From the NCBI GenBank assembly GCA_963664705.1, contig OY761556.1, positions 6,080,001 through 6,144,000 on the forward strand: 64,000 bases of DNA, in the 5' to 3' direction. Positions 1-64,000 of this stretch are shown here, piece by piece; the stretch's first letter is position 1; each line of letters starts with the position of its first letter. The notes under the pieces are model-generated. The model did no database searches. It saw only the letters and a list, made by a program, of their open reading frames with translations, and was not told the origin of the DNA. The stretch is from Acidobacteriota bacterium (lineage in GTDB: Bacteria > Acidobacteriota > UBA6911). A program made the translations under genes and the position numbers.

Positions 1-2
1 TT

Positions 3-1118
3 TTCAACGAGCGCTATATTCTGGTGGCCAAAAACAACATGCAGGTAGCGGACGAGGTTTTCAGGCTTCAGCTGATCAACACTGTTGTTGCGGTTGAAAA
101 CGCTTATTGGGATTTGGCGGCTCTTCAAGAAAGTGTCCGTGTGGCAGAACAAGCACTGGCCGTTGCAGAGCAGCTTTATAAGGACAACAAGATAAAGCTT
201 GAAGTTGGAACGATGTCTCCGCTGGATGTGACGTCGGCCGAGTCTGAAGTTGCCTCCAGAACACGCGATCTGACTGTGGCTGCCACGAATGTGCAGTTCC
301 AGGAGGCCACTCTGAAAAACATGTTGGTAAAGAAAGTCGGAACCCAGTTGGATGCCGCGCGAATTATCCTGGCGGATCCAATGCCGGAACCTGCCGGTGG
401 ACATATTCCGGAGTTGCAGGCCGCTCTTGCCAATGCACTGGAAGCGAGACCGGAATTGCGACAAGCCAACGTCAATCTGCGGAATCAGGATATTTCCGTG
501 CGGTTTACCGAAAAAGCCCTTATGCCTGGGCTTTCGGTCTTTGGCTTTTATGCCGGATCCGGTCTGCAAGGTACCAGTAAAACGGCGAATTCAGGGTTGT
601 TGGATGCCATGGGGCAGAGCTTCACCAATACATACCCGGAGTATGCAACCGGGTTCAGCATGAGCATTCCTTTGCGCAACCGGACGGCACAGGCAGACAA
701 CCTGCGATCGCAGCTCGAGCGGAATCAACTGCTGATTACGCAACAGCGCACACGAAACACCGTAGCCATGGAAGTCCGCAAGGCCATTATAGGGTTGATG
801 CAGGGAAAGGCGCAGGTGGAAGCCTCACACAAAGCTTCATCGCTGGCCCGCGAAATGTGGGAGGGTGAAAAGAGCAAGCTGGAAGCGGGTGCGTCGACCT
901 CCTATCAGGTAATTTTGCGCGAGCGCGACCTGACATCGGCGCGGCAGGCGGAAGTGGCCGCCATGGTTACCTATGCAAAGGCGATCGTGGAAATGGACCG
1001 GTCCCGCGGCATTACACTGGATCGAAACGGAATTGATTACGGAGACGGATTGCGAGGAACTATTTCCAAGGCTCCGGTTACTCCGTTCACTCTGAGTGGA
1101 TCACGGGAGGGCAAGTAA
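3..1118 (+). CDS. TolC-family outer membrane efflux protein, 5'-truncated by window edge
   Basis: Frame is open from nt 3 (FNERYILVAKNN...). OEP-repeat motifs 'VENAYWDL...VRVAEQAL' and 'KLEAGASTSYQVI'. Paralogous to the next gene. Confidence 0.85.
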   Translation, partial: FNERYILVAKNNMQVADEVFRLQLINTVVAVENAYWDLAALQESVRVAEQALAVAEQLYKDNKIKLEVGTMSPLDVTSAESEVASRTRDLTVAATNVQFQEATLKNMLVKKVGTQLDAARIILADPMPEPAGGHIPELQAALANALEARPELRQANVNLRNQDISVRFTEKALMPGLSVFGFYAGSGLQGTSKTANSGLLDAMGQSFTNTYPEYATGFSMSIPLRNRTAQADNLRSQLERNQLLITQQRTRNTVAMEVRKAIIGLMQGKAQVEASHKASSLAREMWEGEKSKLEAGASTSYQVILRERDLTSARQAEVAAMVTYAKAIVEMDRSRGITLDRNGIDYGDGLRGTISKAPVTPFTLSGSREGK

Positions 1119-2962
1119 TGCGCGCTCCTGTCCGCAGTCGGAAAATAATTGCAGGCGGGATGAGGCTGAGCCGGGCGGCGATTCTTCTATTGAGTTTTGC
1201 CTCCGGTGCTTCCGCTCAGGGCTTTAAGGCAATGCCCGATCTCGGCCAGAATCCCGAGTGGTTCCCTCGGGTTTACAAGCCCTATGTATCCCAGAAGATC
1301 CCCAAGATGGATTTGGCCAATTCGCCAAGCCTGATGGATATGGTTCGTGATGGCAAGATCCGGATATCGTTGGCGCAATTGAGGACTTCGGTCAACGAGA
1401 ACAACCTGGACATTCTTTCCTCGCGAAACAGTTCATACTATGCCCAGACAGATATGCTGCGGGTCAATGGCGGCGGAGCCCCTCGTGGCGGCGCCGGCGT
1501 TACGATTCCGAGCAGCCTTTTTGCGGGCGCCATCGGTGCAGGTGTCGGCGGCGCCGGTGGGCTGGGAAGTTTCAGCGGTGTCGGCGGTATTACTGGCGGA
1601 GCAAGGCAGGTTTTTGGTGTTTCGCGCGGCAGCTATGATCCCTCTTTTGCGCTCGGTTTCAGCTATGATCGGACCAATAGCCCATTGAACTCGATCATTG
1701 TCTCGGGCCTGCCTGAAGTAACAACATCGTCCATGGCTTTGCAGACTCGATATTCTCAGGCATTCCCCATGGGGTCCAGCTTTAGTGTCGGCTTCAACAA
1801 CATGCGCCAGAAGACGAATCAATCGTTTCTTCGATACAATCCACTCGCCGTTTCACAGCTGACGGTCAGCCTGACCCAAAACCTGTTGAACGGGTTTGGA
1901 AACGCCATCGGCCGCCGCTTCATCACGGTTGGAAAAAACGAAGAGCGCATCATGAAGGAAATTGTTCGGCTGCAGGTGAACACGACGTTGGCCCAGGCTC
2001 AAAACACCTACTGGGATCTGGTCGCCGCCCGTGACAACGTTCGCGTCGCCACCCAGTCGCTCGCGGTCGCAAAGCAACTGCTCGAGAACAATAGAAAGAA
2101 AGAAGAGATCGGGACCGCCTCCGGCCTTGACGTGACCACCGCGGCGTCGGAAGTTGCCGCGCGCGAACGCGATCTGGTGACGGCACAGGCCGCGATGCAA
2201 ATGCGCGAAGTCGACCTGAAAAATGTAATCTCCAAAAACACCAGTGATTTGCTCGGATCAGTCCAGATTGAGCCCTCCGATGCCCTTCCCGATCCCAAGG
2301 ATAGTGATATCCCCAAAGTGACCGATGCACTCGACACTGCGATGCGAAACCGCTCTGAAATTACGCAGGCGGAAGTCAATCTGGAAACGCAGGATATCGC
2401 CATCAAGTATGAAAAGGATCTCCTCAAGCCCACGCTGCTTCTTTTTGCCAATTTCAACAGCTCCGGTCTCTATGGAGACCGGACCATCACGGATGCAAGC
2501 GGTGCCAGAGTGGTGCTTCCCGGGGGTGTTTGGGGCGCAATGGGCATGGTCAGGCGATGGACCTATCCAGAATATGCGGTAGGGTTCTCCTTTTCGCTGA
2601 ATATCAGAAATCGGGCGGCCGAGGCCGATATCTACCGGGCAAAACTGGAAAGGCAGCAGACTGTGATCAGCCTGCAGCGCACGCGCAACAGCATTGCCCT
2701 GGAAGTTCGAAAGGCGCTAATCGGATTGGTTCAGACCAAGGCCCAGGTGGAAGCCGCGCAGAAGGCGACAAAATTGACGGGCGAAATTCTCGCTGCGGAA
2801 GAGGCAAAGCTGCTGGAAGGTTCCTCGATCCCTTATGAGGTTATCCGGCGTCAGCGAGATTATCAGACCGCCCAGTTTGCCGAGGTTCAGACTCGTGCCA
2901 ACTATGCCAAAGCGCTTGTCGAAAGAGACCGGGCGCTGGGTGTGTTGGAGCCGAAGAAGTAG
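1118..2962 (+). CDS. TolC-family outer membrane protein with signal peptide and Gly-rich insert
   Basis: Signal peptide (...ASGASA|QG), two OEP repeats ('AQNTYWDLVAARDNVRVA', 'EEAKLLEGSSIPYEVI'). TAATG stop/start overlap with the upstream gene. Confidence 0.85.
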   Translation: MRAPVRSRKIIAGGMRLSRAAILLLSFASGASAQGFKAMPDLGQNPEWFPRVYKPYVSQKIPKMDLANSPSLMDMVRDGKIRISLAQLRTSVNENNLDILSSRNSSYYAQTDMLRVNGGGAPRGGAGVTIPSSLFAGAIGAGVGGAGGLGSFSGVGGITGGARQVFGVSRGSYDPSFALGFSYDRTNSPLNSIIVSGLPEVTTSSMALQTRYSQAFPMGSSFSVGFNNMRQKTNQSFLRYNPLAVSQLTVSLTQNLLNGFGNAIGRRFITVGKNEERIMKEIVRLQVNTTLAQAQNTYWDLVAARDNVRVATQSLAVAKQLLENNRKKEEIGTASGLDVTTAASEVAARERDLVTAQAAMQMREVDLKNVISKNTSDLLGSVQIEPSDALPDPKDSDIPKVTDALDTAMRNRSEITQAEVNLETQDIAIKYEKDLLKPTLLLFANFNSSGLYGDRTITDASGARVVLPGGVWGAMGMVRRWTYPEYAVGFSFSLNIRNRAAEADIYRAKLERQQTVISLQRTRNSIALEVRKALIGLVQTKAQVEAAQKATKLTGEILAAEEAKLLEGSSIPYEVIRRQRDYQTAQFAEVQTRANYAKALVERDRALGVLEPKK

Positions 2963-2975
2963 CGGAAGAAATCGC

Positions 2976-3012
2976 CTGACGATTGGAACCGCCGCTTCGT
3001 TCCAATCGTCAG
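2976..3012. repeat. 14-bp perfect inverted repeat between convergent genes (REP-like or bidirectional terminator)
   Basis: CTGACGATTGGAAC (2976-2989) / GTTCCAATCGTCAG (2999-3012). Confidence 0.7.
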
Positions 3013-3022
3013 ACGTCAATCA

Positions 3023-4588
3023 TCAGTTGGGTATGGTTTTCAAAAGCTTGTAGCGTATGCCATCCGCCAGCGCCAGGTAGCTTGCCTCCAGGATGTTTTC
3101 CGATACCCCCACCGTGGTCCAGCTTTCCTCTCCATCGCTTTGCTGAATGTGCACGCGCACTTTGGAGGCAGTCCCTCCTTCACCTTCCAGCACGCGCACT
3201 TTATAGTCGGTGAGATGCACGCCGCGCAGCGGTTCAAAGAATTGGTTCAGGGCGAGGCGCAGCGCCTTGTCCAGTGCATGGACCGGCCCGTCTCCTTCCG
3301 CAACCGTATGAACCGACCGGTCTCCTACGCGTATCTTGACTGTAGCTTCAGAGGTGACCTCGCCGGTTCGGTGCATGTCGGTGACGACGCGGAAATTGTC
3401 TATTTTGAAAAACTCCTTTTCGCCGTTCAGCGCGGTTTCCATCAGTACGCGGATGGAAGCTTCCGCCGCTTCAAACTCGTAGCCTTGGTTTTCCAGCTTT
3501 TTGATTCTGTTCAATGCCGGCCGGAGCTTTTCCTCCTGCTCGGCTATATCCATGCTCATTTCGGTGGCTTTGTAGAGGAGATTGCTTTTCCCGGATAATT
3601 CGGAAACCAGCACGCGCCGGGCATTGCCTACCAATTCAGGATCCATGTGTTCATAGGTCGCTGCATCGCGGATCACAGCGCTTACGTGGACGCCGCCCTT
3701 GTGTGCGAAGGCGCTTTCACCCACAAACGCGAGATTTTTGCGATGGGGCAGGTTTGCGATCTGGCTGACGAATCTCGATGTGCTGGTCAGGAATTTCAGA
3801 TGGTCCGCACCGACGGTGGTGTATCCCATTTTTGTTTCGAGATTCGGAATAATCGAGCAGAGGTTGGCATTGCCGCATCGCTCGCCATAGCCATTCATTG
3901 TCCCCTGCACTTGAACGATTCCGCATTCCACGGCGGCCAGTGAATTGGCAACCGCCAGTTCGGAATCGTTGTGGCAGTGGATCCCGAGCGGAAGCTGAAT
4001 TCCTTCCTGGACCCTGCGAATTGCGGCTTGAATCTGTGACGGCAGTCTTCCTCCATTTGTATCGCACAATGCGATGAGATCCGCTCCGCCCTCCGCCGCC
4101 GCGCGCAGAGTCTGCAGCGCGTACTCCGGATTCGCCGCAAACCCGTCAAAAAAATGCTCTGCGTCGTAGATTACTTCCCTGCCTTTGGATTTGAGGTAGG
4201 CAACCGAGCTTCTGATCAGATCGCAATTTTTCTGGAGGGGAATTCGCAAAGCGGTGTGTACGTGGAAATCCCACGATTTGCCGAAGATGGTCACCACCGG
4301 GCTTTCTGCGCGAAGAAGCGCTTGCAGATTCGAATCCTCTTCCGGGAGATTTTTGGCAAGCGCAGTGCTGCCGAAGGCCGAAATTTTTGCATGCCGCCAG
4401 TTCTGAGAAGCAGCGCGACGGAAAAATTCCGCATCCTTCTCATTTGATCCCGGCCATCCTCCCTCGATGTAGTCCACGCCGAACTCATCCAGTTTTTGGG
4501 CAACCCGGAGCTTATCGTGTACCGAAAAGGCGACGCTTTCTCCCTGCGTTCCATCCCGCAGTGTAGTGTCATATATCTGTATCTTCAT
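3023..4588 (-). CDS. cimA: Citramalate synthase (LeuA/CimA family, bacterial CimA type)
   Basis: N-terminus 'IYDTTLRDGTQGE', 'IEGGWPGSN', 'YDAEHFFDG', 'HCHND', 'GYGERCGNANL', 'AFAHKGGVH', plus a C-terminal regulatory domain. ATG at 4588 has a purine-rich RBS (GAAAGGGA). Confidence 0.9.
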   Translation of the reverse strand: MKIQIYDTTLRDGTQGESVAFSVHDKLRVAQKLDEFGVDYIEGGWPGSNEKDAEFFRRAASQNWRHAKISAFGSTALAKNLPEEDSNLQALLRAESPVVTIFGKSWDFHVHTALRIPLQKNCDLIRSSVAYLKSKGREVIYDAEHFFDGFAANPEYALQTLRAAAEGGADLIALCDTNGGRLPSQIQAAIRRVQEGIQLPLGIHCHNDSELAVANSLAAVECGIVQVQGTMNGYGERCGNANLCSIIPNLETKMGYTTVGADHLKFLTSTSRFVSQIANLPHRKNLAFVGESAFAHKGGVHVSAVIRDAATYEHMDPELVGNARRVLVSELSGKSNLLYKATEMSMDIAEQEEKLRPALNRIKKLENQGYEFEAAEASIRVLMETALNGEKEFFKIDNFRVVTDMHRTGEVTSEATVKIRVGDRSVHTVAEGDGPVHALDKALRLALNQFFEPLRGVHLTDYKVRVLEGEGGTASKVRVHIQQSDGEESWTTVGVSENILEASYLALADGIRYKLLKTIPN

Positions 4589-4610
4589 AATCCCTTTCAG
4601 CTCCCATAAC

Positions 4611-4645
4611 AAAAAAGCCCTCACCCGTTTTGCGGATGAGGGCTT
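4611..4645 (-). terminator. Intrinsic attenuator terminator upstream of cimA
   Basis: Minus strand reads AAGCCCTCATCCG-CAAAA-CGGGTGAGGGCTT-TTTT, a GC stem followed by a U tract, 22 nt before the cimA start. Confidence 0.85.
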
Positions 4646-4670
4646 GGTGCATGCACCTTTTTGCAGGCCT

Positions 4671-4745
4671 CTATCCGCCGGGCGATATCCCGGTAATCAT
4701 AATAATGGCGATGCTGATGATGTTGGCACTAGTGCGCTGAATCAT
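4671..4745 (-). CDS. Ile-rich attenuator leader peptide (24 aa, MIQRTSANIISIAIIMITGISPGG)
   Basis: Translated by hand: 8 Ile codons in 24. GAGGA lies just upstream. The stop codon overlaps GCGGATAGAGGC, which can pair with the 5' arm of the terminator. Confidence 0.8.
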   Translation of the reverse strand: MIQRTSANIISIAIIMITGISPGG

Positions 4746-4804
4746 AAATCCTCAGGTCGGTACATTGCCACATCCCCCTGGTAATGTAAACAGGAAAGAA
4801 GGAA

Positions 4805-4931
4805 GGAGACAGGAGTCAGGAGACAGGAGACAGGAGACAGAATGAAGCTCATCTGTCCGGATGCATTATCGGCTGGCTTCATTTTCGACTTCCAATATCT
4901 TCCTGTCTCCTGACTTCTGTCTCCTGTCTCC
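4805..4931. repeat. Inverted pair of heptamer tandem arrays
   Basis: (GGAGACA/GGAGTCA)x5 at 4805-4839 and the complementary (TCCTGTC/TCCTGAC/TTCTGTC)x4 at 4901-4931. Confidence 0.8.
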
Positions 4932-5070
4932 TTCTTCCTTTTCTCTTGACAAATCCGGCACATTCCAGAAACTGGAGCCATCGGCCCGCGTTCTCCCGGC
5001 CGAGCGATCTTATCTTTAAAAAATTTGTTCTGCGATGTCGCCCATCACCTCGGGTGAGGAGGGATAGAAT

Positions 5071-7536
5071 ATGGCAGATGCCCAACCGTTCCAACCCTGG
5101 ACCTGGAGAGTTCCGGAGGGTGATGCGGACGTGCGCCGCAACATGCCCCGGCAGGATGCATACGAAAGAGTCAGCGGAGAAGCCATCTATACGAGGGACG
5201 TGCATTTGCCCGGGATGCTTTGCGCGAAAGCGCTGACGTCTCCTTTCGCTCACGCAAAAATTAGGAACATGGATATCCGAAATGCCGAGGCCATGAACGG
5301 CGTCAGGGACATACTCCGGTATGATGATCCGGATATATCCATCGACAATGTCACCGGGTGTTCCAGCGGCAACAAATACAATATCCTGACGCTGCCGGGT
5401 GTGGCTGATTTTTATCAGCACCCGATGGGCGCGGCGGTGGTGGCCGATTCGGAGGAGGTGTGCGATCGAGCCCTGCGTGCAATCAAGATTGAGTGGGAGG
5501 AATGCCCATTCGTGCTGGATATGGAGGAATCGCTTAAGCCGGATGCTCCGAGGATAATGCCCGAGGTCAGACGCCTGGATCCGACGGCCAGGGAACCGAA
5601 TACCGTATATACCGAATCCGCGGAAATCGGCGATGTGGAAAAAGGATTTGCAGAGGCCGACCGCGTTATCGAGTATAGGTTCAAGCGGGCCATCAATTCT
5701 CCTGCCGGTGTTGAGCCGATGGTCTGTATCGCTCAATGGCGTGGCGATTTCCTGGATCTCTACCTGCATCATCAGCATGACATGACGGAAACCATTGGTT
5801 CCGAGAGCACCCCCTCCATTGCATGGGACCTTCTTGGTCGTGATGAGGCCTCCAGGCCAAAAGTAGATCCCAACTACCGACCCACTCGTCGGGAGGAGCC
5901 GCATCCGATGCTGGCTCACTGGACCAAAATCACACTGGTCTATCCATTTCAGGGATCGGTGTTTGGCGGGTTGTCGTGGCTTGCCTATTCCTACAGTTTT
6001 ATACGGCTGGCGGTGAAATTGGCCAAAAGGGCTGGTGGGCGCCCCGTGAAGCTTCTGTATGATGAGAGCAGTTTTTATTGCGGGGGAGACGAATCCGGGA
6101 CGTACACCTGCAAGGTCGGGGCAAAAAAGGACGGCACCATTACAGCGTATCACTGGAATATGGTTGGCGTACGGAATCCCGCAAAGGACAAAACTCCGGA
6201 ATGCACCACCATTCGCAATGTGAAGGGTTCGCAGCAATGGGCTTTTACCAACCGGGGATTTGTTGAGAGCTTCCGGCATGGTGCTCCGGCTTGTGTGCCG
6301 CACAACATCATGTTCGACCGTGTGGCTGCCGAATTCGGACTCGATCCGACAGAGGTGGCCTTGAAAAATGACGGCTGCGACGGACATCCGTGGGATTGGG
6401 TCACTCAATATCAGAAGGCGAATGGATTTCCGCAGAGGCATAGTCTCAAAGAAGTCATTGATCGCGGCAAAGCAGCTATTGGCTGGGATCAGAAATGGCA
6501 TCTTCCAGGCAAAAAGAGGCTTTCCAATAACAGGATGCACGGGCTCGGTTTTATGTCTATTAACGAGTGGGGTGCCGGGCTTCGTGGAATTCTGGCCGCC
6601 GGGTATTCCTGCGTCATGCTGCGCAATGGAAAGGCCGCGATCATCGGGATGCGCTGCGATCCGGGAGTTGATACCGAATCCGGGTTTCGTCGTTGTGTTG
6701 CTTCGGAATTGGGCCTTCGGTTTGAAGACACGGTGATACAGGAGCGTCGTTCCGACAATAACGTATTTCACTTTGCCGAGCCTGGAGGATCGTACGGAAC
6801 CATCAGCACTACGCCGCAGCTGATTTTTGCGGCAAGGCAATTGAAAAAGAAAATACTGCTGCAGGCGGTAACCTCCAGGGAAAGAGAAGCTCCGTTCTTT
6901 CCAGGGAAGAGGCCGGAGGATCTGGAAGTCAGAGATAGCAAAGTTTTTGAAAAGGCTAATCCAAAGAACAGCAGAGATATTGGCGAGATTGCCAACGCAT
7001 TCTGGGAAGACGATCCCGCAATAGCGCACCCGGCAATTCCCAGCCTCGCCGGATTAACGTCCGATGGGAAACCCGATTCCCGAGTGTACATGATGTCGCG
7101 GCAGGCGCACTTTATCGAAATTGAAATCGACCCTGAAACCGGTGAGATCGAATTCGATAACATCGTTTGCGTCAATGATGTGGGGCACGTCTTTAATGCG
7201 CGTGGAGCCGAAGGTCAGCAATATGGCGGCGCATATATGGCCCTGGGTCGAAATAAGAGCGAGGAAAAAATCTGCTGTCCGAGGACCGGCGTTGGCCTCA
7301 ATTATGATCACATTGGCTATCAGCTTGGAACCATGAATGACTATCCCGTCATCCAGTGTCTCCTGAATGAGAGCCATCTTGGATACTCCGCTTACGGTGC
7401 GTGCGGCATTGGAGAGAATATCGGCGCTGCAATGTCTGCAATTCTTGGTGGCGCAGTCTACAATGCGATAGGAAAGTGGATATATGATTTCCCGATTACG
7501 CCGGATAAAGTTCTCAAGACGCTGGGCGTGATCTGA
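5071..7536 (+). CDS. Xanthine dehydrogenase-family molybdopterin-binding (large) subunit, divergent
   Basis: 'RVSGEAIYTRDVHLPGML', 'SPFAHAKI', 'GDVEKGFAEAD', 'EIEIDPETGEI', 'NDVGHVFN', 'GACGIGE', 'PITPDKVL'. Confidence 0.85.
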   Translation: MADAQPFQPWTWRVPEGDADVRRNMPRQDAYERVSGEAIYTRDVHLPGMLCAKALTSPFAHAKIRNMDIRNAEAMNGVRDILRYDDPDISIDNVTGCSSGNKYNILTLPGVADFYQHPMGAAVVADSEEVCDRALRAIKIEWEECPFVLDMEESLKPDAPRIMPEVRRLDPTAREPNTVYTESAEIGDVEKGFAEADRVIEYRFKRAINSPAGVEPMVCIAQWRGDFLDLYLHHQHDMTETIGSESTPSIAWDLLGRDEASRPKVDPNYRPTRREEPHPMLAHWTKITLVYPFQGSVFGGLSWLAYSYSFIRLAVKLAKRAGGRPVKLLYDESSFYCGGDESGTYTCKVGAKKDGTITAYHWNMVGVRNPAKDKTPECTTIRNVKGSQQWAFTNRGFVESFRHGAPACVPHNIMFDRVAAEFGLDPTEVALKNDGCDGHPWDWVTQYQKANGFPQRHSLKEVIDRGKAAIGWDQKWHLPGKKRLSNNRMHGLGFMSINEWGAGLRGILAAGYSCVMLRNGKAAIIGMRCDPGVDTESGFRRCVASELGLRFEDTVIQERRSDNNVFHFAEPGGSYGTISTTPQLIFAARQLKKKILLQAVTSREREAPFFPGKRPEDLEVRDSKVFEKANPKNSRDIGEIANAFWEDDPAIAHPAIPSLAGLTSDGKPDSRVYMMSRQAHFIEIEIDPETGEIEFDNIVCVNDVGHVFNARGAEGQQYGGAYMALGRNKSEEKICCPRTGVGLNYDHIGYQLGTMNDYPVIQCLLNESHLGYSAYGACGIGENIGAAMSAILGGAVYNAIGKWIYDFPITPDKVLKTLGVI

Positions 7537-7618
7537 TTCTCTATAGCAGGCAAGGCAGTTTTTCAAAGCCATCAATGCGGCGGCGAACTGCCGCGATCCA
7601 ATGAGATGGAGGAATCGA

Positions 7619-8860
7619 ATGGCGCAAATGTCGGCGGAGCAGACGGCTTCAAAGGAAGCTGCGCGAGAATGGTTGCTTCCATTCCTCGCCACGATCCTTG
7701 CCATGATGGCACTGCAGATGTCCAACCTGGGATCTTCTCCCCTGCTTAAGGAAGCTCAGAAGGAATTCAGGATGAGCGCTTCCCTTTACGGTACTTTCAC
7801 GGGGATGTATGGAATATCTGCCCTGCTCCTGAGTATTCCCGGGGGGATGCTGGCAAAGCGGTTTGGAGAAAGAAGGGTTTTGGCCGGCAGCCTGTTGATC
7901 GTCACCCTGGGTCTGCTTGTTCTAAGCCAGGTCTGGAATATCCCTTCGGCTTTTGGCGGGCGCGGACTATGGCTCCTGGGGTACCGGCCGGCATTTGTAT
8001 GCGTCATGACCGCGATGGCTCTGACTGCCCCTCCGGCTCTTCGCAGCCGATCCATGGGGCTCATCGGGGCTATGACGGCGGCGGGCAGCGCCATCGGCGC
8101 CTCTTTGGGCGGCGCCGTGGGGGCGCGATTCGGCTGGCGAAATGGAATTCTTGCCTTTGCATGCGTGGCATTCCTGGGGGCTGTTGTTTTCTACTGGCTG
8201 TACCGCACCGGCACGAAGCCCGCGATTCCTGTAAAAAAGGTCGAAGTGCCCAAAGAACCCAGAGCGGGCAAAAAGGGAAGTGTGTTCACCAATCCGGTGG
8301 TTTATGCGCTGGCGGTTCTGGAGGGAATCGTCGGCGTAGGATATTTCAGTTCCAACTGGTTTGTCCCGGGTGCCGTGGAAATGGTTTTCGGCAAGAGTGC
8401 GATGACGGCGGCAGCTCAAATCTTGAGCACGGGCTTCATCGTCGCAATCTGCGCCAATATCTTTTTTGGATACCTAGCAGACCGTTACAACAAATGGAAT
8501 GTCATGCTTCTGATGATGGCGATACTGATTCCCGCCTCGCTGTGCATGAATTCCAGAAGCCTGCCGGTTTTCTGGATTGCCACCGCGCTTGTGCTGTCGG
8601 TAGGTCTTTCAGCCGCGCAGCAATGTTTTGCTTTGGCTGCCGAGCTTGTTTCTGGGCGCGAGATGGGGAATGTAATGGGGATCGTCTCTCTGGGTCCCGG
8701 TATATTCGGTTTTCTTGGCCCGCAAATGATTGGCTGGCTGCGGGACTGGACCGGCAGTTTTACCGCCGGGTGGTATTTCCTGGCAAGTGTAGCGGTCATT
8801 TCACTCATGCTTATTCTGTATATCAAGACATACATCAAAAGAAGAGGGAAGGTTTCGTGA
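7619..8860 (+). CDS. MFS transporter
   Basis: About 12 hydrophobic segments, with motif A-like 'GGMLAKRFGERR' and 'GYLADRYNK'. GGAGGA RBS precedes ATG 7619. Confidence 0.9.
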   Translation: MAQMSAEQTASKEAAREWLLPFLATILAMMALQMSNLGSSPLLKEAQKEFRMSASLYGTFTGMYGISALLLSIPGGMLAKRFGERRVLAGSLLIVTLGLLVLSQVWNIPSAFGGRGLWLLGYRPAFVCVMTAMALTAPPALRSRSMGLIGAMTAAGSAIGASLGGAVGARFGWRNGILAFACVAFLGAVVFYWLYRTGTKPAIPVKKVEVPKEPRAGKKGSVFTNPVVYALAVLEGIVGVGYFSSNWFVPGAVEMVFGKSAMTAAAQILSTGFIVAICANIFFGYLADRYNKWNVMLLMMAILIPASLCMNSRSLPVFWIATALVLSVGLSAAQQCFALAAELVSGREMGNVMGIVSLGPGIFGFLGPQMIGWLRDWTGSFTAGWYFLASVAVISLMLILYIKTYIKRRGKVS

Positions 8861-8910
8861 ATGATGCAGTTTGCCGGGAGCATCGGGGTTCCCGGCGAGT
8901 GGAGGCTTGA

Positions 8911-9636
8911 ATGAAAAGCAAGATTCTATCGGGATTTCGGGAAGCGGTCGCGGATATTCCCGATGGCGCCACGGTGATGATCGGTGGGTTCGGGCATGCT
9001 GCGGACAAGCCGCAAAATCTTATTCAAGCTCTGGCCGAACATGGCGCCAGGGGACTCACGATGATTGTGAACGGTGCCGGTGTGTCCGGCTCGCTCGGGA
9101 TTGGGGCCCTCGGCGGCAAGCCGTTTATCGATGAAGAAGTATTGCTCAAAAACCGTCAGATCAAAAAAGCGATTTGCAGTGTTCCGGCATCTTTGGTGAT
9201 GTCAAAGCCCGGCGTTTTTGAGAAGCAGTTTCTTTCAGGCGAAGCGGAACTTGAATACGTTCCTCAAGGAACTCTGGCGGAGCGTATACGCGCCGGCGGA
9301 GCCGGGATTGGGGCCTTTTATACTCCAACCGGGGTAGGAACCCTGGTGGCGTCGGGAAAAGAAAAAAGGATGATTGACGGCAGGGAGATGTTGCTCGAAT
9401 TTGGCTTGCGAGCGGACTACGCCCTGATCCGTGGTTACCGGGCGGATACCGCGGGTAATCTCATATATCGGGGCATCATGCGTTCGTTCAATGCCGTAAT
9501 GGCAAAGGCCGCCAAGGTCACCATTGCGGAGGTGGATGATGTTTTGGAGGCCGGTGCCCTCGATCCGGAAATTGTAATTACCCAGGGAATCTTTGTTGAT
9601 CGCATTGTCCAGATTCCCAAGGAGGTGCAGCCATGA
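8911..9636 (+). CDS. 3-oxoacid CoA-transferase subunit A (family I)
   Basis: 'DGATVMIGGFG', 'PQGTLAERIRAGGAGIGAFYTPTGVGT'. Confidence 0.92.
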   Translation: MKSKILSGFREAVADIPDGATVMIGGFGHAADKPQNLIQALAEHGARGLTMIVNGAGVSGSLGIGALGGKPFIDEEVLLKNRQIKKAICSVPASLVMSKPGVFEKQFLSGEAELEYVPQGTLAERIRAGGAGIGAFYTPTGVGTLVASGKEKRMIDGREMLLEFGLRADYALIRGYRADTAGNLIYRGIMRSFNAVMAKAAKVTIAEVDDVLEAGALDPEIVITQGIFVDRIVQIPKEVQP

Positions 9637-10298
9637 AACCACGGCTTGACAGACAAACAATTGCGCTGCGCGTTGCAAAAGAGTTCGAGGACGGTGCGGT
9701 GGTAAACCTGGGAGGTGGAATCCCTACTCTTGCGGCGAACTTTGTGCCTGAAGGAAGGACCGTCATCTTCCATGCTGAAAATGGAGCGCTTGGTTTTGGC
9801 GGCGTTCCGCCGGATCCGGAAGACCACAAGGCGTACATGCTGGGAGCGAACGGCCTGCCGTTTTCGGGTTTGCCCGGTATGAGCTTTTTTGATCATGCCG
9901 AGTCCTTTGCCATGATCAGAGGGGGACATATTGACCTCTCCGTATTGGGCGCGCTGCAGGTTTCGGAGAAAGGCGATCTGGCGAACTGGACCTTTCCCGA
10001 ACGAGGCATTGGAAATATCGGGGGGGCGATGGATCTCGCCGCAGGATGCAACCAGATCATCGTGGCCATGGAACATATCACTCCCAAAGGACAGGTCAAA
10101 ATCGTCAGGGAATGCAGCTATCCGTTAACGGCGGAGCGTTGCGTGAAGCTCATCGTGACAGACATCGCGGTCATTCAAATTACTCCGGAAGGATTGGTAC
10201 TCAAGGAGACCGCGCCCGGGTGGACCGCGGAGGATATACAGGCTTGTACAGAGCCAAAGCTGAAGATTGCGCCGGACTTGAAGGAAATTGAATTGTAA
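9633..10298 (+). CDS. 3-oxoacid CoA-transferase subunit B
   Basis: 'VNLGGGIPT', catalytic 'AENG', 'IRGGHIDLSVLGALQVS', 'GGAMDL'. ATGA overlap with subunit A. Confidence 0.92.
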   Translation: MKPRLDRQTIALRVAKEFEDGAVVNLGGGIPTLAANFVPEGRTVIFHAENGALGFGGVPPDPEDHKAYMLGANGLPFSGLPGMSFFDHAESFAMIRGGHIDLSVLGALQVSEKGDLANWTFPERGIGNIGGAMDLAAGCNQIIVAMEHITPKGQVKIVRECSYPLTAERCVKLIVTDIAVIQITPEGLVLKETAPGWTAEDIQACTEPKLKIAPDLKEIEL

Positions 10299-10392
10299 GT
10301 CTGTCGTTACGCACAGCCTTTGGGCATCGCCTTCGTCAAAAGTATGCAGCGCAAATTTAGGACAGCCTCACTTGAGTGGTGGAGGGTTCATA

Positions 10393-11814
10393 ATGACGGG
10401 AATCACTTCGATTGGAGTTTACATTCCAAAATACAGGCTAAATCTGGATGAGGTCGCCAAATTCTGGCGGGTCAAAGGCACTGGCGGGGAAAAGGCCGTC
10501 GCCGGCTATGATGAAGACAGCATTACGATGGCTGTCGCTGCTGCCCGCTATGCCTGCGGTGATGGAGGGGAAGTGGATGGGTTGTATTTCGGCACCACAA
10601 CCAATCCATACAGGGAAAAACAGGGCGCGGCTATCATTGCGAGCGCCATAGATTTAAAGTCCGGAGTCAGAGCTGCGGATTTTGCCAATTCGCTGAGATC
10701 GGGATCGCTGGCAATGCGGTCGGCAATGGATGCGGTAAACAGCGGTTCAGCCCGGAGCATTCTTGTCGTAGCCTCCGATTCCCGCCTGGGAGCGCCGCAG
10801 GGAAGGAATGAACAGCTGCTTGGGGATGGAGCCGCCGCTCTGGTAATAGGCAATGAACAGCCGCTTGCCGAAATAGAAGACTGCTATTCGGTTTCTAATG
10901 ACTTTACCGATGTCTGGCGAGTCTCATCCGATGAATTTGTTCAGTCTGCCGAAGCACGCTTTATTGATGTGGTCGGATTTGGGCCAACAATGCAGGAAGC
11001 CATTGCCGGATTGATGAAAAAGTGCGGGGCCTCTCCCAAGGATTTCTTCCGGGCTGTTTTCCCCGCCTCCGGACTTCGTGAGCATGCGGATTTGGCTAAA
11101 CGCCTCGGATTTGAGAAGGGACAAGCCCAGGATCCTCTATTGAGTTCCATCGGGCACACCGGCGTTGCCGCTCCCTTTGTGGCGCTCGCAGCGGCCATGG
11201 AGCAGGCGGCGCCAGGCGATCGCATACTTTTTGCCTGCTACGGAGATGGATGCGATGTCTTTTCGCTCCGTATGACGGGCAGTATTGCAAAAATGCGGCA
11301 GCGATCTTCGGTCAATGAAGCGCTCACCAGGAAAAGAGTGATCGATTATGGGAAATATCTGAACTGGAAGAACCTCGTTCCCCTGGAAGCGTCCAGTCTC
11401 CCTGCGCGCTCGGAGCCTTCGCTCATTACGCGATGGCGAGACAGAAAACGGGTTGCAGCACTGTATGGGGTTCGATGCAAAGCATGCGGAACGCCACAGC
11501 TTCATCCCATCGGCCAGGCCATTCGGGTCTGCGTCTCGTGCCAGGTCAAAGACAACTTCGAGGAATATCGGTTCTCTGACAAAAAAGGAAAGTTGTTCAG
11601 CTATGCCATCGATCAACTCCAACCGACAAAGAATCCTCCTGGTCTGAATGGCGTGGTTGATTTTGACGAAGGCGGCAGGCTCATCTGTGAATTGACCGAC
11701 TACGATCTTGATACGGTTAAGACCGGCATGCCAGTGGAAATGACATTCCGGAAAATGTCTCAGGGGCAGGGGCTCATCAACTATTTCTGGAAGGCAAAAC
11801 CCATAACAGAGTAG
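10393..11814 (+). CDS. HMG-CoA synthase-like (thiolase-fold) domain fused to DUF35 Zn-ribbon/OB-fold domain
   Basis: N-terminal 'GITSIGVYIPKYRL', 'DEDSITMAVAAA', 'GDGAAA', 'YGDG'. C-terminal CKAC...CVSC and 'TGMPVEMTFRK...YFWKAKP'. GGAGG RBS. Confidence 0.8.
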   Translation: MTGITSIGVYIPKYRLNLDEVAKFWRVKGTGGEKAVAGYDEDSITMAVAAARYACGDGGEVDGLYFGTTTNPYREKQGAAIIASAIDLKSGVRAADFANSLRSGSLAMRSAMDAVNSGSARSILVVASDSRLGAPQGRNEQLLGDGAAALVIGNEQPLAEIEDCYSVSNDFTDVWRVSSDEFVQSAEARFIDVVGFGPTMQEAIAGLMKKCGASPKDFFRAVFPASGLREHADLAKRLGFEKGQAQDPLLSSIGHTGVAAPFVALAAAMEQAAPGDRILFACYGDGCDVFSLRMTGSIAKMRQRSSVNEALTRKRVIDYGKYLNWKNLVPLEASSLPARSEPSLITRWRDRKRVAALYGVRCKACGTPQLHPIGQAIRVCVSCQVKDNFEEYRFSDKKGKLFSYAIDQLQPTKNPPGLNGVVDFDEGGRLICELTDYDLDTVKTGMPVEMTFRKMSQGQGLINYFWKAKPITE

Positions 11815-11867
11815 ATCGGCTGCTCAGGAGCGTCCAAGGACGGCTCCAGATGATGGGGAGGATAGGA

Positions 11868-13061
11868 ATGGAAAATCTGAAGGACAAAATAGCTATCGTG
11901 GGTATGGGTTGCTCGAAGTTCGGAGAGCGCTGGGATGCGGGAGTGGAAGATCTTCTCGTGGAGGCTGCCTTTGAAGCATTTCAGGATGCCGGGATGGGAC
12001 CCACGGAAATTCAGGCTGCCTGGATAGGAACCGTGTTTTCGGGATTGAGTGCCATTACGCTCTCTCCGCTCAATCTGCAGTATATCCCGATTACGAGGGT
12101 GGAGAATATGTGCGCCACCGGTTCGGAAGCGCTTCGGGCGGCGACTTATGCGATCCTTGCGGGAGCCTGCGATATTGCACTGGCAATCGGAGTTGAGAAG
12201 CTGAAGGATGCGGGAACAACAGGTGTCAAAGGCCCCAGTATTGTCGGCGACAATCCGGACGGGACAGCCGGCATTGGCCCGGGCTACAGCGCTCCCGCGT
12301 CGTTTGCCTACATGGCGACCCGCTATTTCAGCCATTACGGTCTGAATCCGGAGGAAGGGAAGAGGTATCTTGCGGAGATTGCGGTGAAGAATCATCACAA
12401 CGGCAGCCTGAATCCTAAAGCCCATTTTAAAAACGAACTCACGGTGGATCAGGTGGTCAAGGCTCCGATCATTGCCTGGCCACTGGGCCTGTTCGACTGT
12501 TGCGGCGTCAGCGATGGGGCTGCTGCTGCAATCCTTACTCGCGCAGACCTTGCCAAGAATTTCCGACCGGATCCGATATATGTGAAAGCCTTAAATATTT
12601 GCGTGGGGGCACGTCAGGGGGCGATGCGTCAGGATTATGATTTCGTTCATATTGAGGAGAACGTGCGCGCTTCCAGAAAATCCTACCAGGAAGCAGGCAT
12701 CAAAGATCCGCGCAAGGAGATCAGCATTGCTGAAGTACACGACTGTTTTACCATTCATGAGATGATCGTTTACGAGGATCTGGGCTTTAGCGCCCGTGGA
12801 CGCGCGGGGGAAGACATCCAAAACGGAATGTTTACTTTGAAAGGAGATCTTCCTGTAAACACGGACGGCGGTCTGAAGTGTTTCGGTCACCCTCTGGGAG
12901 CATCCGGATTGCGAATGATGTATGAGGTCTATAAACAGTTGCAGCAGAAGGCAGGGCCTCGCCAGGTTCGCAACCCCAGGCTTGGGATGACGCATAACCT
13001 CGGAGGGAATGCGGGGACCGGAATCGGCAGCATTTGCATTGTAGGGAATGAAAAGGGATAA
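11868..13061 (+). CDS. Thiolase, SCP2/archaeal-type (acetyl-CoA acetyltransferase-like)
   Basis: 'VENMCATG' (catalytic Cys), 'EVHDCF', 'GHPLGASG', 'HNLGG'. Confidence 0.9.
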   Translation: MENLKDKIAIVGMGCSKFGERWDAGVEDLLVEAAFEAFQDAGMGPTEIQAAWIGTVFSGLSAITLSPLNLQYIPITRVENMCATGSEALRAATYAILAGACDIALAIGVEKLKDAGTTGVKGPSIVGDNPDGTAGIGPGYSAPASFAYMATRYFSHYGLNPEEGKRYLAEIAVKNHHNGSLNPKAHFKNELTVDQVVKAPIIAWPLGLFDCCGVSDGAAAAILTRADLAKNFRPDPIYVKALNICVGARQGAMRQDYDFVHIEENVRASRKSYQEAGIKDPRKEISIAEVHDCFTIHEMIVYEDLGFSARGRAGEDIQNGMFTLKGDLPVNTDGGLKCFGHPLGASGLRMMYEVYKQLQQKAGPRQVRNPRLGMTHNLGGNAGTGIGSICIVGNEKG

Positions 13062-13072
13062 ACGGAGGGACT

Positions 13073-13474
13073 ATGCTGAAGAAGCTGCGGCACATCGGAG
13101 TTATGGTCGAAGATTTCGAAGGAACGATTGAAAAATTCAAGGGGTTCGGTCTCGCCTGCTCCGAGATCAAAGAGGATAAACCGATGGATTTGCAGATAGG
13201 GTTCATGTCTATCGGGGAAACTGCCATAGAAGTGCTGCACCATACAGCGCCGGATAAAGGGAACGTTCCGATGAACCGTATAGTCCGCGGGCAGAAAGGG
13301 GCAATCAACCACCTGTGTTTTGAGGTAGATGATCTCGATGCTTCCATTCGCGATTTCGAAAAGAATGGCGCCCGGCTGATTGAAGGCTGCCCAAGGCCGG
13401 GAGCCCATGGACGAATCGCCTTTTTTTATCCTGAAACCACGGGCGGAGTTCTGATCGAACTCTGCCAGCTGTAG
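13073..13474 (+). CDS. VOC-family protein (methylmalonyl-CoA epimerase-like)
   Basis: 'LRHIGVMV', 'INHLCFEV', 'PRPGAHGRIAFFYP..TGGVLIELCQ'. Confidence 0.8.
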   Translation: MLKKLRHIGVMVEDFEGTIEKFKGFGLACSEIKEDKPMDLQIGFMSIGETAIEVLHHTAPDKGNVPMNRIVRGQKGAINHLCFEVDDLDASIRDFEKNGARLIEGCPRPGAHGRIAFFYPETTGGVLIELCQL

Positions 13475-13488
13475 CCGGCGAGGAGACT

Positions 13489-13884
13489 ATGATTAGGAAA
13501 TTAGATCATGTTGGGCTGGTAGTTAAAAATTCCGCCGAAAGCCTGGAGCTTTTTTCCAGGCTGTTCGGATTCGAAGTGACCGAATGCCGCGAAGAGGCTG
13601 CGGCCGGCTTTAAGTCAACGCTGGTTGCCAAAGGAGAAGTGGTGCTGGAGTTGATCGAGCCTGTCGGGCCTCAGGGGATGATCCAGCGCTACATGGAAAA
13701 GCGCGGCGAGGGGATGCATCACATTTCCATCCAGGTCGAAGATCTGGATGCTGAAATGAAGCGCATGAAAGCGCTGGGTGTGCAATTCTCCAGCGCAGAG
13801 CCGGCGGTAGTGGATGGAACCAGGGTCATATTCGTCCATCCACGGTCGACCAACGGTCTGCTGATTGAGTTGATTCAAAGGTAA
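13489..13884 (+). CDS. VOC-family protein (methylmalonyl-CoA epimerase-like)
   Basis: 'LDHVGLVV', 'LELIEP', 'RGEGMHHISIQV', 'FVHPRSTNGLLIELIQ'. Confidence 0.85.
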   Translation: MIRKLDHVGLVVKNSAESLELFSRLFGFEVTECREEAAAGFKSTLVAKGEVVLELIEPVGPQGMIQRYMEKRGEGMHHISIQVEDLDAEMKRMKALGVQFSSAEPAVVDGTRVIFVHPRSTNGLLIELIQR

Positions 13885-13898
13885 TAGGGCATGCATGC

Positions 13899-13937
13899 CA
13901 CGAATCGCACAACAAATTGATCCTTGTGCGATTCGTG
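13899..13937. terminator. Inverted repeat between convergent genes (likely terminator or REP-like)
   Basis: CACGAATCGCACAA / TTGTGCGATTCGTG, 14-bp perfect stem. Confidence 0.65.
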
Positions 13938-13945
13938 ATGCGCTC

Positions 13946-15091
13946 TTAGATGAAAGAATCCATCAGGTCGGAAATGACCTTTTCAAACTGCCCGGGCCTT
14001 TCCCGTTCAATTCGCTGCCGAATCTGATCCACGTGAGCCCTCAATCCGCTGTTGTCTAGGTCGTCCAACGAATGGTAGAAGCTGCCGCGACGACCCAGAC
14101 GGAAGTTTTCCCGCTCGGATTGATCCAGCGCCAGGTAACGATCGATGGCGGCGAGCATTCCCGGCTTTGCTTCAGGGAAGACGCCATCCAGTTCCTCCAG
14201 AAGATTTAGGATGTGGTCGCTTGCGAAGTGGCTATGTATGCCTTCAAGGCTTTCTATGAGCAGGCGCTCTTCGAGGATGATCTCGTCATCGGTCATCAGT
14301 TCCAGCTCGCCGCTCAGCACTTTCTGATAAAGCGGCATGATTTGAAGCACCTTTAAGGTTCGGACCCGGATGAAGTCCGGATCGATCTGGTTGAGAACCT
14401 TTGCTGTTTCCAGCGCGTGCTCCCGCCACATCGTCCTTCCGCCCAGTCCGGGCATGATGTACTCCGATAGAGAAATGCCCGCTTCCTTGACTTTTCTTCC
14501 GGCATCCACAAGCTCGCCTGCGGTCACTCCCTTTTTTACGAGTGCAAGCAGTCTGTCATAGCCCGACTCAAGCCCTGTATGGATGCGCGAAAGGCCCGCA
14601 TCGCGAAGCTCTTTCATTTCCTCAAGGGTTTTGCGGGCAACGGTCCTGGCGCGCGTATAGGTGGTGATCCGCTCGATCGATGGAAATGTCCTTTTGAGGT
14701 AGGACAGCATTTCCACCAGGTCTTTGGTTTTTAGCGCCAGGTTGTTTGCATCCTGCAGGAAGACGTTTTTTGCCCCTCTGTGCAACCAGAGGATTACGCT
14801 TCGGTACCCTTCGGGAAGAATGTGAGGACGGTGCAGGAGCGAGCTGACCAGCGAGGAATTGACTTCTCCGCCAAATCCTTTATCCCAGGATATCGCCCGT
14901 ATCTCGGACGCCATAGCCTGAATGGTATCAATGTCCTTTTTGACTTCTTCAACGGTACGGGCGCTGAAGCGTTCTCCCTTGTAGATGTGGCAAAACTCAC
15001 AGTTATTCCAGGAGCAGTTTCTTGTAACTCTCAAAAGCAGGCTTTGAGCCTCGCTTGGTGGACGAATTGGGCCTTGTTCAATTTCATTCAT
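13946..15091 (-). CDS. Radical SAM protein, function unknown
   Basis: CxxxCxxC motif 'CSWNNCEFC' and N-terminus 'EQGPIRPPSEAQSLLLRVTRNC'. The ORF extension to 15301 runs through repeats, so the start is placed at 15091. Confidence 0.88.
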   Translation of the reverse strand: MNEIEQGPIRPPSEAQSLLLRVTRNCSWNNCEFCHIYKGERFSARTVEEVKKDIDTIQAMASEIRAISWDKGFGGEVNSSLVSSLLHRPHILPEGYRSVILWLHRGAKNVFLQDANNLALKTKDLVEMLSYLKRTFPSIERITTYTRARTVARKTLEEMKELRDAGLSRIHTGLESGYDRLLALVKKGVTAGELVDAGRKVKEAGISLSEYIMPGLGGRTMWREHALETAKVLNQIDPDFIRVRTLKVLQIMPLYQKVLSGELELMTDDEIILEERLLIESLEGIHSHFASDHILNLLEELDGVFPEAKPGMLAAIDRYLALDQSERENFRLGRRGSFYHSLDDLDNSGLRAHVDQIRQRIERERPGQFEKVISDLMDSFI

Positions 15092-15153
15092 AGTCTTGAA
15101 TTCTAGCAATGATTGGCCGTACTCGAAAAACTCATTTTGAGTAAACGCGTTGC

Positions 15154-15279
15154 ATGCACTTCCTGGGAGGGCCGCCATTCGGGCCAAGCTGCAGGGTATT
15201 TGCAGAATTCCAGATTTCAGATTCCAAATTCCAGACCAGGACCAGGGAGTACTCACTGGGAGGGTCGCCGTCCCGGCTA
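15154..15279 (-). repeat. ~125-bp composite REP-like repeat, copy 1
   Basis: The reverse complement aligns by eye with 28864-28990: two GCC..GGCG..CTCCCA units flanking TCTGGAA/TTTGGAA heptamers. Confidence 0.75.
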
Positions 15280-15451
15280 CCGCCGCATAACAATTGTTCA
15301 CGCCCTGCCGACGCGAGTGAGGCGCCAGGTCCGGAGGGCCGAAAGCAAGTAGACATAATGGAGTGATCGGTCTCTAGCATGTAATATCGTGGGTTACAGC
15401 TGAAGTCGTGGTGACGAAGCTGCAGAGCCATAAAACATGAGGAGACCGATC

Positions 15452-16546
15452 ATGGCAGATTGTATCACTTGGGTAGGGATGGATGATTCAGCAAAAAAGA
15501 TAAACGTCGCAATTTTTCGCGGGCAGGAAAGTAACCCTCGAGAAGAACTTGTTGTATCAAACGACAGTACGGGGCTGGGTCGGTTAGCGAAAAAGCTAAG
15601 GGCATTTGAAGATGATGTACGGTGCGTCTACGAAGCGGGCGTTAATGGATACTATTTGCAGCGCTATTTGGCCAAACATGGGATTTCTTGTGAGGTTGCG
15701 GCCCCTTCGTTGACTCCGAGACGAGCGGGAAAAAAAGTAAAAACGGATAAGCTGGATGCGAAAGCCTTGGGCAAATTGTACCGAGCGGGAGAACTAACAT
15801 GTATTGTGATCCCGCAAAAAGAACAGGAAAGTCTGCGAGATCTGGTGCGTGCGCGAGAAGACGCATTGGAAGACCAGCAGCGAGCACGGCATCGATTAGC
15901 ACGGTTTCTGATGCGACGTGGATTGAAATATCCGCAGGGCAAGAACTGGTCGCTTGGGCACCTAAAGTGGATTAAGAGCCTTGTGTTTGAGGATGATGGG
16001 GATCAAACAGTACTGGAGGAATATCGACAGGCGCTTGAGCAACAGACGGAGCGGTTGAAAACATTCCAGGGAAAAATCGAGGAAGTTGCAAAACAGCCGA
16101 ACTATCAAAAGCGAGTCAGCTATTTGATGGCGCTAAAAGGCGTTCAGGTTCTGACGGCGATGACGATTATCGCAGAAGCGCTCGATTTAAGACGGTTCGT
16201 TGATGCGCCTTCGTTTATGGCCGCTATTGGGGTGGTGCCTTCGGAAAGCAGCTCAGGTGAACTTGAAAGACGGGGAAGGATAACCAAAACGGGAAACAGC
16301 CACCTACGTAGGGTGCTGATCGAAAGCGCCTGGCACTACCGTCATTCTTCAGTAGCTGGCAAAACTCTCAAGAAACGACGAGAGTGTTTGCCGGCAGAAG
16401 TTATCGAGATTGCACAACGTTGCGATAAGCGATTGAATCAAAAATTCCGACGCATGCTCAACCGAGGGAAAGAAAGACAAAAGATCGCGGTTGCGGTAAG
16501 TCGAGAATTGGCAGGATTTATCTGGGCTATCGGTCGTGTTGCATGA
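15452..16546 (+). CDS. IS110-family DEDD recombinase/transposase
   Basis: RuvC-like 'VGMD', 'YEAG', 'KTDKLDA'. C-terminal domain 'GVVPSESSSG...RGRITKTGNSHLRRVLIESAW' with the conserved Ser region. AGGAG RBS precedes ATG 15452. Confidence 0.95.
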   Translation: MADCITWVGMDDSAKKINVAIFRGQESNPREELVVSNDSTGLGRLAKKLRAFEDDVRCVYEAGVNGYYLQRYLAKHGISCEVAAPSLTPRRAGKKVKTDKLDAKALGKLYRAGELTCIVIPQKEQESLRDLVRAREDALEDQQRARHRLARFLMRRGLKYPQGKNWSLGHLKWIKSLVFEDDGDQTVLEEYRQALEQQTERLKTFQGKIEEVAKQPNYQKRVSYLMALKGVQVLTAMTIIAEALDLRRFVDAPSFMAAIGVVPSESSSGELERRGRITKTGNSHLRRVLIESAWHYRHSSVAGKTLKKRRECLPAEVIEIAQRCDKRLNQKFRRMLNRGKERQKIAVAVSRELAGFIWAIGRVA

Positions 16547-16618
16547 CATAAGGCACCAGCTCTTGCAGCTATTTTGTTCTTCAATGGATTAATAACGGAA
16601 ACATTCGGTTAGTGAACG

Positions 16619-16806
16619 GAACAGGAGATCGAGTTCCAGGCTTCGAAAGGAGAAACCTCGACCTGGCTATGTTGGTATGGGAAACCAGAATCCACGGAAG
16701 TAGAGTGAGGCCGCTCCCGATGAATCAGTTGTCATGCGTGCTTATCGACCCGCGAATATCAGATTGATTATCGTCGCTGTTGCCAACTCGATCCCCTGTT
16801 CTTTTT
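16619..16806 (+). ncRNA. Putative bridge/seek RNA of the IS110 element
   Basis: A 17-bp closing stem (16619-16635 with 16785-16801, one mismatch) followed by a U tract. Internal segments match the target (CCTGGCTA, AAGTAG) and the donor junction (ATATCAGA, TGTC). Confidence 0.78.
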
Positions 16807-16894
16807 ACTGGCTGATTTATTTATGAACCGAAGAAAACCAAAATGAACGAACAAGGAACGGATTGATTGTACTTGACCGATCACTCCATATCAG

Positions 16895-16991
16895 CCAGGG
16901 GTGAAGCGCAGCGAACCCCTGGATTGGATTAGACCAGTAACAAGCCCCAGAGGGGCGGCAGAAGGCGCCGATCCTTCACCCCTCCGGGACC
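16895..16991. repeat. REP-like palindromic cluster interrupted by the IS (left part at ~15328-15350)
   Basis: Hairpin CCAGGGG-TGAAGCGCAGCGAA-CCCCTGG, then GCCCCAGAGGGGC. CCTTCACCCCTCCGGGACC is an imperfect inverse of the left-flank GGTCCGGAGGGCCGAAAG. Confidence 0.65.
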
Positions 16992-17131
16992 TTCCGGGGC
17001 TGAGATGCATCCTATTCCCAGATCCCTCGGGCAAATGATATCCAGCATTAGGTGCCCTGCCGGCAAGGGGGCTAGCTGCTTCCGCAATGCTGATGCCGCC
17101 GGGACGCCGGAACTCCCCGTGGATAGCCGAC

Positions 17132-18295
17132 TTATTCAAAATGAATTCGAAGCTGAACGATTTCAGGACGGTTGCCGAGGCGCACGGGAGGACCCCATGT
17201 CCCGACTCCGCAGGAAACGTAGTACTGTGTATTCCCTCTTCTTTTGTATCCCCACGCCAGTTCGTATATGCGATTGACAATATAATTGATGGGCCACAGC
17301 TGGCCGTAATGGGTATGTCCCGAAATCTGCAGGTCGATCTTTGAATTCTCTGCCTCGGACAGCCCGAAGGGTTGGTGGTCCATCAGGATTACCGGGTAGT
17401 TTTTATCGACCGACTCCATCAGCTCGGCGAGATGTTTCCTCGGATTGCCTCCAAACGTTACGCTGGAACGATCCTCCCGACCAACGAGGAAAATGGAATC
17501 CGCGACCTGAACACTTCGATCCCTCAGCATGGTAATGCCATGCTCAGTAAGATACTCACAGGCTCGCTCGGCGCCGCCGATGTGTTCGTGATTTCCGGTT
17601 GCTCCAAAGACCCCGTATCGGGATCGGATGTTTCTCAAGGACTCTCCAAGATTCTGTCTTATTACGGGAGCGATGTCTTCGTCGACGATATCGCCGGGCA
17701 TCAGAACCACATCCGGGTTCAATTGGTTGATCTGTTCCACAATTTTGTCAAAGCGGGATCTGTCGACAATCGTGCCCAGGTGTACATCCGAAACGGCCAC
17801 AATGTTCAGATGGTCGAGGCGTGATGCCTTCCTCGGCATTGATAAATCCATGGCGACAATGCGCGGGAAAATGGCATTGATGTGTCCGATCAGCAGAAGG
17901 ATGCCGACGGCTCCGGTGACGCAGAGCATGGTGACGAGCTTTGCCTTCTGATAATGATCGGTGATGACCGCGGGATAGAAATGGAAAAAATGGTTGCCGA
18001 GGCGGACCAGGTCCAGCGCGACGACTGCCAGCAGAAAGTAGATGGTTGCCGCAATCCAGAATGATCCGATCCACAACAGAAGATCCGAGAGAAAAGCAGG
18101 AACGCGGTTTTCCAGGATGCGTCCGCCAATGTACGAAAACGCGACAATCCAGAAAGCAAGGATGTATGGGGTCCTGAGGCCGGAATCGGGAGGGATGGAC
18201 TGCAGTCCGCGGTTAAAAAAGTAATAGCTGATGAGTCCGGTGATGAGGGAAAAGACGGCAAAGAAAACTATCACGCGCATTGCGATTGTCTCCAT
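17132..18295 (-). CDS. Membrane-anchored metallophosphoesterase (YkuE/YaeI-like)
   Basis: N-terminal TM helices and the motifs DVHLG, GDIVD, GNHE, DHQP, GHTH.GQ. Confidence 0.9.
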   Translation of the reverse strand: METIAMRVIVFFAVFSLITGLISYYFFNRGLQSIPPDSGLRTPYILAFWIVAFSYIGGRILENRVPAFLSDLLLWIGSFWIAATIYFLLAVVALDLVRLGNHFFHFYPAVITDHYQKAKLVTMLCVTGAVGILLLIGHINAIFPRIVAMDLSMPRKASRLDHLNIVAVSDVHLGTIVDRSRFDKIVEQINQLNPDVVLMPGDIVDEDIAPVIRQNLGESLRNIRSRYGVFGATGNHEHIGGAERACEYLTEHGITMLRDRSVQVADSIFLVGREDRSSVTFGGNPRKHLAELMESVDKNYPVILMDHQPFGLSEAENSKIDLQISGHTHYGQLWPINYIVNRIYELAWGYKRRGNTQYYVSCGVGTWGPPVRLGNRPEIVQLRIHFE

Positions 18296-18398
18296 ACGCT
18301 CTGCATCGATGAAAGAAAAGTCTGAGAATCGACGCTGGCGTCAGCATCAATCTATATTAAAATTCCTCCCCGTGGGCCAATGATTTTAGGGATTGTAT

Positions 18399-19370
18399 AT
18401 GACGAAACCGGTTTGTATTGCTTCTGTACCGCTTTTTGTTCTGTTTCTGGCTCTGGTTTCCATGGCCTCTGCCGCTTTCAGTGAAACCCGACCCAATGAA
18501 CTGGGAAAGATCCCGATCCTGGAATATCACCTGATTCAGCCCCAGCCCAGCATTTGGGCTCGAACGGCAGGGGATTTTCGCCGTGATCTGGAAATGCTTT
18601 ATGCCGCCGGATACAGGGCGCTGGGATTGAGCGATTACCTGACGGGCAAGATCGATGTTCCGGCGGGAACGCACCCGATTATTTTCACCTTCGATGATTC
18701 CTCTCCCGGCCAGTTCCGCTATATATCCCGGAATGGAAAGAGGGAAATCGATCCTGATTGCGCCGTAGGCATCTTTCTCGATTTCCGGAAGCGGCATCCG
18801 GATTTTGGTATGAAGGCAAGCTTCTTCGTTCTGCCTGGAGCGGCCGAACCGCACAGGCTTTTTGGTCAGCCTGAATTTGAAAAAGATAAGCTTAAGCAGC
18901 TTGTGGAGCTTGGATTCGAAATCGGGAACCACACCCTCTGGCATGCCAATCTGAAAAAATACGATTCCCCGACGGTTCGTAAACAGCTTGCAAAGGCAGT
19001 TGAAGCAATCCAGGCTGCGGTTCCCGGATACAATGTTCATACGCTGTCCCTGCCCTTCGGGGTTTATCCGAGAGATCCGTCCCTGGCGTTATCCGGCAGT
19101 TTCGGGAATACGTCCTATCATAACGACGGAGTACTGGAGGTCTCCGGCGGTTCGGCCGCCTCACCATTCAGCATAAAAATGGACCCTCTGCATCTGACCC
19201 GGACCCAGGTTACCGGGAAGGCCTTGGAACGGCTTATCCGCTATTTTGAAAAACACCCGGATGAGATATTTGTCAGCGATGGAAAGGCGGATACCGTAAC
19301 CTTTCCATCGAACCTCAGATCCGGATTCAGGTCGAACAGATTTAAAAATCTGAAGGTGAATGTGGATTAG
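18399..19370 (+). CDS. Exported polysaccharide deacetylase (CE4/NodB domain)
   Basis: Signal peptide, 'PILEYH', 'FTFDD', 'EIGNHTLWH', 'SLPFG'. Confidence 0.85.
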   Translation: MTKPVCIASVPLFVLFLALVSMASAAFSETRPNELGKIPILEYHLIQPQPSIWARTAGDFRRDLEMLYAAGYRALGLSDYLTGKIDVPAGTHPIIFTFDDSSPGQFRYISRNGKREIDPDCAVGIFLDFRKRHPDFGMKASFFVLPGAAEPHRLFGQPEFEKDKLKQLVELGFEIGNHTLWHANLKKYDSPTVRKQLAKAVEAIQAAVPGYNVHTLSLPFGVYPRDPSLALSGSFGNTSYHNDGVLEVSGGSAASPFSIKMDPLHLTRTQVTGKALERLIRYFEKHPDEIFVSDGKADTVTFPSNLRSGFRSNRFKNLKVNVD

Positions 19371-19421
19371 CGAAGGGTACGGAAGGGCTTTGCGCATTTC
19401 TGCCCTTTTTCGTACCCTCCG
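19371..19421. terminator. Hairpin between convergent genes
   Basis: AGGGTACGGAAGGGC ... GCCCTTTTTCGTACCCT, imperfect stem. Confidence 0.55.
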
Positions 19422-19438
19422 TCGCAGGTGATTGCCGT

Positions 19439-20437
19439 CTATATCTGTATGCAGATTTTCCCGAAGTGACTGCCCGACTCCATCCACTTAAAGGCTTCCT
19501 GAACTGCATCAAAGGAAAAAGTTCGATCAATGACAGGATGTATCCGGTGCAATGCAATGGCTGCGTTCATGGCCGAAAACATTTCGCGCGAGCCGACAAA
19601 AATACCCTGAACCCGGATTGCATTCATCAGGATAGGAAGGATATTGACGTCGGAGGCTGTTGTCAGTGCGCCGATTAGAGCAATTGTTCCGCCGCGCCGA
19701 ACCGCGGCCACCGATTTGTTGAATGTGCCGGGACCGCCAACCTCCACCACCAAATCGACGCCGCGTCCGCCAGTAATCTGACGAACATGCTTCCCCCATT
19801 CAGGGACTTCTTTATAATTGATTGTTTCGTCAGCCCCCAATGCCCGGGCCTTTTCCAGCTTGTCGTTGCTGCCGGATGTGGCAATGACTCGGGCTCCGTT
19901 GAGACGAGCCAGCTGGAGCGCAAAGATGGAGACGCCGCCGGTTCCCAAGGTAAGCACGGTATCGCCCGCCTTGCAATTTCCTGCGAGCGCGTTCCAGGCA
20001 GTCAGGCCCGCGCATGGCAGTGTTGCTGCTTCGGCATCGCTCAAATACTCGGGTATCTTGATAATACCGTCCTGGTGCAACGCAACATACTCGGCCAGCA
20101 CACCATCCCGTCCTGCTCCCAGTGCCGTCCGTGCCTGTTCGTCCGTAGGGATTCCCGAAGGCCATCTCTCAAAAAAGGTATTGGCGACGCGATCGCCCGG
20201 CCTCAAGCCTTCCACCGCAGATCCGATGGCGACAATTTCGCCGACTCCGTCGGAAAGCGGTATTTGGGGGAGTTTTAAGCGCGGATTATAGCGGCCGGTT
20301 GCAGTCATCCAGTCCCTGTAATTCAGGGACCATGCATGCATCTTCACCAGAACCTGGTTTGCATTCGGTTCCGGCATGGGGCGATCCACCATGACGAGTC
20401 CATCCAGGCCAAACTTTTGAATTTCGTATGCTTTCAT
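19439..20437 (-). CDS. NAD(P)-dependent MDR-family oxidoreductase (zinc-free alcohol dehydrogenase-like)
   Basis: 'SLNYRD', 'PLSDGVGEI', 'AATLPCAGLTAWNAL', 'GTGGVSIFALQ', 'HFGKICI'. Confidence 0.9.
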   Translation of the reverse strand: MKAYEIQKFGLDGLVMVDRPMPEPNANQVLVKMHAWSLNYRDWMTATGRYNPRLKLPQIPLSDGVGEIVAIGSAVEGLRPGDRVANTFFERWPSGIPTDEQARTALGAGRDGVLAEYVALHQDGIIKIPEYLSDAEAATLPCAGLTAWNALAGNCKAGDTVLTLGTGGVSIFALQLARLNGARVIATSGSNDKLEKARALGADETINYKEVPEWGKHVRQITGGRGVDLVVEVGGPGTFNKSVAAVRRGGTIALIGALTTASDVNILPILMNAIRVQGIFVGSREMFSAMNAAIALHRIHPVIDRTFSFDAVQEAFKWMESGSHFGKICIQI

Positions 20438-20865
20438 CGATAGTCTCTTTTCATTAAGCCAAATGAGTGATGCCAATCACGGAAAATAATCACGCTTAAT
20501 TTTAGAATGAAATGGTTGGCAAAGAAATGGCTCGACGATTTGATTTGTCGAAGTCCCGTAATCTGACAACCATTCGGGAGAATAGGCGCTCTCGATGGGT
20601 TCCAACCTCTCTGTAACCGTGTTTGCGTCCCGCAATTCATGAACAGAATTGCGGGACCGGCATGCTCCTGCAATCCAGGCCAAAATTCAGAGTTGAAAAG
20701 AGAAATAGCCGCAGAATTCCCGCAAATGGATGCCTTTTTGAGGCAATGCATGTCCCGCCGTTGCTGTTTTGATCTTGAACCTTGAGTGTGAATGCCTTAT
20801 AAGTTTGTTCCCACATCTATTTATGGGATCGGAACTCAGCAGAGCCGCTGATCATCAAAAGGAGG

Positions 20866-21975
20866 ATGGCTAAAATGGCGCTCATCAATTTTGGAGGTGT
20901 TAAAGAAGATGTTGTGACTCGCAAAGAGTTTTCCATGGCAAAGGCACGAAAGGTGCTCAAAGGGGAAACGATTGCGGTCATAGGCTACGGTGTGCAGGGG
21001 CCTGCTCAGGCTCTGAACATGAAAGACAATGGATTCAATGTAATTGTCGGCCAGTCAAAGCAGTACCCGCAAGACTGGGACCGTGCCAAGAAAGATGGAT
21101 GGGTGCCCGGAAAAACCCTGTTTTCGATTGAAGAAGCCTGCGAACGGGGCACGGTTATTGAGATGCTGGTTTCGGATGCCGCGCAGAGAGCGGTTTGGCC
21201 TGTTGTAAAGCAGCGCCTTACGGCGGGCAAGGCCCTGTATTTCTCTCACGGATTCTCGATTGTATATAGCCAACAGACCAAAGTTATTCCTCCCAAAGAT
21301 GTGGATGTGATTATGGTGGCACCCAAAGGATCCGGGACGTCTTTGCGGCGCAATTTCCTGTCAGGGGCCGGAATCAACTCCAGTTTCGCTGTTGAACAGG
21401 ATGCCACCGGCAACGCCCGTGAACGTTGCCTCGCTTTGGGTATCGCGGTCGGTTCCGGGTATCTATTCCCCACCACTTTTAAAAATGAAGTGTTCAGCGA
21501 TCTGACCGGGGAACGCGGTGTGCTTATGGGTGCAATCGCCGGTGTGTTCGAAGCCCAGTACGAGGTGCTCCGAAAACATGGTCACAGCCCGAGCGAAGCT
21601 TTCAACGAAACGGTCGAAGAGTTTACGGAAAGTTTGATCCGGCTCGTTGCGGAGAATGGCATGGATTGGATGTATGCCAATTGTTCCGCAACAGCGCAGC
21701 GTGGCGCTCTGGACTGGAGACCCAAGTTCAAAAAAGCCGTGCAGCCTGTTTTTAACGATCTGTACAAACGGGTGGCTTCCGGGGCCGAAACTGAAAGAGT
21801 GCTGCGTACCTGCGGTCGCCCCGATTATAAAGAACAATTGACCAAGGAACTCACCCAGATGGCGAATTCCGAAATGTGGCAGGCTGGGAAAGCCACGCGC
21901 GCTCTGCGTCCGAAAGAGTCGGCCAAGAAATTTTCCTCGGCTCCAAAAGGCGTAGCCGGCCGATCCTCTAATTGA
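20866..21975 (+). CDS. ilvC: Ketol-acid reductoisomerase
   Basis: 'VIGYGVQGPAQALN', 'FSHGF', 'MVAPKGSG', 'SDLTGERGVLMG', 'NCSATAQRGALDW'. AGGAGG RBS. Confidence 0.95.
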   Translation: MAKMALINFGGVKEDVVTRKEFSMAKARKVLKGETIAVIGYGVQGPAQALNMKDNGFNVIVGQSKQYPQDWDRAKKDGWVPGKTLFSIEEACERGTVIEMLVSDAAQRAVWPVVKQRLTAGKALYFSHGFSIVYSQQTKVIPPKDVDVIMVAPKGSGTSLRRNFLSGAGINSSFAVEQDATGNARERCLALGIAVGSGYLFPTTFKNEVFSDLTGERGVLMGAIAGVFEAQYEVLRKHGHSPSEAFNETVEEFTESLIRLVAENGMDWMYANCSATAQRGALDWRPKFKKAVQPVFNDLYKRVASGAETERVLRTCGRPDYKEQLTKELTQMANSEMWQAGKATRALRPKESAKKFSSAPKGVAGRSSN

Positions 21976-21985
21976 CCTTGTTGTT

Positions 21986-22036
21986 TTGAGGAATACAATT
22001 ACCTGATTATGGTAGTTGTATTCCTCAATTTTTTTT
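21986..22036 (+). terminator. Intrinsic terminator after ilvC
   Basis: TTGAGGAATACAATTACC / GGTAGTTGTATTCCTCAA followed by T8. Confidence 0.85.
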
Positions 22037-22091
22037 GCAGCCAGGGAAGACCCTTCCGACGACGGAATACACTAAAATTGAAATGATCGAT

Positions 22092-22451
22092 ATGGCCGAT
22101 TTGAAAGTGAACGGTTCATCGACAGTCATCCTGATCAACAATGATGGAATGGGATCGGCCGATGAACCATTAAGGCATAAACTCCTGAAAGTCTATCTGA
22201 CGATGCTCCACGAGAACGGTTTGTACCCGGGAGCCATCTGCTTCTATGCCGATGGAGTTCGAATGGTGGTCGAGGGATCCCCGGTGCTCGATCTTCTTCG
22301 GGACTTTGAGCAGCAAGGGGTGCGGATTATCATCTGCATCACCTGCCTGGATTATTACCAGCTTCGGGATAAAGTTGCCGTTGGGATCATCGGGGGCATG
22401 AATGACATCGTGCTCGCTCAATGGATGGCAACCAAGGTAATCACTCTTTAA
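22092..22451 (+). CDS. DsrE-like sulfur/selenium relay protein (YedF C-terminal-like)
   Basis: 'GMGSADEPLRHKLL', 'CFYADGV', 'ICITCLDYY', 'VGIIGGMNDIV'. Start could be 22083 or 22092. Confidence 0.75.
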   Translation: MADLKVNGSSTVILINNDGMGSADEPLRHKLLKVYLTMLHENGLYPGAICFYADGVRMVVEGSPVLDLLRDFEQQGVRIIICITCLDYYQLRDKVAVGIIGGMNDIVLAQWMATKVITL

Positions 22452-22496
22452 GCCTTCGAGTATTTAGCCGGTGAGGCGATAAGGCGAATTTCTTCA

Positions 22497-23444
22497 ATGA
22501 CGAACGATCTATTTCAGACACCTTGGAATTTTTTGGGATTGCCGGAAGAGGTTTCCTGTCCGTCGCGTTCCCGTGGGTGGTTGCTGCCGATTCCCTATGA
22601 ATCCACCACATCGTACGGAGCGGGAACCCGCGAGGGCCCGACTGCGATTCTTACTGCATCGCGTCAGGTGGAGTTATACGACCAGGAGTTCGATTGCGAG
22701 CCTGCAATGGAGTATGGGATTCACACGACATCTCCTTTGAACCTCGTACACAGTTCTCCTGAAGCGATGATTCGATCGATCGAGACTGCGGTTGCAGAGC
22801 TTCTTTCCGGTTCCGAAAAGCCGGAGGTTCTCGGGGCGCTGGGCGGCGAGCATTCCATATCGGCGGGGATCGCGCGTGGTTTGGCTCAGGTGCTTAACCC
22901 GAAGTCGCTCGTAGTCGTGCATGTTGACGCTCACTCAGACATGCGCGAGGAATATGAAGAGTCGCCTTACAGCCATGCCTGTGCGGCAAAGCGGATCCTC
23001 GAGGTTTGCCCGATTTTTCAGATCGGTATTCGCAATCTGTCGAGTGGAGAAGCTTCCTTCCTGCGCGGTTGCAAAAAGGTTCGGACGGTTTTTTCCGAAG
23101 AAGCCAGCGACCCGCAAGGAGGATTTCTGCGTGAACTGGCTCGGTTCGTCAAGAACAAGCAGGTTTATTTTACGGTTGATCTGGATGGACTGGATCCATC
23201 GATAATGCCGTCTGTGGGGACTCCGGAACCTGGCGGGATTTCCTGGGAGCGCATGCTTGCGGTTGCCAGGACAGTTTGTCAAAACGCGGCTCATGTGCCC
23301 GTGTTCGACGTGGTGGAACTGGCCCCGATCCCTGGATTCCGCGCCCCCGATTTTCTGGCGGCCAAGCTCGTCTACAAGCTCTTCTCCTATGCTTTAATGG
23401 GAAATGGGAAGGCAACGAACAAAAGGAGACACAGGAATGGGTGA
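22497..23444 (+). CDS. speB: Agmatinase / ureohydrolase family
   Basis: 'GGEHSIS', 'DAHSD', 'DLDGLDPS', 'GTPEPGG', 'VVELAP'. Confidence 0.88.
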   Translation: MTNDLFQTPWNFLGLPEEVSCPSRSRGWLLPIPYESTTSYGAGTREGPTAILTASRQVELYDQEFDCEPAMEYGIHTTSPLNLVHSSPEAMIRSIETAVAELLSGSEKPEVLGALGGEHSISAGIARGLAQVLNPKSLVVVHVDAHSDMREEYEESPYSHACAAKRILEVCPIFQIGIRNLSSGEASFLRGCKKVRTVFSEEASDPQGGFLRELARFVKNKQVYFTVDLDGLDPSIMPSVGTPEPGGISWERMLAVARTVCQNAAHVPVFDVVELAPIPGFRAPDFLAAKLVYKLFSYALMGNGKATNKRRHRNG

Positions 23445-24594
23445 AGTCAAGCTGCCCAAGAAATTCATCAGCAAGTATCCGCATAAGTTCTCAAAAGGCA
23501 AACAGCAGTTCCTGCGCGGGAAGCGCATTCTTCCAAAGCCGATTACCGGAAAGGAAGCGTTGCCGGATTTGATCGACAACACATTCCTCGCGTACAATGC
23601 CGGCCGGTTGCAGGAAGCTTGCCGACTGTTTACGGAGAAAATGCTTCAGCCGAATTGTACGGTGGGGATGAGTCTTTCCGGAGCCATGACTCCTGCCGGG
23701 ATCGGTTCCGCAGCCATCATACCGCTGATCAATGCCGGTTTTATCGACTGGATCGTGTCCACGGGTGCAAACCTGTATCATGATATGCATCACGCCATGA
23801 ACATGCCTTTGTTCCGTGGATCTCCCTTCTCGCCGGATCCGGAGCTTCGAAAACTGGGCGTGGTTCGCATCTATGATATCCTGCTTGACTACAATGACGT
23901 ATTGATGGCAACGGATCACGTGTTGCGGCAGGTGCTCATGCAGCCGGAGTTCCAGCATGAAATGGGCACGGCAGAGCTTCATTACCTGCTTGGCAGGTAT
24001 TGCAACGAATTCGAAAAACAGACCGGCCGCCCGAACAGTTCCGTGCTGGCCGCCGCCTACCGTGCGGGAGTTCCGTGCTACTGCCCGTCCCCGGGTGACT
24101 CGACGATCGGTATGAACATCGCCGGCCTGGAACTCAGGAATAACAAATTGAAGATCAATTCGTCCATTGATGTCAATGAAACGACTGGGATTGTTCTTTC
24201 TGCCAAGCGTGCCGGGATGAAGACCGGAACGCTCCTGATCGGCGGCGGGTCTCCCAAGAATTTCACGCTGCAGACCGAACCGCAAATCCAGGAGGTCCTG
24301 CGCGTAAAAGAAGAGGGCCATGATTACTTCATCCAGGTAACCGATGCCCGCCCGGATACCGGGGGACTTTCCGGTGCCACGCCGCACGAAGCGGTGACAT
24401 GGGGAAAAGTGGATCCAACCCAGTTGCCCGATGCGGTCGTTTGCTACATCGATACAACCGTGGCATTCCCGCTTCTTGCTCACTATGCTTTGTCCAAGCA
24501 CAAAGCCAAAAAGCTCAAACGGCTCTATGACCAGCTTCCCGCAATCATGGAGTTTGTGAACAAAGAATATTGGAAGCACAACAAGGTTCTATAA
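23437..24594 (+). CDS. Deoxyhypusine synthase-like protein (probable homospermidine-pathway SpeY-type)
   Basis: 'SGAMTPAG', 'STGANLYHD', 'GGGSPKNF', 'GGLSGATPHEAVTWGK' with the catalytic Lys retained. Confidence 0.88.
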   Translation: MGEVKLPKKFISKYPHKFSKGKQQFLRGKRILPKPITGKEALPDLIDNTFLAYNAGRLQEACRLFTEKMLQPNCTVGMSLSGAMTPAGIGSAAIIPLINAGFIDWIVSTGANLYHDMHHAMNMPLFRGSPFSPDPELRKLGVVRIYDILLDYNDVLMATDHVLRQVLMQPEFQHEMGTAELHYLLGRYCNEFEKQTGRPNSSVLAAAYRAGVPCYCPSPGDSTIGMNIAGLELRNNKLKINSSIDVNETTGIVLSAKRAGMKTGTLLIGGGSPKNFTLQTEPQIQEVLRVKEEGHDYFIQVTDARPDTGGLSGATPHEAVTWGKVDPTQLPDAVVCYIDTTVAFPLLAHYALSKHKAKKLKRLYDQLPAIMEFVNKEYWKHNKVL

Positions 24595-24602
24595 ATTTTC
24601 CG

Positions 24603-24647
24603 GCGATTGACGATTGGAAATTCTGCCCGATTCCAATCGTCAATCGC
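24603..24647. repeat. 17-bp perfect inverted repeat (same core as 2976-3012)
   Basis: GCGATTGACGATTGGAA / TTCCAATCGTCAATCGC. Confidence 0.75.
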
Positions 24648-24656
24648 AAGCTCCAT

Positions 24657-25790
24657 ATGAAGACCTCTTTGCTCAAAGAACTGGCTCACAAGCATGGCAC
24701 TCCACTTTTCATCGTGGATCACGATGAGGTTCGTGCGAACTACACTGCGTTCAGACGGCATCTGCCGCGCGTTCAGGCTTATTATGCCGTAAAGGCAAAC
24801 TCCGATCCTGCCATCCTGCGCACTTTATACAATATGGGCGCCAGCTTCGATGTTGCGTCGATCGCGGAGTTCATGCTTGTCTACGAGAATATTCGGGATT
24901 TGCCCGCGGATGTTCGCCAGGGTTTTATATGGGATAAGGTCATCTACTCTAACCCGATCAAGGATCAGCGGACCCTCGAGGAATTGGATCCCTATAAGCC
25001 GCTGGTTGCTTTCGATAACCACGAGGAAATCAAGAAGATTAAGAAGCACGCTCCCCATGCCGGGCTGACGTTGCGTATCCGTGTGCCCAACACAGGATCG
25101 ATGGTGGAGCTGTCCAGCAAATTCGGTGCATCTCCCGCAGAGGCGGTGGATCTGATTGCAAAAGCCTCTGATGCGGGATTAGCCGTAGAGGGCCTTGGGT
25201 TCCACGTCGGCAGTCAGTGCACCAATTTTGAGAATTATGTCCAGGCCCTATCAACATCCTCGGCGATCATCGAAGAAGCGGAATCGCGCGGATACTCCAT
25301 GAGGCTATTAGACATCGGCGGAGGCTTTCCGGTGCGCTATGACCGCCACGTGCGTCCATTCCGCGAGCTTGCAAAAATCCTCAGCGCCGAATTGAATCGT
25401 ATGTTTCCAAAGACCATGGAAATTCTTGCCGAACCGGGACGATTCATGGTCGGAACGGCTGCTACCGTGGTTGCCGCGGTTATTGGAAAATCCGAGCGCG
25501 ATGGGAAGCGGTGCTATTACATCAATGACGGAATCTATCATACCTACTCGGGCATTTTGTTTGATCACTGCCAATACTCCGTCAAGTCGTTCAAGAAAGG
25601 CTCCAAACGCATATCGGCTGTCTTCGGTCCGACCTGCGATGCCCTCGATACCATATCCCAGGCGGAGGCTTTGCCTGAGCTAAAGCTTGGAGACCTTGTC
25701 TACAGCGAAAATATCGGCGCATACAGCCATGCCTCGTCCACCTATTTTAACGGGTTTCCTCCCGCCAAAGTCCTGCACATCAATCGGTAG
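24657..25790 (+). CDS. Fold-III PLP decarboxylase (ornithine/lysine/arginine decarboxylase, eukaryotic-ODC-like)
   Basis: 'YAVKAN', 'FDVAS', 'SKFG', 'FHVGSQ', 'LDIGGGF', 'AEPGR', 'GPTCD', 'GAY'. Confidence 0.9.
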   Translation: MKTSLLKELAHKHGTPLFIVDHDEVRANYTAFRRHLPRVQAYYAVKANSDPAILRTLYNMGASFDVASIAEFMLVYENIRDLPADVRQGFIWDKVIYSNPIKDQRTLEELDPYKPLVAFDNHEEIKKIKKHAPHAGLTLRIRVPNTGSMVELSSKFGASPAEAVDLIAKASDAGLAVEGLGFHVGSQCTNFENYVQALSTSSAIIEEAESRGYSMRLLDIGGGFPVRYDRHVRPFRELAKILSAELNRMFPKTMEILAEPGRFMVGTAATVVAAVIGKSERDGKRCYYINDGIYHTYSGILFDHCQYSVKSFKKGSKRISAVFGPTCDALDTISQAEALPELKLGDLVYSENIGAYSHASSTYFNGFPPAKVLHINR

Positions 25791-25797
25791 GAAAGCA

Positions 25798-28647
25798 TCA
25801 GTTGTTCTGCTGGATTCGCAGGAGAGCTTCGGTCAATTCCTTTATTGAAAATGGCTTTTGAAGGAAATGTGCCCTGGCTTGCGACAGATTTTCGCTGGAT
25901 ATGATCTCGGATGCCCAGCCGGAAACAAACAGGCATTTGAGATTTGGATGCCGGGCCAGCAGTACCTTGGCCAGTTCCTGCCCGTTCATTTCCGGCATCA
26001 CAAGATCTGTCATCAGGATGTCGATCTTTCCCGGATGCTCGTTAGCCAGGAGGATTGCTTCTTTGGGGTTGGGCGCGGATAGGACGTTGTATTTCTGCTG
26101 TTGGAGCATGAGAGTCGCCAGTCGCAGGACGGAAGGCTCATCCTCAACCAATAAAACCGTATTTTGAGTATTCTGGATCGGTTCGACCGGTTTTGAAGAT
26201 ATCTCGATTTCCTCCCCTTTGTGGCGAGGCAGATAAATTTCAAAGCGCGTTCCTTTCCCGGGTTGGCTGTTTACATCGATGTAGCCGCTATTCTGTTTGA
26301 CTATGCCATACACCGTCGCCAATCCAAGTCCTGTACCCTTGCCGAGTTCCTTGGTCGTAAAGAACGGCTCGAAGATATACCGGAGGATTTCTTCCTCCAT
26401 GCCGACACCCGTGTCGCTGACGGCCAGAAGCACATAATCTCCCGGCAGGCAGTTGCTGTGTGCGGAGCAATAGCTTTCATCCAGCCTTGTATTGGCTGTT
26501 TCTATGGTTAGCGTGCCGATGCCGTGAATGGCATCCCTGGCGTTGACCGCGAGATTCGCCATGATCTGATCGATCTGTGAAGGATCCATTTCAACCAGCC
26601 AGAGGTCATGACCGGGATTCCACACCATTTTGATATCTTCACCAATCAGCCGTTGGAGCATCCTTGCCATGCCCGATACCGTCTGATTCAGGTCCAAGGC
26701 TCTGGGGACAACGGTTTGTTTTCGCGCAAATGCCAGCAACTGCCGAGTGAGGTCCGCAGAGCGTTGCGCCGCCTTTTGAATTTCAGTCAAATCTTCATGC
26801 AGAGGTTGGGTTGGATCGGTCTGTTCCAGTGCCAGCTCGGTATGTCCAAGGATAACTCCAAGCATATTGTTGAAATCATGTGCCACGCCTCCGGCAAGGC
26901 GCCCCACCGACTCCAGCTTCTGCGCATGCTGCAGCTGTTCTTCCAGTCTGGACCGCTCCTCTTCCGCGGTGTGTCGTTCGGTTACATCCTGCACTGTCGA
27001 AACCATCAAGTTCTGGTCATAGAGTGGGATGTTGATAGCACAGACAAATCTCTTTTCGCCACTGGCGGTTGTAATCGGTACGTCGTCCCATCGCAAACGG
27101 GATGGATCGCCGCTGGCCATGTCCGCCATGACACGCGTGCGCAACTGTTCGCGGAATACCGGATCTGAATATACTTTTTCGAAGTATTCATCCACCGTCT
27201 GGAGACTGCCGTGCGGCACGCCGTAGATTTCCTCAAATTTCGAGCCCACAAATACAGTCCGCCCGTCGTGGATGGTATTTACCGCAAAACCGATAGGGGC
27301 GTTTTCGAGAATCTTTTCAATGAAGGAGTTCCTTTCCCGCAACGCTTTGTCGGCCAGTTTGCGCTCCGTGATATTTTCGCTGAAAATAATGATGCCGGCT
27401 ACCTGGCCGGCAGAATCGTGCCAGGGGTGTACTTCCCATCGAATCCATATCACAGTGCCGTCGGCCAGCTCGATCGAATCTTCTTCCGCGCGAACAACCT
27501 CGCCGGCCAACCCCCGTTGATGTGCCTCCCGCCAGCGCTCCGGCAATTCAGGAAGCAGGTCGTAGAGCACCAGGCCGCGCAGGTCGGTCTGAAGGAATCC
27601 ATTTTCCTTGACATAACGTTTGCTGGTGCTGATAAAGCGCATCTCACGATTGAACATGGCGATGGCAACCGGCGCGTTTTCGATAAACAGGCGCAGCCAT
27701 TGCTCCCTGTCCTTCAGCATCTTCTCCGCCTTCTTCAGTGCCGTAATGTCATGCAGCGTTACGAACACTTTATAAGGCTTCGTATGACCCTCTTTGAACA
27801 TGGGGGTCGCATTAATGCTCAGCCATACGAAATCATTCAAGCGCGGATTGAAAATGCCGGCCATCTGCTCCCGTATGGGTTTACCTGTCGCCATACACTG
27901 CATGGAAGGATGCTGTTCGCCGGGGATCTCCGTGCCGTCCTCGCGAATGACCCGCCAGTCGGGGTCCATGGAATCTCTGTTCAGGAACTGATCACGTGTG
28001 ATGCCGAAGAGATTCAGAATCGACGGATTGCAGTCTTCCAGCGCGCCATCGGACCGTTGATAAAAGGCCCCCTGAGCCATGTTTTCAAAAAGGGTCCTAT
28101 ATTTTGCTTCGCTATCAATCAGAGCGTCTTCCGTGCGCTTTCGTTCGGATATGTCCCGGCAGATACTTATGACAGCGGGTTTGCCCTGCCATTGAATGGC
28201 CCTGGCATTGACCTCGACGGGAATTCGCGTTCCATCCTTGCACAGCTGCGTTGTTTCGAACAGGACAACGCCCACTTCGGCCAGTTTTGTCAGGCGGTGA
28301 AGGCTGTCAAGATGACTGTCCGGTGCGTCCACCTCGTTGAGATTCTTGGTGATCAACTCTTCTCGCGTATAGCCAAGCTGGATGCAGGCGGGCAGGTTAA
28401 CCGCAAGAAGATTGGCTTCCATGTCCGTAATGAAAATTGCATCGGCTGCATTGTCAAACAGCACCCGATATCTGTCCTCGCTTTCGCGCAATGCGCTTTC
28501 TACGGGAGTGGGTGCGGTCGCATCGGAATGAACCTTTGATGTTCGGGTCGCAGGAGAAAGCAGCGATTCCAGTTCCTGGATTCGCGCTTTCAGGCTTGCG
28601 ATTTCTTCCGCCAACGCCGCTTTGCTTCGACTTGAATTGCCGGCCAT
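25798..28647 (-). CDS. Cytoplasmic hybrid sensor histidine kinase (4 PAS, HisKA, HATPase, receiver)
   Basis: PAS repeats, '[13 protein letters not shown]', 'NARDA', '[16 protein letters not shown]', receiver 'LLVEDE...[10 protein letters not shown]'. Confidence 0.93.
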
Positions 28648-28863
28648 GCGAACCCCCAGACATCGATATGGAACCGGGAAAGTGATGGCATCTTACGTAA
28701 GATTTGATTGCACTGCAACTAAATGCGTGCAAAGAAAACAGTTCGCGGAGGAGGTGGCCGCGCTCTTGCTGGTGAGATGCCGAATGCTGCAGGATATTTG
28801 CTCAAGGAGCTTGGAAGCGCAATGCATATCAGCCCAGGGATTAGAGCATATGATATGCAGCCT

Positions 28864-28990
28864 TAGCCGGGATGGCGGCACTCCCAGCGAGTCCTCCCCA
28901 GTTTAGGTCTGGAATCTGGAATTTGGAATCTGAAATTCTGCAGATAATATGCGGCATTAGGTGAGACGCCGGCGCTCCCAATAGCTGCAT
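28864..28990 (+). repeat. ~125-bp composite REP-like repeat, copy 2
   Basis: TAGCCGGGATGGCGGCACTCCCAG...TCTGGAATCTGGAATTTGGAATCTGAAATTCTGCA...GACGCCGGCGCTCCCA, homologous to the reverse complement of 15154-15279. Confidence 0.75.
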
Positions 28991-29106
28991 TTCCGGTCGT
29001 TAGGGATGGCGGGGAAAAAAGGACGACCACCGGTTCGCCAGCTTTTCAACCAGGCAAGGACACTGATTATAAGAAAAGCTGGTGAACGAGTGGTATGTCC
29101 CGAAAC

Positions 29107-30186
29107 TTATCCGTTCTTCTTTTCGAATTCCTTCATGAATGCAACAAGTGCGTTGACGGATTCCAGGGTGATTACATTGTAGAGGCTCGCCCGGATGCCA
29201 CCAACGGAGCGATGTCCTTTCAGGCCGATGAGCCCTTCTTTCTTGGCCTTTGAAACAAACTCCTCCTCCAGAGGCTCGCTCGGCAATCTCCACACGATAT
29301 TCATTGTGGACCGGTGCTCCTTTTTGACGGGGGAGCGCCAGAATTCGCTGGAGTCGATGGTCTGGTAGATCGCGGCGGCCTTTTGTTCATTCACTTTCTG
29401 TATCGCCGCAACGCCGCCCTGAGCTTCGAGCCAGTCGCAGGTCAGCATGGTCATGTACACTCCCCAGGTGTTCGGAGTGTTATAGAGGCTGTTTTCCTTT
29501 ATGTGTGTGGAGTAGCGCAAAATGACCGGCACCTCTGCCGGAGCACGGTCGGCCAGCTCTTTTTGCATGATAATGACGGCCATTCCTGAGGGGCCGATGT
29601 TTTTCTGCGCGCCTGCATAGATGAGCCCGAATTGACGCACGTCAATCGTGCGGGAAAGTATGTCGCTCGACATATCTACGAAGAGCGGTGTGCTTGTTTT
29701 TGGATATTCCGGCCACTGAATTCCGTTGATGGTCTCGTTGGAGCAGATGTGGACGAATTCGGCATCCGGCTTCAAATTCAATTCTCCAAAGTCCGGAATG
29801 CGTGAGTAGCTGTCCTTTTTGCCGCTCCAGGCGACGTTGACGGCGCCCAGGATCTTGGCTTCGCCGATCGCTTTCGATGCCCAGCTTCCCGTATCCACAT
29901 AGTCCGCGCTCTTTCCTGGTCTCCTGAGATTCATGGGAAGCATAGCGAACTGAAGGCTGGCGCCGCCTTGAAGAAACAGAACCGCATAATCATCCGGAAT
30001 ATTGAGCAGACGGCGCATCCCCGATTCCGCCTTGCCGATGATGTCCTCGAACTGTTTGGAACGATGGGACATCTCCATCACGGACATGCCTGTGCCGGCC
30101 ATCTCCATTAATTCCGATTTTGCTTTCTCCAGTACTGGTTCCGGAATGGCGGCCGGGCCCGCATTAAAATTATGTACACGTGCCAT
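29107..30186 (-). CDS. serC: Phosphoserine aminotransferase
   Basis: 'NFNAGPAAIP', 'EMSHRS', 'FLQGGASLQF', 'DMSSD', 'YAGAQKNIGPSG', 'GHRSVGGIRASLYN'. Confidence 0.97.
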   Translation of the reverse strand: MARVHNFNAGPAAIPEPVLEKAKSELMEMAGTGMSVMEMSHRSKQFEDIIGKAESGMRRLLNIPDDYAVLFLQGGASLQFAMLPMNLRRPGKSADYVDTGSWASKAIGEAKILGAVNVAWSGKKDSYSRIPDFGELNLKPDAEFVHICSNETINGIQWPEYPKTSTPLFVDMSSDILSRTIDVRQFGLIYAGAQKNIGPSGMAVIIMQKELADRAPAEVPVILRYSTHIKENSLYNTPNTWGVYMTMLTCDWLEAQGGVAAIQKVNEQKAAAIYQTIDSSEFWRSPVKKEHRSTMNIVWRLPSEPLEEEFVSKAKKEGLIGLKGHRSVGGIRASLYNVITLESVNALVAFMKEFEKKNG

Positions 30187-30366
30187 AAGATGACTCCTGC
30201 TCCTTTGGATACATCGGCTTATATTACTAAAATAGTGGGAACTCTACGAGCATTGAATGGCTTTTTGCCTAAAAGACAAGCGGCCTGAGATAGTCGTCAG
30301 GATTTCGTGCCTATGCGCCATCTGTGATAAAATCCGCCCACACTGACCCCATAAACGGAGGATCGT

Positions 30367-30999
30367 ATGGCAGAAGATTCAGAAGACAAACGCCAAGGTG
30401 CGCTCTCTGGAATCAGTCGAAGAGGATTCCTGAGTTCCGTAAGCGCCGGCGCCGTAGTGGCCGCATCACTCAAAGACGCTCCAGTGGCCGAAGCCCAGGA
30501 GATTGAGGTGACGGGAAAGCCCGTCACGATCAGCCTCCTCGTCAACGGCAGTACCCGGAAGATATTGGTAGAGCCCCGCTGGTCGCTGGTATATGTGCTG
30601 CGCGAAGTTCTTGGGCTTACCGGGACCAAAATCGGCTGTGAGCGCGGCGAGTGCGGAGCCTGTACCGTGCTGATTGACGGGAAACCACGCTATTCCTGCA
30701 TGACTCTCGCGGTCGAGGCTGAAGGGCACGAGATTACGACCATTGAAGGGTTGATGACGGGCGATAGGCTGGGCCCCGTGCAGCAGGCCTTTGCGGATGA
30801 GGATGCGTTCCAATGCGGATTCTGCACGCCCGGACAGATTATGGCTGTTGAGGGAATGTTGCGCCGTAATCCGAATCCAACGATTGACGAGATACGGACC
30901 GGCGTCAGCGGGAATCTCTGCCGATGCGGTGCCTATAAGCCAATTTTCAAGGCTGCGGCCAAAGCGGCTGATTTGCGTAAACAGAAAGGAGGCGCGTAG
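30367..30999 (+). CDS. [2Fe-2S] subunit of a molybdo-flavoenzyme with Tat signal (PaoA/YagT-like)
   Basis: Twin-arginine 'SRRGFL' with an AEA cleavage site. 'GCERGECGACT', 'QCGFCTPG', 'GNLCRCG'. Confidence 0.92.
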   Translation: MAEDSEDKRQGALSGISRRGFLSSVSAGAVVAASLKDAPVAEAQEIEVTGKPVTISLLVNGSTRKILVEPRWSLVYVLREVLGLTGTKIGCERGECGACTVLIDGKPRYSCMTLAVEAEGHEITTIEGLMTGDRLGPVQQAFADEDAFQCGFCTPGQIMAVEGMLRRNPNPTIDEIRTGVSGNLCRCGAYKPIFKAAAKAADLRKQKGGA

Positions 31000-33317
31000 T
31001 GACCGAATTTTACGACAGACTCGAGGAAGATTTCCGGAACAGCTTCCAGCCTCCCGCTCCCGTGGATGAAAAAATGCCTTCCTGGGGCGAAACAAAGATT
31101 GTTGGCAAAGCATTGCCTCGCGTGGATGCTTTCGACCGGGTTTCCGGCAAGGCGGAGTTTACCTACGATGTCATCCTGCCGGATATGGTGTACGGTGCGA
31201 CTCTGCGCTGTCCGCATGCACATGCCAACGTAAAGAACATCGATACCAGCGCCGCGGAAAAGATGCCCGGGGTTGTGGCCATTATTACCGGAAAGTCTGC
31301 GGGTGCGGATATCGGTTGGTATGGAATGGGATTTGGCGGCGGCCCCTTGCAGAGCAAGCTTTTTGATCCGCACTGCCGGTATCAGGGGGACGAGGTGGCC
31401 GCGGTAGCCGCCCAAACCCCGTATCAGGCCTGGGACGCGGTCAAGGCTATCAAAGTAGAATACGAGGTACTTCCCTCCGTAGTGGATGAAGAAACAGCAA
31501 TGAAGCCGGAAGCGCCAAAACTCTTTGATGGCGGCAATTCAACCGGCAAGCCGACGCCTCAGAAACGCGGTGACGTGGACAAAGGATTTGCCGAAGCCGA
31601 TGTTGTTCTCGAAGAGACCTTCACGACCAGCGTCCAACTGCATGCTCCCATCGAGACTCACGGTTCGGTTGTGAAGTGGGAGGGGGAAAAGATAACTATC
31701 TGGGATTCCTCGCAGGGAGTCTATGACGCTGCCATGCTCTCGTTCGCCAGAACGATGAAAATGCCCTACAACAATGTGCGGGTAATTTGCCGGTATGTCG
31801 GCGGAGCATTTGGTGCAAAACTCGAGCTCGGTAAATACACCGTAATGGCGGCGCTTCTATCGAAGACGGCTTCCAAGCCGGTCAAGATGATGCTTACGCG
31901 GGAGGAAAACCTTCTCGCCATGGGTAATCGACCCGGCGCAAAAATGGCAGTGAAGGCCGGAGTGAAGAAAGACGGGACTTTGACTGCGCTGCAGCTTAAC
32001 AGCGTGTATACGCCGGGGGCTTACTCCTCGGGAGCCACATTCGGGTTTCTATTCCAGGAGCTTTATAAATGCCCCAATGTTTCGGTTACGGAATCCGGCG
32101 TTTATACCAATGCCGGTCGCGCCCGTGCTTTCCGGGCTCCCGGATTCCCAACGGGCGCTTGGGCCCTGGAGCAGATGATGGACATGCTGGCTGAGAAGAT
32201 AGGCATGGATCCTCTTGAAATCCGCCTCAAGAACTTCACCGATATCAGCCAGTCGAGAAGATCGCCCTATTGCAGTGCCGGATTGAAAGACTGCCTCGTC
32301 GAAGGTTCGAAAAAGTTCGGCTGGAAAGAGGCGCGAGCCGGCAAGAAGAATGAAGGACACATCAAACGCGGGTTTGGAATGGCCTCCGGCACCTGGATGC
32401 TGGGATCCGGTGGCCCCCCCTATACGGCCGAGGTCAGGATGTTTTCCGATGGCGGAGTCACGATAAAAACCGGGGCAATGGATTTGGGCACGGGAACCAA
32501 GACGGGGGCGGCGATGGTGGCCGCCGAGGAACTTGGGATCCCGGTGGAAAATGTTCGCGTTATCAACGCCGACACCGCGATTACGCCTTACGGCGGGAGC
32601 AGCGGCGGCAGTATGACACTGGCGAGTCTGGTGCCGGCGGTTCGACGCGGTGCCTGGCTTGTCAAAAAACAGGTTTTCGATTGGGCGGCGGAATCCATCG
32701 GTTTGCCGGCTGACGATCTGGAATTCAAGGGCAGCGCCATTGTCAGCCGATCCACACCGGACAAGAAAAAATCCCTGGAGGAGCTCTTCCGATCCAAGGG
32801 TGTGATGGATGTTATCGCGATCGGAAACAGAGAACAAAACCCGGCAGGGAAGGTGGTGATGCCGTTTTCCGCTCAGTTTGCCGAGGTCGAGGTCAATACT
32901 CGTACCGGTGAGGTCAAGGTTGTTCGCCTGGTATCGGCAAACGACAGCGGTCGGGTTATCAACCGTAAGACCTACGAGAACCAGGTCTATGGCGGGATGA
33001 CCCAGGGACTTGGGTATGCATTGACAGAGAAGCGGGTAATGGACCGGCAGACCGGGAAAATGTGCAATGTCAATTTTCATGATTATAAAGTTCCCGGCGC
33101 CCTCGATGTTCCCGTGAATCACGAAGTTCAGCCTGTCGATCTCAAAGACAACGAATGCAATAACGTCGGCTGCAAGGGTTTGGGCGAGCCGGCGCACGTT
33201 CCAGCGGCAGCGGCCATTGCCAACGCTATCTACGATGCCATCGGAGTTCGCCCGACCAGCGGACCGGTTGACAATCGGATGGTGCTTGAACTGCTCAGCA
33301 AGAAGAAAAGGGGATGA
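30999..33317 (+). CDS. Molybdopterin-binding subunit, xanthine dehydrogenase/aldehyde oxidoreductase family (PaoC-like)
   Basis: GTG start overlapping the upstream stop. 'GGAFGAK', 'AFRAPG', 'DLGTGT', 'SGGS', 'QVYGG', 'KGLGEP'. Confidence 0.92.
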   Translation: MTEFYDRLEEDFRNSFQPPAPVDEKMPSWGETKIVGKALPRVDAFDRVSGKAEFTYDVILPDMVYGATLRCPHAHANVKNIDTSAAEKMPGVVAIITGKSAGADIGWYGMGFGGGPLQSKLFDPHCRYQGDEVAAVAAQTPYQAWDAVKAIKVEYEVLPSVVDEETAMKPEAPKLFDGGNSTGKPTPQKRGDVDKGFAEADVVLEETFTTSVQLHAPIETHGSVVKWEGEKITIWDSSQGVYDAAMLSFARTMKMPYNNVRVICRYVGGAFGAKLELGKYTVMAALLSKTASKPVKMMLTREENLLAMGNRPGAKMAVKAGVKKDGTLTALQLNSVYTPGAYSSGATFGFLFQELYKCPNVSVTESGVYTNAGRARAFRAPGFPTGAWALEQMMDMLAEKIGMDPLEIRLKNFTDISQSRRSPYCSAGLKDCLVEGSKKFGWKEARAGKKNEGHIKRGFGMASGTWMLGSGGPPYTAEVRMFSDGGVTIKTGAMDLGTGTKTGAAMVAAEELGIPVENVRVINADTAITPYGGSSGGSMTLASLVPAVRRGAWLVKKQVFDWAAESIGLPADDLEFKGSAIVSRSTPDKKKSLEELFRSKGVMDVIAIGNREQNPAGKVVMPFSAQFAEVEVNTRTGEVKVVRLVSANDSGRVINRKTYENQVYGGMTQGLGYALTEKRVMDRQTGKMCNVNFHDYKVPGALDVPVNHEVQPVDLKDNECNNVGCKGLGEPAHVPAAAAIANAIYDAIGVRPTSGPVDNRMVLELLSKKKRG

Positions 33318-33320
33318 GCC

Positions 33321-34292
33321 ATGATAAAGAACTTCAGTTATATAAAGGCGGGCTCACTGGCAGAAGCGATAAAGGCTCTGGCCGTGAAAGGAACCGGGTT
33401 GCACGCAGGCGGTACCGATCTCCTGGGGTGCCTCAGAGATGAAATATTGCCAATAGAGCGCGTTGTCAGCGTCAGCGGGCTGAAGGAGCTGAAAGGGATT
33501 TCCGCCAGAGCGGATGGCGGCTTGAAGATTGGGGCTCTGACAACCCTGGCGGAAATAGCTGCCAATCCTTCCGTGACGGAAAAGTATCCTGTTCTCGCGC
33601 AGGCTGCCGCATCGGTAGGGACTCCCCAGATTCGCGAGCAGGGAACCCTCGGCGGCAACCTGTGCCAGCGGCCGCGGTGCTGGTATTTTCGCAGTGATCT
33701 TGCGTGTCTGAAAAAGGGCGGAAGTACCTGTTATGCATTTAGCGGGGAAAACCAGTACCATGCAATTTTGGGTGCCGGCCCGTGTTTTGCGGTTCATCCC
33801 TCGGATGTGGCCGTTGCGCTCGTGGCCTTGCAGGCTCAGTTCACGATCGCCGGTGCTTCGGCAGCCAGGACGGTGAAAGCGGAGGAATTCTTTGTCGGTC
33901 CGGGAAAGAGTGCCGCAAAGGAAAACATTCTATTGCCGGGCGAAATTGTGACGGGAGTTCAGATTCCGCCAATCAGCGGGAAGGTAAAATGTGCCTACCG
34001 TAAAGTGCGGACTCGAGGCTCCTGGGATTTTGCGCAGGCGAGCGTTGCCGCTGTAGTTGTCTTTGAGAACGATGTGGTTAGGGCCGCAAGGATTGTGCTC
34101 GGTGGAGTCGCCCCGGTTCCTTGGCGAGCGGAGGCTGCTGAGAAACTTGCTGTCGGCAAAAAGCTGGATGCAGTCACAGTCGCGGCCGTGGCGGATGCGT
34201 CCGCCGCCGGGGCCAGGCCTCTGAAAGATAACGGATACAAAGTGGCAATGGTGAAGGGCGCCGTCGAGGAATTGTTAACCGCTTTTGTTTAG
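33321..34292 (+). CDS. FAD-binding subunit with [4Fe-4S] insert (PaoB/YagS-like)
   Basis: 'AGGTDLL', 'TLGGNLCQRPRCWYFR...C.....TC...GPC..VHPSD'. Confidence 0.92.
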   Translation: MIKNFSYIKAGSLAEAIKALAVKGTGLHAGGTDLLGCLRDEILPIERVVSVSGLKELKGISARADGGLKIGALTTLAEIAANPSVTEKYPVLAQAAASVGTPQIREQGTLGGNLCQRPRCWYFRSDLACLKKGGSTCYAFSGENQYHAILGAGPCFAVHPSDVAVALVALQAQFTIAGASAARTVKAEEFFVGPGKSAAKENILLPGEIVTGVQIPPISGKVKCAYRKVRTRGSWDFAQASVAAVVVFENDVVRAARIVLGGVAPVPWRAEAAEKLAVGKKLDAVTVAAVADASAAGARPLKDNGYKVAMVKGAVEELLTAFV

Positions 34293-34351
34293 GCTTCAAT
34301 TTCGTACCGGGGTTGGTTCAAAAGGCCGACCCCGATACCGACCCCGATTCC

Positions 34352-34385
34352 GAAATCGTCAATCATCTATCGTAAATCGTAAATC
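34352..34385. repeat. Degenerate heptamer tandem repeat
   Basis: AATCGTC AATCATC TATCGTA AATCGTA AATC. Confidence 0.6.
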
Positions 34386-34386
34386 C

Positions 34387-34425
34387 AAAAAAAAACTCCC
34401 CTGCAGGTTCAACCTGCAGGGGAGT
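34387..34425 (-). terminator. Intrinsic terminator of the TonB-dependent receptor gene
   Basis: ACTCCCCTGCAGG / CCTGCAGGGGAGT 13-bp stem with an A9 run on + (U tract on -). Confidence 0.9.
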
Positions 34426-34452
34426 CCTGTTTACACAGGTTTTAAGATTCGA

Positions 34453-37400
34453 TTAGAAGTCCAAACGAATCTTGGCTTGGAATGTACGGGCTCCAACCTT
34501 CGAGCTCATGTAACCCAACGGGCGGTACATATAGGAAGCGTCCGTCGCGTCGTAGTAGTAGCCCATGGTGGCAACCGGTGATCCGGGCACTCTCGTGCGG
34601 ACCACGCCGGACTGGGAAGCACCGGCAGTTGGCTGGCCATGATTGAAGATGTTGGTCGCGTCAACACGGATCTGAAGGGTCTTGCCCTCAGTCAGCTTGA
34701 CCGCTTTCGACATCGCCATATCCGCGCTCCAGATTCCAGGCTGTCTCAGGGACATCATCCCAAAGTTGCCGCGCTGGGTCGGGTACGGGTTGACAAAGAT
34801 AAGCTGAGACTGATCGCTGGCGAGAGCCACGGCGCGCAATGTGCACTGAGTCCGCAAATTCTGGGCGGTCGAGACACTGTTGCACTGCGGATCGGCGACG
34901 AGCGTGTACTTATCGGTTTTGGTCTGCGGATCATACCAGTAGCTTCCGGTGGATGCGCCGGGGTTCCAAACGACTTCACCCTGTCGATTGAAAGGTCCGA
35001 CCTGATCCGGCACGCCATTGGCATACAGCGATGTGTTTGTGGAAGCCAGTGTGAACGGTCTGCCGCTGGAAATGTTGGCGATCCAGCTCATCTGCCATCC
35101 ACCGGCGATGCGGGAAATAATCCCGTTGTTGGTGTTCAGAAGCGCACGGCCGGGACCAAAGGGCAGTTCGAAGGCGCCGTTGATCGCGAGAGCATGAGTG
35201 CGGTCCATGGTGTTCGGGCCGTAATCAAGAGCTCTGTTCCGCGGATCGGTGTATCCGAGCTGACCAAGGTTCTTGCTCCAGGTATAGGTGGCCTGGAAGT
35301 TGACGCCATGAGTCGGCCGCATGGTTACCTGAGTCTGCAACGAATGATAGTTGGAGTGGTTCAGGTTGCCTGTCCAGTTCGCGGTACCAAACTGCGGGCT
35401 GGTATAGATGAAGTTCTCGGGGAACTTGTTGTAGCGGAGCACCAGACCGCGCGTATCGGTGTCGATGGCGGGCAATCCGGAGTTTCCGGCGTTGGTCGTT
35501 ACGTAGTTCAACGTTGCCAGAGTCTGGGCCAGAGCGATGTAGTTGCCGTTGGCCAGGTTGGCGTTGGTGGACGAGTAGGCACGCAGATGCATGGCACCTG
35601 TCTGCGCTACGCCGTTGTAAACGGTACCGACCGGGCCGTAGCCGTAGCCGGCGATGTTGATGTTGTTGAACATCTTGTCCAGCAATGCGGATTCGCCGCC
35701 GGACCGGGCTGCGTCAAACGCTTCCTTCAGGCCATTGTTCCAGATGTTGGCAGCGTTGATGTTGAAGGTGCCCTGCTGCTTGCGCTGCAAGGTGCCGATG
35801 TAACGCACATCCAGGATAATGTTTGAAGTGATGTTGCGGGTCACCGACAGGTTCAGGTTCTGAACATAGGGTGTCCGCAATTCGGGATCATACACCGTGA
35901 CAGTCTGCGAACGCTGCTGCACAGGCATAATCGGGTTGGCGGCTACTGGAACGATGTAGCTGGGAATCGGCACTACCGGGAGCAAGCTGTTCAGATTGGA
36001 CAGGTTGATGTAAGGCATTGCCGTGTTCGGAGTGTAGCTGGTCTGATAGGAAATCTTCGGCATGGTGAAACCGGCTGCATCCGCTCTGCCCGCAGGCATG
36101 TAGCTCAGCTGGTAGCCGCCGCGGATAACGGTCTTGCCCTTACCGAACCAGGGGAGCTGGTAAGCGAAGCCGAATACGGGGCCGAAGTTGTTGAGATCAT
36201 CATTATAGATCTGCTGATCCGGATTCGCGGAATCCGGTCCGATGAATGCAAGTTCTACATCCGAACCTTTGTAGGTAACGGTGCCGTCGGCATTCATGGT
36301 TCCAGGCTTCATCCAGTCTTCGAAGCTGCTGCCGGAACGACCGAATACTTTGGTGGCTCCGCCCTTGAGACCTGCGGTCATGCCGCCCTTGATGTACGGA
36401 ACGCCGTACCAGTCATAGCGCATACCAAGGTTCAGGGTGAGGCTGTCGGTTACGCGCCAGTCATCCTGCATGAAGAAGCTCAGCTGGTTCTGACGGTAAT
36501 CGGTGATTCTCGTGTCCTCGCCTTTGGTGATGTCGTTGTAGGCTGTCGCCGTGGGCGTGTTGACGAAACGGAACTGATCAACGTTGGTAACGTTACCAGC
36601 GAAGACGTTCAACAGTCGGTAGGCACCAGGAATTACGTTACCCCAGTAGAGGCCGCCGGCCATGGTCGGCATAGCAGTGGCTGCGCCGAATGTGAACGGG
36701 TTATGGAATCCGGTATTGGCGCTGAAGCCGCTGGCTACAACGTCGCCGCCGCGTACGGACGGTCTGACATCGGTACCGGTCGTGAAAGAGAGAGCACCAT
36801 TGATCTCCTGATAGGATTTCGTGCGCTGGGTTTCAGCACCGAACCTGAAGGAGTGTCTGTTCTTGGTCCAGGTGATGGTATCGGCATAGGTGAACCGTGG
36901 ATCGTAGCCGCCCCAGGTTGCGCCGAAGTTGCCGCGTCCAGCACCCCAAACGTTGACGCCGCCGGCGATTGCGAAGCCGGCGCCGCTGGTCTGGCCGAGC
37001 CCGATGATAACCGGGATACCGGAAGATTGCGGATACAGGTCAAGCAACGTCTGTTTGAGCTTTTCGCCCGTTGCCGGGTTGCTCAGCGGGTTCCATACGT
37101 GGGACTGAGTTCTCATCATACCCACGCGGAACTCATTCAGCAGGGTCGGTTTCAGAGTAGAAACCAGGTTGACGGAGAAGCTCTGCGGTTTGCGTGTGAT
37201 GATGCCGCCGTAGCTGTTCTGCGGCAGCGTCGGGAAACTATCTTCACCGTGGTTGGTTTCCCAACTGTAGGTGCCGCTGATGCGGTGCATCGCGTTGAAG
37301 TTGTGGTCAATTCGGAAATTGATCTGTTTGCGGTTCGGGCCTTCACCCAGACCGTAAACGTTGTCGCCGCCGTCCAGATGACGAACCCAGCGATATCCCG

Positions 37401-38778
37401 CCCAGTTCAAGCCGTCGCCGACCTGGTAGTTGTTCGGGGTGGGGATGTAAGTCATGAACTTCTTGACGTAACCGCTTGCATCCGGAGTGCGGACTGCATC
37501 GTAAGCGGCGCCGTAGTTGACCCAATCGGATGTGGCAAAGCCGGTAGCGGCGTTGATCGTAACATCCGAGCAGTCGTTGGTCGAGGGCGTCTTCAGCAAT
37601 GGGCCGAATACGCTGAGGTAACGAAGCTGCGATACTGCTGTGTTGGCCGTGCCGTTGATATTCGGAACGACGATGTCTGTTCTGGGTGTTCCATCCGTAT
37701 TCACCGTGGGAACGGTGTAGGGGTTGGTCGAGTTGAAAGTCTGATTCGCATTCGGAGCGATGGTCAGAATGTTTCCGCCGTTGACATTGTCAAGATAGCG
37801 GAAGATGCCTTTGCGAGCGCAAGGCGTGGGAACCTGAACGTTTACGTTGTTCTGGCGGATCTTGGAGAACTGATGATCCCATGATGCGAAGAAGAACGTT
37901 TTGTTCTTGATTATCGGGCCGCCGATGCTGGCGGTGTATTCGTTCTGGTTGCGCCAGTCTCTGGCACGACCGATTTTGTTTTCGTACCACTCGTTGGCAT
38001 CAAGAGCGGTGTTCTGGTTGTTCCATACGAGGCTGCCATGATAGGCATTGCCGCCGGAACGGGTTACGACCGAAACCTGGCCATTGCCGCGTCCCATTTC
38101 AGCATCTACAGGAGCGAGAACCATCTTGAACTCGCCGACCATCTCAGGGTTCAGGTACACGGGCGAATTCAAACCGGTGGCATAGCGAACGTCGTTGGCC
38201 GTGACGCCGTCACGAGTCAGGTTGACGTTGGATGCGCTGACGCCTGCAAACTGCGTATCGTCGGCACCGAAAATCGGGTTTTCAGTGATGTTGACGCCGC
38301 CCATAACCTTTACCAGGCTGAGCACGTTGCTGTTGACGATCGGCAATTCCGATACTTTCTTTTCATCCAGTTTGGAGCCTGAAGAAGCGCTCTGGTCCAG
38401 GATCAGGTTTTCCGTCTGAACACTGACTTCAACCTGCTGTTCGAGCTTCTTGATTTCCAAGCTGAAATTCAAACGCACATTGGCATTGTTGCCAAGCTTG
38501 ACGTCTTTGAACGTCAGGGGCTGGAAACCGGACATTTCCCCAGTCACTTTATACATGCCTACCTGCAAGCCTGCAAAAGCGTACTGACCGGCGGCATTGG
38601 TGACCGCCGTTTTGGCAATGCCAGTCTCCGTATTCGTGGCCGTAATCGTAGCACCGGGCAGTACCGCCTGCGTTGCATCCGTAACAGTCCCGTTCAAACT
38701 AGCGTTCGACTGTCCGAAGGCGTTCGCAAAGAGGAACAGACACACCAGTGTTACTGCTGGTATGAACCTTTTTGTCAT
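34453..38778 (-). CDS. TonB-dependent receptor, Oar-like, with N-terminal carboxypeptidase-regulatory-like domain
   Basis: Signal peptide, 'LNGTVTDATQAVLPGATITATNTETG', 'IGGPIIKNKTFFF', 'QDDWRVTDSLTLNLGMRYD', C-terminal Phe ('KIRLDF'). Confidence 0.9.
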   Translation of the reverse strand: MTKRFIPAVTLVCLFLFANAFGQSNASLNGTVTDATQAVLPGATITATNTETGIAKTAVTNAAGQYAFAGLQVGMYKVTGEMSGFQPLTFKDVKLGNNANVRLNFSLEIKKLEQQVEVSVQTENLILDQSASSGSKLDEKKVSELPIVNSNVLSLVKVMGGVNITENPIFGADDTQFAGVSASNVNLTRDGVTANDVRYATGLNSPVYLNPEMVGEFKMVLAPVDAEMGRGNGQVSVVTRSGGNAYHGSLVWNNQNTALDANEWYENKIGRARDWRNQNEYTASIGGPIIKNKTFFFASWDHQFSKIRQNNVNVQVPTPCARKGIFRYLDNVNGGNILTIAPNANQTFNSTNPYTVPTVNTDGTPRTDIVVPNINGTANTAVSQLRYLSVFGPLLKTPSTNDCSDVTINAATGFATSDWVNYGAAYDAVRTPDASGYVKKFMTYIPTPNNYQVGDGLNWAGYRWVRHLDGGDNVYGLGEGPNRKQINFRIDHNFNAMHRISGTYSWETNHGEDSFPTLPQNSYGGIITRKPQSFSVNLVSTLKPTLLNEFRVGMMRTQSHVWNPLSNPATGEKLKQTLLDLYPQSSGIPVIIGLGQTSGAGFAIAGGVNVWGAGRGNFGATWGGYDPRFTYADTITWTKNRHSFRFGAETQRTKSYQEINGALSFTTGTDVRPSVRGGDVVASGFSANTGFHNPFTFGAATAMPTMAGGLYWGNVIPGAYRLLNVFAGNVTNVDQFRFVNTPTATAYNDITKGEDTRITDYRQNQLSFFMQDDWRVTDSLTLNLGMRYDWYGVPYIKGGMTAGLKGGATKVFGRSGSSFEDWMKPGTMNADGTVTYKGSDVELAFIGPDSANPDQQIYNDDLNNFGPVFGFAYQLPWFGKGKTVIRGGYQLSYMPAGRADAAGFTMPKISYQTSYTPNTAMPYINLSNLNSLLPVVPIPSYIVPVAANPIMPVQQRSQTVTVYDPELRTPYVQNLNLSVTRNITSNIILDVRYIGTLQRKQQGTFNINAANIWNNGLKEAFDAARSGGESALLDKMFNNINIAGYGYGPVGTVYNGVAQTGAMHLRAYSSTNANLANGNYIALAQTLATLNYVTTNAGNSGLPAIDTDTRGLVLRYNKFPENFIYTSPQFGTANWTGNLNHSNYHSLQTQVTMRPTHGVNFQATYTWSKNLGQLGYTDPRNRALDYGPNTMDRTHALAINGAFELPFGPGRALLNTNNGIISRIAGGWQMSWIANISSGRPFTLASTNTSLYANGVPDQVGPFNRQGEVVWNPGASTGSYWYDPQTKTDKYTLVADPQCNSVSTAQNLRTQCTLRAVALASDQSQLIFVNPYPTQRGNFGMMSLRQPGIWSADMAMSKAVKLTEGKTLQIRVDATNIFNHGQPTAGASQSGVVRTRVPGSPVATMGYYYDATDASYMYRPLGYMSSKVGARTFQAKIRLDF

Positions 38779-39446
38779 TTAAAATCCTCACCCATCGAAT
38801 ATGGTTGTTTCAAATTACTGTTAGCGAACAAACAACTGGAATTTCCCATGGGCAGAATAGCGTTTCAGTTAATCCGATAACGCATGATGCCACTTCCATT
38901 TTGGCCGTGAGGCATTGACACGCCTCTAGTTCGGCATTTCGTAAAAGTAGACAAATTTGCTAAGCTACTTCTAGAACTGGGCAATACCCTAGTCCTTATC
39001 TGGTGGGGGTGTCAACCACAAAAATAGACATAATGATAAGTATTTAAACAAGGGGATAATAATATACGCAATATGCTAAATCGGGTCAGGGTAGCTATGG
39101 TTTACATTTTGGCGTAATTAGGGCATGTCTGCTCTGTCATGAATTGCATGGAATTCATAGAATTATATCGGAGGCTTGGTCTGGAATAGAGCACCTTCCC
39201 TGTCGCACAAGCCTGAGCCTCAAGGCGCAAACGGACCGCCGGGTGCCCTGCGGGTGGTCGTATTTTGCTTAATGGCTGCAAAATTTTTGACCGAAATGAA
39301 ACTTAGTATGAGATACTGGAATGTTTTGCGAGGGTGGATGGTTGCCTCCCCTGGAAGGGCGGCTGTTCACAGATGGACCTTTAATTCTTCCTTCTATCCA
39401 AAATCGCAGTTCCTGCGGCAGAAGGTATTCGTGTGGGAGTGTATTC

Positions 39447-40961
39447 ATGGCAATTTTGACTGAGCGTGTCGAGTGCAAGGAAATGCTCGACAAGCTGATG
39501 CCTGTTGAGGAAGCCGTAAAATTCGTGCAGGACCGTTGCAAGATCGCAATCAGCGGCTTCACCAAAACCGGCGAACCGAAAATGTTTATTCCGGCGCTTG
39601 CCCGGTACCTGGCCCAGTATGCTCCCAAGACCAAGATTGGGCTTTTCAGCGGGGCGTCTCTTTCCGAAGACGTGGAAAACCCAATCGCTTCCTTTGTCGG
39701 GAAGCGCGGCCCTTACATGTCCTCCAGTGCATCACGCAAGCTCATCAATTCCGGGGAAATGGACTTCACCGATGTCCATCTTTCCCACTTTGCGCGCAAT
39801 ATTCTCTACGGGTTTTACGGGGACATCGATCTGGCCGTGGTTGAGGCTTCGAGAATACTTCCCAATGGGAACGTTGTCTTGTCGGCTTCGGTAGGAATTT
39901 CCGCCGAAGCGCTGCAGAAGGCTAAGAAGATCATTCTGGAAATCAATCCATCCATTCCGGATTATACTGGATTCCACGACATCGCCCTCCCCGGAGTTTT
40001 CCCGCGCGCGAGCTGGCCGATTCCTATCACAAACGTTTCCGATCGTGTCGGCACTCCCTATGTCGAAATCGACAAGAGCAAGGTCGTCGCGATCATTGAG
40101 TCGGATAAGCCGGATTATCCCGTGGGCTTCAAACCGACTACCGATGTCGATCGCAAGATCGCTCAAAACGTCATTGAGTTCCTCCTGTATTGCCATAAGA
40201 CGTTCAATTGGGGCGATCGGCTTCCGCCGCTTCAGTCCGGAGTCGGGAATGTGGCAAATGCAATCGTTGGCGAGCTCTACAAGTCCAGGTTCCAGAGAAT
40301 CCGGTTCTGGACGGAGGTATTCCAGGACGGCATGATGAAGTTTGTCGAGGATGATGACAAATTTGAAAGCGCATCCTCCACGGCCTTTTCCTTCTCTGAG
40401 CAGGGCCGGCACGAGTTCATGCGCCTGTTCAAGGAATGCCGCGAGAAGGTGACGCTCCGACCGATGTGGCTGTCCAATAACGGCGAACTGATTTCCCGGC
40501 TATTTGTCATCGCCATGAACACGCCGATTGAGGTCGACATTTACGGGCATGTCAATTCGACGCATGTCGATGGCTCGAGGGTTGTCAATGGGTTGGGCGG
40601 TAGCGGTGACTTTTTCCGCCACGCTTACCTCAGCATCGTGCATACTCCCTCCGTGCGCAAACTGAAGGATGGGCGAACCGTCAGCTGTGTCATGCCCTAT
40701 GTCCGGCATATCGATCACACCGAGCATGATATTCATTGCGTCGTTACCGAGCAGGGATTTGCCCTGAATACGGAAATTCGATCGGCGCGGCGCCGTGCGG
40801 AAGACATCATCTCGAACTGTGCGCACCCGCATTTCCGACCCGTACTGCGCGATTACGTGCGATTTGCCGGCGGCGGGGACGAACCACGTCCGACGAATAT
40901 GGATATCCTGCAGGGCTGGTGGCGGGAGTACGACGAGGCCTGCCGCAATTTTCCGGAATAA
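39447..40961 (+). CDS. Acetyl-CoA hydrolase/transferase family (acetate:succinate CoA-transferase-like)
   Basis: 'SGFTKTGEPK', 'DVHLSH', 'LQSGVGNVANA', 'TEVFQD', 'EVDIYGHVNSTH', 'NGLGGSGDF', 'VTEQG', 'CAHP'. Confidence 0.9.
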   Translation: MAILTERVECKEMLDKLMPVEEAVKFVQDRCKIAISGFTKTGEPKMFIPALARYLAQYAPKTKIGLFSGASLSEDVENPIASFVGKRGPYMSSSASRKLINSGEMDFTDVHLSHFARNILYGFYGDIDLAVVEASRILPNGNVVLSASVGISAEALQKAKKIILEINPSIPDYTGFHDIALPGVFPRASWPIPITNVSDRVGTPYVEIDKSKVVAIIESDKPDYPVGFKPTTDVDRKIAQNVIEFLLYCHKTFNWGDRLPPLQSGVGNVANAIVGELYKSRFQRIRFWTEVFQDGMMKFVEDDDKFESASSTAFSFSEQGRHEFMRLFKECREKVTLRPMWLSNNGELISRLFVIAMNTPIEVDIYGHVNSTHVDGSRVVNGLGGSGDFFRHAYLSIVHTPSVRKLKDGRTVSCVMPYVRHIDHTEHDIHCVVTEQGFALNTEIRSARRRAEDIISNCAHPHFRPVLRDYVRFAGGGDEPRPTNMDILQGWWREYDEACRNFPE

Positions 40962-40971
40962 TTCAGATTGC

Positions 40972-41019
40972 AAAAGCAGCCACGAATTTCCCGAATCCGC
41001 GAAATTCGTGGCTGCTTTT
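40972..41019. terminator. Bidirectional intrinsic terminator
   Basis: AAAAGCAGCCACGAATTTC / GAAATTCGTGGCTGCTTTT between convergent genes. Confidence 0.85.
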
Positions 41020-42432
41020 TTATCTATTGACTCGCAGGTATTGATCCATCGCGCGCGCGGCCTGGCGGCCTTCCGCAATTGCCCAGACCACGAGGGACTG
41101 CCCGCGCCGCATATCTCCCGCCGCAAACACTCCTTTGGCGGACGTCATGTAATTGCCGTCTGACGCAACGTTGCCCCTGGGGTCCAGTTGAATGCCGAGT
41201 TCTTCGAACATGCCGTTTGGAGAAGGTCCCGTAAATCCCAGTGCCAGCAAAACGAGGTCGGCCTCAAGCTCGAATTCCGACCCTGGAACGGGTTCGAACC
41301 CGGGCGGAGGGCCAACGCGGATGGCATGCAGCTTCGTCAGATTGCCCTGAGCATCTCCCGTAAACCGAACGGTGGATGCGCTCCATTCGCGCGCGCCGCC
41401 TTCTTCGTGAGAGCTTTCAACCCGCAGCATCAGAGGCCACAGCGGCCAGGGAGTCTGGGGAGCGCGCTCCTGCGGAGGCATTGGCATGATCTCGAGTTGG
41501 TGAATCGACAAAGCCCGCTGCCGATGCGCCGTGCCCAGGCAATCCGCGCCGGTATCCCCGCCGCCCAGGACAACTACCCGCCTGCCGCTTGCCAGAATCT
41601 CATCCCGGGCTTCACTGCGATCTCCCGCGCATTGATGGTTCTGGCGGCGCAGGAAATCCATCGCAAAATGGATGCCTTTCAAATCACGACCCGGCACGGT
41701 CAAATCTCTCGGTTTCTCCGAGCCTCCGGCCAGAAGGATTGCATCGAATTTTCTGCGCAATGTCGAAGCCTCAACATTGACGCCGACATGAGCTCCGGTC
41801 TGGAATTCGATTCCTTCCTTTTCAAGCTGCTCGATCCTGCGGTCGAGCACCGCTTTCTCCAGCTTAAAATCCGGGATTCCATAGCGCAGCAATCCGCCGA
41901 CACGATCTGCTTTTTCGTAAACGACTACATTGTGTCCGGCACGATTCAACTGCTGTGCGGCCGCAAGTCCGGCCGGTCCTGATCCGATGACGGCGACTCT
42001 CTTGCCCGATCGGGAGTCGGGCGGTTCCGGGCGGATCCACCCTTCGCGGAAAGCGCGCTCGACGATAGCGCTTTCAATCTGCTTGATCGTGACGGGAGGC
42101 TCGTTAATCCCGAGAACGCAAGATGCTTCGCAGGGCGCCGGGCAGATCAGCCCGGTAAACTCAGGGAAGTTGTTTGTAGAGTGCAGCACCCGGATCGCTT
42201 CCTGCCAGCGGTTTCGATAAACAAGGTCATTCCATTCCGGAATGTAATTGTTCAACGGACAGCCGGCGTGGCAGAAGGGGACCCCACAATCCATGCATCT
42301 TGCCCCCTGCCTCTGCAATTTGTCATCCGGCAGCGGCGTATAAACCGGGAAGAAATCCTGGATGCGCTCCTGAACCGGGCGCCGGTCCGATGTTTCCCTC
42401 GAAAACTCCATAAAACCAGTTACTTTACCCAT
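41020..42432 (-). CDS. gltD: Glutamate synthase small subunit
   Basis: '[10 protein letters not shown]', '[13 protein letters not shown]', '[16 protein letters not shown]', 'GSGPAGL', '[14 protein letters not shown]'. Confidence 0.96.
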
Positions 42433-45400
42433 TGACGACCTGCCTTGCTTTCCGGCCGGCATCCTTGCTTTTGGCCAGAACCTTCTTAAATTCCTGGGGA
42501 AAAACCTTGACGAATTGCGGCAGCATAGCATCCCAATCATCCAGGATTTTGCGTGCGCGCGGGCTTCCCGTGACTGCATGGTGACGTTCGATCAAATTTC
42601 GAAGAAGAGCTTTGTCTTCCGTTTCCAATGGATCAAAGTCCACGCCGGCCCGGTTGCAGCGAACGGATTGGAACTCTCCCGTTTCATCGAGTACGTAGGC
42701 AACGCCGCCCGTCATGCCGGCAGCAAAATTCCTCCCGGTCGGTCCCAGGATCACAACCGTTCCGCGGGTCATGTACTCGCATCCATGGTCGCCGACGCCC
42801 TCGACGACGGCAGTGGCTCCCGAGTTTCTGACGGCAAACCTTTCTCCCGCCATCCCGTTAAAAAAGGCCTCCCCGCTGGTCGCGCCGTAAAGGACTACAT
42901 TGCCTACAATGATGCTTTTCTCCGGCGAGAACTTGGATCCCTTGGGCGGATACACCACGACACGGCCGCCCGACAGACCCTTGCCCACGTAATCGTTGGC
43001 ATCCCCCTCGAGAGTGAGGGTAACGCCTTTAGCCAGGAATGCACCAAAACTTTGTCCGGCGGAGCCGTTAAAGTGAAAACGAACCGTGTCGTCCGGCAAT
43101 CCGGCGGATCCTGTGCGCCGGGCAATTTCTCCGCTCAGCATGGCGCCAACGGTGCGGTGAACGTTTCGAATAGGCAGTTTCAGCTCCATCGCGGTTCCGG
43201 TTTCCAGGGCATCGCGGGCATGATCGATGAGCTTGTAGTCGAGAGCCTGCTCGAGCCCATGATCCTGCTGGATGGCGCAACGTCTGCCTACCCTTCCGGG
43301 GACCGGTGGATTATAAAGAATTGACGAAAGGTTGATCCCTTTGGCTTTCCAATGAGAGATCGTGTCCTGCATATCCAGCATATCCACTCGGCCGATCATT
43401 TCGTCCATGGTCGCAAAGCCCATCTCCGCCATCAACTCGCGCACCTCTTCCGCGACAAAAAAGAAATAGTTGATGAGATGCTCCGGCTGGCCATCAAACT
43501 TGCGGCGCAGCGTCGGATCCTGGGTTGCGATACCGACAGGGCAGGTGTTCAGATGGCATTTGCGCATCATGATGCAGCCGAGTGAAACCAGAGGTGCCGT
43601 CGAGAATCCAAATTCCTCCGCGCCAAGCAGCGCGGCGATCGCGACATCACGTCCCGTCTGGAGTTTGCCGTCGGTCTGCAGGCGGACGCGGCTGCGCAAA
43701 TCGTTCATGACCAGCACCTGCTGGGTTTCGGCCAGCCCCAGTTCCCAGGGGATGCCGGAGTGCTTGATTGCCGTCAGCGGCGAGGCGCCGGTTCCTCCGT
43801 CATGCCCGCTGATCAGGACTACATCGGCATGTGCTTTTGCCACTCCCGCTGCGACAACGCCTACCCCGACTTCCGCAACAAGCTTGACCGAAATGCGGGC
43901 CTGGGGGTTCACATTCTTCAAGTCGTAGATAAGCTGAGCCAGATCCTCGATGGAATAGATATCGTGATGCGGCGGAGGTGAGATCAGTTGCACTCCCGGC
44001 GTGGAATGGCGCACGCGGGCGATTACTTCATCCACCTTGTGTCCCGGAAGCTGACCGCCCTCTCCCGGCTTGGCACCCTGCGCTACTTTGATCTGGAGTT
44101 CTTCCGCGTTGACCAGGTAATTCGCGGTGACGCCAAAACGTCCCGAGGCGACCTGCTTGATTGCGCTGCGCCGCAGGTCCCCATTGGCGTCGCGGGTGAA
44201 ACGTTCCTCGTCCTCTCCCCCTTCGCCCGTATTCGACCGGGCGCCGATGCGGTTCATTGCGATGGCCAGCGTTTCATGCGCCTCTTTGCTGATGGACCCG
44301 TAGGACATGGCTCCCGTGGCAAAACGCTTCACCAGCTCGCTTGCCGGCTCGACCTTATCCAGGGGGATGGCATGGGCCGTCTTCCTCAGCTTCATCAGGC
44401 CGCGAATCGTGCAAAGCTGCCGGCTTTGATCATTTATCAGCCTGGAATATTCCTGGTACGTTTCATAGCTGGATGAGCGGACGGATTGACGCAGTTTGCT
44501 GATCGTCTCCGGATTGAAGAGATGATATTCACCATCGGCGCGATATTGATAGCGTCCGCCTGTTTCCAGCTCGGGATCGTAGTCGGCGACTCCCTTGAAT
44601 GCGTAATCATGGCGGAACTTGACCTCCCTGGCCAGGACATCGAGATCCACGCCTTCAATGCGCGAAGAGGTCCCGGTGAAGTACTGGTCAACGATGGATT
44701 TGTTCAGCCCGATCGCCTCAAAACACTGTGCGCCCTGATAGCTCTGCAGCGTCGAGATCCCCATTTTTGAAAGTACCTTCAGCAGCCCTTTGTTGATGGC
44801 TTTCTCATAGTTTTGAAGCGCCGCCTCGAAAGATAAACCCTCCGGCAGCCATCCATGCCGATGCAGATCTTCGATGGTTTCTACCGCCAGGTATGGATTG
44901 ACGGCACTGGCCCCATAGCCGAGAAGCAGTGCAAAGTGCATGACTTCCCGAGGTTCCCCGGATTCCACGATGATGGCGACCTGAGTTCGCGTTTTTTCGC
45001 GGACCAGGTGGTTATGTACGGCAGTCAGGGCAAGCAGGCTCGGGATCGGGGCATATTCTTTTTCGATGCCGCGATCCGAGAGTATCAGGATGGTGTATCC
45101 CGATTTGATGGCCAGCGAGGCGCGGCGGCAAAGCCCAACGAGAGCTCTTTCCAGTTCGGCTCCCCCGCCGTCCACGCGAAAGAATGCCGGTAGAGTCGTT
45201 GCCAGAAAATCTCCCCAGGACAGACGGCGCAGCTTTTCCAAATCGTGATTCGTAAGAATCGGGTATTTGAGCTTCAACGTATGACAATGCTGAGGCGTTT
45301 CATCCAGAAGATTGCGCTCGCTTCCGATGAAGCTGGAGAGCGACATCACCATTTCTTCCCGAATCGGATCGATCGCCGGATTGGTCACCTGCGCAAAGAG

Positions 45401-46978
45401 CTGCTTGAAATAATCGAACAGAAGCTGGGGCTTATCCGAAAGGCATGCCAGGGGAGTGTCCGTTCCCATGGAGCCGACCGGTTCCTGCCCCTGCGCGGCC
45501 ATCGGTGCAAGAATAAGCTGAAGCTCTTCGCGCGTATATCCGAAAGACCGTTGTCTTTGCAGTATGGATTCAAAATCAGTCTGCTGCCATCGCGGCGGAT
45601 CCGGCAGCGCCTCGAGGGTTGCCTGGTTTTCGTCGAGCCATTGCCGATAAGGCTGACGCTTTGCCAGTGTCTCCTTGATTTCCTGATCCGGAATAATCTG
45701 TTTGGCTTCCAGATCCACAAGCAGCATTCGGCCCGGCTGCAGCCTGCCCTTGAAACGGATATCCTCCGGCTTGACCGGAAGAACCCCTGTCTCTGACGCC
45801 ATTACAATCGTGTCATCGTGCGTGACCAGGTAACGTGCCGGACGGAGTCCGTTGCGGTCGAGCGTTGCGCCAATGACGCGTCCATCCGTAAAGGCGATAG
45901 CCGCCGGCCCATCCCACGGTTCAATCAGCGAAGCGTGGTATTCGTAAAAGGCCTTTCTATCCGCCGGCATGGCCGGATCGCCATCCCAGGCTTCCGGGAT
46001 GAGCATAGCCATGGCATGCGGAAGGCTGCGTCCGGCCATGTATAGCAATTCGACCACATTGTCGAGACCCGCGGAATCACTGCCTCCCGGCGTCACGATG
46101 GGGAAGAGCTTCTGCATATCCTCTCCGAACAGGGGAGAGGACAGTATGGATTGCCGGGCATCCATCCAGGCGGCGTTCCCGCGAATCGTGTTGATTTCGC
46201 CGTTGTGGCAGATGAAATGAAAGGGATGAGCCAGTTTCCAGGTAGGGAACGTGTTGGTTGAAAAGCGCTGGTGTACCAGGCAGAGAGCACTCTCGGTCAG
46301 CGGATCAGAAAGCTCCTTGTAAAAGCTTGCAATCTGCGTCGCGAGGAGCAAACCCTTGTAAACAATAGTCCTTGACGAAAGAGACGGGATGCTGAAAAAG
46401 CTCTTGTCGCGGACCTCGGAGTTTTCCACTTCGGATTCGGCGCGTTTCCTGATGATGTACAGTTTTCGTTCCAGCGTCTCCTGATCCATGCCTGGAGCGC
46501 GGCGGATGAATATTTGCTGTATATAGGGTTGCGAAGCTCTGGCAACCCGACCAATCGCATCGACCGCAATCGGCGTGTCTCTCCATCCTAGAATTCCAAG
46601 GCCCTCTTCGCGGATGATGCGTTCGAGAATTCCCTCGCAAAGAAAACGCTGATGCCTTTCCACCGGCAGAAATACCATGCCTACGCCGTATTCGCCCGGC
46701 AGCGGCAAGGTGAATCCGAGGCGTGCGCATTCCCGTTCGAAAAAAGCGTGGGGGATCTGGATCAGGACGCCGGCACCGTCTCCTGTGATCGGATCGCTGC
46801 CGCTGGCGCCCCTGTGCTGCAGATTGACCAGGATCTGGATACCTTTCAGGATGATATCGTGCGATCGCACGCCCTGAATGTTGGCAATGAATCCAATCCC
46901 GCAGGCGTCTCGCTCAAAGCGAGGATCATAGAGTCCCTGCGCGCCTGGGATATTATTGACATATCTTTGCTCGTTCAT
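42425..46978 (-). CDS. gltB: Glutamate synthase large subunit
   Basis: 'DACGIGFIA', '[10 protein letters not shown]', 'WDGPA', '[12 protein letters not shown]', '[15 protein letters not shown]', GXGXG C-terminal domain. Confidence 0.98.
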
Positions 46979-47244
46979 CCCGGCAATACCTTTCCTTGCG
47001 GGGGCTGATAAATGCCCCTATTTCCCCCAAACCTGTTTTGGGGTTTTATTAACGGAAGCATGCCCGCGCACCAAAAACGGTAATGACTTTCCGGCCTGAA
47101 TTCAATAGCATCCTTGGACCCTTCCCGGTTTGATGCCGTGCAGAGGCCAGGTATTTCGCACGATTCCTGAGTCCGCGATGCAAATACGCCGCCGGCCGCG
47201 CGAGTTTCTCGGACGGTCCCGCAGAAGCTCCGGGTTTGAATCTG

Positions 47245-48777
47245 TTACTTGCGGAAGCGCCCGCAATCGATGCCGTACTTCTTCACTTTGTAATTGAGCA
47301 CGCGTTCCGTTGAACTCAGCAGTCGGGCTGCCCGACTGCAATTCCCGCGTGTCGTCTTCAATGCATCCTGGATCAGGTCCTTCTCATAGGACGCGATCGC
47401 TTCGGTCAGGGACACGCGAACAACGGTGCCGGAGGATTCAGCGGTCTGCAGCGTGGGGGGGAGATGATGCGCGTGAATCACAGTGCCGTCGCAGATGAGC
47501 ACGGCGCGCTCCATGGCGTTTTCCAGTTCACGCACGTTGCCGGGCCAGTGATAGCTCATCAGCATGTCGATGGCCGGCGTGGAGATCCGCTTGATGTTCT
47601 TGCTGTGTTCTTTGGTATATTTCTCCAGGAAGTAGTCGGCCAAGGCCATGACATCCGGTTTTCGCTCGCGCAGCGGCGGGATGAAGATCGTGAAGACATT
47701 CAGCCGGTAATAAAGATCCTCGCGGAAGGTTCCCTCGGTAATCGCTTTTTCAAGGTCCTTGTTGGTTGCCGTAATGAGGCGGACCTTGATTTTGATGGTC
47801 TCCGTGCTTCCTAACCGCTCAAACTCACGCTCCTGGAGGACGCGGAGCAGTTTGATCTGCGTGGTCAGGTTCAAATCACCGATTTCGTCCAGGAAAAGCG
47901 TCCCCCCTTCCGCAAGTTCAAATCTCCCCAGTTTCCTGGACTGAGCTCCTGTAAACGCTCCCTTCTCATAGCCGAACAATTCCGATTCGATCAGTGTGTC
48001 CGGCAGTGCCGCACAGCTTACCTTCACAAAAGGCTTCTTGGCACGAGGGGAATTGTAGTGAATGGCATGGGCAATAAGTTCCTTGCCGGTGCCGGATTCG
48101 CCCCGGATGAGCACGGAGGTGTTAGTTCCCGCCACCTGCGCGATCTGCTCGTAGACCTGCCGCATGCTGCCGCTGCCACCCACCATGTTGGAAAAATCGT
48201 AGCGTTCGCGCAGTTCTTCTCGAAGATGGATATTTTCTGCGACAAGCTTCTGCGTTTCTGCCTGCACCAGGTGCTCCACCCGGACCGCTTGGCCCATCAG
48301 GCCGGCAATGACGCGCAGGAATTTAACGTCACGGTCGTAATCCCGATCCTTGCGGAAGAAAAGATCGACGCCCAGCGCGCCAACGGTTTTGCGTCCGACC
48401 ACGATCGGTACGCAGATAAAACTCAGTTCCTCTTTGAGCCCTTTCCTTTGTGCGGCTCGGTTCAACAGCATCGGCTCACGGCTCACCTGCGGAACAATAA
48501 CCGGCTTGCTGCTTTCAACAACGCGTCCGGTTACTCCCTCGCCCAGCTTGTAGCGCGCGCGCTGCCCGTCAGCTGTAATGCCGTTGGATGCTTCGATGAA
48601 GAGCTCATTGTCATTATTCAACAGCGTCACAGCGCTTCGAAACATGCCATGGCGCTGCTCCAGAATCTCCAAAACGCGATGCAGCGAATGCTTGAGGTTG
48701 AGCGTTGCGGACAAAACCTGGCTCAATTCCAATAGTGTCGCCAGTTTCTTGCTTTCATTCGATTCGGCATGTTGCAT
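47245..48777 (-). CDS. GAF-domain sigma54-dependent transcriptional activator (NifA-like)
   Basis: N-terminal GAF, 'GESGTGKE', 'GAFTGA', 'LFLDEIG', 'WPGNVRELEN', C-terminal HTH. Confidence 0.92.
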   Translation of the reverse strand: MQHAESNESKKLATLLELSQVLSATLNLKHSLHRVLEILEQRHGMFRSAVTLLNNDNELFIEASNGITADGQRARYKLGEGVTGRVVESSKPVIVPQVSREPMLLNRAAQRKGLKEELSFICVPIVVGRKTVGALGVDLFFRKDRDYDRDVKFLRVIAGLMGQAVRVEHLVQAETQKLVAENIHLREELRERYDFSNMVGGSGSMRQVYEQIAQVAGTNTSVLIRGESGTGKELIAHAIHYNSPRAKKPFVKVSCAALPDTLIESELFGYEKGAFTGAQSRKLGRFELAEGGTLFLDEIGDLNLTTQIKLLRVLQEREFERLGSTETIKIKVRLITATNKDLEKAITEGTFREDLYYRLNVFTIFIPPLRERKPDVMALADYFLEKYTKEHSKNIKRISTPAIDMLMSYHWPGNVRELENAMERAVLICDGTVIHAHHLPPTLQTAESSGTVVRVSLTEAIASYEKDLIQDALKTTRGNCSRAARLLSSTERVLNYKVKKYGIDCGRFRK

Positions 48778-49303
48778 GGCGTTTCCTTACAATATGGTAG
48801 AGAACAAAGGATAGAAGCTACAGACTTGTTGAACGGGCGTCAACTGGAAAAGATGCCTGGAAATGGGGCCAATTACGGAGCCTCGGCCTCCCGGAGGATC
48901 TTGGCAGAGTTGCACATTAGACTCAGTGTCCAAAAAACCCATTCGTAAATCCAAATAGTTGGATTTACGAATGGGCATGGGTTGCCATGAAAACGGGATA
49001 GGGCTGTTAAAATATTGTGAAATAAGCGGTTTAGTTCTACGGCCTGGAAGGGCCTGGTCTGGCATAAAAGATGCTTTGTAGATAGTGGAATTTCCCGTTA
49101 TCCAAGCCTTGGTCCTTGGATTGAAGCTTAAATTGCTTGGGGAGTGTCGTGGGACCGTCTCACGGCGCCAGGGATCCTTGGGTGGTTGGCTTTGTTCAAG
49201 GGCCGGGCTTGGCGTATAAAGTTTGACTGCATCAACCTTCCGCCAATTTAGCGAATCCCGAAATAACCAGGAATACTACTTTTTGCCGAGGGTGAAGCCC
49301 ATC

Positions 49304-49373
49304 GGAGTGCCGTGGCTTGACACCGCCTTCGGCCTGTATGGTTTTCAAAGGCGGCAGCTAGCCGCCGTACTCC
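49304..49373. repeat. REP-like inverted doublet
   Basis: GGAGTGCCGTGGCTTGACACCGCCTT ... AAGGCGGCAGCTAGCCGCCGTACTCC, imperfect inverted arms. Confidence 0.55.
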
Positions 49374-49516
49374 ACAGTTCACCTTCGAGCACGCCTTTTT
49401 GCAATTAGTATGCGGAATAAGTCGGAGCGGCGGGCTTTTTGAAAGCCTGGCCTTGCATGCATGCAGCTATGGCTTGTTGACCTCGAAACTCTTAGGGCAT
49501 AAGCACAATCGTCAAT

Positions 49517-50476
49517 CTACTTGATTTCCGAATAGTACTGAATATACGCATCCTCTTTGAGTTGGGCGATGTAGCGTTCGAGTTCAGGGTTGAACTTCTG
49601 GTCATACAGCCTGTTTTTGATGTAATTGCGAACTTCGTCCAATGGGCGGACGACCGAGAGTTTTCTCACGTCGATATGATAAATAACATAGGCATCCTTT
49701 TCCTTCTGTGGTTTGGACACCTCGCCATCTTTCAGACCGGCAATAGCCTTCACGGTATCGGTGTTCAGCTTGGATAAAAGATAAGTGCCGATGCTGCCGC
49801 CTTTGCTGGCGGTCGATCCGCTGGAATACTGGCTGGCCAGCGTCGGGAAGGACTCGCCCTGTTGCAGCCGCTTGTAAATGTCGTTGGCTCGACCCTCGGC
49901 TTCTGCAGCCCCTCCCTTGGTGGAGATCTCAATGGTACTGAGGGTCACTTCTTCAGGGCTGGAAAATTCGCTGATGTGGTCTTTGTAATATTTTTCCACT
50001 TCGGGCGTGAGCAGCGTAATTTTGGAGGACACAAAATAATCGACCAGCGAATTTACGATGATTTCTTTCCGATATTGTTCCCGGTAATCCTTCAGGTTCA
50101 GCCCCTGTTGTTCCAAGGCCTTCTCGAGGCCTTCGGTATCGCCCAGGTTGTTCTCTTTGATGACTTTTTGAATTGCCGCAGAAACCTGCGATTCGACGTC
50201 CGCGCTGAAACCCAACTCCATGGCCTTCTGATAAAGGAGCTTCTTCTGAACCAGGTTTTCCAGAATCTGTTTCTCGGTTTTTTGCAGGGCCTGTTCCAGT
50301 TCCTCGCCCGAGTACTTGCCGGCAAGTTCCTGGCGATAGGGAGCCATTTCCTGGCTTAAGTCTGACATTGTGATGATGTCGTCGTTTACCTGAGCCAGGA
50401 TACGATCCACGGTTCTTGCTTCCGCGCTGACAAAAGCAATCAGTATCGCCGGAACGATCCAAAGTAATTTTTTCAT
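49517..50476 (-). CDS. SurA/PrsA-like periplasmic parvulin peptidyl-prolyl isomerase
   Basis: Signal peptide, 'DRILAQVNDDIIT', rotamase 'FPTLASQYS....SKGGSIG', 'LKEDAYI'. Confidence 0.88.
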   Translation of the reverse strand: MKKLLWIVPAILIAFVSAEARTVDRILAQVNDDIITMSDLSQEMAPYRQELAGKYSGEELEQALQKTEKQILENLVQKKLLYQKAMELGFSADVESQVSAAIQKVIKENNLGDTEGLEKALEQQGLNLKDYREQYRKEIIVNSLVDYFVSSKITLLTPEVEKYYKDHISEFSSPEEVTLSTIEISTKGGAAEAEGRANDIYKRLQQGESFPTLASQYSSGSTASKGGSIGTYLLSKLNTDTVKAIAGLKDGEVSKPQKEKDAYVIYHIDVRKLSVVRPLDEVRNYIKNRLYDQKFNPELERYIAQLKEDAYIQYYSEIK

Positions 50477-50530
50477 CCGTATTCCCTTTATCATGCCTGG
50501 AGTATGTGGCAAACCCCTATCATACCAAAA

Positions 50531-50565
50531 CAGTAGTCAGTAGTCAGTAGCCAGTAGTCAGTAGT
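50531..50565. repeat. Heptamer tandem repeat (CAGTAGT)x5
   Basis: CAGTAGT CAGTAGT CAGTAGC CAGTAGT CAGTAGT. Confidence 0.85.
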
Positions 50566-50637
50566 TGGGCCTGCCCTGTCTATGTACGCCCAAAGCCATT
50601 GATCGTTCCACAATTCACTGCCCACTGCCTATCAGCG

Positions 50638-53600
50638 CTACATCCGGATCTCATCCAAAATTTTGTTTATGGAGTCGAACAGCATATCGGGGTGCAGATC
50701 CGGGACATCGAGTGTCAGCAAGCCTTGTGGCGAGAAGCGCGCCTTCTTGTTTCGTGTCACGAGCTTCAATAGCTTGTCGGCGTCAACTTTGGATTGATCC
50801 ACAAATCGGAAAAACACCTGGCTCTTGTTCTTTTCGATCGACTGAATCTGGAGAGCCAGTGTCTCCTGTCTTAAGCGGGCATAGCGGAACAGATGATCCA
50901 CCGGCGCCGGGTACTGGCCAAAACGGTCCACCATTTCCTGCCGAAGCCCGTCCAGTTCTTCATCGGATGAAGCCGAGGAAATCCTTTTGTACATTCGAAG
51001 CCGCTGCCCCGAATCGGCGATATACGATTCCGGTATCCGAATATCCAGGTTGAGGTTGATGCTGGTGGCAATCTCCTCTTCCGGTTTCTCTCCGCGCAAT
51101 TCTTCAACGGTCCGCTCCAATAGCTGACAATAAAGGTCGAATCCGACCGCTTCTATATGTCCGTGTTGTTCGCCGCCAAGCAGGTTGCCGGCACCCCGTA
51201 TTTCCAAGTCCAGGGCGGCGACTCGGAATCCCATGCCGAGATCGCTGAATTCCCGGATGGCGGCGAGTCGCTTGCGGGCGACTTCGGAGAGCGCTTCATC
51301 GGAGGGAACAAGTAAATATGCATATGCGCGTCGATCACTCCTGCCGACTCTGCCGCGCAGCTGATACAACTGCGACAGCCCGTAAAGATCGGCCCGATCC
51401 ACGATGATGGTATTGACTCGCGGGATATCCAGCCCGTTCTCAATAATGGTGGTGGCCACCAGGACATCGAGCTGATCCTCGACGAACTTCAGCATGATTT
51501 TTTCCAGTTCGCGCTCCTGCATCTGTCCGTGGGCGATGCCTATTCGGGCCTGCGGCACCAGTTGCTGGACTCTGGCGGCAATCGAGTGAATGCTTTCAAC
51601 GCGGTTGTGCACAAAATACACCTGGCCGTTTCGGGCAAGTTCCATTTCAATTGCAGAGCGGACAACATCCGGACTGTATTTCAGGACGGAGGTCTGAATT
51701 GCAAGGCGGTTCTTCGGCGGAGTTTCGATGGTCGACATGTCCCGCAACCCGAGCAGCGCCATATTCAATGTCCGTGGGATAGGTGTGGCGGATAGCGTCA
51801 ACACGTCCACCTGCGTCTTCAATGACTTCAGTCGCTCTTTGTGCGTCACTCCGAATCGCTGTTCTTCGTCGACAACAATCAATCCGAGATCCTTGAACGC
51901 CACATCCTTAGAAAGAAGCCTGTGGGTGCCCACGACCACATCGACTCGCCCCATCTCCAGGTCCTCGAGGACCTGTTTCTGCTCTTTGGGGCTTCGGAAT
52001 CGGGAGAGAAGCTGTATTCGCACCGGGAAAGAAGTGAATCGACCCTTCAAGGTGTTGTAGTGCTGGAATGCCAGCACCGTGGTTGGCGCCAGCACTGCAG
52101 CCTGTTTGCCGTCCATAACAGCTTTGAATGCGGCCCGCATGGCAACTTCCGTTTTTCCGTACCCGACATCGCCGCAGAGGAGGCGATCCATCGGCCGAGG
52201 CGCTTCCATGTCGCTCTTGACTGCGGAAAGAGCATCCGCTTGGTCTCGAGTCAGTTCGAATTCGAAGGCGTCCTCAAATTCCTGCTGCCAAGGGGTATCC
52301 GAGGAGAAGGAATACCCTGAGATAGTCTGCCGTTGCGCATACAGCTTCAGAAGCTCTTCCGCCATATCCCGCATGGATTTTTTAATGCGGGATTTTGTTT
52401 TCGACCAACTGGTGCTGCCCAGGCGGTCGAGAGTCGGCCGGGAGCCGCCCATGCTGCTGTATTTTTGAATCAGGTCGAGTCGTTCCACCGGGACGTACAG
52501 CTTGGCATCGTCCTGGTATGTCAGGAGGACAAACTCCTTTGAAGAGCCTTCCTGCAGTCCGATGGTCTTCAGCCCGTTAAAAAGCCCGATTCCATGGTCC
52601 ATGTGGACGACATAGTCGCCCGGCTTGAGATCCCTGAAGTCCGAAATAAACAGGTTCCGTTGAGCTGATTTGCTTTTCCGTGGCGCCTGGCCGACATCCG
52701 CCTCGTCAAACAGGTCATTGCTGGTCAGCACCCGGAAGTTGGCGGCGGGCAGGAAATAGCCGGCATGCAGATTACCGATGCCGAGTAGAATGGTTCCTGC
52801 CTCAGTGCCTTCCAAAGAGGGATACTCTCCCGGGCGACAAAGATGTGCCGGCAATTCGTATTCCTTCAGAATGTCATTCATGCGTTCGGCGCGGCCGAGG
52901 TTGGCAACAATGAACGCGATGGTCTCTCCCGATGCCCGGAATTTTTTCAGATCTTCAATCAGCTCTCGGATGTTCCCGTGGTATTTCCGCGTTGTCTGTG
53001 ATGCGAAATAGACCGGGGCATCGCCGGAAGGCGCCACGCCCAGTTCTTCGACCTCAATGCGGGCAAATCGGTCCATCCCTGTGCGGAAATCTTCGGTAGC
53101 AACATAGATCTGATCCGGAGCAAGAACCGGCTTGTGAGCCTCGACTCGGTCCACAAATTTTTCATAGAGCTCTGCGTGATGCTTCTCGAGCGTGGCTTCC
53201 AGAACTTCGCGTTCCACAACAATCAGCCGATAGCCGCGTATGTAGTCGAAGAGGGTTTTCTCGAGCGGGTCGGCGGCGGGCAGCAAAAACTCAAATGCCG
53301 GGAACATCTCGCCCTGCCGGGCGAGTGAGAGTTCCTCCTGGAGGTGCGGCATAAATGGATCGCTCCAGAAGGAGGACGCTTTTGCCGCCCATTCCCGCAA
53401 TAATTCGCGGCGGAAGCAGTATTCGCGCATGGGGATAATTTCAACCGTGCGCGCGGTTTCAATGGATCGTTGGGAGTCGACATCAAAGCTTCGGATGGAT
53501 TCAATCCGGTCCCCGAAGAACTCAAGGCGTACGGGATGTTCGAGGTGAGGCGGAAATACGTCGAGAATTCCCCCTCGCAGCGAAAACTCCCCAGGGTCGG

Positions 53601-54096
53601 TCACGGGATCGTCCTCGATATATCCGGATTCGAACAGATACTCGCGGATCATATCGGGAGACATATCCTCTTCCTGCTTCAGCATGAGGCAGTAATTCAG
53701 GAAGCGTTCCGGGGCATGCAGTCGGACGGAGGCGGCACGAACGGATGCCACCAGAACTTTGGGGCCGTCTTGCAGCAGTTGCCAGAGGGCTTTTGCTCGA
53801 GCTGCAGCCGTTTCGGGATGCGGCGACAGACCGCGGTATGGATCCACTTCGAGGCTGGGCAGGTGGATGACACTGACCGGGGAAGGGGAAAGCAGATCAA
53901 TATAAAAACGAAGCTCCTGGGCAAGGCTCAGTGCTTCGGCGTTCGACGGAGTAATGACTGTGGCAGGCCGGTTTTCGGTGAGGATGGCTTTTGCGATCGA
54001 GAGACCTTTAGCTCCGCCGGCAGCCCCTGCGACGGTAAGGACACGAATCCCTTCCTCGAGGCGTGCCGCCACCTGCTGCAGGGCTCCACTCCCCAT
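50638..54096 (-). CDS. mfd: Transcription-repair coupling factor
   Basis: UvrB-like N-terminus, CarD/RID 'GDYVVHMDHGIG', 'GDVGYGKTEVA', 'DEEQRFGV', 'QLRGRVGRS', TRCF C-terminus. The true start may lie slightly upstream. Confidence 0.97.
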   Translation of the reverse strand: MGSGALQQVAARLEEGIRVLTVAGAAGGAKGLSIAKAILTENRPATVITPSNAEALSLAQELRFYIDLLSPSPVSVIHLPSLEVDPYRGLSPHPETAAARAKALWQLLQDGPKVLVASVRAASVRLHAPERFLNYCLMLKQEEDMSPDMIREYLFESGYIEDDPVTDPGEFSLRGGILDVFPPHLEHPVRLEFFGDRIESIRSFDVDSQRSIETARTVEIIPMREYCFRRELLREWAAKASSFWSDPFMPHLQEELSLARQGEMFPAFEFLLPAADPLEKTLFDYIRGYRLIVVEREVLEATLEKHHAELYEKFVDRVEAHKPVLAPDQIYVATEDFRTGMDRFARIEVEELGVAPSGDAPVYFASQTTRKYHGNIRELIEDLKKFRASGETIAFIVANLGRAERMNDILKEYELPAHLCRPGEYPSLEGTEAGTILLGIGNLHAGYFLPAANFRVLTSNDLFDEADVGQAPRKSKSAQRNLFISDFRDLKPGDYVVHMDHGIGLFNGLKTIGLQEGSSKEFVLLTYQDDAKLYVPVERLDLIQKYSSMGGSRPTLDRLGSTSWSKTKSRIKKSMRDMAEELLKLYAQRQTISGYSFSSDTPWQQEFEDAFEFELTRDQADALSAVKSDMEAPRPMDRLLCGDVGYGKTEVAMRAAFKAVMDGKQAAVLAPTTVLAFQHYNTLKGRFTSFPVRIQLLSRFRSPKEQKQVLEDLEMGRVDVVVGTHRLLSKDVAFKDLGLIVVDEEQRFGVTHKERLKSLKTQVDVLTLSATPIPRTLNMALLGLRDMSTIETPPKNRLAIQTSVLKYSPDVVRSAIEMELARNGQVYFVHNRVESIHSIAARVQQLVPQARIGIAHGQMQERELEKIMLKFVEDQLDVLVATTIIENGLDIPRVNTIIVDRADLYGLSQLYQLRGRVGRSDRRAYAYLLVPSDEALSEVARKRLAAIREFSDLGMGFRVAALDLEIRGAGNLLGGEQHGHIEAVGFDLYCQLLERTVEELRGEKPEEEIATSINLNLDIRIPESYIADSGQRLRMYKRISSASSDEELDGLRQEMVDRFGQYPAPVDHLFRYARLRQETLALQIQSIEKNKSQVFFRFVDQSKVDADKLLKLVTRNKKARFSPQGLLTLDVPDLHPDMLFDSINKILDEIRM

Positions 54097-54190
54097 CGCT
54101 CCTTCGAAGGTCTTCTTCAGTTCAATCAGTTCCGTCTCCGTAGCATTGCAAAAAAAACCGGTGCCAGATCATTTCAGCTTCGACCGCGGG

Positions 54191-54679
54191 CTATTTCTTT
54201 CCGAAGCGATCCAGAACGCGACGTATGATATCGGTTGTGGAAGAACCTTCCACCAGGGGGACATTCAATACAACGCCGCCCGCCTTTTCAACCGTGTCTC
54301 GCCCAACAATGTGTTCAATGCCCCAGTCCGCGCCCTTTACCAGTACATCCGGAACGATCGCATCGATTACCTGCTTCGGCGTGGGGTCATCGAAAATGCA
54401 GACGGCATCCACGCACGCAAGAGATGAAAGAACTTCAGCTCTCTCGAATTCGGGGATGACCGGGCGGGATTCTCCCTTGATTTCGCGGACGGAACGGTCG
54501 CTGTTTATGGCCACGATCAAGGCATCTCCCAAAGCTCTGGCTGCATTTAAATACCGGATATGCCCGACGTGCAGAATATCAAAACAGCCATTTGTGAAAA
54601 CAACTCTTTTGCCCAGTTCCCGGAGTCGGGTCCGCTGCAGAACAACTTCAGAAAGGCTTTGTATTTTTTGGACGGCCAT
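54191..54679 (-). CDS. rfaE2: D-glycero-beta-D-manno-heptose 1-phosphate adenylyltransferase (HldE C-terminal-like)
   Basis: '[14 protein letters not shown]', 'NSDRSV..IKG..RP', 'PDVLVKGAD', 'STTDII'. Confidence 0.92.
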
Positions 54680-54764
54680 AGCAAGGTTCGAGGATAGCAG
54701 ATGCAATAGGATGCGGCAAGATTCAGAAACCGGTATTCATTGGGAGCGCCGTGGTGGGAGCAGA

Positions 54765-55442
54765 TTATCGTTTTCTCCGATGCGGGCCGATTTGGATGTC
54801 GACCTGGATCAGATTGGGCGAGGATGTTCGAATGGAGCTATCTTTGATGTTCAGGCCGACAAAGAACCTTAAGGGCTGTTTCTGTTCGCTGACCGAAACC
54901 GGTTCGGTGGTCAATTCACGTATTCCCTCAATGTGAGAACGCGGACCGGTAATGGTTGCGGTGGCTGGTCTGGAGGCGCGCTCCAAGATCTCAAACCCTC
55001 GCACCGGTTCTCCCCGCACCGGAACGACAATCGGTACCTCTTTTGAAATCGTCCGTTCCAGGGTCAGGATTACTCGCGAGGGCTGCACCTGAGTTACCTC
55101 TATGCCTGAGCCTTTTGTGATTTTCACATTTTCCGGCGTGAGGGTGATGACGTGTTCCCCTTCCTTCGCTCCGGAGAGATCCACCATGCAGGTTGTTGGC
55201 ACCGGCTGGTTCAGCAGCAGATCCGATAATGCCGCGCCTCTCACCGTCACCTCCACGGACGTGGGATCCTCCCGCGTGATTTCCATATGCCGAGGCAGTT
55301 GCACCTCCAGCGGTACTCCCCGGATCACCCTTTGAAGACCGGGCTCGCTTCGGACAATCAGCCACAGCATCATGGCGAGGAGAAGCGCCGTGACCTTCAG
55401 TGTCCAGTTTTCCAGGATGTACTCTCTGACAAGACGTCTCAT
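54765..55442 (-). CDS. cdaR: CdaA regulator (YbbR-like)
   Basis: N-terminal TM 'ENWTLKVTALLLAMMLW', YbbR repeats, overlap with cdaA. Confidence 0.85.
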   Translation of the reverse strand: MRRLVREYILENWTLKVTALLLAMMLWLIVRSEPGLQRVIRGVPLEVQLPRHMEITREDPTSVEVTVRGAALSDLLLNQPVPTTCMVDLSGAKEGEHVITLTPENVKITKGSGIEVTQVQPSRVILTLERTISKEVPIVVPVRGEPVRGFEILERASRPATATITGPRSHIEGIRELTTEPVSVSEQKQPLRFFVGLNIKDSSIRTSSPNLIQVDIQIGPHRRKR

Positions 55443-56254
55443 ACGGCTTTCCGGTGCTGGTCGACAAAGCGGGATATGTGAGAGATGGATTTTCCCTCCG
55501 CCGCATTCTGCAGTGCAGCGCGCAGGCTGGCTCCATCAAGATCGCGCGTGATTTTGCCTCCAATCGCCAGCGAGATGGTACCGGTCTCCTCCGATACGAT
55601 GATGGCGACGGCGTCTGTTTCTTCCGTAATGCCGATGGCCGCCCGATGCCGTGTGCCCAGTTCTTTGCTGAGGTACGGATCCAGCGTTAATGGCAGGAAG
55701 CAGCCGGCCGCAACAATGCGGTTATGCTGCACGATGACCGCCCCGTCGTGCAGTGGCGTGTTCGGGACGAAAATGGTGACCAGAAGATCGTAGGTGAGCA
55801 TTGCATCCAGCGCAATTCCGCTTTCCACGTAATTACGAAGGCCGATATCCCGTTCCAGGACAACCAGCGCTCCAATTTTCTTTGAAGCGAGGGTGGTGGC
55901 TGCAAGGACGATTTCTTCGAAGCCCTCATTTTTTTTCCGTCGCTGATGTCCCCATATGGATGTCTTGCCCAGTCCGGCCAACCCCCGCCTGATCTCGCTC
56001 TGGTAGAGCACAATGACGGCAAAAACAATATAGGTGAGTACATTCGACAGCAGCCACTGGACGGCGGTCAGGCGATAGAAACGCGTCACCCAGTAGAAAA
56101 GCAGAAGGGTGACAATGCCCAGCGTCATCTGCATGCCGCGCGTCCCGCGCATCAACAGCAGGAAGCGATAGATAATGAAGGCCACGAGAAGGATGTCGAT
56201 GCAGTCTCGAATTGAGAATGGAGTGAAACGGAAGAATTCCAGCAATGAGTCCAT
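55439..56254 (-). CDS. cdaA: Diadenylate cyclase
   Basis: Three N-terminal TM helices and the DAC motifs 'PLHDGAVI' and 'LGTRHRAAIG'. Confidence 0.95.
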   Translation of the reverse strand: MDSLLEFFRFTPFSIRDCIDILLVAFIIYRFLLLMRGTRGMQMTLGIVTLLLFYWVTRFYRLTAVQWLLSNVLTYIVFAVIVLYQSEIRRGLAGLGKTSIWGHQRRKKNEGFEEIVLAATTLASKKIGALVVLERDIGLRNYVESGIALDAMLTYDLLVTIFVPNTPLHDGAVIVQHNRIVAAGCFLPLTLDPYLSKELGTRHRAAIGITEETDAVAIIVSEETGTISLAIGGKITRDLDGASLRAALQNAAEGKSISHISRFVDQHRKAV

Positions 56255-56316
56255 GTAGTGGGTTCACTCCCGAGGATCCCTGATGGGATCAACACTCGTC
56301 CTGTTTCAGCAAAATG

Positions 56317-57186
56317 CTATTCCTGGCGAATCATTACATCCGTAACATCGGTGACTTCGCGAACGGCCGCGACGTCATGCACCCGCACGATATGTGCCCC
56401 AAAAATAATAGATGCAGTTACCGTTGCACAGGTTCCCAAAACCAGTTCACTGGCAGGCTTTTTGATAACAGAGCCGATGAATGATTTCCGGGACGTCCCC
56501 ACCAGTAGGGGGAATCCGGCAGCGGCGAGCCGGTCCAGATTGCGAATCAGCTCAAAATTCTGGGCGGCCGTTTTCCCAAACCCGATACCCGGGTCGAGCA
56601 CAATCTTATCTGAGGATACACCAGAGTTTTTGGCGCGCGCAACGGCTTCTTGCGCCCAGACGTCCACATCGCGCAGGATGTCCTCGCTGGGCGGGATCTT
56701 CTGCATGTTGTTGGGTTCGCCGCGCATGTGCATCAGCACCACCGCCGCTCCGTGCCTGGCGACTTCCGCTCCGATGCCCGGATCCTTCTGCAGTGCGCTG
56801 ATGTCGTTGATGATGCAGGCGCCCGCATCCAGTGCGGCCTTGGCCACCTCCGCCTTTGATGTGTCGACCGAAATCGGAATGGGATATTTCCTGCCGGCTG
56901 CCAGTGCCTCCAGCGTCGGGATTACGCGCCGCAATTCCTCCTCGGTGCCGACGCCCTGCGAACCGGGGCGAGTGGACTCTCCTCCGATGTCCAGTATGTC
57001 CGCGCCTTGTTCGGCAATCTGCCATGCACGGTCTACCGCTGCCGTGTGTTCAAAGAACTTCCCTTTATCCGAAAAGGAATCCGGCGTGATATTCAGGATG
57101 CCCATAACCAAAGTTCTATCGCCCAATTCCAGGGTCCACTCTCCGGCGTGAAGCGTAAAGCGCTTTCGTGAACACAGTTCAGCCAT
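56317..57186 (-). CDS. folP: Dihydropteroate synthase
   Basis: 'MGILNITPDSFSD', 'DIGGESTRPG', 'DPGIGFGK', 'GTSRKS', 'RVHDV'. AGGAGG RBS. Confidence 0.96.
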   Translation of the reverse strand: MAELCSRKRFTLHAGEWTLELGDRTLVMGILNITPDSFSDKGKFFEHTAAVDRAWQIAEQGADILDIGGESTRPGSQGVGTEEELRRVIPTLEALAAGRKYPIPISVDTSKAEVAKAALDAGACIINDISALQKDPGIGAEVARHGAAVVLMHMRGEPNNMQKIPPSEDILRDVDVWAQEAVARAKNSGVSSDKIVLDPGIGFGKTAAQNFELIRNLDRLAAAGFPLLVGTSRKSFIGSVIKKPASELVLGTCATVTASIIFGAHIVRVHDVAAVREVTDVTDVMIRQE

Positions 57187-57255
57187 GGCAGTTTTCCTCC
57201 TTCGCGGGACTCGCGCAGGTGCTTTCTTGCAGCAGAGTACGCAGACTATGGGCAA

Positions 57256-57292
57256 AAAAATAAGGACGGCTCAGAAAGCCGTCCTTATTTTA
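57256..57292 (-). terminator. Intrinsic terminator after ftsH
   Basis: AAAAATAAGGACGGCT / AGCCGTCCTTATTTTT. Confidence 0.85.
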
Positions 57293-57313
57293 CTACGATG
57301 TCCTGCATAGGAA

Positions 57314-59239
57314 CTATGCGGGAGCGGGTTTCCCTTTGGGGTTCATGAGTTGAGGGAGAGGCGTGTGTCCGGAATTCTTCTCTTTTTCCTTCGCCGTCTT
57401 TCCGTCATCAACGTCCGAACTGGCTTCCGGTTTTGCCTTCAGCGGCTGACCCTTGATAATGGCTTCGATGTCGCAACTGTCCAGCGTTTCGTATTCCAGA
57501 AGAGCTTCCGCGAGGCGAATCAGGCTTTCACGGTTTTCTTCCAGAGTTTTTGATGCCCGCGCATATCCCTGTTCCACGATCCGTTTTACTTCCTGATCGA
57601 TTCGGATGGCCGTGTCTTCGCTGTAATCACGGTGCTGCGCGATTTCCCTGCCCAGGAATATCTGTTCTTCCTTTTTTCCGAAGGTTAGCGGGCCCATGGC
57701 CGGGCTCATGCCCCATTCGGTCACCATCTTGCGAGCGCGTTCGGTAGCGACTTCGATGTCGTTGGCAGCCCCGGTCGTCTCGAGGTCCAGGAACATCTTT
57801 TCCGCGCAACGGCCGCCCATGAGAATGGCAATCTGGCCCTCAACAAATTCTTTTGTGTAATTGTGCTTGTCGGTTTCCGGAAGCTGCTGTGTCAATCCAA
57901 GCGCCATTCCGCGCGGGATGATGGTTACCTTGTGAAGCGGATCGCTTCCCGGAATCATGAAAGCCACCATGGCGTGTCCGGCTTCGTGATAAGCCGTAAC
58001 CTTTTTGTCGCTTTCGGTAATCACCATGGATTTCCGTTCCTTGCCCATCAGAACTTTATCCTTGGCTCCCTCAAAATCACTCATGGCAACAACTTTGCGA
58101 TTGTAACGGGCGGCATTCAGAGCCGCTTCATTGACCAGATTCGCAAGGGAAGCACCGGAGAATCCGGGCGTGCCGCGGGCGATCACCGAAACATTGACAT
58201 CATCCGCAATCGGGATCTTGCGCGTGTGCACTTTCAGAATCCCTTCGCGCCCGCGAATATCGGGCAGCGGCACAACGACCTGCCGATCGAACCGGCCCGG
58301 TCGGAGCAAGGCCGGGTCAAGAACATCCGGTCGGTTGCTGGCGGCAATAAGGATGACGCCGTCATTGGACTCAAATCCGTCCATTTCAACAAGCAGCTGG
58401 TTCAGCGTCTGTTCTCGTTCGTCATGTCCGCCGCCAAGACCCGCGCCGCGGTGCCTGCCGACCGCATCGATTTCGTCGATGAAAATGATGCAGGGCGCGT
58501 TCTTTTTGCCCTGCTCAAACAGATCTCGGACCCTGCTGGCTCCAACACCAACAAACATTTCCACGAAATCCGAACCGCTGATGGAAAAGAAAGGCACATT
58601 GGCTTCGCCGGCTATTGCGCGGGCGAGAAGGGTCTTCCCGGTTCCGGGAGGTCCCATTAGGAGAACACCTTTCGGGATTCTGCCCCCCAGCTTCTGGAAT
58701 TTTTGGGGTTCCTTGAGAAACTCAATAATCTCCGTGAGCTCCTCTTTAGCCTCCTCGACTCCAGCCACATCCTTAAATGTCACTTTCTTCTGCTGACTGG
58801 ACATGAGCCGGGCGCGGCTTTTGCCAAAAGACAGCGCCTTGTTGCCGCCGCTCTGCATTTGCCTCATCAGGAAAATCCAGAAACCGATCAGCAGGAGCAG
58901 TGGCAGCCAGGATGAGAGGAATATGGAAAGCAGCGAGGAGTTCGAGGATTTTTCGAACTTAACAAAAACACCATTGTTCTGCAGGTCCTTAAATAGATCC
59001 CAACTGGCTTCGGCCGGTATGGTGGTCTTGAATTTCTTGCCGCTAATGTCCTCTCCCGTAAGGTCTTCGCCGATTATTGTGACCGCTTTGACCTTTTTTG
59101 CGGAAACATCCTGGTAGAAGGCGGAAAAGTCCTTCTCTTCAATATTGACATCGTGGATGTTGTAGAACAGTTGCCATAAAAGGACTAGTGACACAACTAT
59201 TGCCAACCAGACCAGTATGTTCTTCAGATTGGTGCTCAA
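57314..59239 (-). CDS. ftsH: ATP-dependent zinc metalloprotease FtsH
   Basis: Two TM helices, 'GPPGTGKT', 'FIDEID', SRH 'RPGRFD', 'HEAGH'. TTG start with GGAGG RBS. Confidence 0.98.
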
Positions 59240-59518
59240 GTAACAAACCTCCCGTGGGAACTTTGGAAGCTGGGCAAATTACCTGCAAAGTCCACAAACC
59301 TAATTATACCAGAGCCATTCAATGGTTTCCTAGGAATGAGATACGTTCAAGGAAGCCCCTGGTGGCATTCCATATATAAGACGTATTCCGCCCTCGCGCC
59401 ATTACATGGAATATAGACAGCGTTTTGTGCCTGCCGGTTGCATAAAAAATGAGAAGAATCAGGGAGGCCCGGGAGCCGGAACCGGAAACTATGCCGCGCA
59501 AAAGACGAGAGATGCCTG

Positions 59519-60913
59519 TTAGTCCAATTTTTTCATTTGTATACGGACACAGTCGACCGAGCCGGACTTTGCCTCGAACCCGCGTGCAGGCCGGAAACCC
59601 GGGACCCACAACACTTTACTTTCATATACAACCATCGGCAGGGTGGCTCGGGCGGATACCGGAATTTTATGGTCAATCAGCATCTTCTTGACCTTCCGAT
59701 GACCCGGTCCTCCATAGCGGTCGCCCGGTATTCGGGACCTTATGGCCAATTTTCCGGGTATGGCGGAGATCTCGAAAAACGCCTGCATGCTGCAGGTCGC
59801 CTGCATTGCTTCCGGGTCCGGCCTCGCCGTAACCGTAGCAGTGAATTCAGCCTGGGATTCCGGTATCGAGCAGCGTCCCGGGATAGTCAGGTCATAGGTA
59901 AATGCCGTTTCCGGCGGAATCGGTGTGTTCCTGATCAGAATCCCGTCGAATTCCCTCACGGCAGTGCACCCGTGCGGCAGGTGGACTTGCGCGCCACTCT
60001 GCTCTTCCTGCATGAGATCCAGGATGCTGAGGATGTGAACCGCACCGATGCTGCGCAGAGATCCCTGGCAATGTCGAATGGCCAGCCGGATCACCTCCCT
60101 TTGCATAGCCGGATGGATCTTCCGAAGATCGGCCAGGTTCAGCGAAATTCCGTCTTTCTTTTGAGTGTGAATTGACGCAAACAGACCTTGAGCGTGCGAT
60201 TCAATAAAGGACCAGGTTTCACGCGCAAGCATGGATTGCCGTGCCAGGGTGGGGATCAACTGCGGATTGAAATTTTCCTCCAGCATGGGAACTACTTCGT
60301 GGCGCAAACGGTTCCTTGAATACCGGACGTCGCTGTTGGTGGAATCCTCACGGTAGGGTGCATTTTCCGCAGACAGGTATTCGAGGATTGATCCGCGGGA
60401 ACACTCCAGCAGCGGGCGAATGATAAGCCCATCCATAACCGGGTGAATGGCGGAGAGCCCTTCGATCCCGCTGCCCCGGATAAACCGGAAAAGGGCGGTC
60501 TCAGCCTGGTCATTCATGGTGTGTCCCACCGCGATCTTTCCCGCCTTGACGTCGCGGGCGCTCCGCTTCAGGAATTCGTAGCGCTTTTCGCGGGCAATCT
60601 CCTCCAGATTTCTTTTTTCGGAGACCGCTATTTCCTTGATGTTGATGGATTCCGAGATATACGAGAGATTCAGCCGGGAACTCAGGCGCCGTACAAATTC
60701 CTCGTCGGCAATCGCCTCCATTCCCCTGATGCCGTGATTCAGATGGGCAACAGTCAAAGTCAGGCTCAATTCAGAAGCGAGTTTATGGAGGCAGAGCAGA
60801 AGGGCCACCGAATCCGGACCTCCCGAGACGGCAACCAAAACGGACTCGCCGCCGGCAAGCATCCCGAATCGCTGGATAGTGGTTCGAACGCGGAGTTCCA
60901 GGGTGTTCAGCAT
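59519..60913 (-). CDS. tilS: tRNA(Ile)-lysidine synthetase
   Basis: 'AVSGGPDS', 'HLNHGIR', 'AREKRY', 'HTMNDQAET', 'IRPLL', 'DSTN..RNRLR'. Confidence 0.96.
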   Translation of the reverse strand: MLNTLELRVRTTIQRFGMLAGGESVLVAVSGGPDSVALLLCLHKLASELSLTLTVAHLNHGIRGMEAIADEEFVRRLSSRLNLSYISESINIKEIAVSEKRNLEEIAREKRYEFLKRSARDVKAGKIAVGHTMNDQAETALFRFIRGSGIEGLSAIHPVMDGLIIRPLLECSRGSILEYLSAENAPYREDSTNSDVRYSRNRLRHEVVPMLEENFNPQLIPTLARQSMLARETWSFIESHAQGLFASIHTQKKDGISLNLADLRKIHPAMQREVIRLAIRHCQGSLRSIGAVHILSILDLMQEEQSGAQVHLPHGCTAVREFDGILIRNTPIPPETAFTYDLTIPGRCSIPESQAEFTATVTARPDPEAMQATCSMQAFFEISAIPGKLAIRSRIPGDRYGGPGHRKVKKMLIDHKIPVSARATLPMVVYESKVLWVPGFRPARGFEAKSGSVDCVRIQMKKLD

Positions 60914-61234
60914 TTTCCACTAATACCACAAAGACCTTTGCTTTTCTGCAGTTTATTCAGGTACGGATCCATGCAGGTATCATTTGTCGTTGAAGCCAGG
61001 GAATCGGGTGCCATTTGCGCAATGCCCTGCGGAAGGGACGGCAGCATAATTGCGACCAGCCCTGTCGCCGTGACCGGCATGACCGCACCGTTTTGAGGCG
61101 GGCTTTCGTCATCTGTCGGGCGCTTATTCAGTGCGGTCATTTTCCAGGAACTTCAAGGTTTGGGCTGCCGCATGATCCATGATAGTTGTGTTATAATCGA
61201 CAACTCTCGAGTGTTTCCGGCCAAAGGAGGATCA

Positions 61235-62206
61235 ATGGCTTTCCCAATAACGCGTCCAAGACGGCTTCGCATGAATGCCAATGTTCGGGACATGGTTCGC
61301 GAAACGCGTCTATCGCCCGAGCAGATGATTTATCCACTATTTGTCTGTCCCGGGATGGGAGTGAAGAAAGAGATCTCCTCAATGCCTGGCAACTATCAGT
61401 GGTCCATTGACCTTCTGGTGGAAGAGGTTCGTTCTGTCAAGGCGCTGGGGATCGGCGGGATTCTCCTGTTTGGAATTCCCGAGCGGAAGGATGACCATGG
61501 CACCGGTGCTTATGATGAACACGGCATTGTTCAGGACGCGGTTCGTGCACTGAAAAGCGCGGTAAAAGATCTCCTGGTAATTACCGATGTTTGCCTTTGC
61601 GAATATACCGCCAATGGTCACTGCGGGCTTGTCTCCGGCGAGGAAATCCTCAATGATCCCAGCCTTGATCTGCTTGCCAGGGCAGCACTGGCGCAAGCCA
61701 AAGCCGGCGCCGATATTGTGGCTCCATCCGATATGATGGATGGAAGAGTGGGAGCCATACGAAAGCGCCTGGACGAGAATGGATTTGTGAATATCCCGAT
61801 CCTGTCGTATGCCGTGAAATATGCATCGGGGTATTATGGACCCTTCAGGGAGGCTGCGGAGTCCGCCCCTGCCTTCGGCGACCGGCGCAGTCACCAGATG
61901 GATCCGGCGAATGCCCTGGAGGCCTTGCGGGAAGTAGACCTTGATATCGAGGAAGGGGCTGACATCATTATGGTGAAGCCTGCCGGTCCTTACCTGGATA
62001 TTATCCGGATGCTGAAGGATCGATATCCGGTTCCCATTGCCGCATATCAGGTCAGTGGAGAGTATTCCGCGCTGGTCGCCGCCGGGCGCCTGGGATGGCT
62101 TGATCTTCCGCGCACCATGATGGAGTCTCTGATCGGGATCAGGCGCGCCGGTGCGGACATTATCTTCACTTATTTTGCAAAAGATGCAGCAGCGGTTTTG
62201 GGATAA
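61235..62206 (+). CDS. hemB: Porphobilinogen synthase (Zn-type)
   Basis: 'RPRRLR', '[14 protein letters not shown]', '[10 protein letters not shown]', 'MVKP', 'AYQVSGEY'. AGGAGG RBS. Confidence 0.97.
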
Positions 62207-62223
62207 ACATAGAACCTAGTTGA

Positions 62224-62260
62224 TCTGGAATCTGATATCCGGAATTTGAAATCCGAAATT
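62224..62260. repeat. Degenerate heptamer repeat (TCTGGAA-type)
   Basis: TCTGGAA TCTGATA TCCGGAA TTTGAAA TCCGAAA, the same type as inside the composite repeats. Confidence 0.55.
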
Positions 62261-62275
62261 CCCATGGGAGCTACC

Positions 62276-63562
62276 GTGAACCGACGATCAAAGACCCTGT
62301 TTTCGCGTGCCCAGAAATTGATACCCGGCGGAGTGAACAGTCCTGTTCGCGCTTTCCGCAGCGTTGGCGGCGAACCGCGCTTTATCCAGTCCGGCAAGGG
62401 AAGTCATGTAACCGATGTGGATGGACAATCCTATATCGACTATCTGGGTTCCTGGGGGCCGCTGATTCTCGGTCACTGTCCATCCAAGGTCCAGGCCGCT
62501 TTGCGGAGCCAGATTGCGCTGGGGACCAGTTTCGGGGCTACCACGGAGAATGAGGTCGTCATCGCGGAAATGGTTACCAAAGCGTTCTCGTCCATCGAGA
62601 AGGTGCGCCTGGTCAATTCAGGGACCGAGGCGACCATGAGTGCGATCCGGCTGGCGCGGGCTTTTACCGGCCGCAACAAGATCATCAAGTTTGACGGCTG
62701 CTACCACGGACACGTGGATAGTCTGCTGGTGAAAGCGGGTTCCGGGATTGCTACCCTGGGCTTGCCGGATAGCGCGGGCGTTCAGCCGCAGGATTGCAGT
62801 TCCACATTTTCGGTGCCATACAACGACGCGGATATGGTGCAGCATGTTCTCGAGGAGAATCGCGCGGAAGTGGCTGCCGTGATTATTGAACCCATTGCCG
62901 GCAATATGGGGACGGTGCTGCCCGCGAAGGGATTTCTTCAGAGGTTGAGGAAACTGACGCGTGAGCATGGGGCGCTGCTGATATTTGACGAGGTGATCAC
63001 CGGTTTCCGCCTGTCCTACGGAGGAGCCCAGGAACTGTTGAATATCAAGCCGGACCTGACTTGTCTCGGGAAGATTATTGGCGGCGGGTTGCCGGTAGGT
63101 GCCTACGGCGGGCATCGGGAGATCATGAAATGGATCGCCCCGGAAGGCCCTGTCTATCAGGCGGGTACGCTTTCGGGCAATCCACTGGCTGTCGCGGCAG
63201 GCATCGCGGCGTTGGGAGCTTTGAAACAGCCCGGGATCTACAAGAAACTCGAAAGCATGACGCTGGAGCTGACTGCAGGGTTGCAGAAGGCCGCGGAAGA
63301 AGCCGGGGTGCCTGTTCAGATCAACCAGATCGGCTCCATGTTCACGGTGTTCTTCACCCCTACGCCTGTGACTGATTTTCAGACGGCAAAGACCTGCAAC
63401 ACGGCAAGCTATGGAAAATTTTTCCATTCACTGCTGGATCAGGGAGTTTATTTTCCCCCCTCGCAATTCGAAACCTGCTTTATATCGCTGGCGCACAGCA
63501 GGGCGGATATCAAGGCGACCATTCAAGCCGCCAGAGTGGCATTCAAAGCCGCGCTGCGGTAG
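62276..63562 (+). CDS. hemL: Glutamate-1-semialdehyde 2,1-aminomutase
   Basis: 'PGGVNSPVRAF', 'SWGPLILGH', 'NSGTEATMSAIRLAR', 'FDEVITGFR', 'GKIIGGGLPVG'. GTG start after GGGAG (alternative ATG at 62264). Confidence 0.97.
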   Translation: MNRRSKTLFSRAQKLIPGGVNSPVRAFRSVGGEPRFIQSGKGSHVTDVDGQSYIDYLGSWGPLILGHCPSKVQAALRSQIALGTSFGATTENEVVIAEMVTKAFSSIEKVRLVNSGTEATMSAIRLARAFTGRNKIIKFDGCYHGHVDSLLVKAGSGIATLGLPDSAGVQPQDCSSTFSVPYNDADMVQHVLEENRAEVAAVIIEPIAGNMGTVLPAKGFLQRLRKLTREHGALLIFDEVITGFRLSYGGAQELLNIKPDLTCLGKIIGGGLPVGAYGGHREIMKWIAPEGPVYQAGTLSGNPLAVAAGIAALGALKQPGIYKKLESMTLELTAGLQKAAEEAGVPVQINQIGSMFTVFFTPTPVTDFQTAKTCNTASYGKFFHSLLDQGVYFPPSQFETCFISLAHSRADIKATIQAARVAFKAALR

Positions 63563-63586
63563 ATGCCCAAAGTCCGAGGCCGGGAG

Positions 63587-64000
<414 letters not shown>

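Follow-up and report, generated by a model that had tools for sequence, protein, structure and literature searches.

A candidate isoleucine-specific transcription attenuator preceding the citramalate synthase gene cimA in Acidobacteriota

Characterized citramalate synthases (CimA) are inhibited by isoleucine, and cimA of Leptospira is Ile-repressed. The classical attenuators of enterobacteria are thrL (Thr and Ile), ilvL of ilvGMEDA (Ile, Val and Leu), ivbL, leuL, hisL, pheL and trpL. The region upstream of cimA in the Acidobacteriota bacterium studied here resembles these systems in having a short ORF in which regulatory codons are clustered, segments predicted to pair as 1:2, 2:3 and 3:4, and an intrinsic terminator immediately ahead of the first gene of the pathway. 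It differs from them in its target (cimA), in its host phylum, in belonging to no Rfam family, and in that the leader's stop codon lies inside the antiterminator strand.

Outside enterobacteria, a branched-chain-rich uORF combined with terminator and antiterminator stems is described in PMC10272879 for Corynebacterium ilvB-II and for the ilvB-OMG and Leptospira ilvB motifs. These resemble the cimA leader in their branched-chain uORF, but they are multivalent (Ile/Leu/Val, some also Thr) and precede ilvB (PMC10272879); their counterpart in the present genome is the ilvN leader treated below and not the cimA leader. The leu/phe leader of Lactococcus lactis (RF01743), in which copies of one scaffold are reported to carry different regulatory codons, provides a precedent for the Ile/Phe pair described below (PMC2864571); it belongs, however, to a different phylum, has a different sequence, and pairs Leu rather than Ile with Phe, and no RF01743 match was obtained in the Rfam search. 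The actinobacterial LEU element before leuA (PMC1262725) shares with the cimA leader an ORF containing a run of cognate codons ahead of a gene of the isopropylmalate/citramalate synthase family, but LEU elements lack a terminator and base-pair with the ribosome-binding site instead, whereas the cimA leader has a full intrinsic terminator. In the part of PMC4833913 considered here, Acidobacteria appear only in leader-gene distance statistics, and citramalate is not mentioned. No Rfam family reached its gathering threshold, the best match to a leader family being His_leader (RF00514; 29.5 versus 49 bits). No description of a cimA leader was found in the literature searched; the surveys by Lyubetsky reportedly may list Ile leaders under "leuA". 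The mechanism considered here is textbook; what appears to be new is its target, cimA, its apparent response to Ile alone, in Acidobacteriota, and a Phe paralogue before pheA.

The features of the locus are given in Table 1, with coordinates referring to the 64,000-nt stretch of DNA that was analysed (the window).

Table 1. Features of the cimA locus in the window.
Feature	Coordinates	Strand	Remarks
cimA, citramalate synthase, 521 aa	3023..4588	(-)	ATG at 4588; TIGR00977; HMGL-like, HCS_D2 and LeuA_dimer domains
Segment 4, terminator 3′ arm and U tract	4611..4627	(-)	13-pair helix with segment 3
Segment 3, terminator 5′ arm	4632..4645	(-)	common to terminator and antiterminator
Small internal hairpin GGTG-CATG-CACC	4646..4657	(-)	between segments 2 and 3; 4 pairs
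Segment 2, antiterminator 5′ strand GCGGATAGAGGC	4667..4678	(-)	contains the leader stop codon; 11-pair helix with segment 3
Leader ORF	4671..4745	(-)	24 codons, 8 Ile; ATG start; ends Pro-Gly-Gly-stop
Hairpin CCGGG-N6-CCCGG, possible pause hairpin	4678..4693	(-)	within the end of the leader ORF; 5 pairs
Segment 1, protector strand	4701..4709	(-)	Ala-Ile-Ile codons; pairs with 4675-4667; RNAalifold consensus columns 13-21 with 47-55
Possible ribosome-binding site GAGGA	4749..4753	(-)	3 nt 5′ of the leader ATG; from sequence
Predicted extended -10 TG-G-CAATGT	4762..4770	(-)	TG(G/A)CA..T conserved in 22/23 homologues
Predicted -35 hexamer TTTACA	4785..4790	(-)	TTTACA, TTGCAA or TTTGCA in 22/23 homologues

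The protein encoded downstream of the leader scored 733 bits against TIGR00977 (cut-off 450) and missed every LeuA model (222-303 versus cut-offs of 517-748). The same genome encodes a separate LeuA (TIGR00973; 729 versus a cut-off of 599) and a NifV-like protein scoring just under its cut-off, and none of its six PALP-family matches (CysK twice, a CysM-like protein, TrpB, a TrpB-like protein and ThrC) is a threonine dehydratase (IlvA). The sequence-only reading had drawn on the leader to prefer CimA over LeuA; the assignment holds independently of the leader. The protein is thus CimA by profile, its enzymatic activity being predicted. According to PMC7476758, the threonine-independent route to 2-oxobutanoate and Ile begins with the formation of citramalate by CimA, and other anaerobic routes to 2-oxobutanoate exist. 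At E 1e-40, TIGR01127 matched in none of 30 genomes of the genus; matches below the cut-off were present in 20 of 21 family genomes of other genera. As no ilvA was found in the 30 genus genomes, it is likely that this genus obtains 2-oxobutanoate mainly by the citramalate route. The cimA gene is likely monocistronic, the next gene being convergent and ending at 2962. This gene, the second of two adjacent ORFs at 24-2962 (+), encodes an outer-membrane efflux protein (PF02321), and no intrinsic terminator was found between it and cimA. On the other side, divergent from cimA, lies a gene for a molybdopterin subunit of the xanthine dehydrogenase family (5071-7536, +). Genome-wide, the ARAGORN predictions include three tRNA-Cys genes and, called as SeC, three tRNAs whose anticodon is TCA.

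The 24-aa minus-strand ORF with eight Ile codons and neither Leu nor Val codons that the sequence-only reading had placed before cimA was recovered at 4745-4671. Its product, MIQRTSANIISIAIIMITGISPGG, has no match in Pfam, and the Ile codons comprise four ATT, three ATC and one ATA. At the genomic Ile frequency of 6.2% (taken from stop-to-stop frames of at least 300 codons), the probability of finding at least eight Ile in the 23 codons of the leader is 4.6e-5. Of 235 terminators genome-wide, the one before cimA was alone in having a short, Ile-rich ORF in front of it by the rules of the scan, which was not exhaustive, as these rules passed over the ilvN leader.

The leader DNA matched 22 of the 30 genus genomes (own genome counted), and 21 of these matches directly precede cimA, the remaining one lying at a contig end. 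Seven of the eight genomes without a leader match (all but G041) were examined for cimA: five also lack a cimA match, and in two cimA is cut by a contig end. Together with L035, the 22 matches constitute the 23 distinct homologues that were aligned (82% mean column identity); L031, with a leader identical to that of L116, and L032 and L033, with the same leaders as L128 and L131, had been dropped before counting. Every homologue (23/23) has kept an in-frame ATG-to-stop ORF of 19-28 codons that ends in Pro-Gly-Gly-stop. The leader stop is 57 nt from the terminator U-tract in the own genome, and 57-62 nt separate it from the U-tract end across the 23 homologues. The ribosome-binding sites of the leaders are variable, and in several of them short-spaced or missing.

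The 520 residues encoded by the 23 leaders comprise 26.5% Ile, 9.0% Thr, 2.1% Val and 1.0% Leu, with Ile codons conserved at positions -13 from the stop (23/23), -8 (96%), -11 (91%) and -10 (78%). The enrichment is sharper within codons -16 to -8, a sensor window picked after the Ile profile had been seen: in 31 leaders, 156 of these 279 codons specify Ile (55.9%), 13 Thr (4.7%, versus a background of 4.9%), 8 Val (2.9%) and 2 Leu (0.7%), and the Ile at -8 is encoded by ATT, ATC or ATA. With Thr at background, co-sensing of Thr as in thrL was rejected, and the values for Val and Leu led to the rejection of a multivalent Ile/Val/Leu leader of the ilvL type. Unlike thrL and ilvL, the cimA leader would therefore sense Ile alone; that CimA serves only Ile accounts for such monovalency.

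A strong terminator just before cimA had also been claimed, and a 13-pair stem (4645-4615; 8 G-C pairs) followed by a T run to 4611 is present. The scan yielded two terminator-like sites compared with 0.9 ± 1.1 in shuffled sequences, a count that is not significant alone, and over the full 201 nt the predicted fold is only modestly more stable than in shuffled sequences (z -1.85; 11 of 200 as good). As had been proposed for the segment around the leader stop codon, GCGGATAGAGGC (4678-4667) can pair with GCCCTCATCCGC (4643-4632) in the 5′ arm of the terminator (-16.7 kcal/mol), and the helix is conserved and shows two-sided changes. Compared with all 235 terminators of the genome, the upstream partner of the cimA terminator 5′ arm is the second strongest (-16.4 versus a median of -9.0 kcal/mol). 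The original parts list was thus correct as to ORF, antiterminator and terminator, but had missed the conserved promoter-like element at 4790-4762, the protector helix (4709-4701 paired with 4675-4667) and a further hairpin (4693-4678).

The terminator is present in all 23 aligned homologues, and the RNAalifold consensus consists of the protector helix, the 5-pair hairpin, the 4-pair internal hairpin and the terminator. In the terminator helix, 96.6% of the cells are paired and two pairs have changed on both sides; for the 11-pair helix between segments 2 and 3, the corresponding values are 94.8% and three. The 5-pair hairpin (96.5% of cells paired, probability above 0.5 in 23/23) shows no compensatory change, the internal hairpin (94.6%) a single one. 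As complete structures, the terminator (96.2% of cells paired, three pairs with two-sided changes) and the antiterminator (94.8%, four pairs) each exceeded 500 of 500 shuffles both in pairing and in two-sided changes, and both also exceeded all slid controls in pairing. In L132, columns 52, 83 and 101 have changed together, so that antiterminator and terminator are both kept; in L131, columns 48 and 86 have changed while column 98 still pairs, again with both helices kept. The covariation behind the two helices is nevertheless thin, as the events are few and the genomes kin: own and swapped pairs of segments 2 and 3 differ little in stability (-16.31 versus -16.05; 224 of 5,000 permutations as good), and a second antiterminator register did not beat shuffles (135/500).

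The protector helix appears weak. Before segment 3 is made, its predicted probability is 0.95 in the window but above 0.5 in only 11 of the 23 homologues, and in ribosome-free truncated RNA the antiterminator is favored over the protector at equilibrium in 17 of 23 leaders, which makes the default state of an untranslated leader uncertain. To place a ribosome on the 23 leaders in silico, a footprint reaching 9 nt past the A-site codon was assumed and the bases up to that point were masked. The mean antiterminator probability was 0.96-0.98 with the A-site at codons -13 to -6, dropped to 0.70 at -5, and was 0 for every position between -4 and the stop. In this model, codon placement is that of classical attenuator geometry, although the drop is a direct consequence of the masking. 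With a stalled ribosome, the full-length RNA reached -40.2 kcal/mol in the terminator fold, versus -25.9 kcal/mol for the shorter transcript folded into the antiterminator, and at equilibrium 22 of 23 leaders favor the terminator. Because the full-length RNA prefers the terminator at equilibrium, read-through must be kinetic, and we infer that the antiterminator forms first.

Taken together, the conserved Ile-codon leader, the alternative helices and the terminator very probably constitute a ribosome-operated transcription attenuator of cimA, which would be on when charged Ile-tRNA is scarce. Transcription would start ∼10 nt before the leader ATG. When Ile is plentiful, the ribosome would reach the stop codon and cover segment 2, segments 3 and 4 would pair, and RNA polymerase would stop at 4616-4611. 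When Ile is scarce, the ribosome would stall on Ile codons 8-16 codons before the stop, covering segment 1 and leaving segment 2 free, which could then capture segment 3 while segment 4 has yet to be transcribed, and RNA polymerase would continue into cimA.

Upstream of the leader, 22 of the 23 distinct homologues have a -35 variant (TTTACA, TTGCAA or TTTGCA) at a distance of 17-18 nt ahead of the -10-like element. A consensus scan called no promoter at the cimA leader, and the promoter is predicted from conservation alone. Reading the TGGCA motif as a sigma-54 element was rejected by eye, as no TTGC occurs at the right spacing. The region between the divergent cimA and molybdopterin-oxidoreductase genes also harbors an inverted repeat (4785-4951) with 51-nt arms, 84% complementary and built of 7-nt units of the CAGGAGA type, which recurs as 101 BLAST pieces across the own genome; its two arm ends form outward-facing -35-like hexamers, TTTACA toward cimA and TTGACA at 4946-4951. 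Different inverted repeats occupy the same place in G014 and G001. Sub-threshold Rfam matches to microRNA families stem from this repeat, which is unrelated to the leader, and were discarded. In L011 (G001), the promoter and first part of the leader are present twice (1839-1927 and 2062-2150; 94% identical, 223 nt apart), and the upstream copy adjoins a run of N, which points to either a duplication or an assembly artefact.

Other explanations for this arrangement were considered. The translated leader could gate the terminator while sensing the general rate or coupling of translation, or a pause at Pro-Gly-Gly-stop, with the Ile codons being kept for the protector helix. Codons -13 to -10 do pair with segment 2, the codon at -11 is close to being fixed as ATT (22 of 31 leaders), and the Pro-Gly-Gly-stop end is nearly invariant. 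The Streptomyces ilvB leader, for which PMC1262725 reports that changing the candidate regulatory codons had no effect, sets a precedent: attenuator anatomy can mislead, which keeps the alternatives alive at low odds. Yet Ile also occurs at -16, -15, -9 and -8, that is, outside or at the edge of the protector, and with synonymous variation; paralogous cassettes switch their codons to suit the gene (Phe before pheA, Ile/Val/Leu before ilvN), and the sequence CCC GGC GGA is accounted for by RNA pairing. Sensing of translation as such is thus improbable.

Still less probable is a leader that binds a ligand or a protein (riboswitch-like, T-box-like, or controlled by protein-dependent antitermination) and contains the ORF only incidentally: an open ATG-to-stop frame of variable length would hardly be kept in 23 of 23 homologues, and the stop codon lies inside the antiterminator strand. 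The strong nucleotide conservation, which would be expected of such a leader as would its weak ribosome-binding sites, concerns bases that are nearly all paired, and no riboswitch or T-box was matched in Rfam. A constitutively leaky terminator combined with a small hydrophobic peptide having a function of its own is credited with equally slight odds. It would agree with the hydrophobic core of the peptide and with the equilibrium dominance of the terminator; that core, however, tolerates only Ile and not Leu, Val or Phe, the N-terminus of the peptide is not conserved, the stop codon keeps its distance to the U-tract end, and the antiterminator is conserved.

The proposed Ile attenuator also gains from its distribution. 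Nine family genomes of other genera have a cimA match, and in eight of them a covariance model of the leader found the element before cimA; in the ninth, a divergent cimA lies inside an operon. Genus and family taken together, the arrangement is present in this bacterium and 29 relatives. Comparing the upstream regions of cimA orthologues thus revealed ORF, antiterminator and terminator conserved together in genus and family, which supports the Ile attenuator as first proposed. The model gave no true match outside the family; those in G095 (another family, E 0.002) and G121 were dismissed as plain terminators. The closest named relatives are Acidobacteriota, and among 80 cimA-type loci, four from close Acidobacteriota relatives contain the element. 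Six distant ones have a candidate Ile-containing leader of other sequence, and at the remaining loci no credible leader was found within 500 nt, often as cimA lies inside an operon. Within these six (L077, L100 and L109 from Desulfobacterota, and L047, L060 and L104), three feature an Ile run, then a Leu run and a strong terminator; the other three have Ile-rich ORFs that differ in sequence.

Sister families likewise have Ile-rich ORFs of a different sequence ahead of cimA, but these are not followed by a U-tract terminator: in f8 they occur in 10 of 12 genomes (L019, L021, L148, L150-L154, L156 and L182), in f10, more weakly, in 5 of 8 (L169, L172, L173, L181 and L183), and in f20 in the one genome examined (L168). 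The ORFs lie at a distance of 90-280 nt from cimA, and a hairpin around TAGCGGA accompanies many of them. Their output may be translational or Rho-dependent, and they may be closer to the LEU-element type.

Weaker matches of the covariance model uncovered two related attenuators, one before ilvN (14 matches, in 14 family genomes) and one before pheA (7 matches). In the same -16 to -8 window, the 14 ilvN leaders contain 30% Ile, 22% Val and 21% Leu codons; this paralogous leader serves as an internal control for the Ile specificity suggested for the cimA leader. The copy in the own genome (G000:C1:3930386-3930495; L276) contains Ile, Val and Leu codons, ends in Arg-Phe-Gly-stop and precedes ilvN-ilvB. 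In seven family genomes (G119, G120, G116, G118, G114, G108 and G125; loci L213, L214, L216, L220, L227, L231 and L245, respectively), belonging to genera g24 and g19, a homologous cassette with Phe codons (36.5% Phe) precedes the gene for chorismate mutase/prephenate dehydratase (pheA). It shares with the cimA cassette the terminator, an end in Pro-Gly-Gly/Glu-stop and the promoter-like element, in which TGGCAGACT takes the position of the -10 element of the cimA leader. G116 has both the Ile (cimA) and the Phe (pheA) version, and in G119 ∼700 nt lie between the terminator of the Phe cassette and the gene. No Phe leader was found before pheA at 24 loci of genus g1, two of them short of upstream DNA.

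Two more leaders of the own genome were read by eye. A 20-codon ORF ending in a Leu run is located ∼160-100 nt upstream of leuA (G000:C1, 1280235; L274), with no U-tract terminator detected after it, and control similar to that by LEU elements is possible. At G000:C1:630383 (L278), a Trp-rich short ORF and a terminator precede a trpE-like gene, with trpB ∼4 kb downstream. Judged from codon content, the identity of the leader codons tracks the pathway product: Ile for cimA, Leu for leuA, Ile/Val/Leu for ilvN, and Phe for pheA.

One promoter-leader-attenuator cassette may well have been duplicated in this family and retuned between Ile and Phe by single-base swaps (AUU/AUC versus UUU/UUC), the Ile/Val/Leu leader of ilvN being a distant third copy and the Ile sensor of the sister families driving an output without a U-tract terminator; on balance, this scenario is moderately favored. 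The codons of such leaders offer a codon-level check on gene annotation, and the monovalent cimA leader is a compact candidate sensor of Ile-tRNA that is testable in E. coli, while codon swaps within the Ile/Phe paralogue pair offer a way to test how attenuator specificity evolves. For a little-studied phylum, a candidate regulator can now be assigned to the citramalate route. If the duplication scenario is true, the family would contain a natural series of attenuators changing specificity and output, and it would have been threonine-independent synthesis of Ile that made a purely Ile-specific attenuator possible.

Follow-up and report, generated by a model that had tools for sequence, protein, structure and literature searches.

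The account of the DNA described here that we favour, and to which we assign a probability of roughly 80%, is that an IS110-family element present in 11 genomic copies is served by a two-loop guide RNA, one loop reading a REP-like target and the other the joined ends of the element, and that an antisense RNA from its left end restrains the recombinase. The ends of the element, its AG core, the REP target, the guide positions, the junction-promoter pattern, the left-end module and the promoter motif of that module were established by sequence analysis and comparison. The initial annotation of the 64,000-nucleotide stretch that we analysed (the window) recognized the element and its guide RNA but overlooked that the element has 11 copies and that its target is a REP, and made no mention of handshake letters or of an antisense module at the left end. 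The element and its gene are laid out as follows.

15353..16892, plus strand: IS110-family (IS1111-type) element, 1540 bp between AG cores; 11 copies with the same ends and different flanks
15351..15352, plus strand: left AG core (CT on the minus strand), in all 11 copies and in relatives
16893..16894, plus strand: right AG core, in copies and relatives
15358..15372, plus strand: left sub-terminal inverted repeat, 15 bp, perfect
16875..16889, minus strand: right sub-terminal inverted repeat, 15 bp, perfect
15452..16546, plus strand: recombinase, 364 aa (PF01548, PF02371, NF033542; aligned to 8wt6 and 9t56)

The genome holds 11 full, near-identical copies of 1540 bp with AG on either side of each, and their differing flanks fixed the AG core and the ends that had been proposed; no PF02371 match was found in the genome outside these copies. 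Substitutions relative to the window copy number 0 to 18 per copy, none of them inside 16611-16809, and an internal stop codon occurs in one copy (at 4953185). AG cores at both ends were also seen in 105 of the 111 relatives in which both ends were located by motif. The copies at 1470417, 6872531 and 6558575 are mosaics that have in common blocks of 13-14 gene changes with differing boundaries, a pattern that suggests inter-copy recombination.

The recombinase matches PF01548 (3.7e-16), PF02371 (1.1e-18) and NF033542 (206.7 bits; cut-off 140), and its residues D11, E61, D99, D102 and S268 align with the catalytic residues of IS621 (PDB 8wt6, 9t56). A RuvC-like DEDD domain together with a Tnp domain bearing the catalytic serine places it in the IS110 family. 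The sub-terminal repeats (7-17 bp class), the asymmetric extensions beyond them (7 bp on the left with the core counted, 3 bp on the right), the long non-coding region downstream (346 bp on the right of the gene versus 99 bp on the left) and the order of the target matches, in which the top-strand match lies 5' of the bottom-strand match (the complement at 16662-16669 before 16699-16703), are those of the IS1111 group. The proposal of a complete IS110/IS1111-type element was upheld by the intact DEDD/serine site, the repeats, the junction promoter and the downstream two-loop RNA with its co-varying target guides. In our tree the recombinase falls in its own clade with ISSso6 and ISEc45 (base support 0.35-0.92, in a tree built without IS1111 itself); canonical IS1111-like proteins are about 25% identical to the recombinase, whose clade is separate and longer (364 aa), and plasmid records held no protein of at least 60% identity. 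The element is a new member of a known RNA-guided system class. The description of it as probably uncharacterised goes too far, since a bridge RNA has already been drawn for ISCARN28, apparently of the same clade.

Two halves of a repeat flank the element in the window.

15330..15350, plus strand: left half of the interrupted REP-like repeat, ending in the GT of the GTAG motif
16895..16922, plus strand: right half of the REP-like repeat (palindrome), with 119 scored copies in the genome

Ten of the 11 element copies interrupt the GTAG of this palindrome, and the eleventh, outside any REP, retains only T-AG-CCAGG, the eight letters read by the 5' guide. The REP occurs as A and G variants, of which the guide spells A; within this genome 9 A and 1 G sites are occupied versus 36 A and 73 G sites that are empty (Fisher p 6e-4). 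We were unable to show that the element needs the REP hairpin in addition to a match with the guide: REPs account for 24 of the 29 empty ten-letter matches in any case, and one of the 11 copies lies outside a REP. Candidate empty-site joints in three contig sets (X1, X3 and X5) had a short side of 22-25 letters, and REP copies elsewhere account for them. The genome has a single Y1 transposase gene (1439746-1440395), flanked by two empty, inverted REP copies, which is the layout of REP-associated transposases; this gene is likely the source of the REP family that the element parasitises. Fragments of the element also occur at REPs. At 4126127-4126243 of the contig about 113 bp of an orphan left end abuts the right half of the repeat, with a few differences and with the antisense module kept, the gene, outward promoter and bridge RNA being lost. 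A 15-bp left-end stub, inverted, lies at the REP site 4953419-4953435, about 236 bp from the copy at 4953185, and is perhaps the scar of an inversion or an aborted insertion. Just upstream of the REP in the window, two related 27-nt hairpin-like copies lie 93 bp apart (15158-15277), possibly a second short repeat family, and an inverted relative is found near 17087-17121.

The non-coding region behind the gene contains the predicted guide RNA.

16611..16809, plus strand: predicted bridge/seek RNA, from folding and alignment; identical in the 11 copies while the gene varies
16619-16635/16785-16801, plus strand: closing stem of this RNA
about 16655-16710, plus strand: target loop of this RNA
about 16718-16776, plus strand: donor loop of this RNA
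16662..16669, plus strand: 5' target guide, complementary to target +5 to +1, the core and −1 (z 6.1-10.5 for +1 to +5, 4.8 for −1)
16699-16703, plus strand: 3' target guide, target −3 to −1 plus core (z 6.4-11.5)
16704-16705, plus strand: target-loop handshake letters, equal to donor +1, not target +1, in 49 of 54 relatives

The fold of 16610-16815 has a z of −3.6, and every sequence word quoted in the initial annotation was found where it had been placed. Sixteen of the 17 positions of the closing stem are paired, with one A.C, and the stem can be extended to 16611-16635/16785-16809. The U tract noted in the window is less general: no more than 9 of 54 relatives have one 25-75 nt downstream of the donor guide. 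In the minimum-free-energy fold the guides are paired with one another; the open two-loop fold, in which both sets of guides are exposed, comes from the alignment, and 11 of its 20 pairs show two-sided changes. When the dinucleotides of 16611-16809 were shuffled 20000 times, the chance of finding CCTGGCTA was 0.0009, that of AAGTAG 0.03, that of ATATCAGA 0.0025 and that of TGTC 0.66; CCTGGCTA, AAGTAG and ATATCAGA occurred jointly in none of the 20000. Rfam gave no match at gathering scores in the window and none in 15200-17100 up to an E of 5. Our bridge RNA model (R2) found the 11 copies, one weak partial match (E 0.07) and no orphan bridge RNA.

Co-variation of the guides with targets in homologues had been named beforehand as a test of the guide assignment. 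We fetched 176 loci; 167 of them gave a plus-strand match, and in 111 of these the motif located both ends. After one wrongly called end and all loci with less than 8 nt of flank had been set aside, 54 relatives at less than 90% RNA identity, which are not independent of one another, were kept. Each target position was compared with each RNA column, giving 5280 tests. The best eight were the predicted guide positions and formed the predicted diagonal. The letters at target −1, −2 and −3 were the same as those at 16701, 16700 and 16699 in 52, 51 and 33 of 53 relatives, and target +1 to +5 were complementary to 16666 to 16662 in 45, 48, 42, 45 and 35 of 53, where 13-29 of 53 would be expected for these eight top pairings. 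Because the eight strongest of 5280 signals coincide with the predicted guide positions, we conclude from the sequence comparison that the target guides are real. The AAGTAG guide held in its larger part: AGTAG (16699-16703) co-varies with −1 to −3, but target −4 does so weakly (21 of 53 versus 13.8 expected).

Since kin share letters, 29 disjoint close pairs were also compared. Where the guide had changed, the target differed too at 89 of 108 positions; where it had not, the target differed at 19 of 124. Both partners matched their own target at 69 of the 108 changed positions, although several Dehalococcoidia pairs repeat one event. These pairs point to natural re-targeting among close relatives, in which the guides change with the target.

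Mapping of the ends revealed inverted matches between left ends and donor loops. The features predicted at the left end are these.

15459..15467, minus strand: predicted outward extended −10 promoter (TG-n-TACAAT), over codons 3-6 of the recombinase
15364..15454, minus strand: predicted antisense RNA over the start codon and the ribosome-binding site (15439-15444)
15432-15388, minus strand: guide-less copy of the donor-loop scaffold, inside the predicted antisense RNA

On the minus strand, a motif of the form RYRGCUCU, a variable stem-loop and YAAYCYRCK has both halves in 47 of 54 left ends, and on the sense strand neither half occurs in any of the 54. In many relatives the motif is the inner stem of the donor loop. 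In 32 left ends of usual length, 8 of the 11 pairs of the stem show two-sided changes, a score above those of all 500 shuffles and all slid registers. A covariance model trained on 32 left ends only matched at E below 1e-3 in 48 of 61 and 70 of 80 sources, counts that include the 32 training sequences and one match (L067) belonging to a neighbouring element; by coordinates the matches lie upstream of, and antisense to, the gene. Elsewhere the model gave 25 weak matches, 24 of them on donor loops and none on target loops; the 24 (E 0.002-0.7) belong to a small number of branches whose donor hairpins are long, and the window's donor loop is not among them. The donor loop in the window has a shortened inner stem, is unlike its own left end (z −0.7) and is not matched by the model. 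Among plasmid elements, those of Cupriavidus, Bacillus, Lichenicola, Azospirillum and Pseudonocardia carry the module; Cupriavidus necator N-1, with eight places on pBB1, is one of the carriers. The left-end model did not detect it in the Sinorhizobium, Pseudosulfitobacter and B. thuringiensis loci. One canonical IS1111-like element (L185) has an 11-nt word common to its antisense left end and the region behind its guide RNA (z 2.5); no such shared word was seen in ten other canonical elements.

The module does not appear to be a third guide, which we ruled out for want of a core in register: the core AG stood in guide register in 3 and 0 of 49 modules. The segments equivalent to guides are instead self-paired over at least 4 bp in 30 of 49 modules, versus 4 of 54 in each true loop.

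From these comparisons it is probable that an RNA of about 90 nt is made antisense to the translation start. Whether the recombinase binds its guide-less scaffold is a closer call, and we put binding slightly on the doubtful side; that the RNA acts as a decoy, or as feedback on the recombinase, we suggest only tentatively. A simpler possibility, and one that we hold to be a serious contender without favouring it, is that the bridge RNA works as described and the left-end RNA is a translation regulator resembling IS10 RNA-OUT, not bound by the protein, its likeness to the donor loop being due to common descent or to a motif that confers stability. The predicted RNA would indeed cover the ribosome-binding site and the start codon, IS110-family precedents exist, and the RNAs of this kind in P. 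aeruginosa bind RsmA/N. In the accessible text of PMC11187229, moreover, the RNA pulled down with the ISEc11, ISPa11 and ISKpn4 transposases maps downstream of the gene; these pull-downs are silent on the module, because it is absent from the 11 canonical IS1111-like elements examined. What regulation by translation alone does not readily accommodate is the module's unpaired loop letters, which vary little or not at all even between elements whose proteins are as low as about 30-40% identical, a constancy that pure base pairing would not require, and which are retained in elements whose donor loop no longer has that stem.

We regard it as unlikely that the left end acts on the sense strand, as a 5' UTR hairpin that hides the ribosome-binding site or as a partner of the donor loop, with no antisense RNA at all. 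The sense strand has a strong fold (z −5.65) whose stem takes in the start codon and ribosome-binding site, ISPpu9 has such a UTR (PMC8450116, PMC12288879; accessible text), and at one stem position the wobble changes favour the sense strand in 4 of 49 relatives, the window's element included. Two other positions favour the minus strand: at one, it would hold G.U in 33 and G-C in 14 relatives, the sense strand being favoured in 1, and at the other it would hold U.G in 48 of 49. Stable tetraloops likewise put the minus strand ahead, 8 versus 2, and folding energies pick neither strand (24 versus 30). The outward promoter is a further difficulty for a sense-strand role: TG-n-TAnnnT occurs in 28 of 49 relatives versus 4.3 expected after synonymous recoding and in 9 of 1272 genes of the element's own genome, and TAnnnT stands exactly 7 nt from the start codon in 33 relatives, under 23 different tripeptides. 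Direct pairing of the left end or the sense UTR with the bridge RNA found no support, cognate duplexes being no better than GC-matched non-cognate ones (better in 28 of 54, best of 16 in 3). It was rejected also because plain local alignment of left end and RNA was significant in only 9 of 54 relatives in the antisense orientation, the window's element not among them, and in 0 of 54 in the sense orientation.

The second loop of the guide RNA carries the letters that would read the element itself.

16730..16733, plus strand: short 5' donor guide; donor +2 and +3 co-vary
16756-16762, plus strand: 3' donor guide; tracks 6 of the 9 right ends that vary outside the core
16763-16764, plus strand: donor-loop handshake letters, from the handshake table of relatives

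Donor +2 matched 16731 in 46 of 54 relatives (29.7 expected, z 6.6) and donor +3 matched 16730 in 38 of 54 (22.6 expected, z 4.8). TGTC, proposed as a donor guide, is at chance level alone but gains credit from this co-variation, and of ATATCAGA the part at 16756-16762 was retained as a guide, its last A (16763) being a handshake position. Element ends are conserved and vary little, which makes the donor co-variation test weak, and the donor guides are supported more weakly than the target guides. It could be argued, following the seekRNA model, that only the target loop guides and that the donor matches are passive, the protein recognising the ends at the inverted repeats. A short seekRNA suffices for the movement of ISEc11 (PMC11187229, accessible text), the 5' donor guide of the window's element is short (4 letters) and mismatched, and among 12 representatives with non-standard right ends, 3 of which have core-only changes, the RNA follows 6 and ignores 3. 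Nevertheless, we consider this reading improbable, given that donor −4 and −5 are matched by the 3' donor guide in 54 of 54 relatives, in addition to its following those six ends, that donor +2 and +3 co-vary, and that the donor-loop handshake letter, in 12 of the 14 relatives where it is not A, is the letter of target +1. In 37 of 54 relatives, the window's element included, this letter (16763) is A and pairs with the donor of the element itself; it is non-cognate in 12 relatives. According to the accessible text on IS621, cognate pairing of the donor-loop handshake sharply lowers insertion, and the native handshake pattern favours insertion over excision (PMC11208160, PMC11208158, PMC13626964). 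The window's element is therefore predicted, by analogy, to be less biased to insertion over excision than IS621.

We read the guides on the minus strand, where the core would be CT, the 5' guides would specify the left side and the 3' guides the right side followed by the handshake letters, matching IS621. The AG core is the known CT core seen from the other strand. By this analogy the 'reversed order' of guides in IS1111 needs no other chemistry here, because the minus-strand layout equals that of IS621. That the left-end motif acts in single-stranded DNA, as a hairpin read on the CT-core minus strand of an element excised as a single-stranded circle, is very improbable: single-strand excision of IS621 is described in the accessible text of a preprint (10.64898/2026.08.31.748434) and the G.T polarity suits minus-strand DNA as well as RNA, but the conserved outward promoter and the likeness to an RNA loop are left unexplained.

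Joining of the ends would bring together the halves of a promoter.

16873..16878, plus strand: −35 half (TTGACC) of the promoter that a circle would create, 17-bp spacing after joining
15354..15359, plus strand: −10 half (CATAAT) of the junction promoter, 17-bp spacing after joining

A simple promoter scan is blind to this junction promoter and to extended −10 promoters. The pattern was found in 51 of 54 relatives, counted without a shuffled control. No circle joint was found in contig sets X1, X3 and X5, and such sets cannot show absence. The left flank of one relative (L101, about 260-277) resembles a right end with the core behind it, an arrangement expected of a tandem copy or a junction.

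Returning to the reading in which guide RNA and antisense RNA act together, work on IS621 and ISEc11 suggests the following sequence of events. Read-through would yield a little recombinase and RNA, and the element would leave as a circle, whose joined ends create a promoter driving the gene and the RNA. Two recombinase dimers would grip the two loops, the guides would open both strands of target and donor, and strand exchange would occur at the core. To this we would add a minus-strand RNA, about 90 nt long and beginning at the start codon, that would base-pair with the ribosome-binding site and present the protein-binding scaffold of the donor loop with the guides closed, so that rising recombinase might be soaked up by, or stabilise, its own repressor RNA.

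The guide system as a whole has close counterparts. As far as the accessible text of PMC11187229 goes, ISEc11, ISPa11, ISKpn4 and ISPst6 resemble the element in having a DEDD recombinase, sub-terminal repeats with asymmetric extensions, an RNA downstream of the gene and a junction promoter; in IS1111 seekRNAs, too, the top-strand match lies 5' of the bottom-strand match and the matches overlap, and ISPa11 shares a REP target. In contrast to the IS1111 seekRNA elements, the window's element belongs to a longer, separate protein clade and has AG duplicated at both ends, and the left-end module that it carries is found in 0 of 11 canonical elements. IS621 and ISCro4, in the accessible parts of PMC11208160, PMC11208158 and PMC13626964, share with it two internal loops, four guides, a minus-strand CT core, handshake letters after the right guides and a REP target. 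They differ in that here the RNA lies behind the gene, the inverted repeats are long, the sites are inverted relative to the gene, the donor-loop handshake is usually cognate (37 of 54) and there is an antisense loop copy. Bridge RNAs have been predicted for 93% of IS1111 elements (same sources). Nearer kin are ISSso6 and ISEc45 (names from plasmid annotation), in the same tree group with proteins 38% and 36% identical, which our bridge RNA model matches at 80 and 34 bits; ISSso6 carries the left-end module, and ISEc45 is without a significant left-end match. On a Shigella plasmid, ISSso6 (L180:1-680) immediately follows an IS110 gene of the ISEc20 family. A bridge RNA was predicted by Durrant 2024 for ISCARN28 (PMC11208160, Supplementary Table 1), which by eye has the same motif pattern and looks like a member of the same clade. 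The targets of ISSso6, ISEc45 and ISCARN28 differ from that of the window's element, and among titles and abstract openings no functional study of these three was found.

Antisense RNAs over a transposase 5' UTR are likewise familiar. P. aeruginosa carries a six-copy IS110-family element, which we take to be ISPa11. The antisense RNAs SPA0004-8/SPA0066 of this six-copy element bind RsmA/N (PMC3349714, 10.1101/2020.08.24.265819; accessible text). Asr9 and Asr10 lie over the 5' UTRs of ISPpu9 and ISPpu10, and Asr9 activates translation rather than repressing it; ISPpu9 also has an AG crossover in a REP (PMC8450116, PMC12288879; accessible text). All of these, together with IS10 RNA-OUT, are like the predicted RNA in their position over the transposase 5' UTR. 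Asr9 and Asr10, however, are the complement of the upstream guide-RNA region (PMC8450116, PMC12288879), unlike the same-sense scaffold copy predicted here, and in the text accessible to us none of the RNAs just named is described as such a copy. A copy of a guide loop within an antisense RNA was not found in the literature, a search whose scope stopped short of subscription papers, figures and preprint supplements. The accessible text of 10.1101/2025.10.25.684509 and of 10.64898/2026.08.14.744561 held nothing relevant to a left-end mimic, and that of 10.64898/2026.03.19.712850 no description of one; the 86 models of 10.64898/2026.10.21.760802 (seen in part) might include the left-end motif. 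What we would tentatively propose for the ISSso6/ISEc45-like clade is a third recombinase-binding loop, guide-less, antisense and translation-blocking, which mimics the donor loop and limits copy number (an "anti-bridge RNA").

The guide RNA adds one more well-supported ortholog to a class known since 2024, together with a clade-wide code of about 5 + 3 target letters around the core and rules for the handshake letters. What is new is that the minus strand of the left end repeats the donor-loop scaffold. Should the RNA predicted there prove to be a decoy loop, an RNA-guided recombinase would come with an RNA inhibitor of its own, bridge editing would gain an off-switch, and constructs that keep the native left end and the first codons may carry their own repressor. 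Such a decoy would also bear on the self-limitation of these elements and would show the minimal RNA motif bound by the protein.
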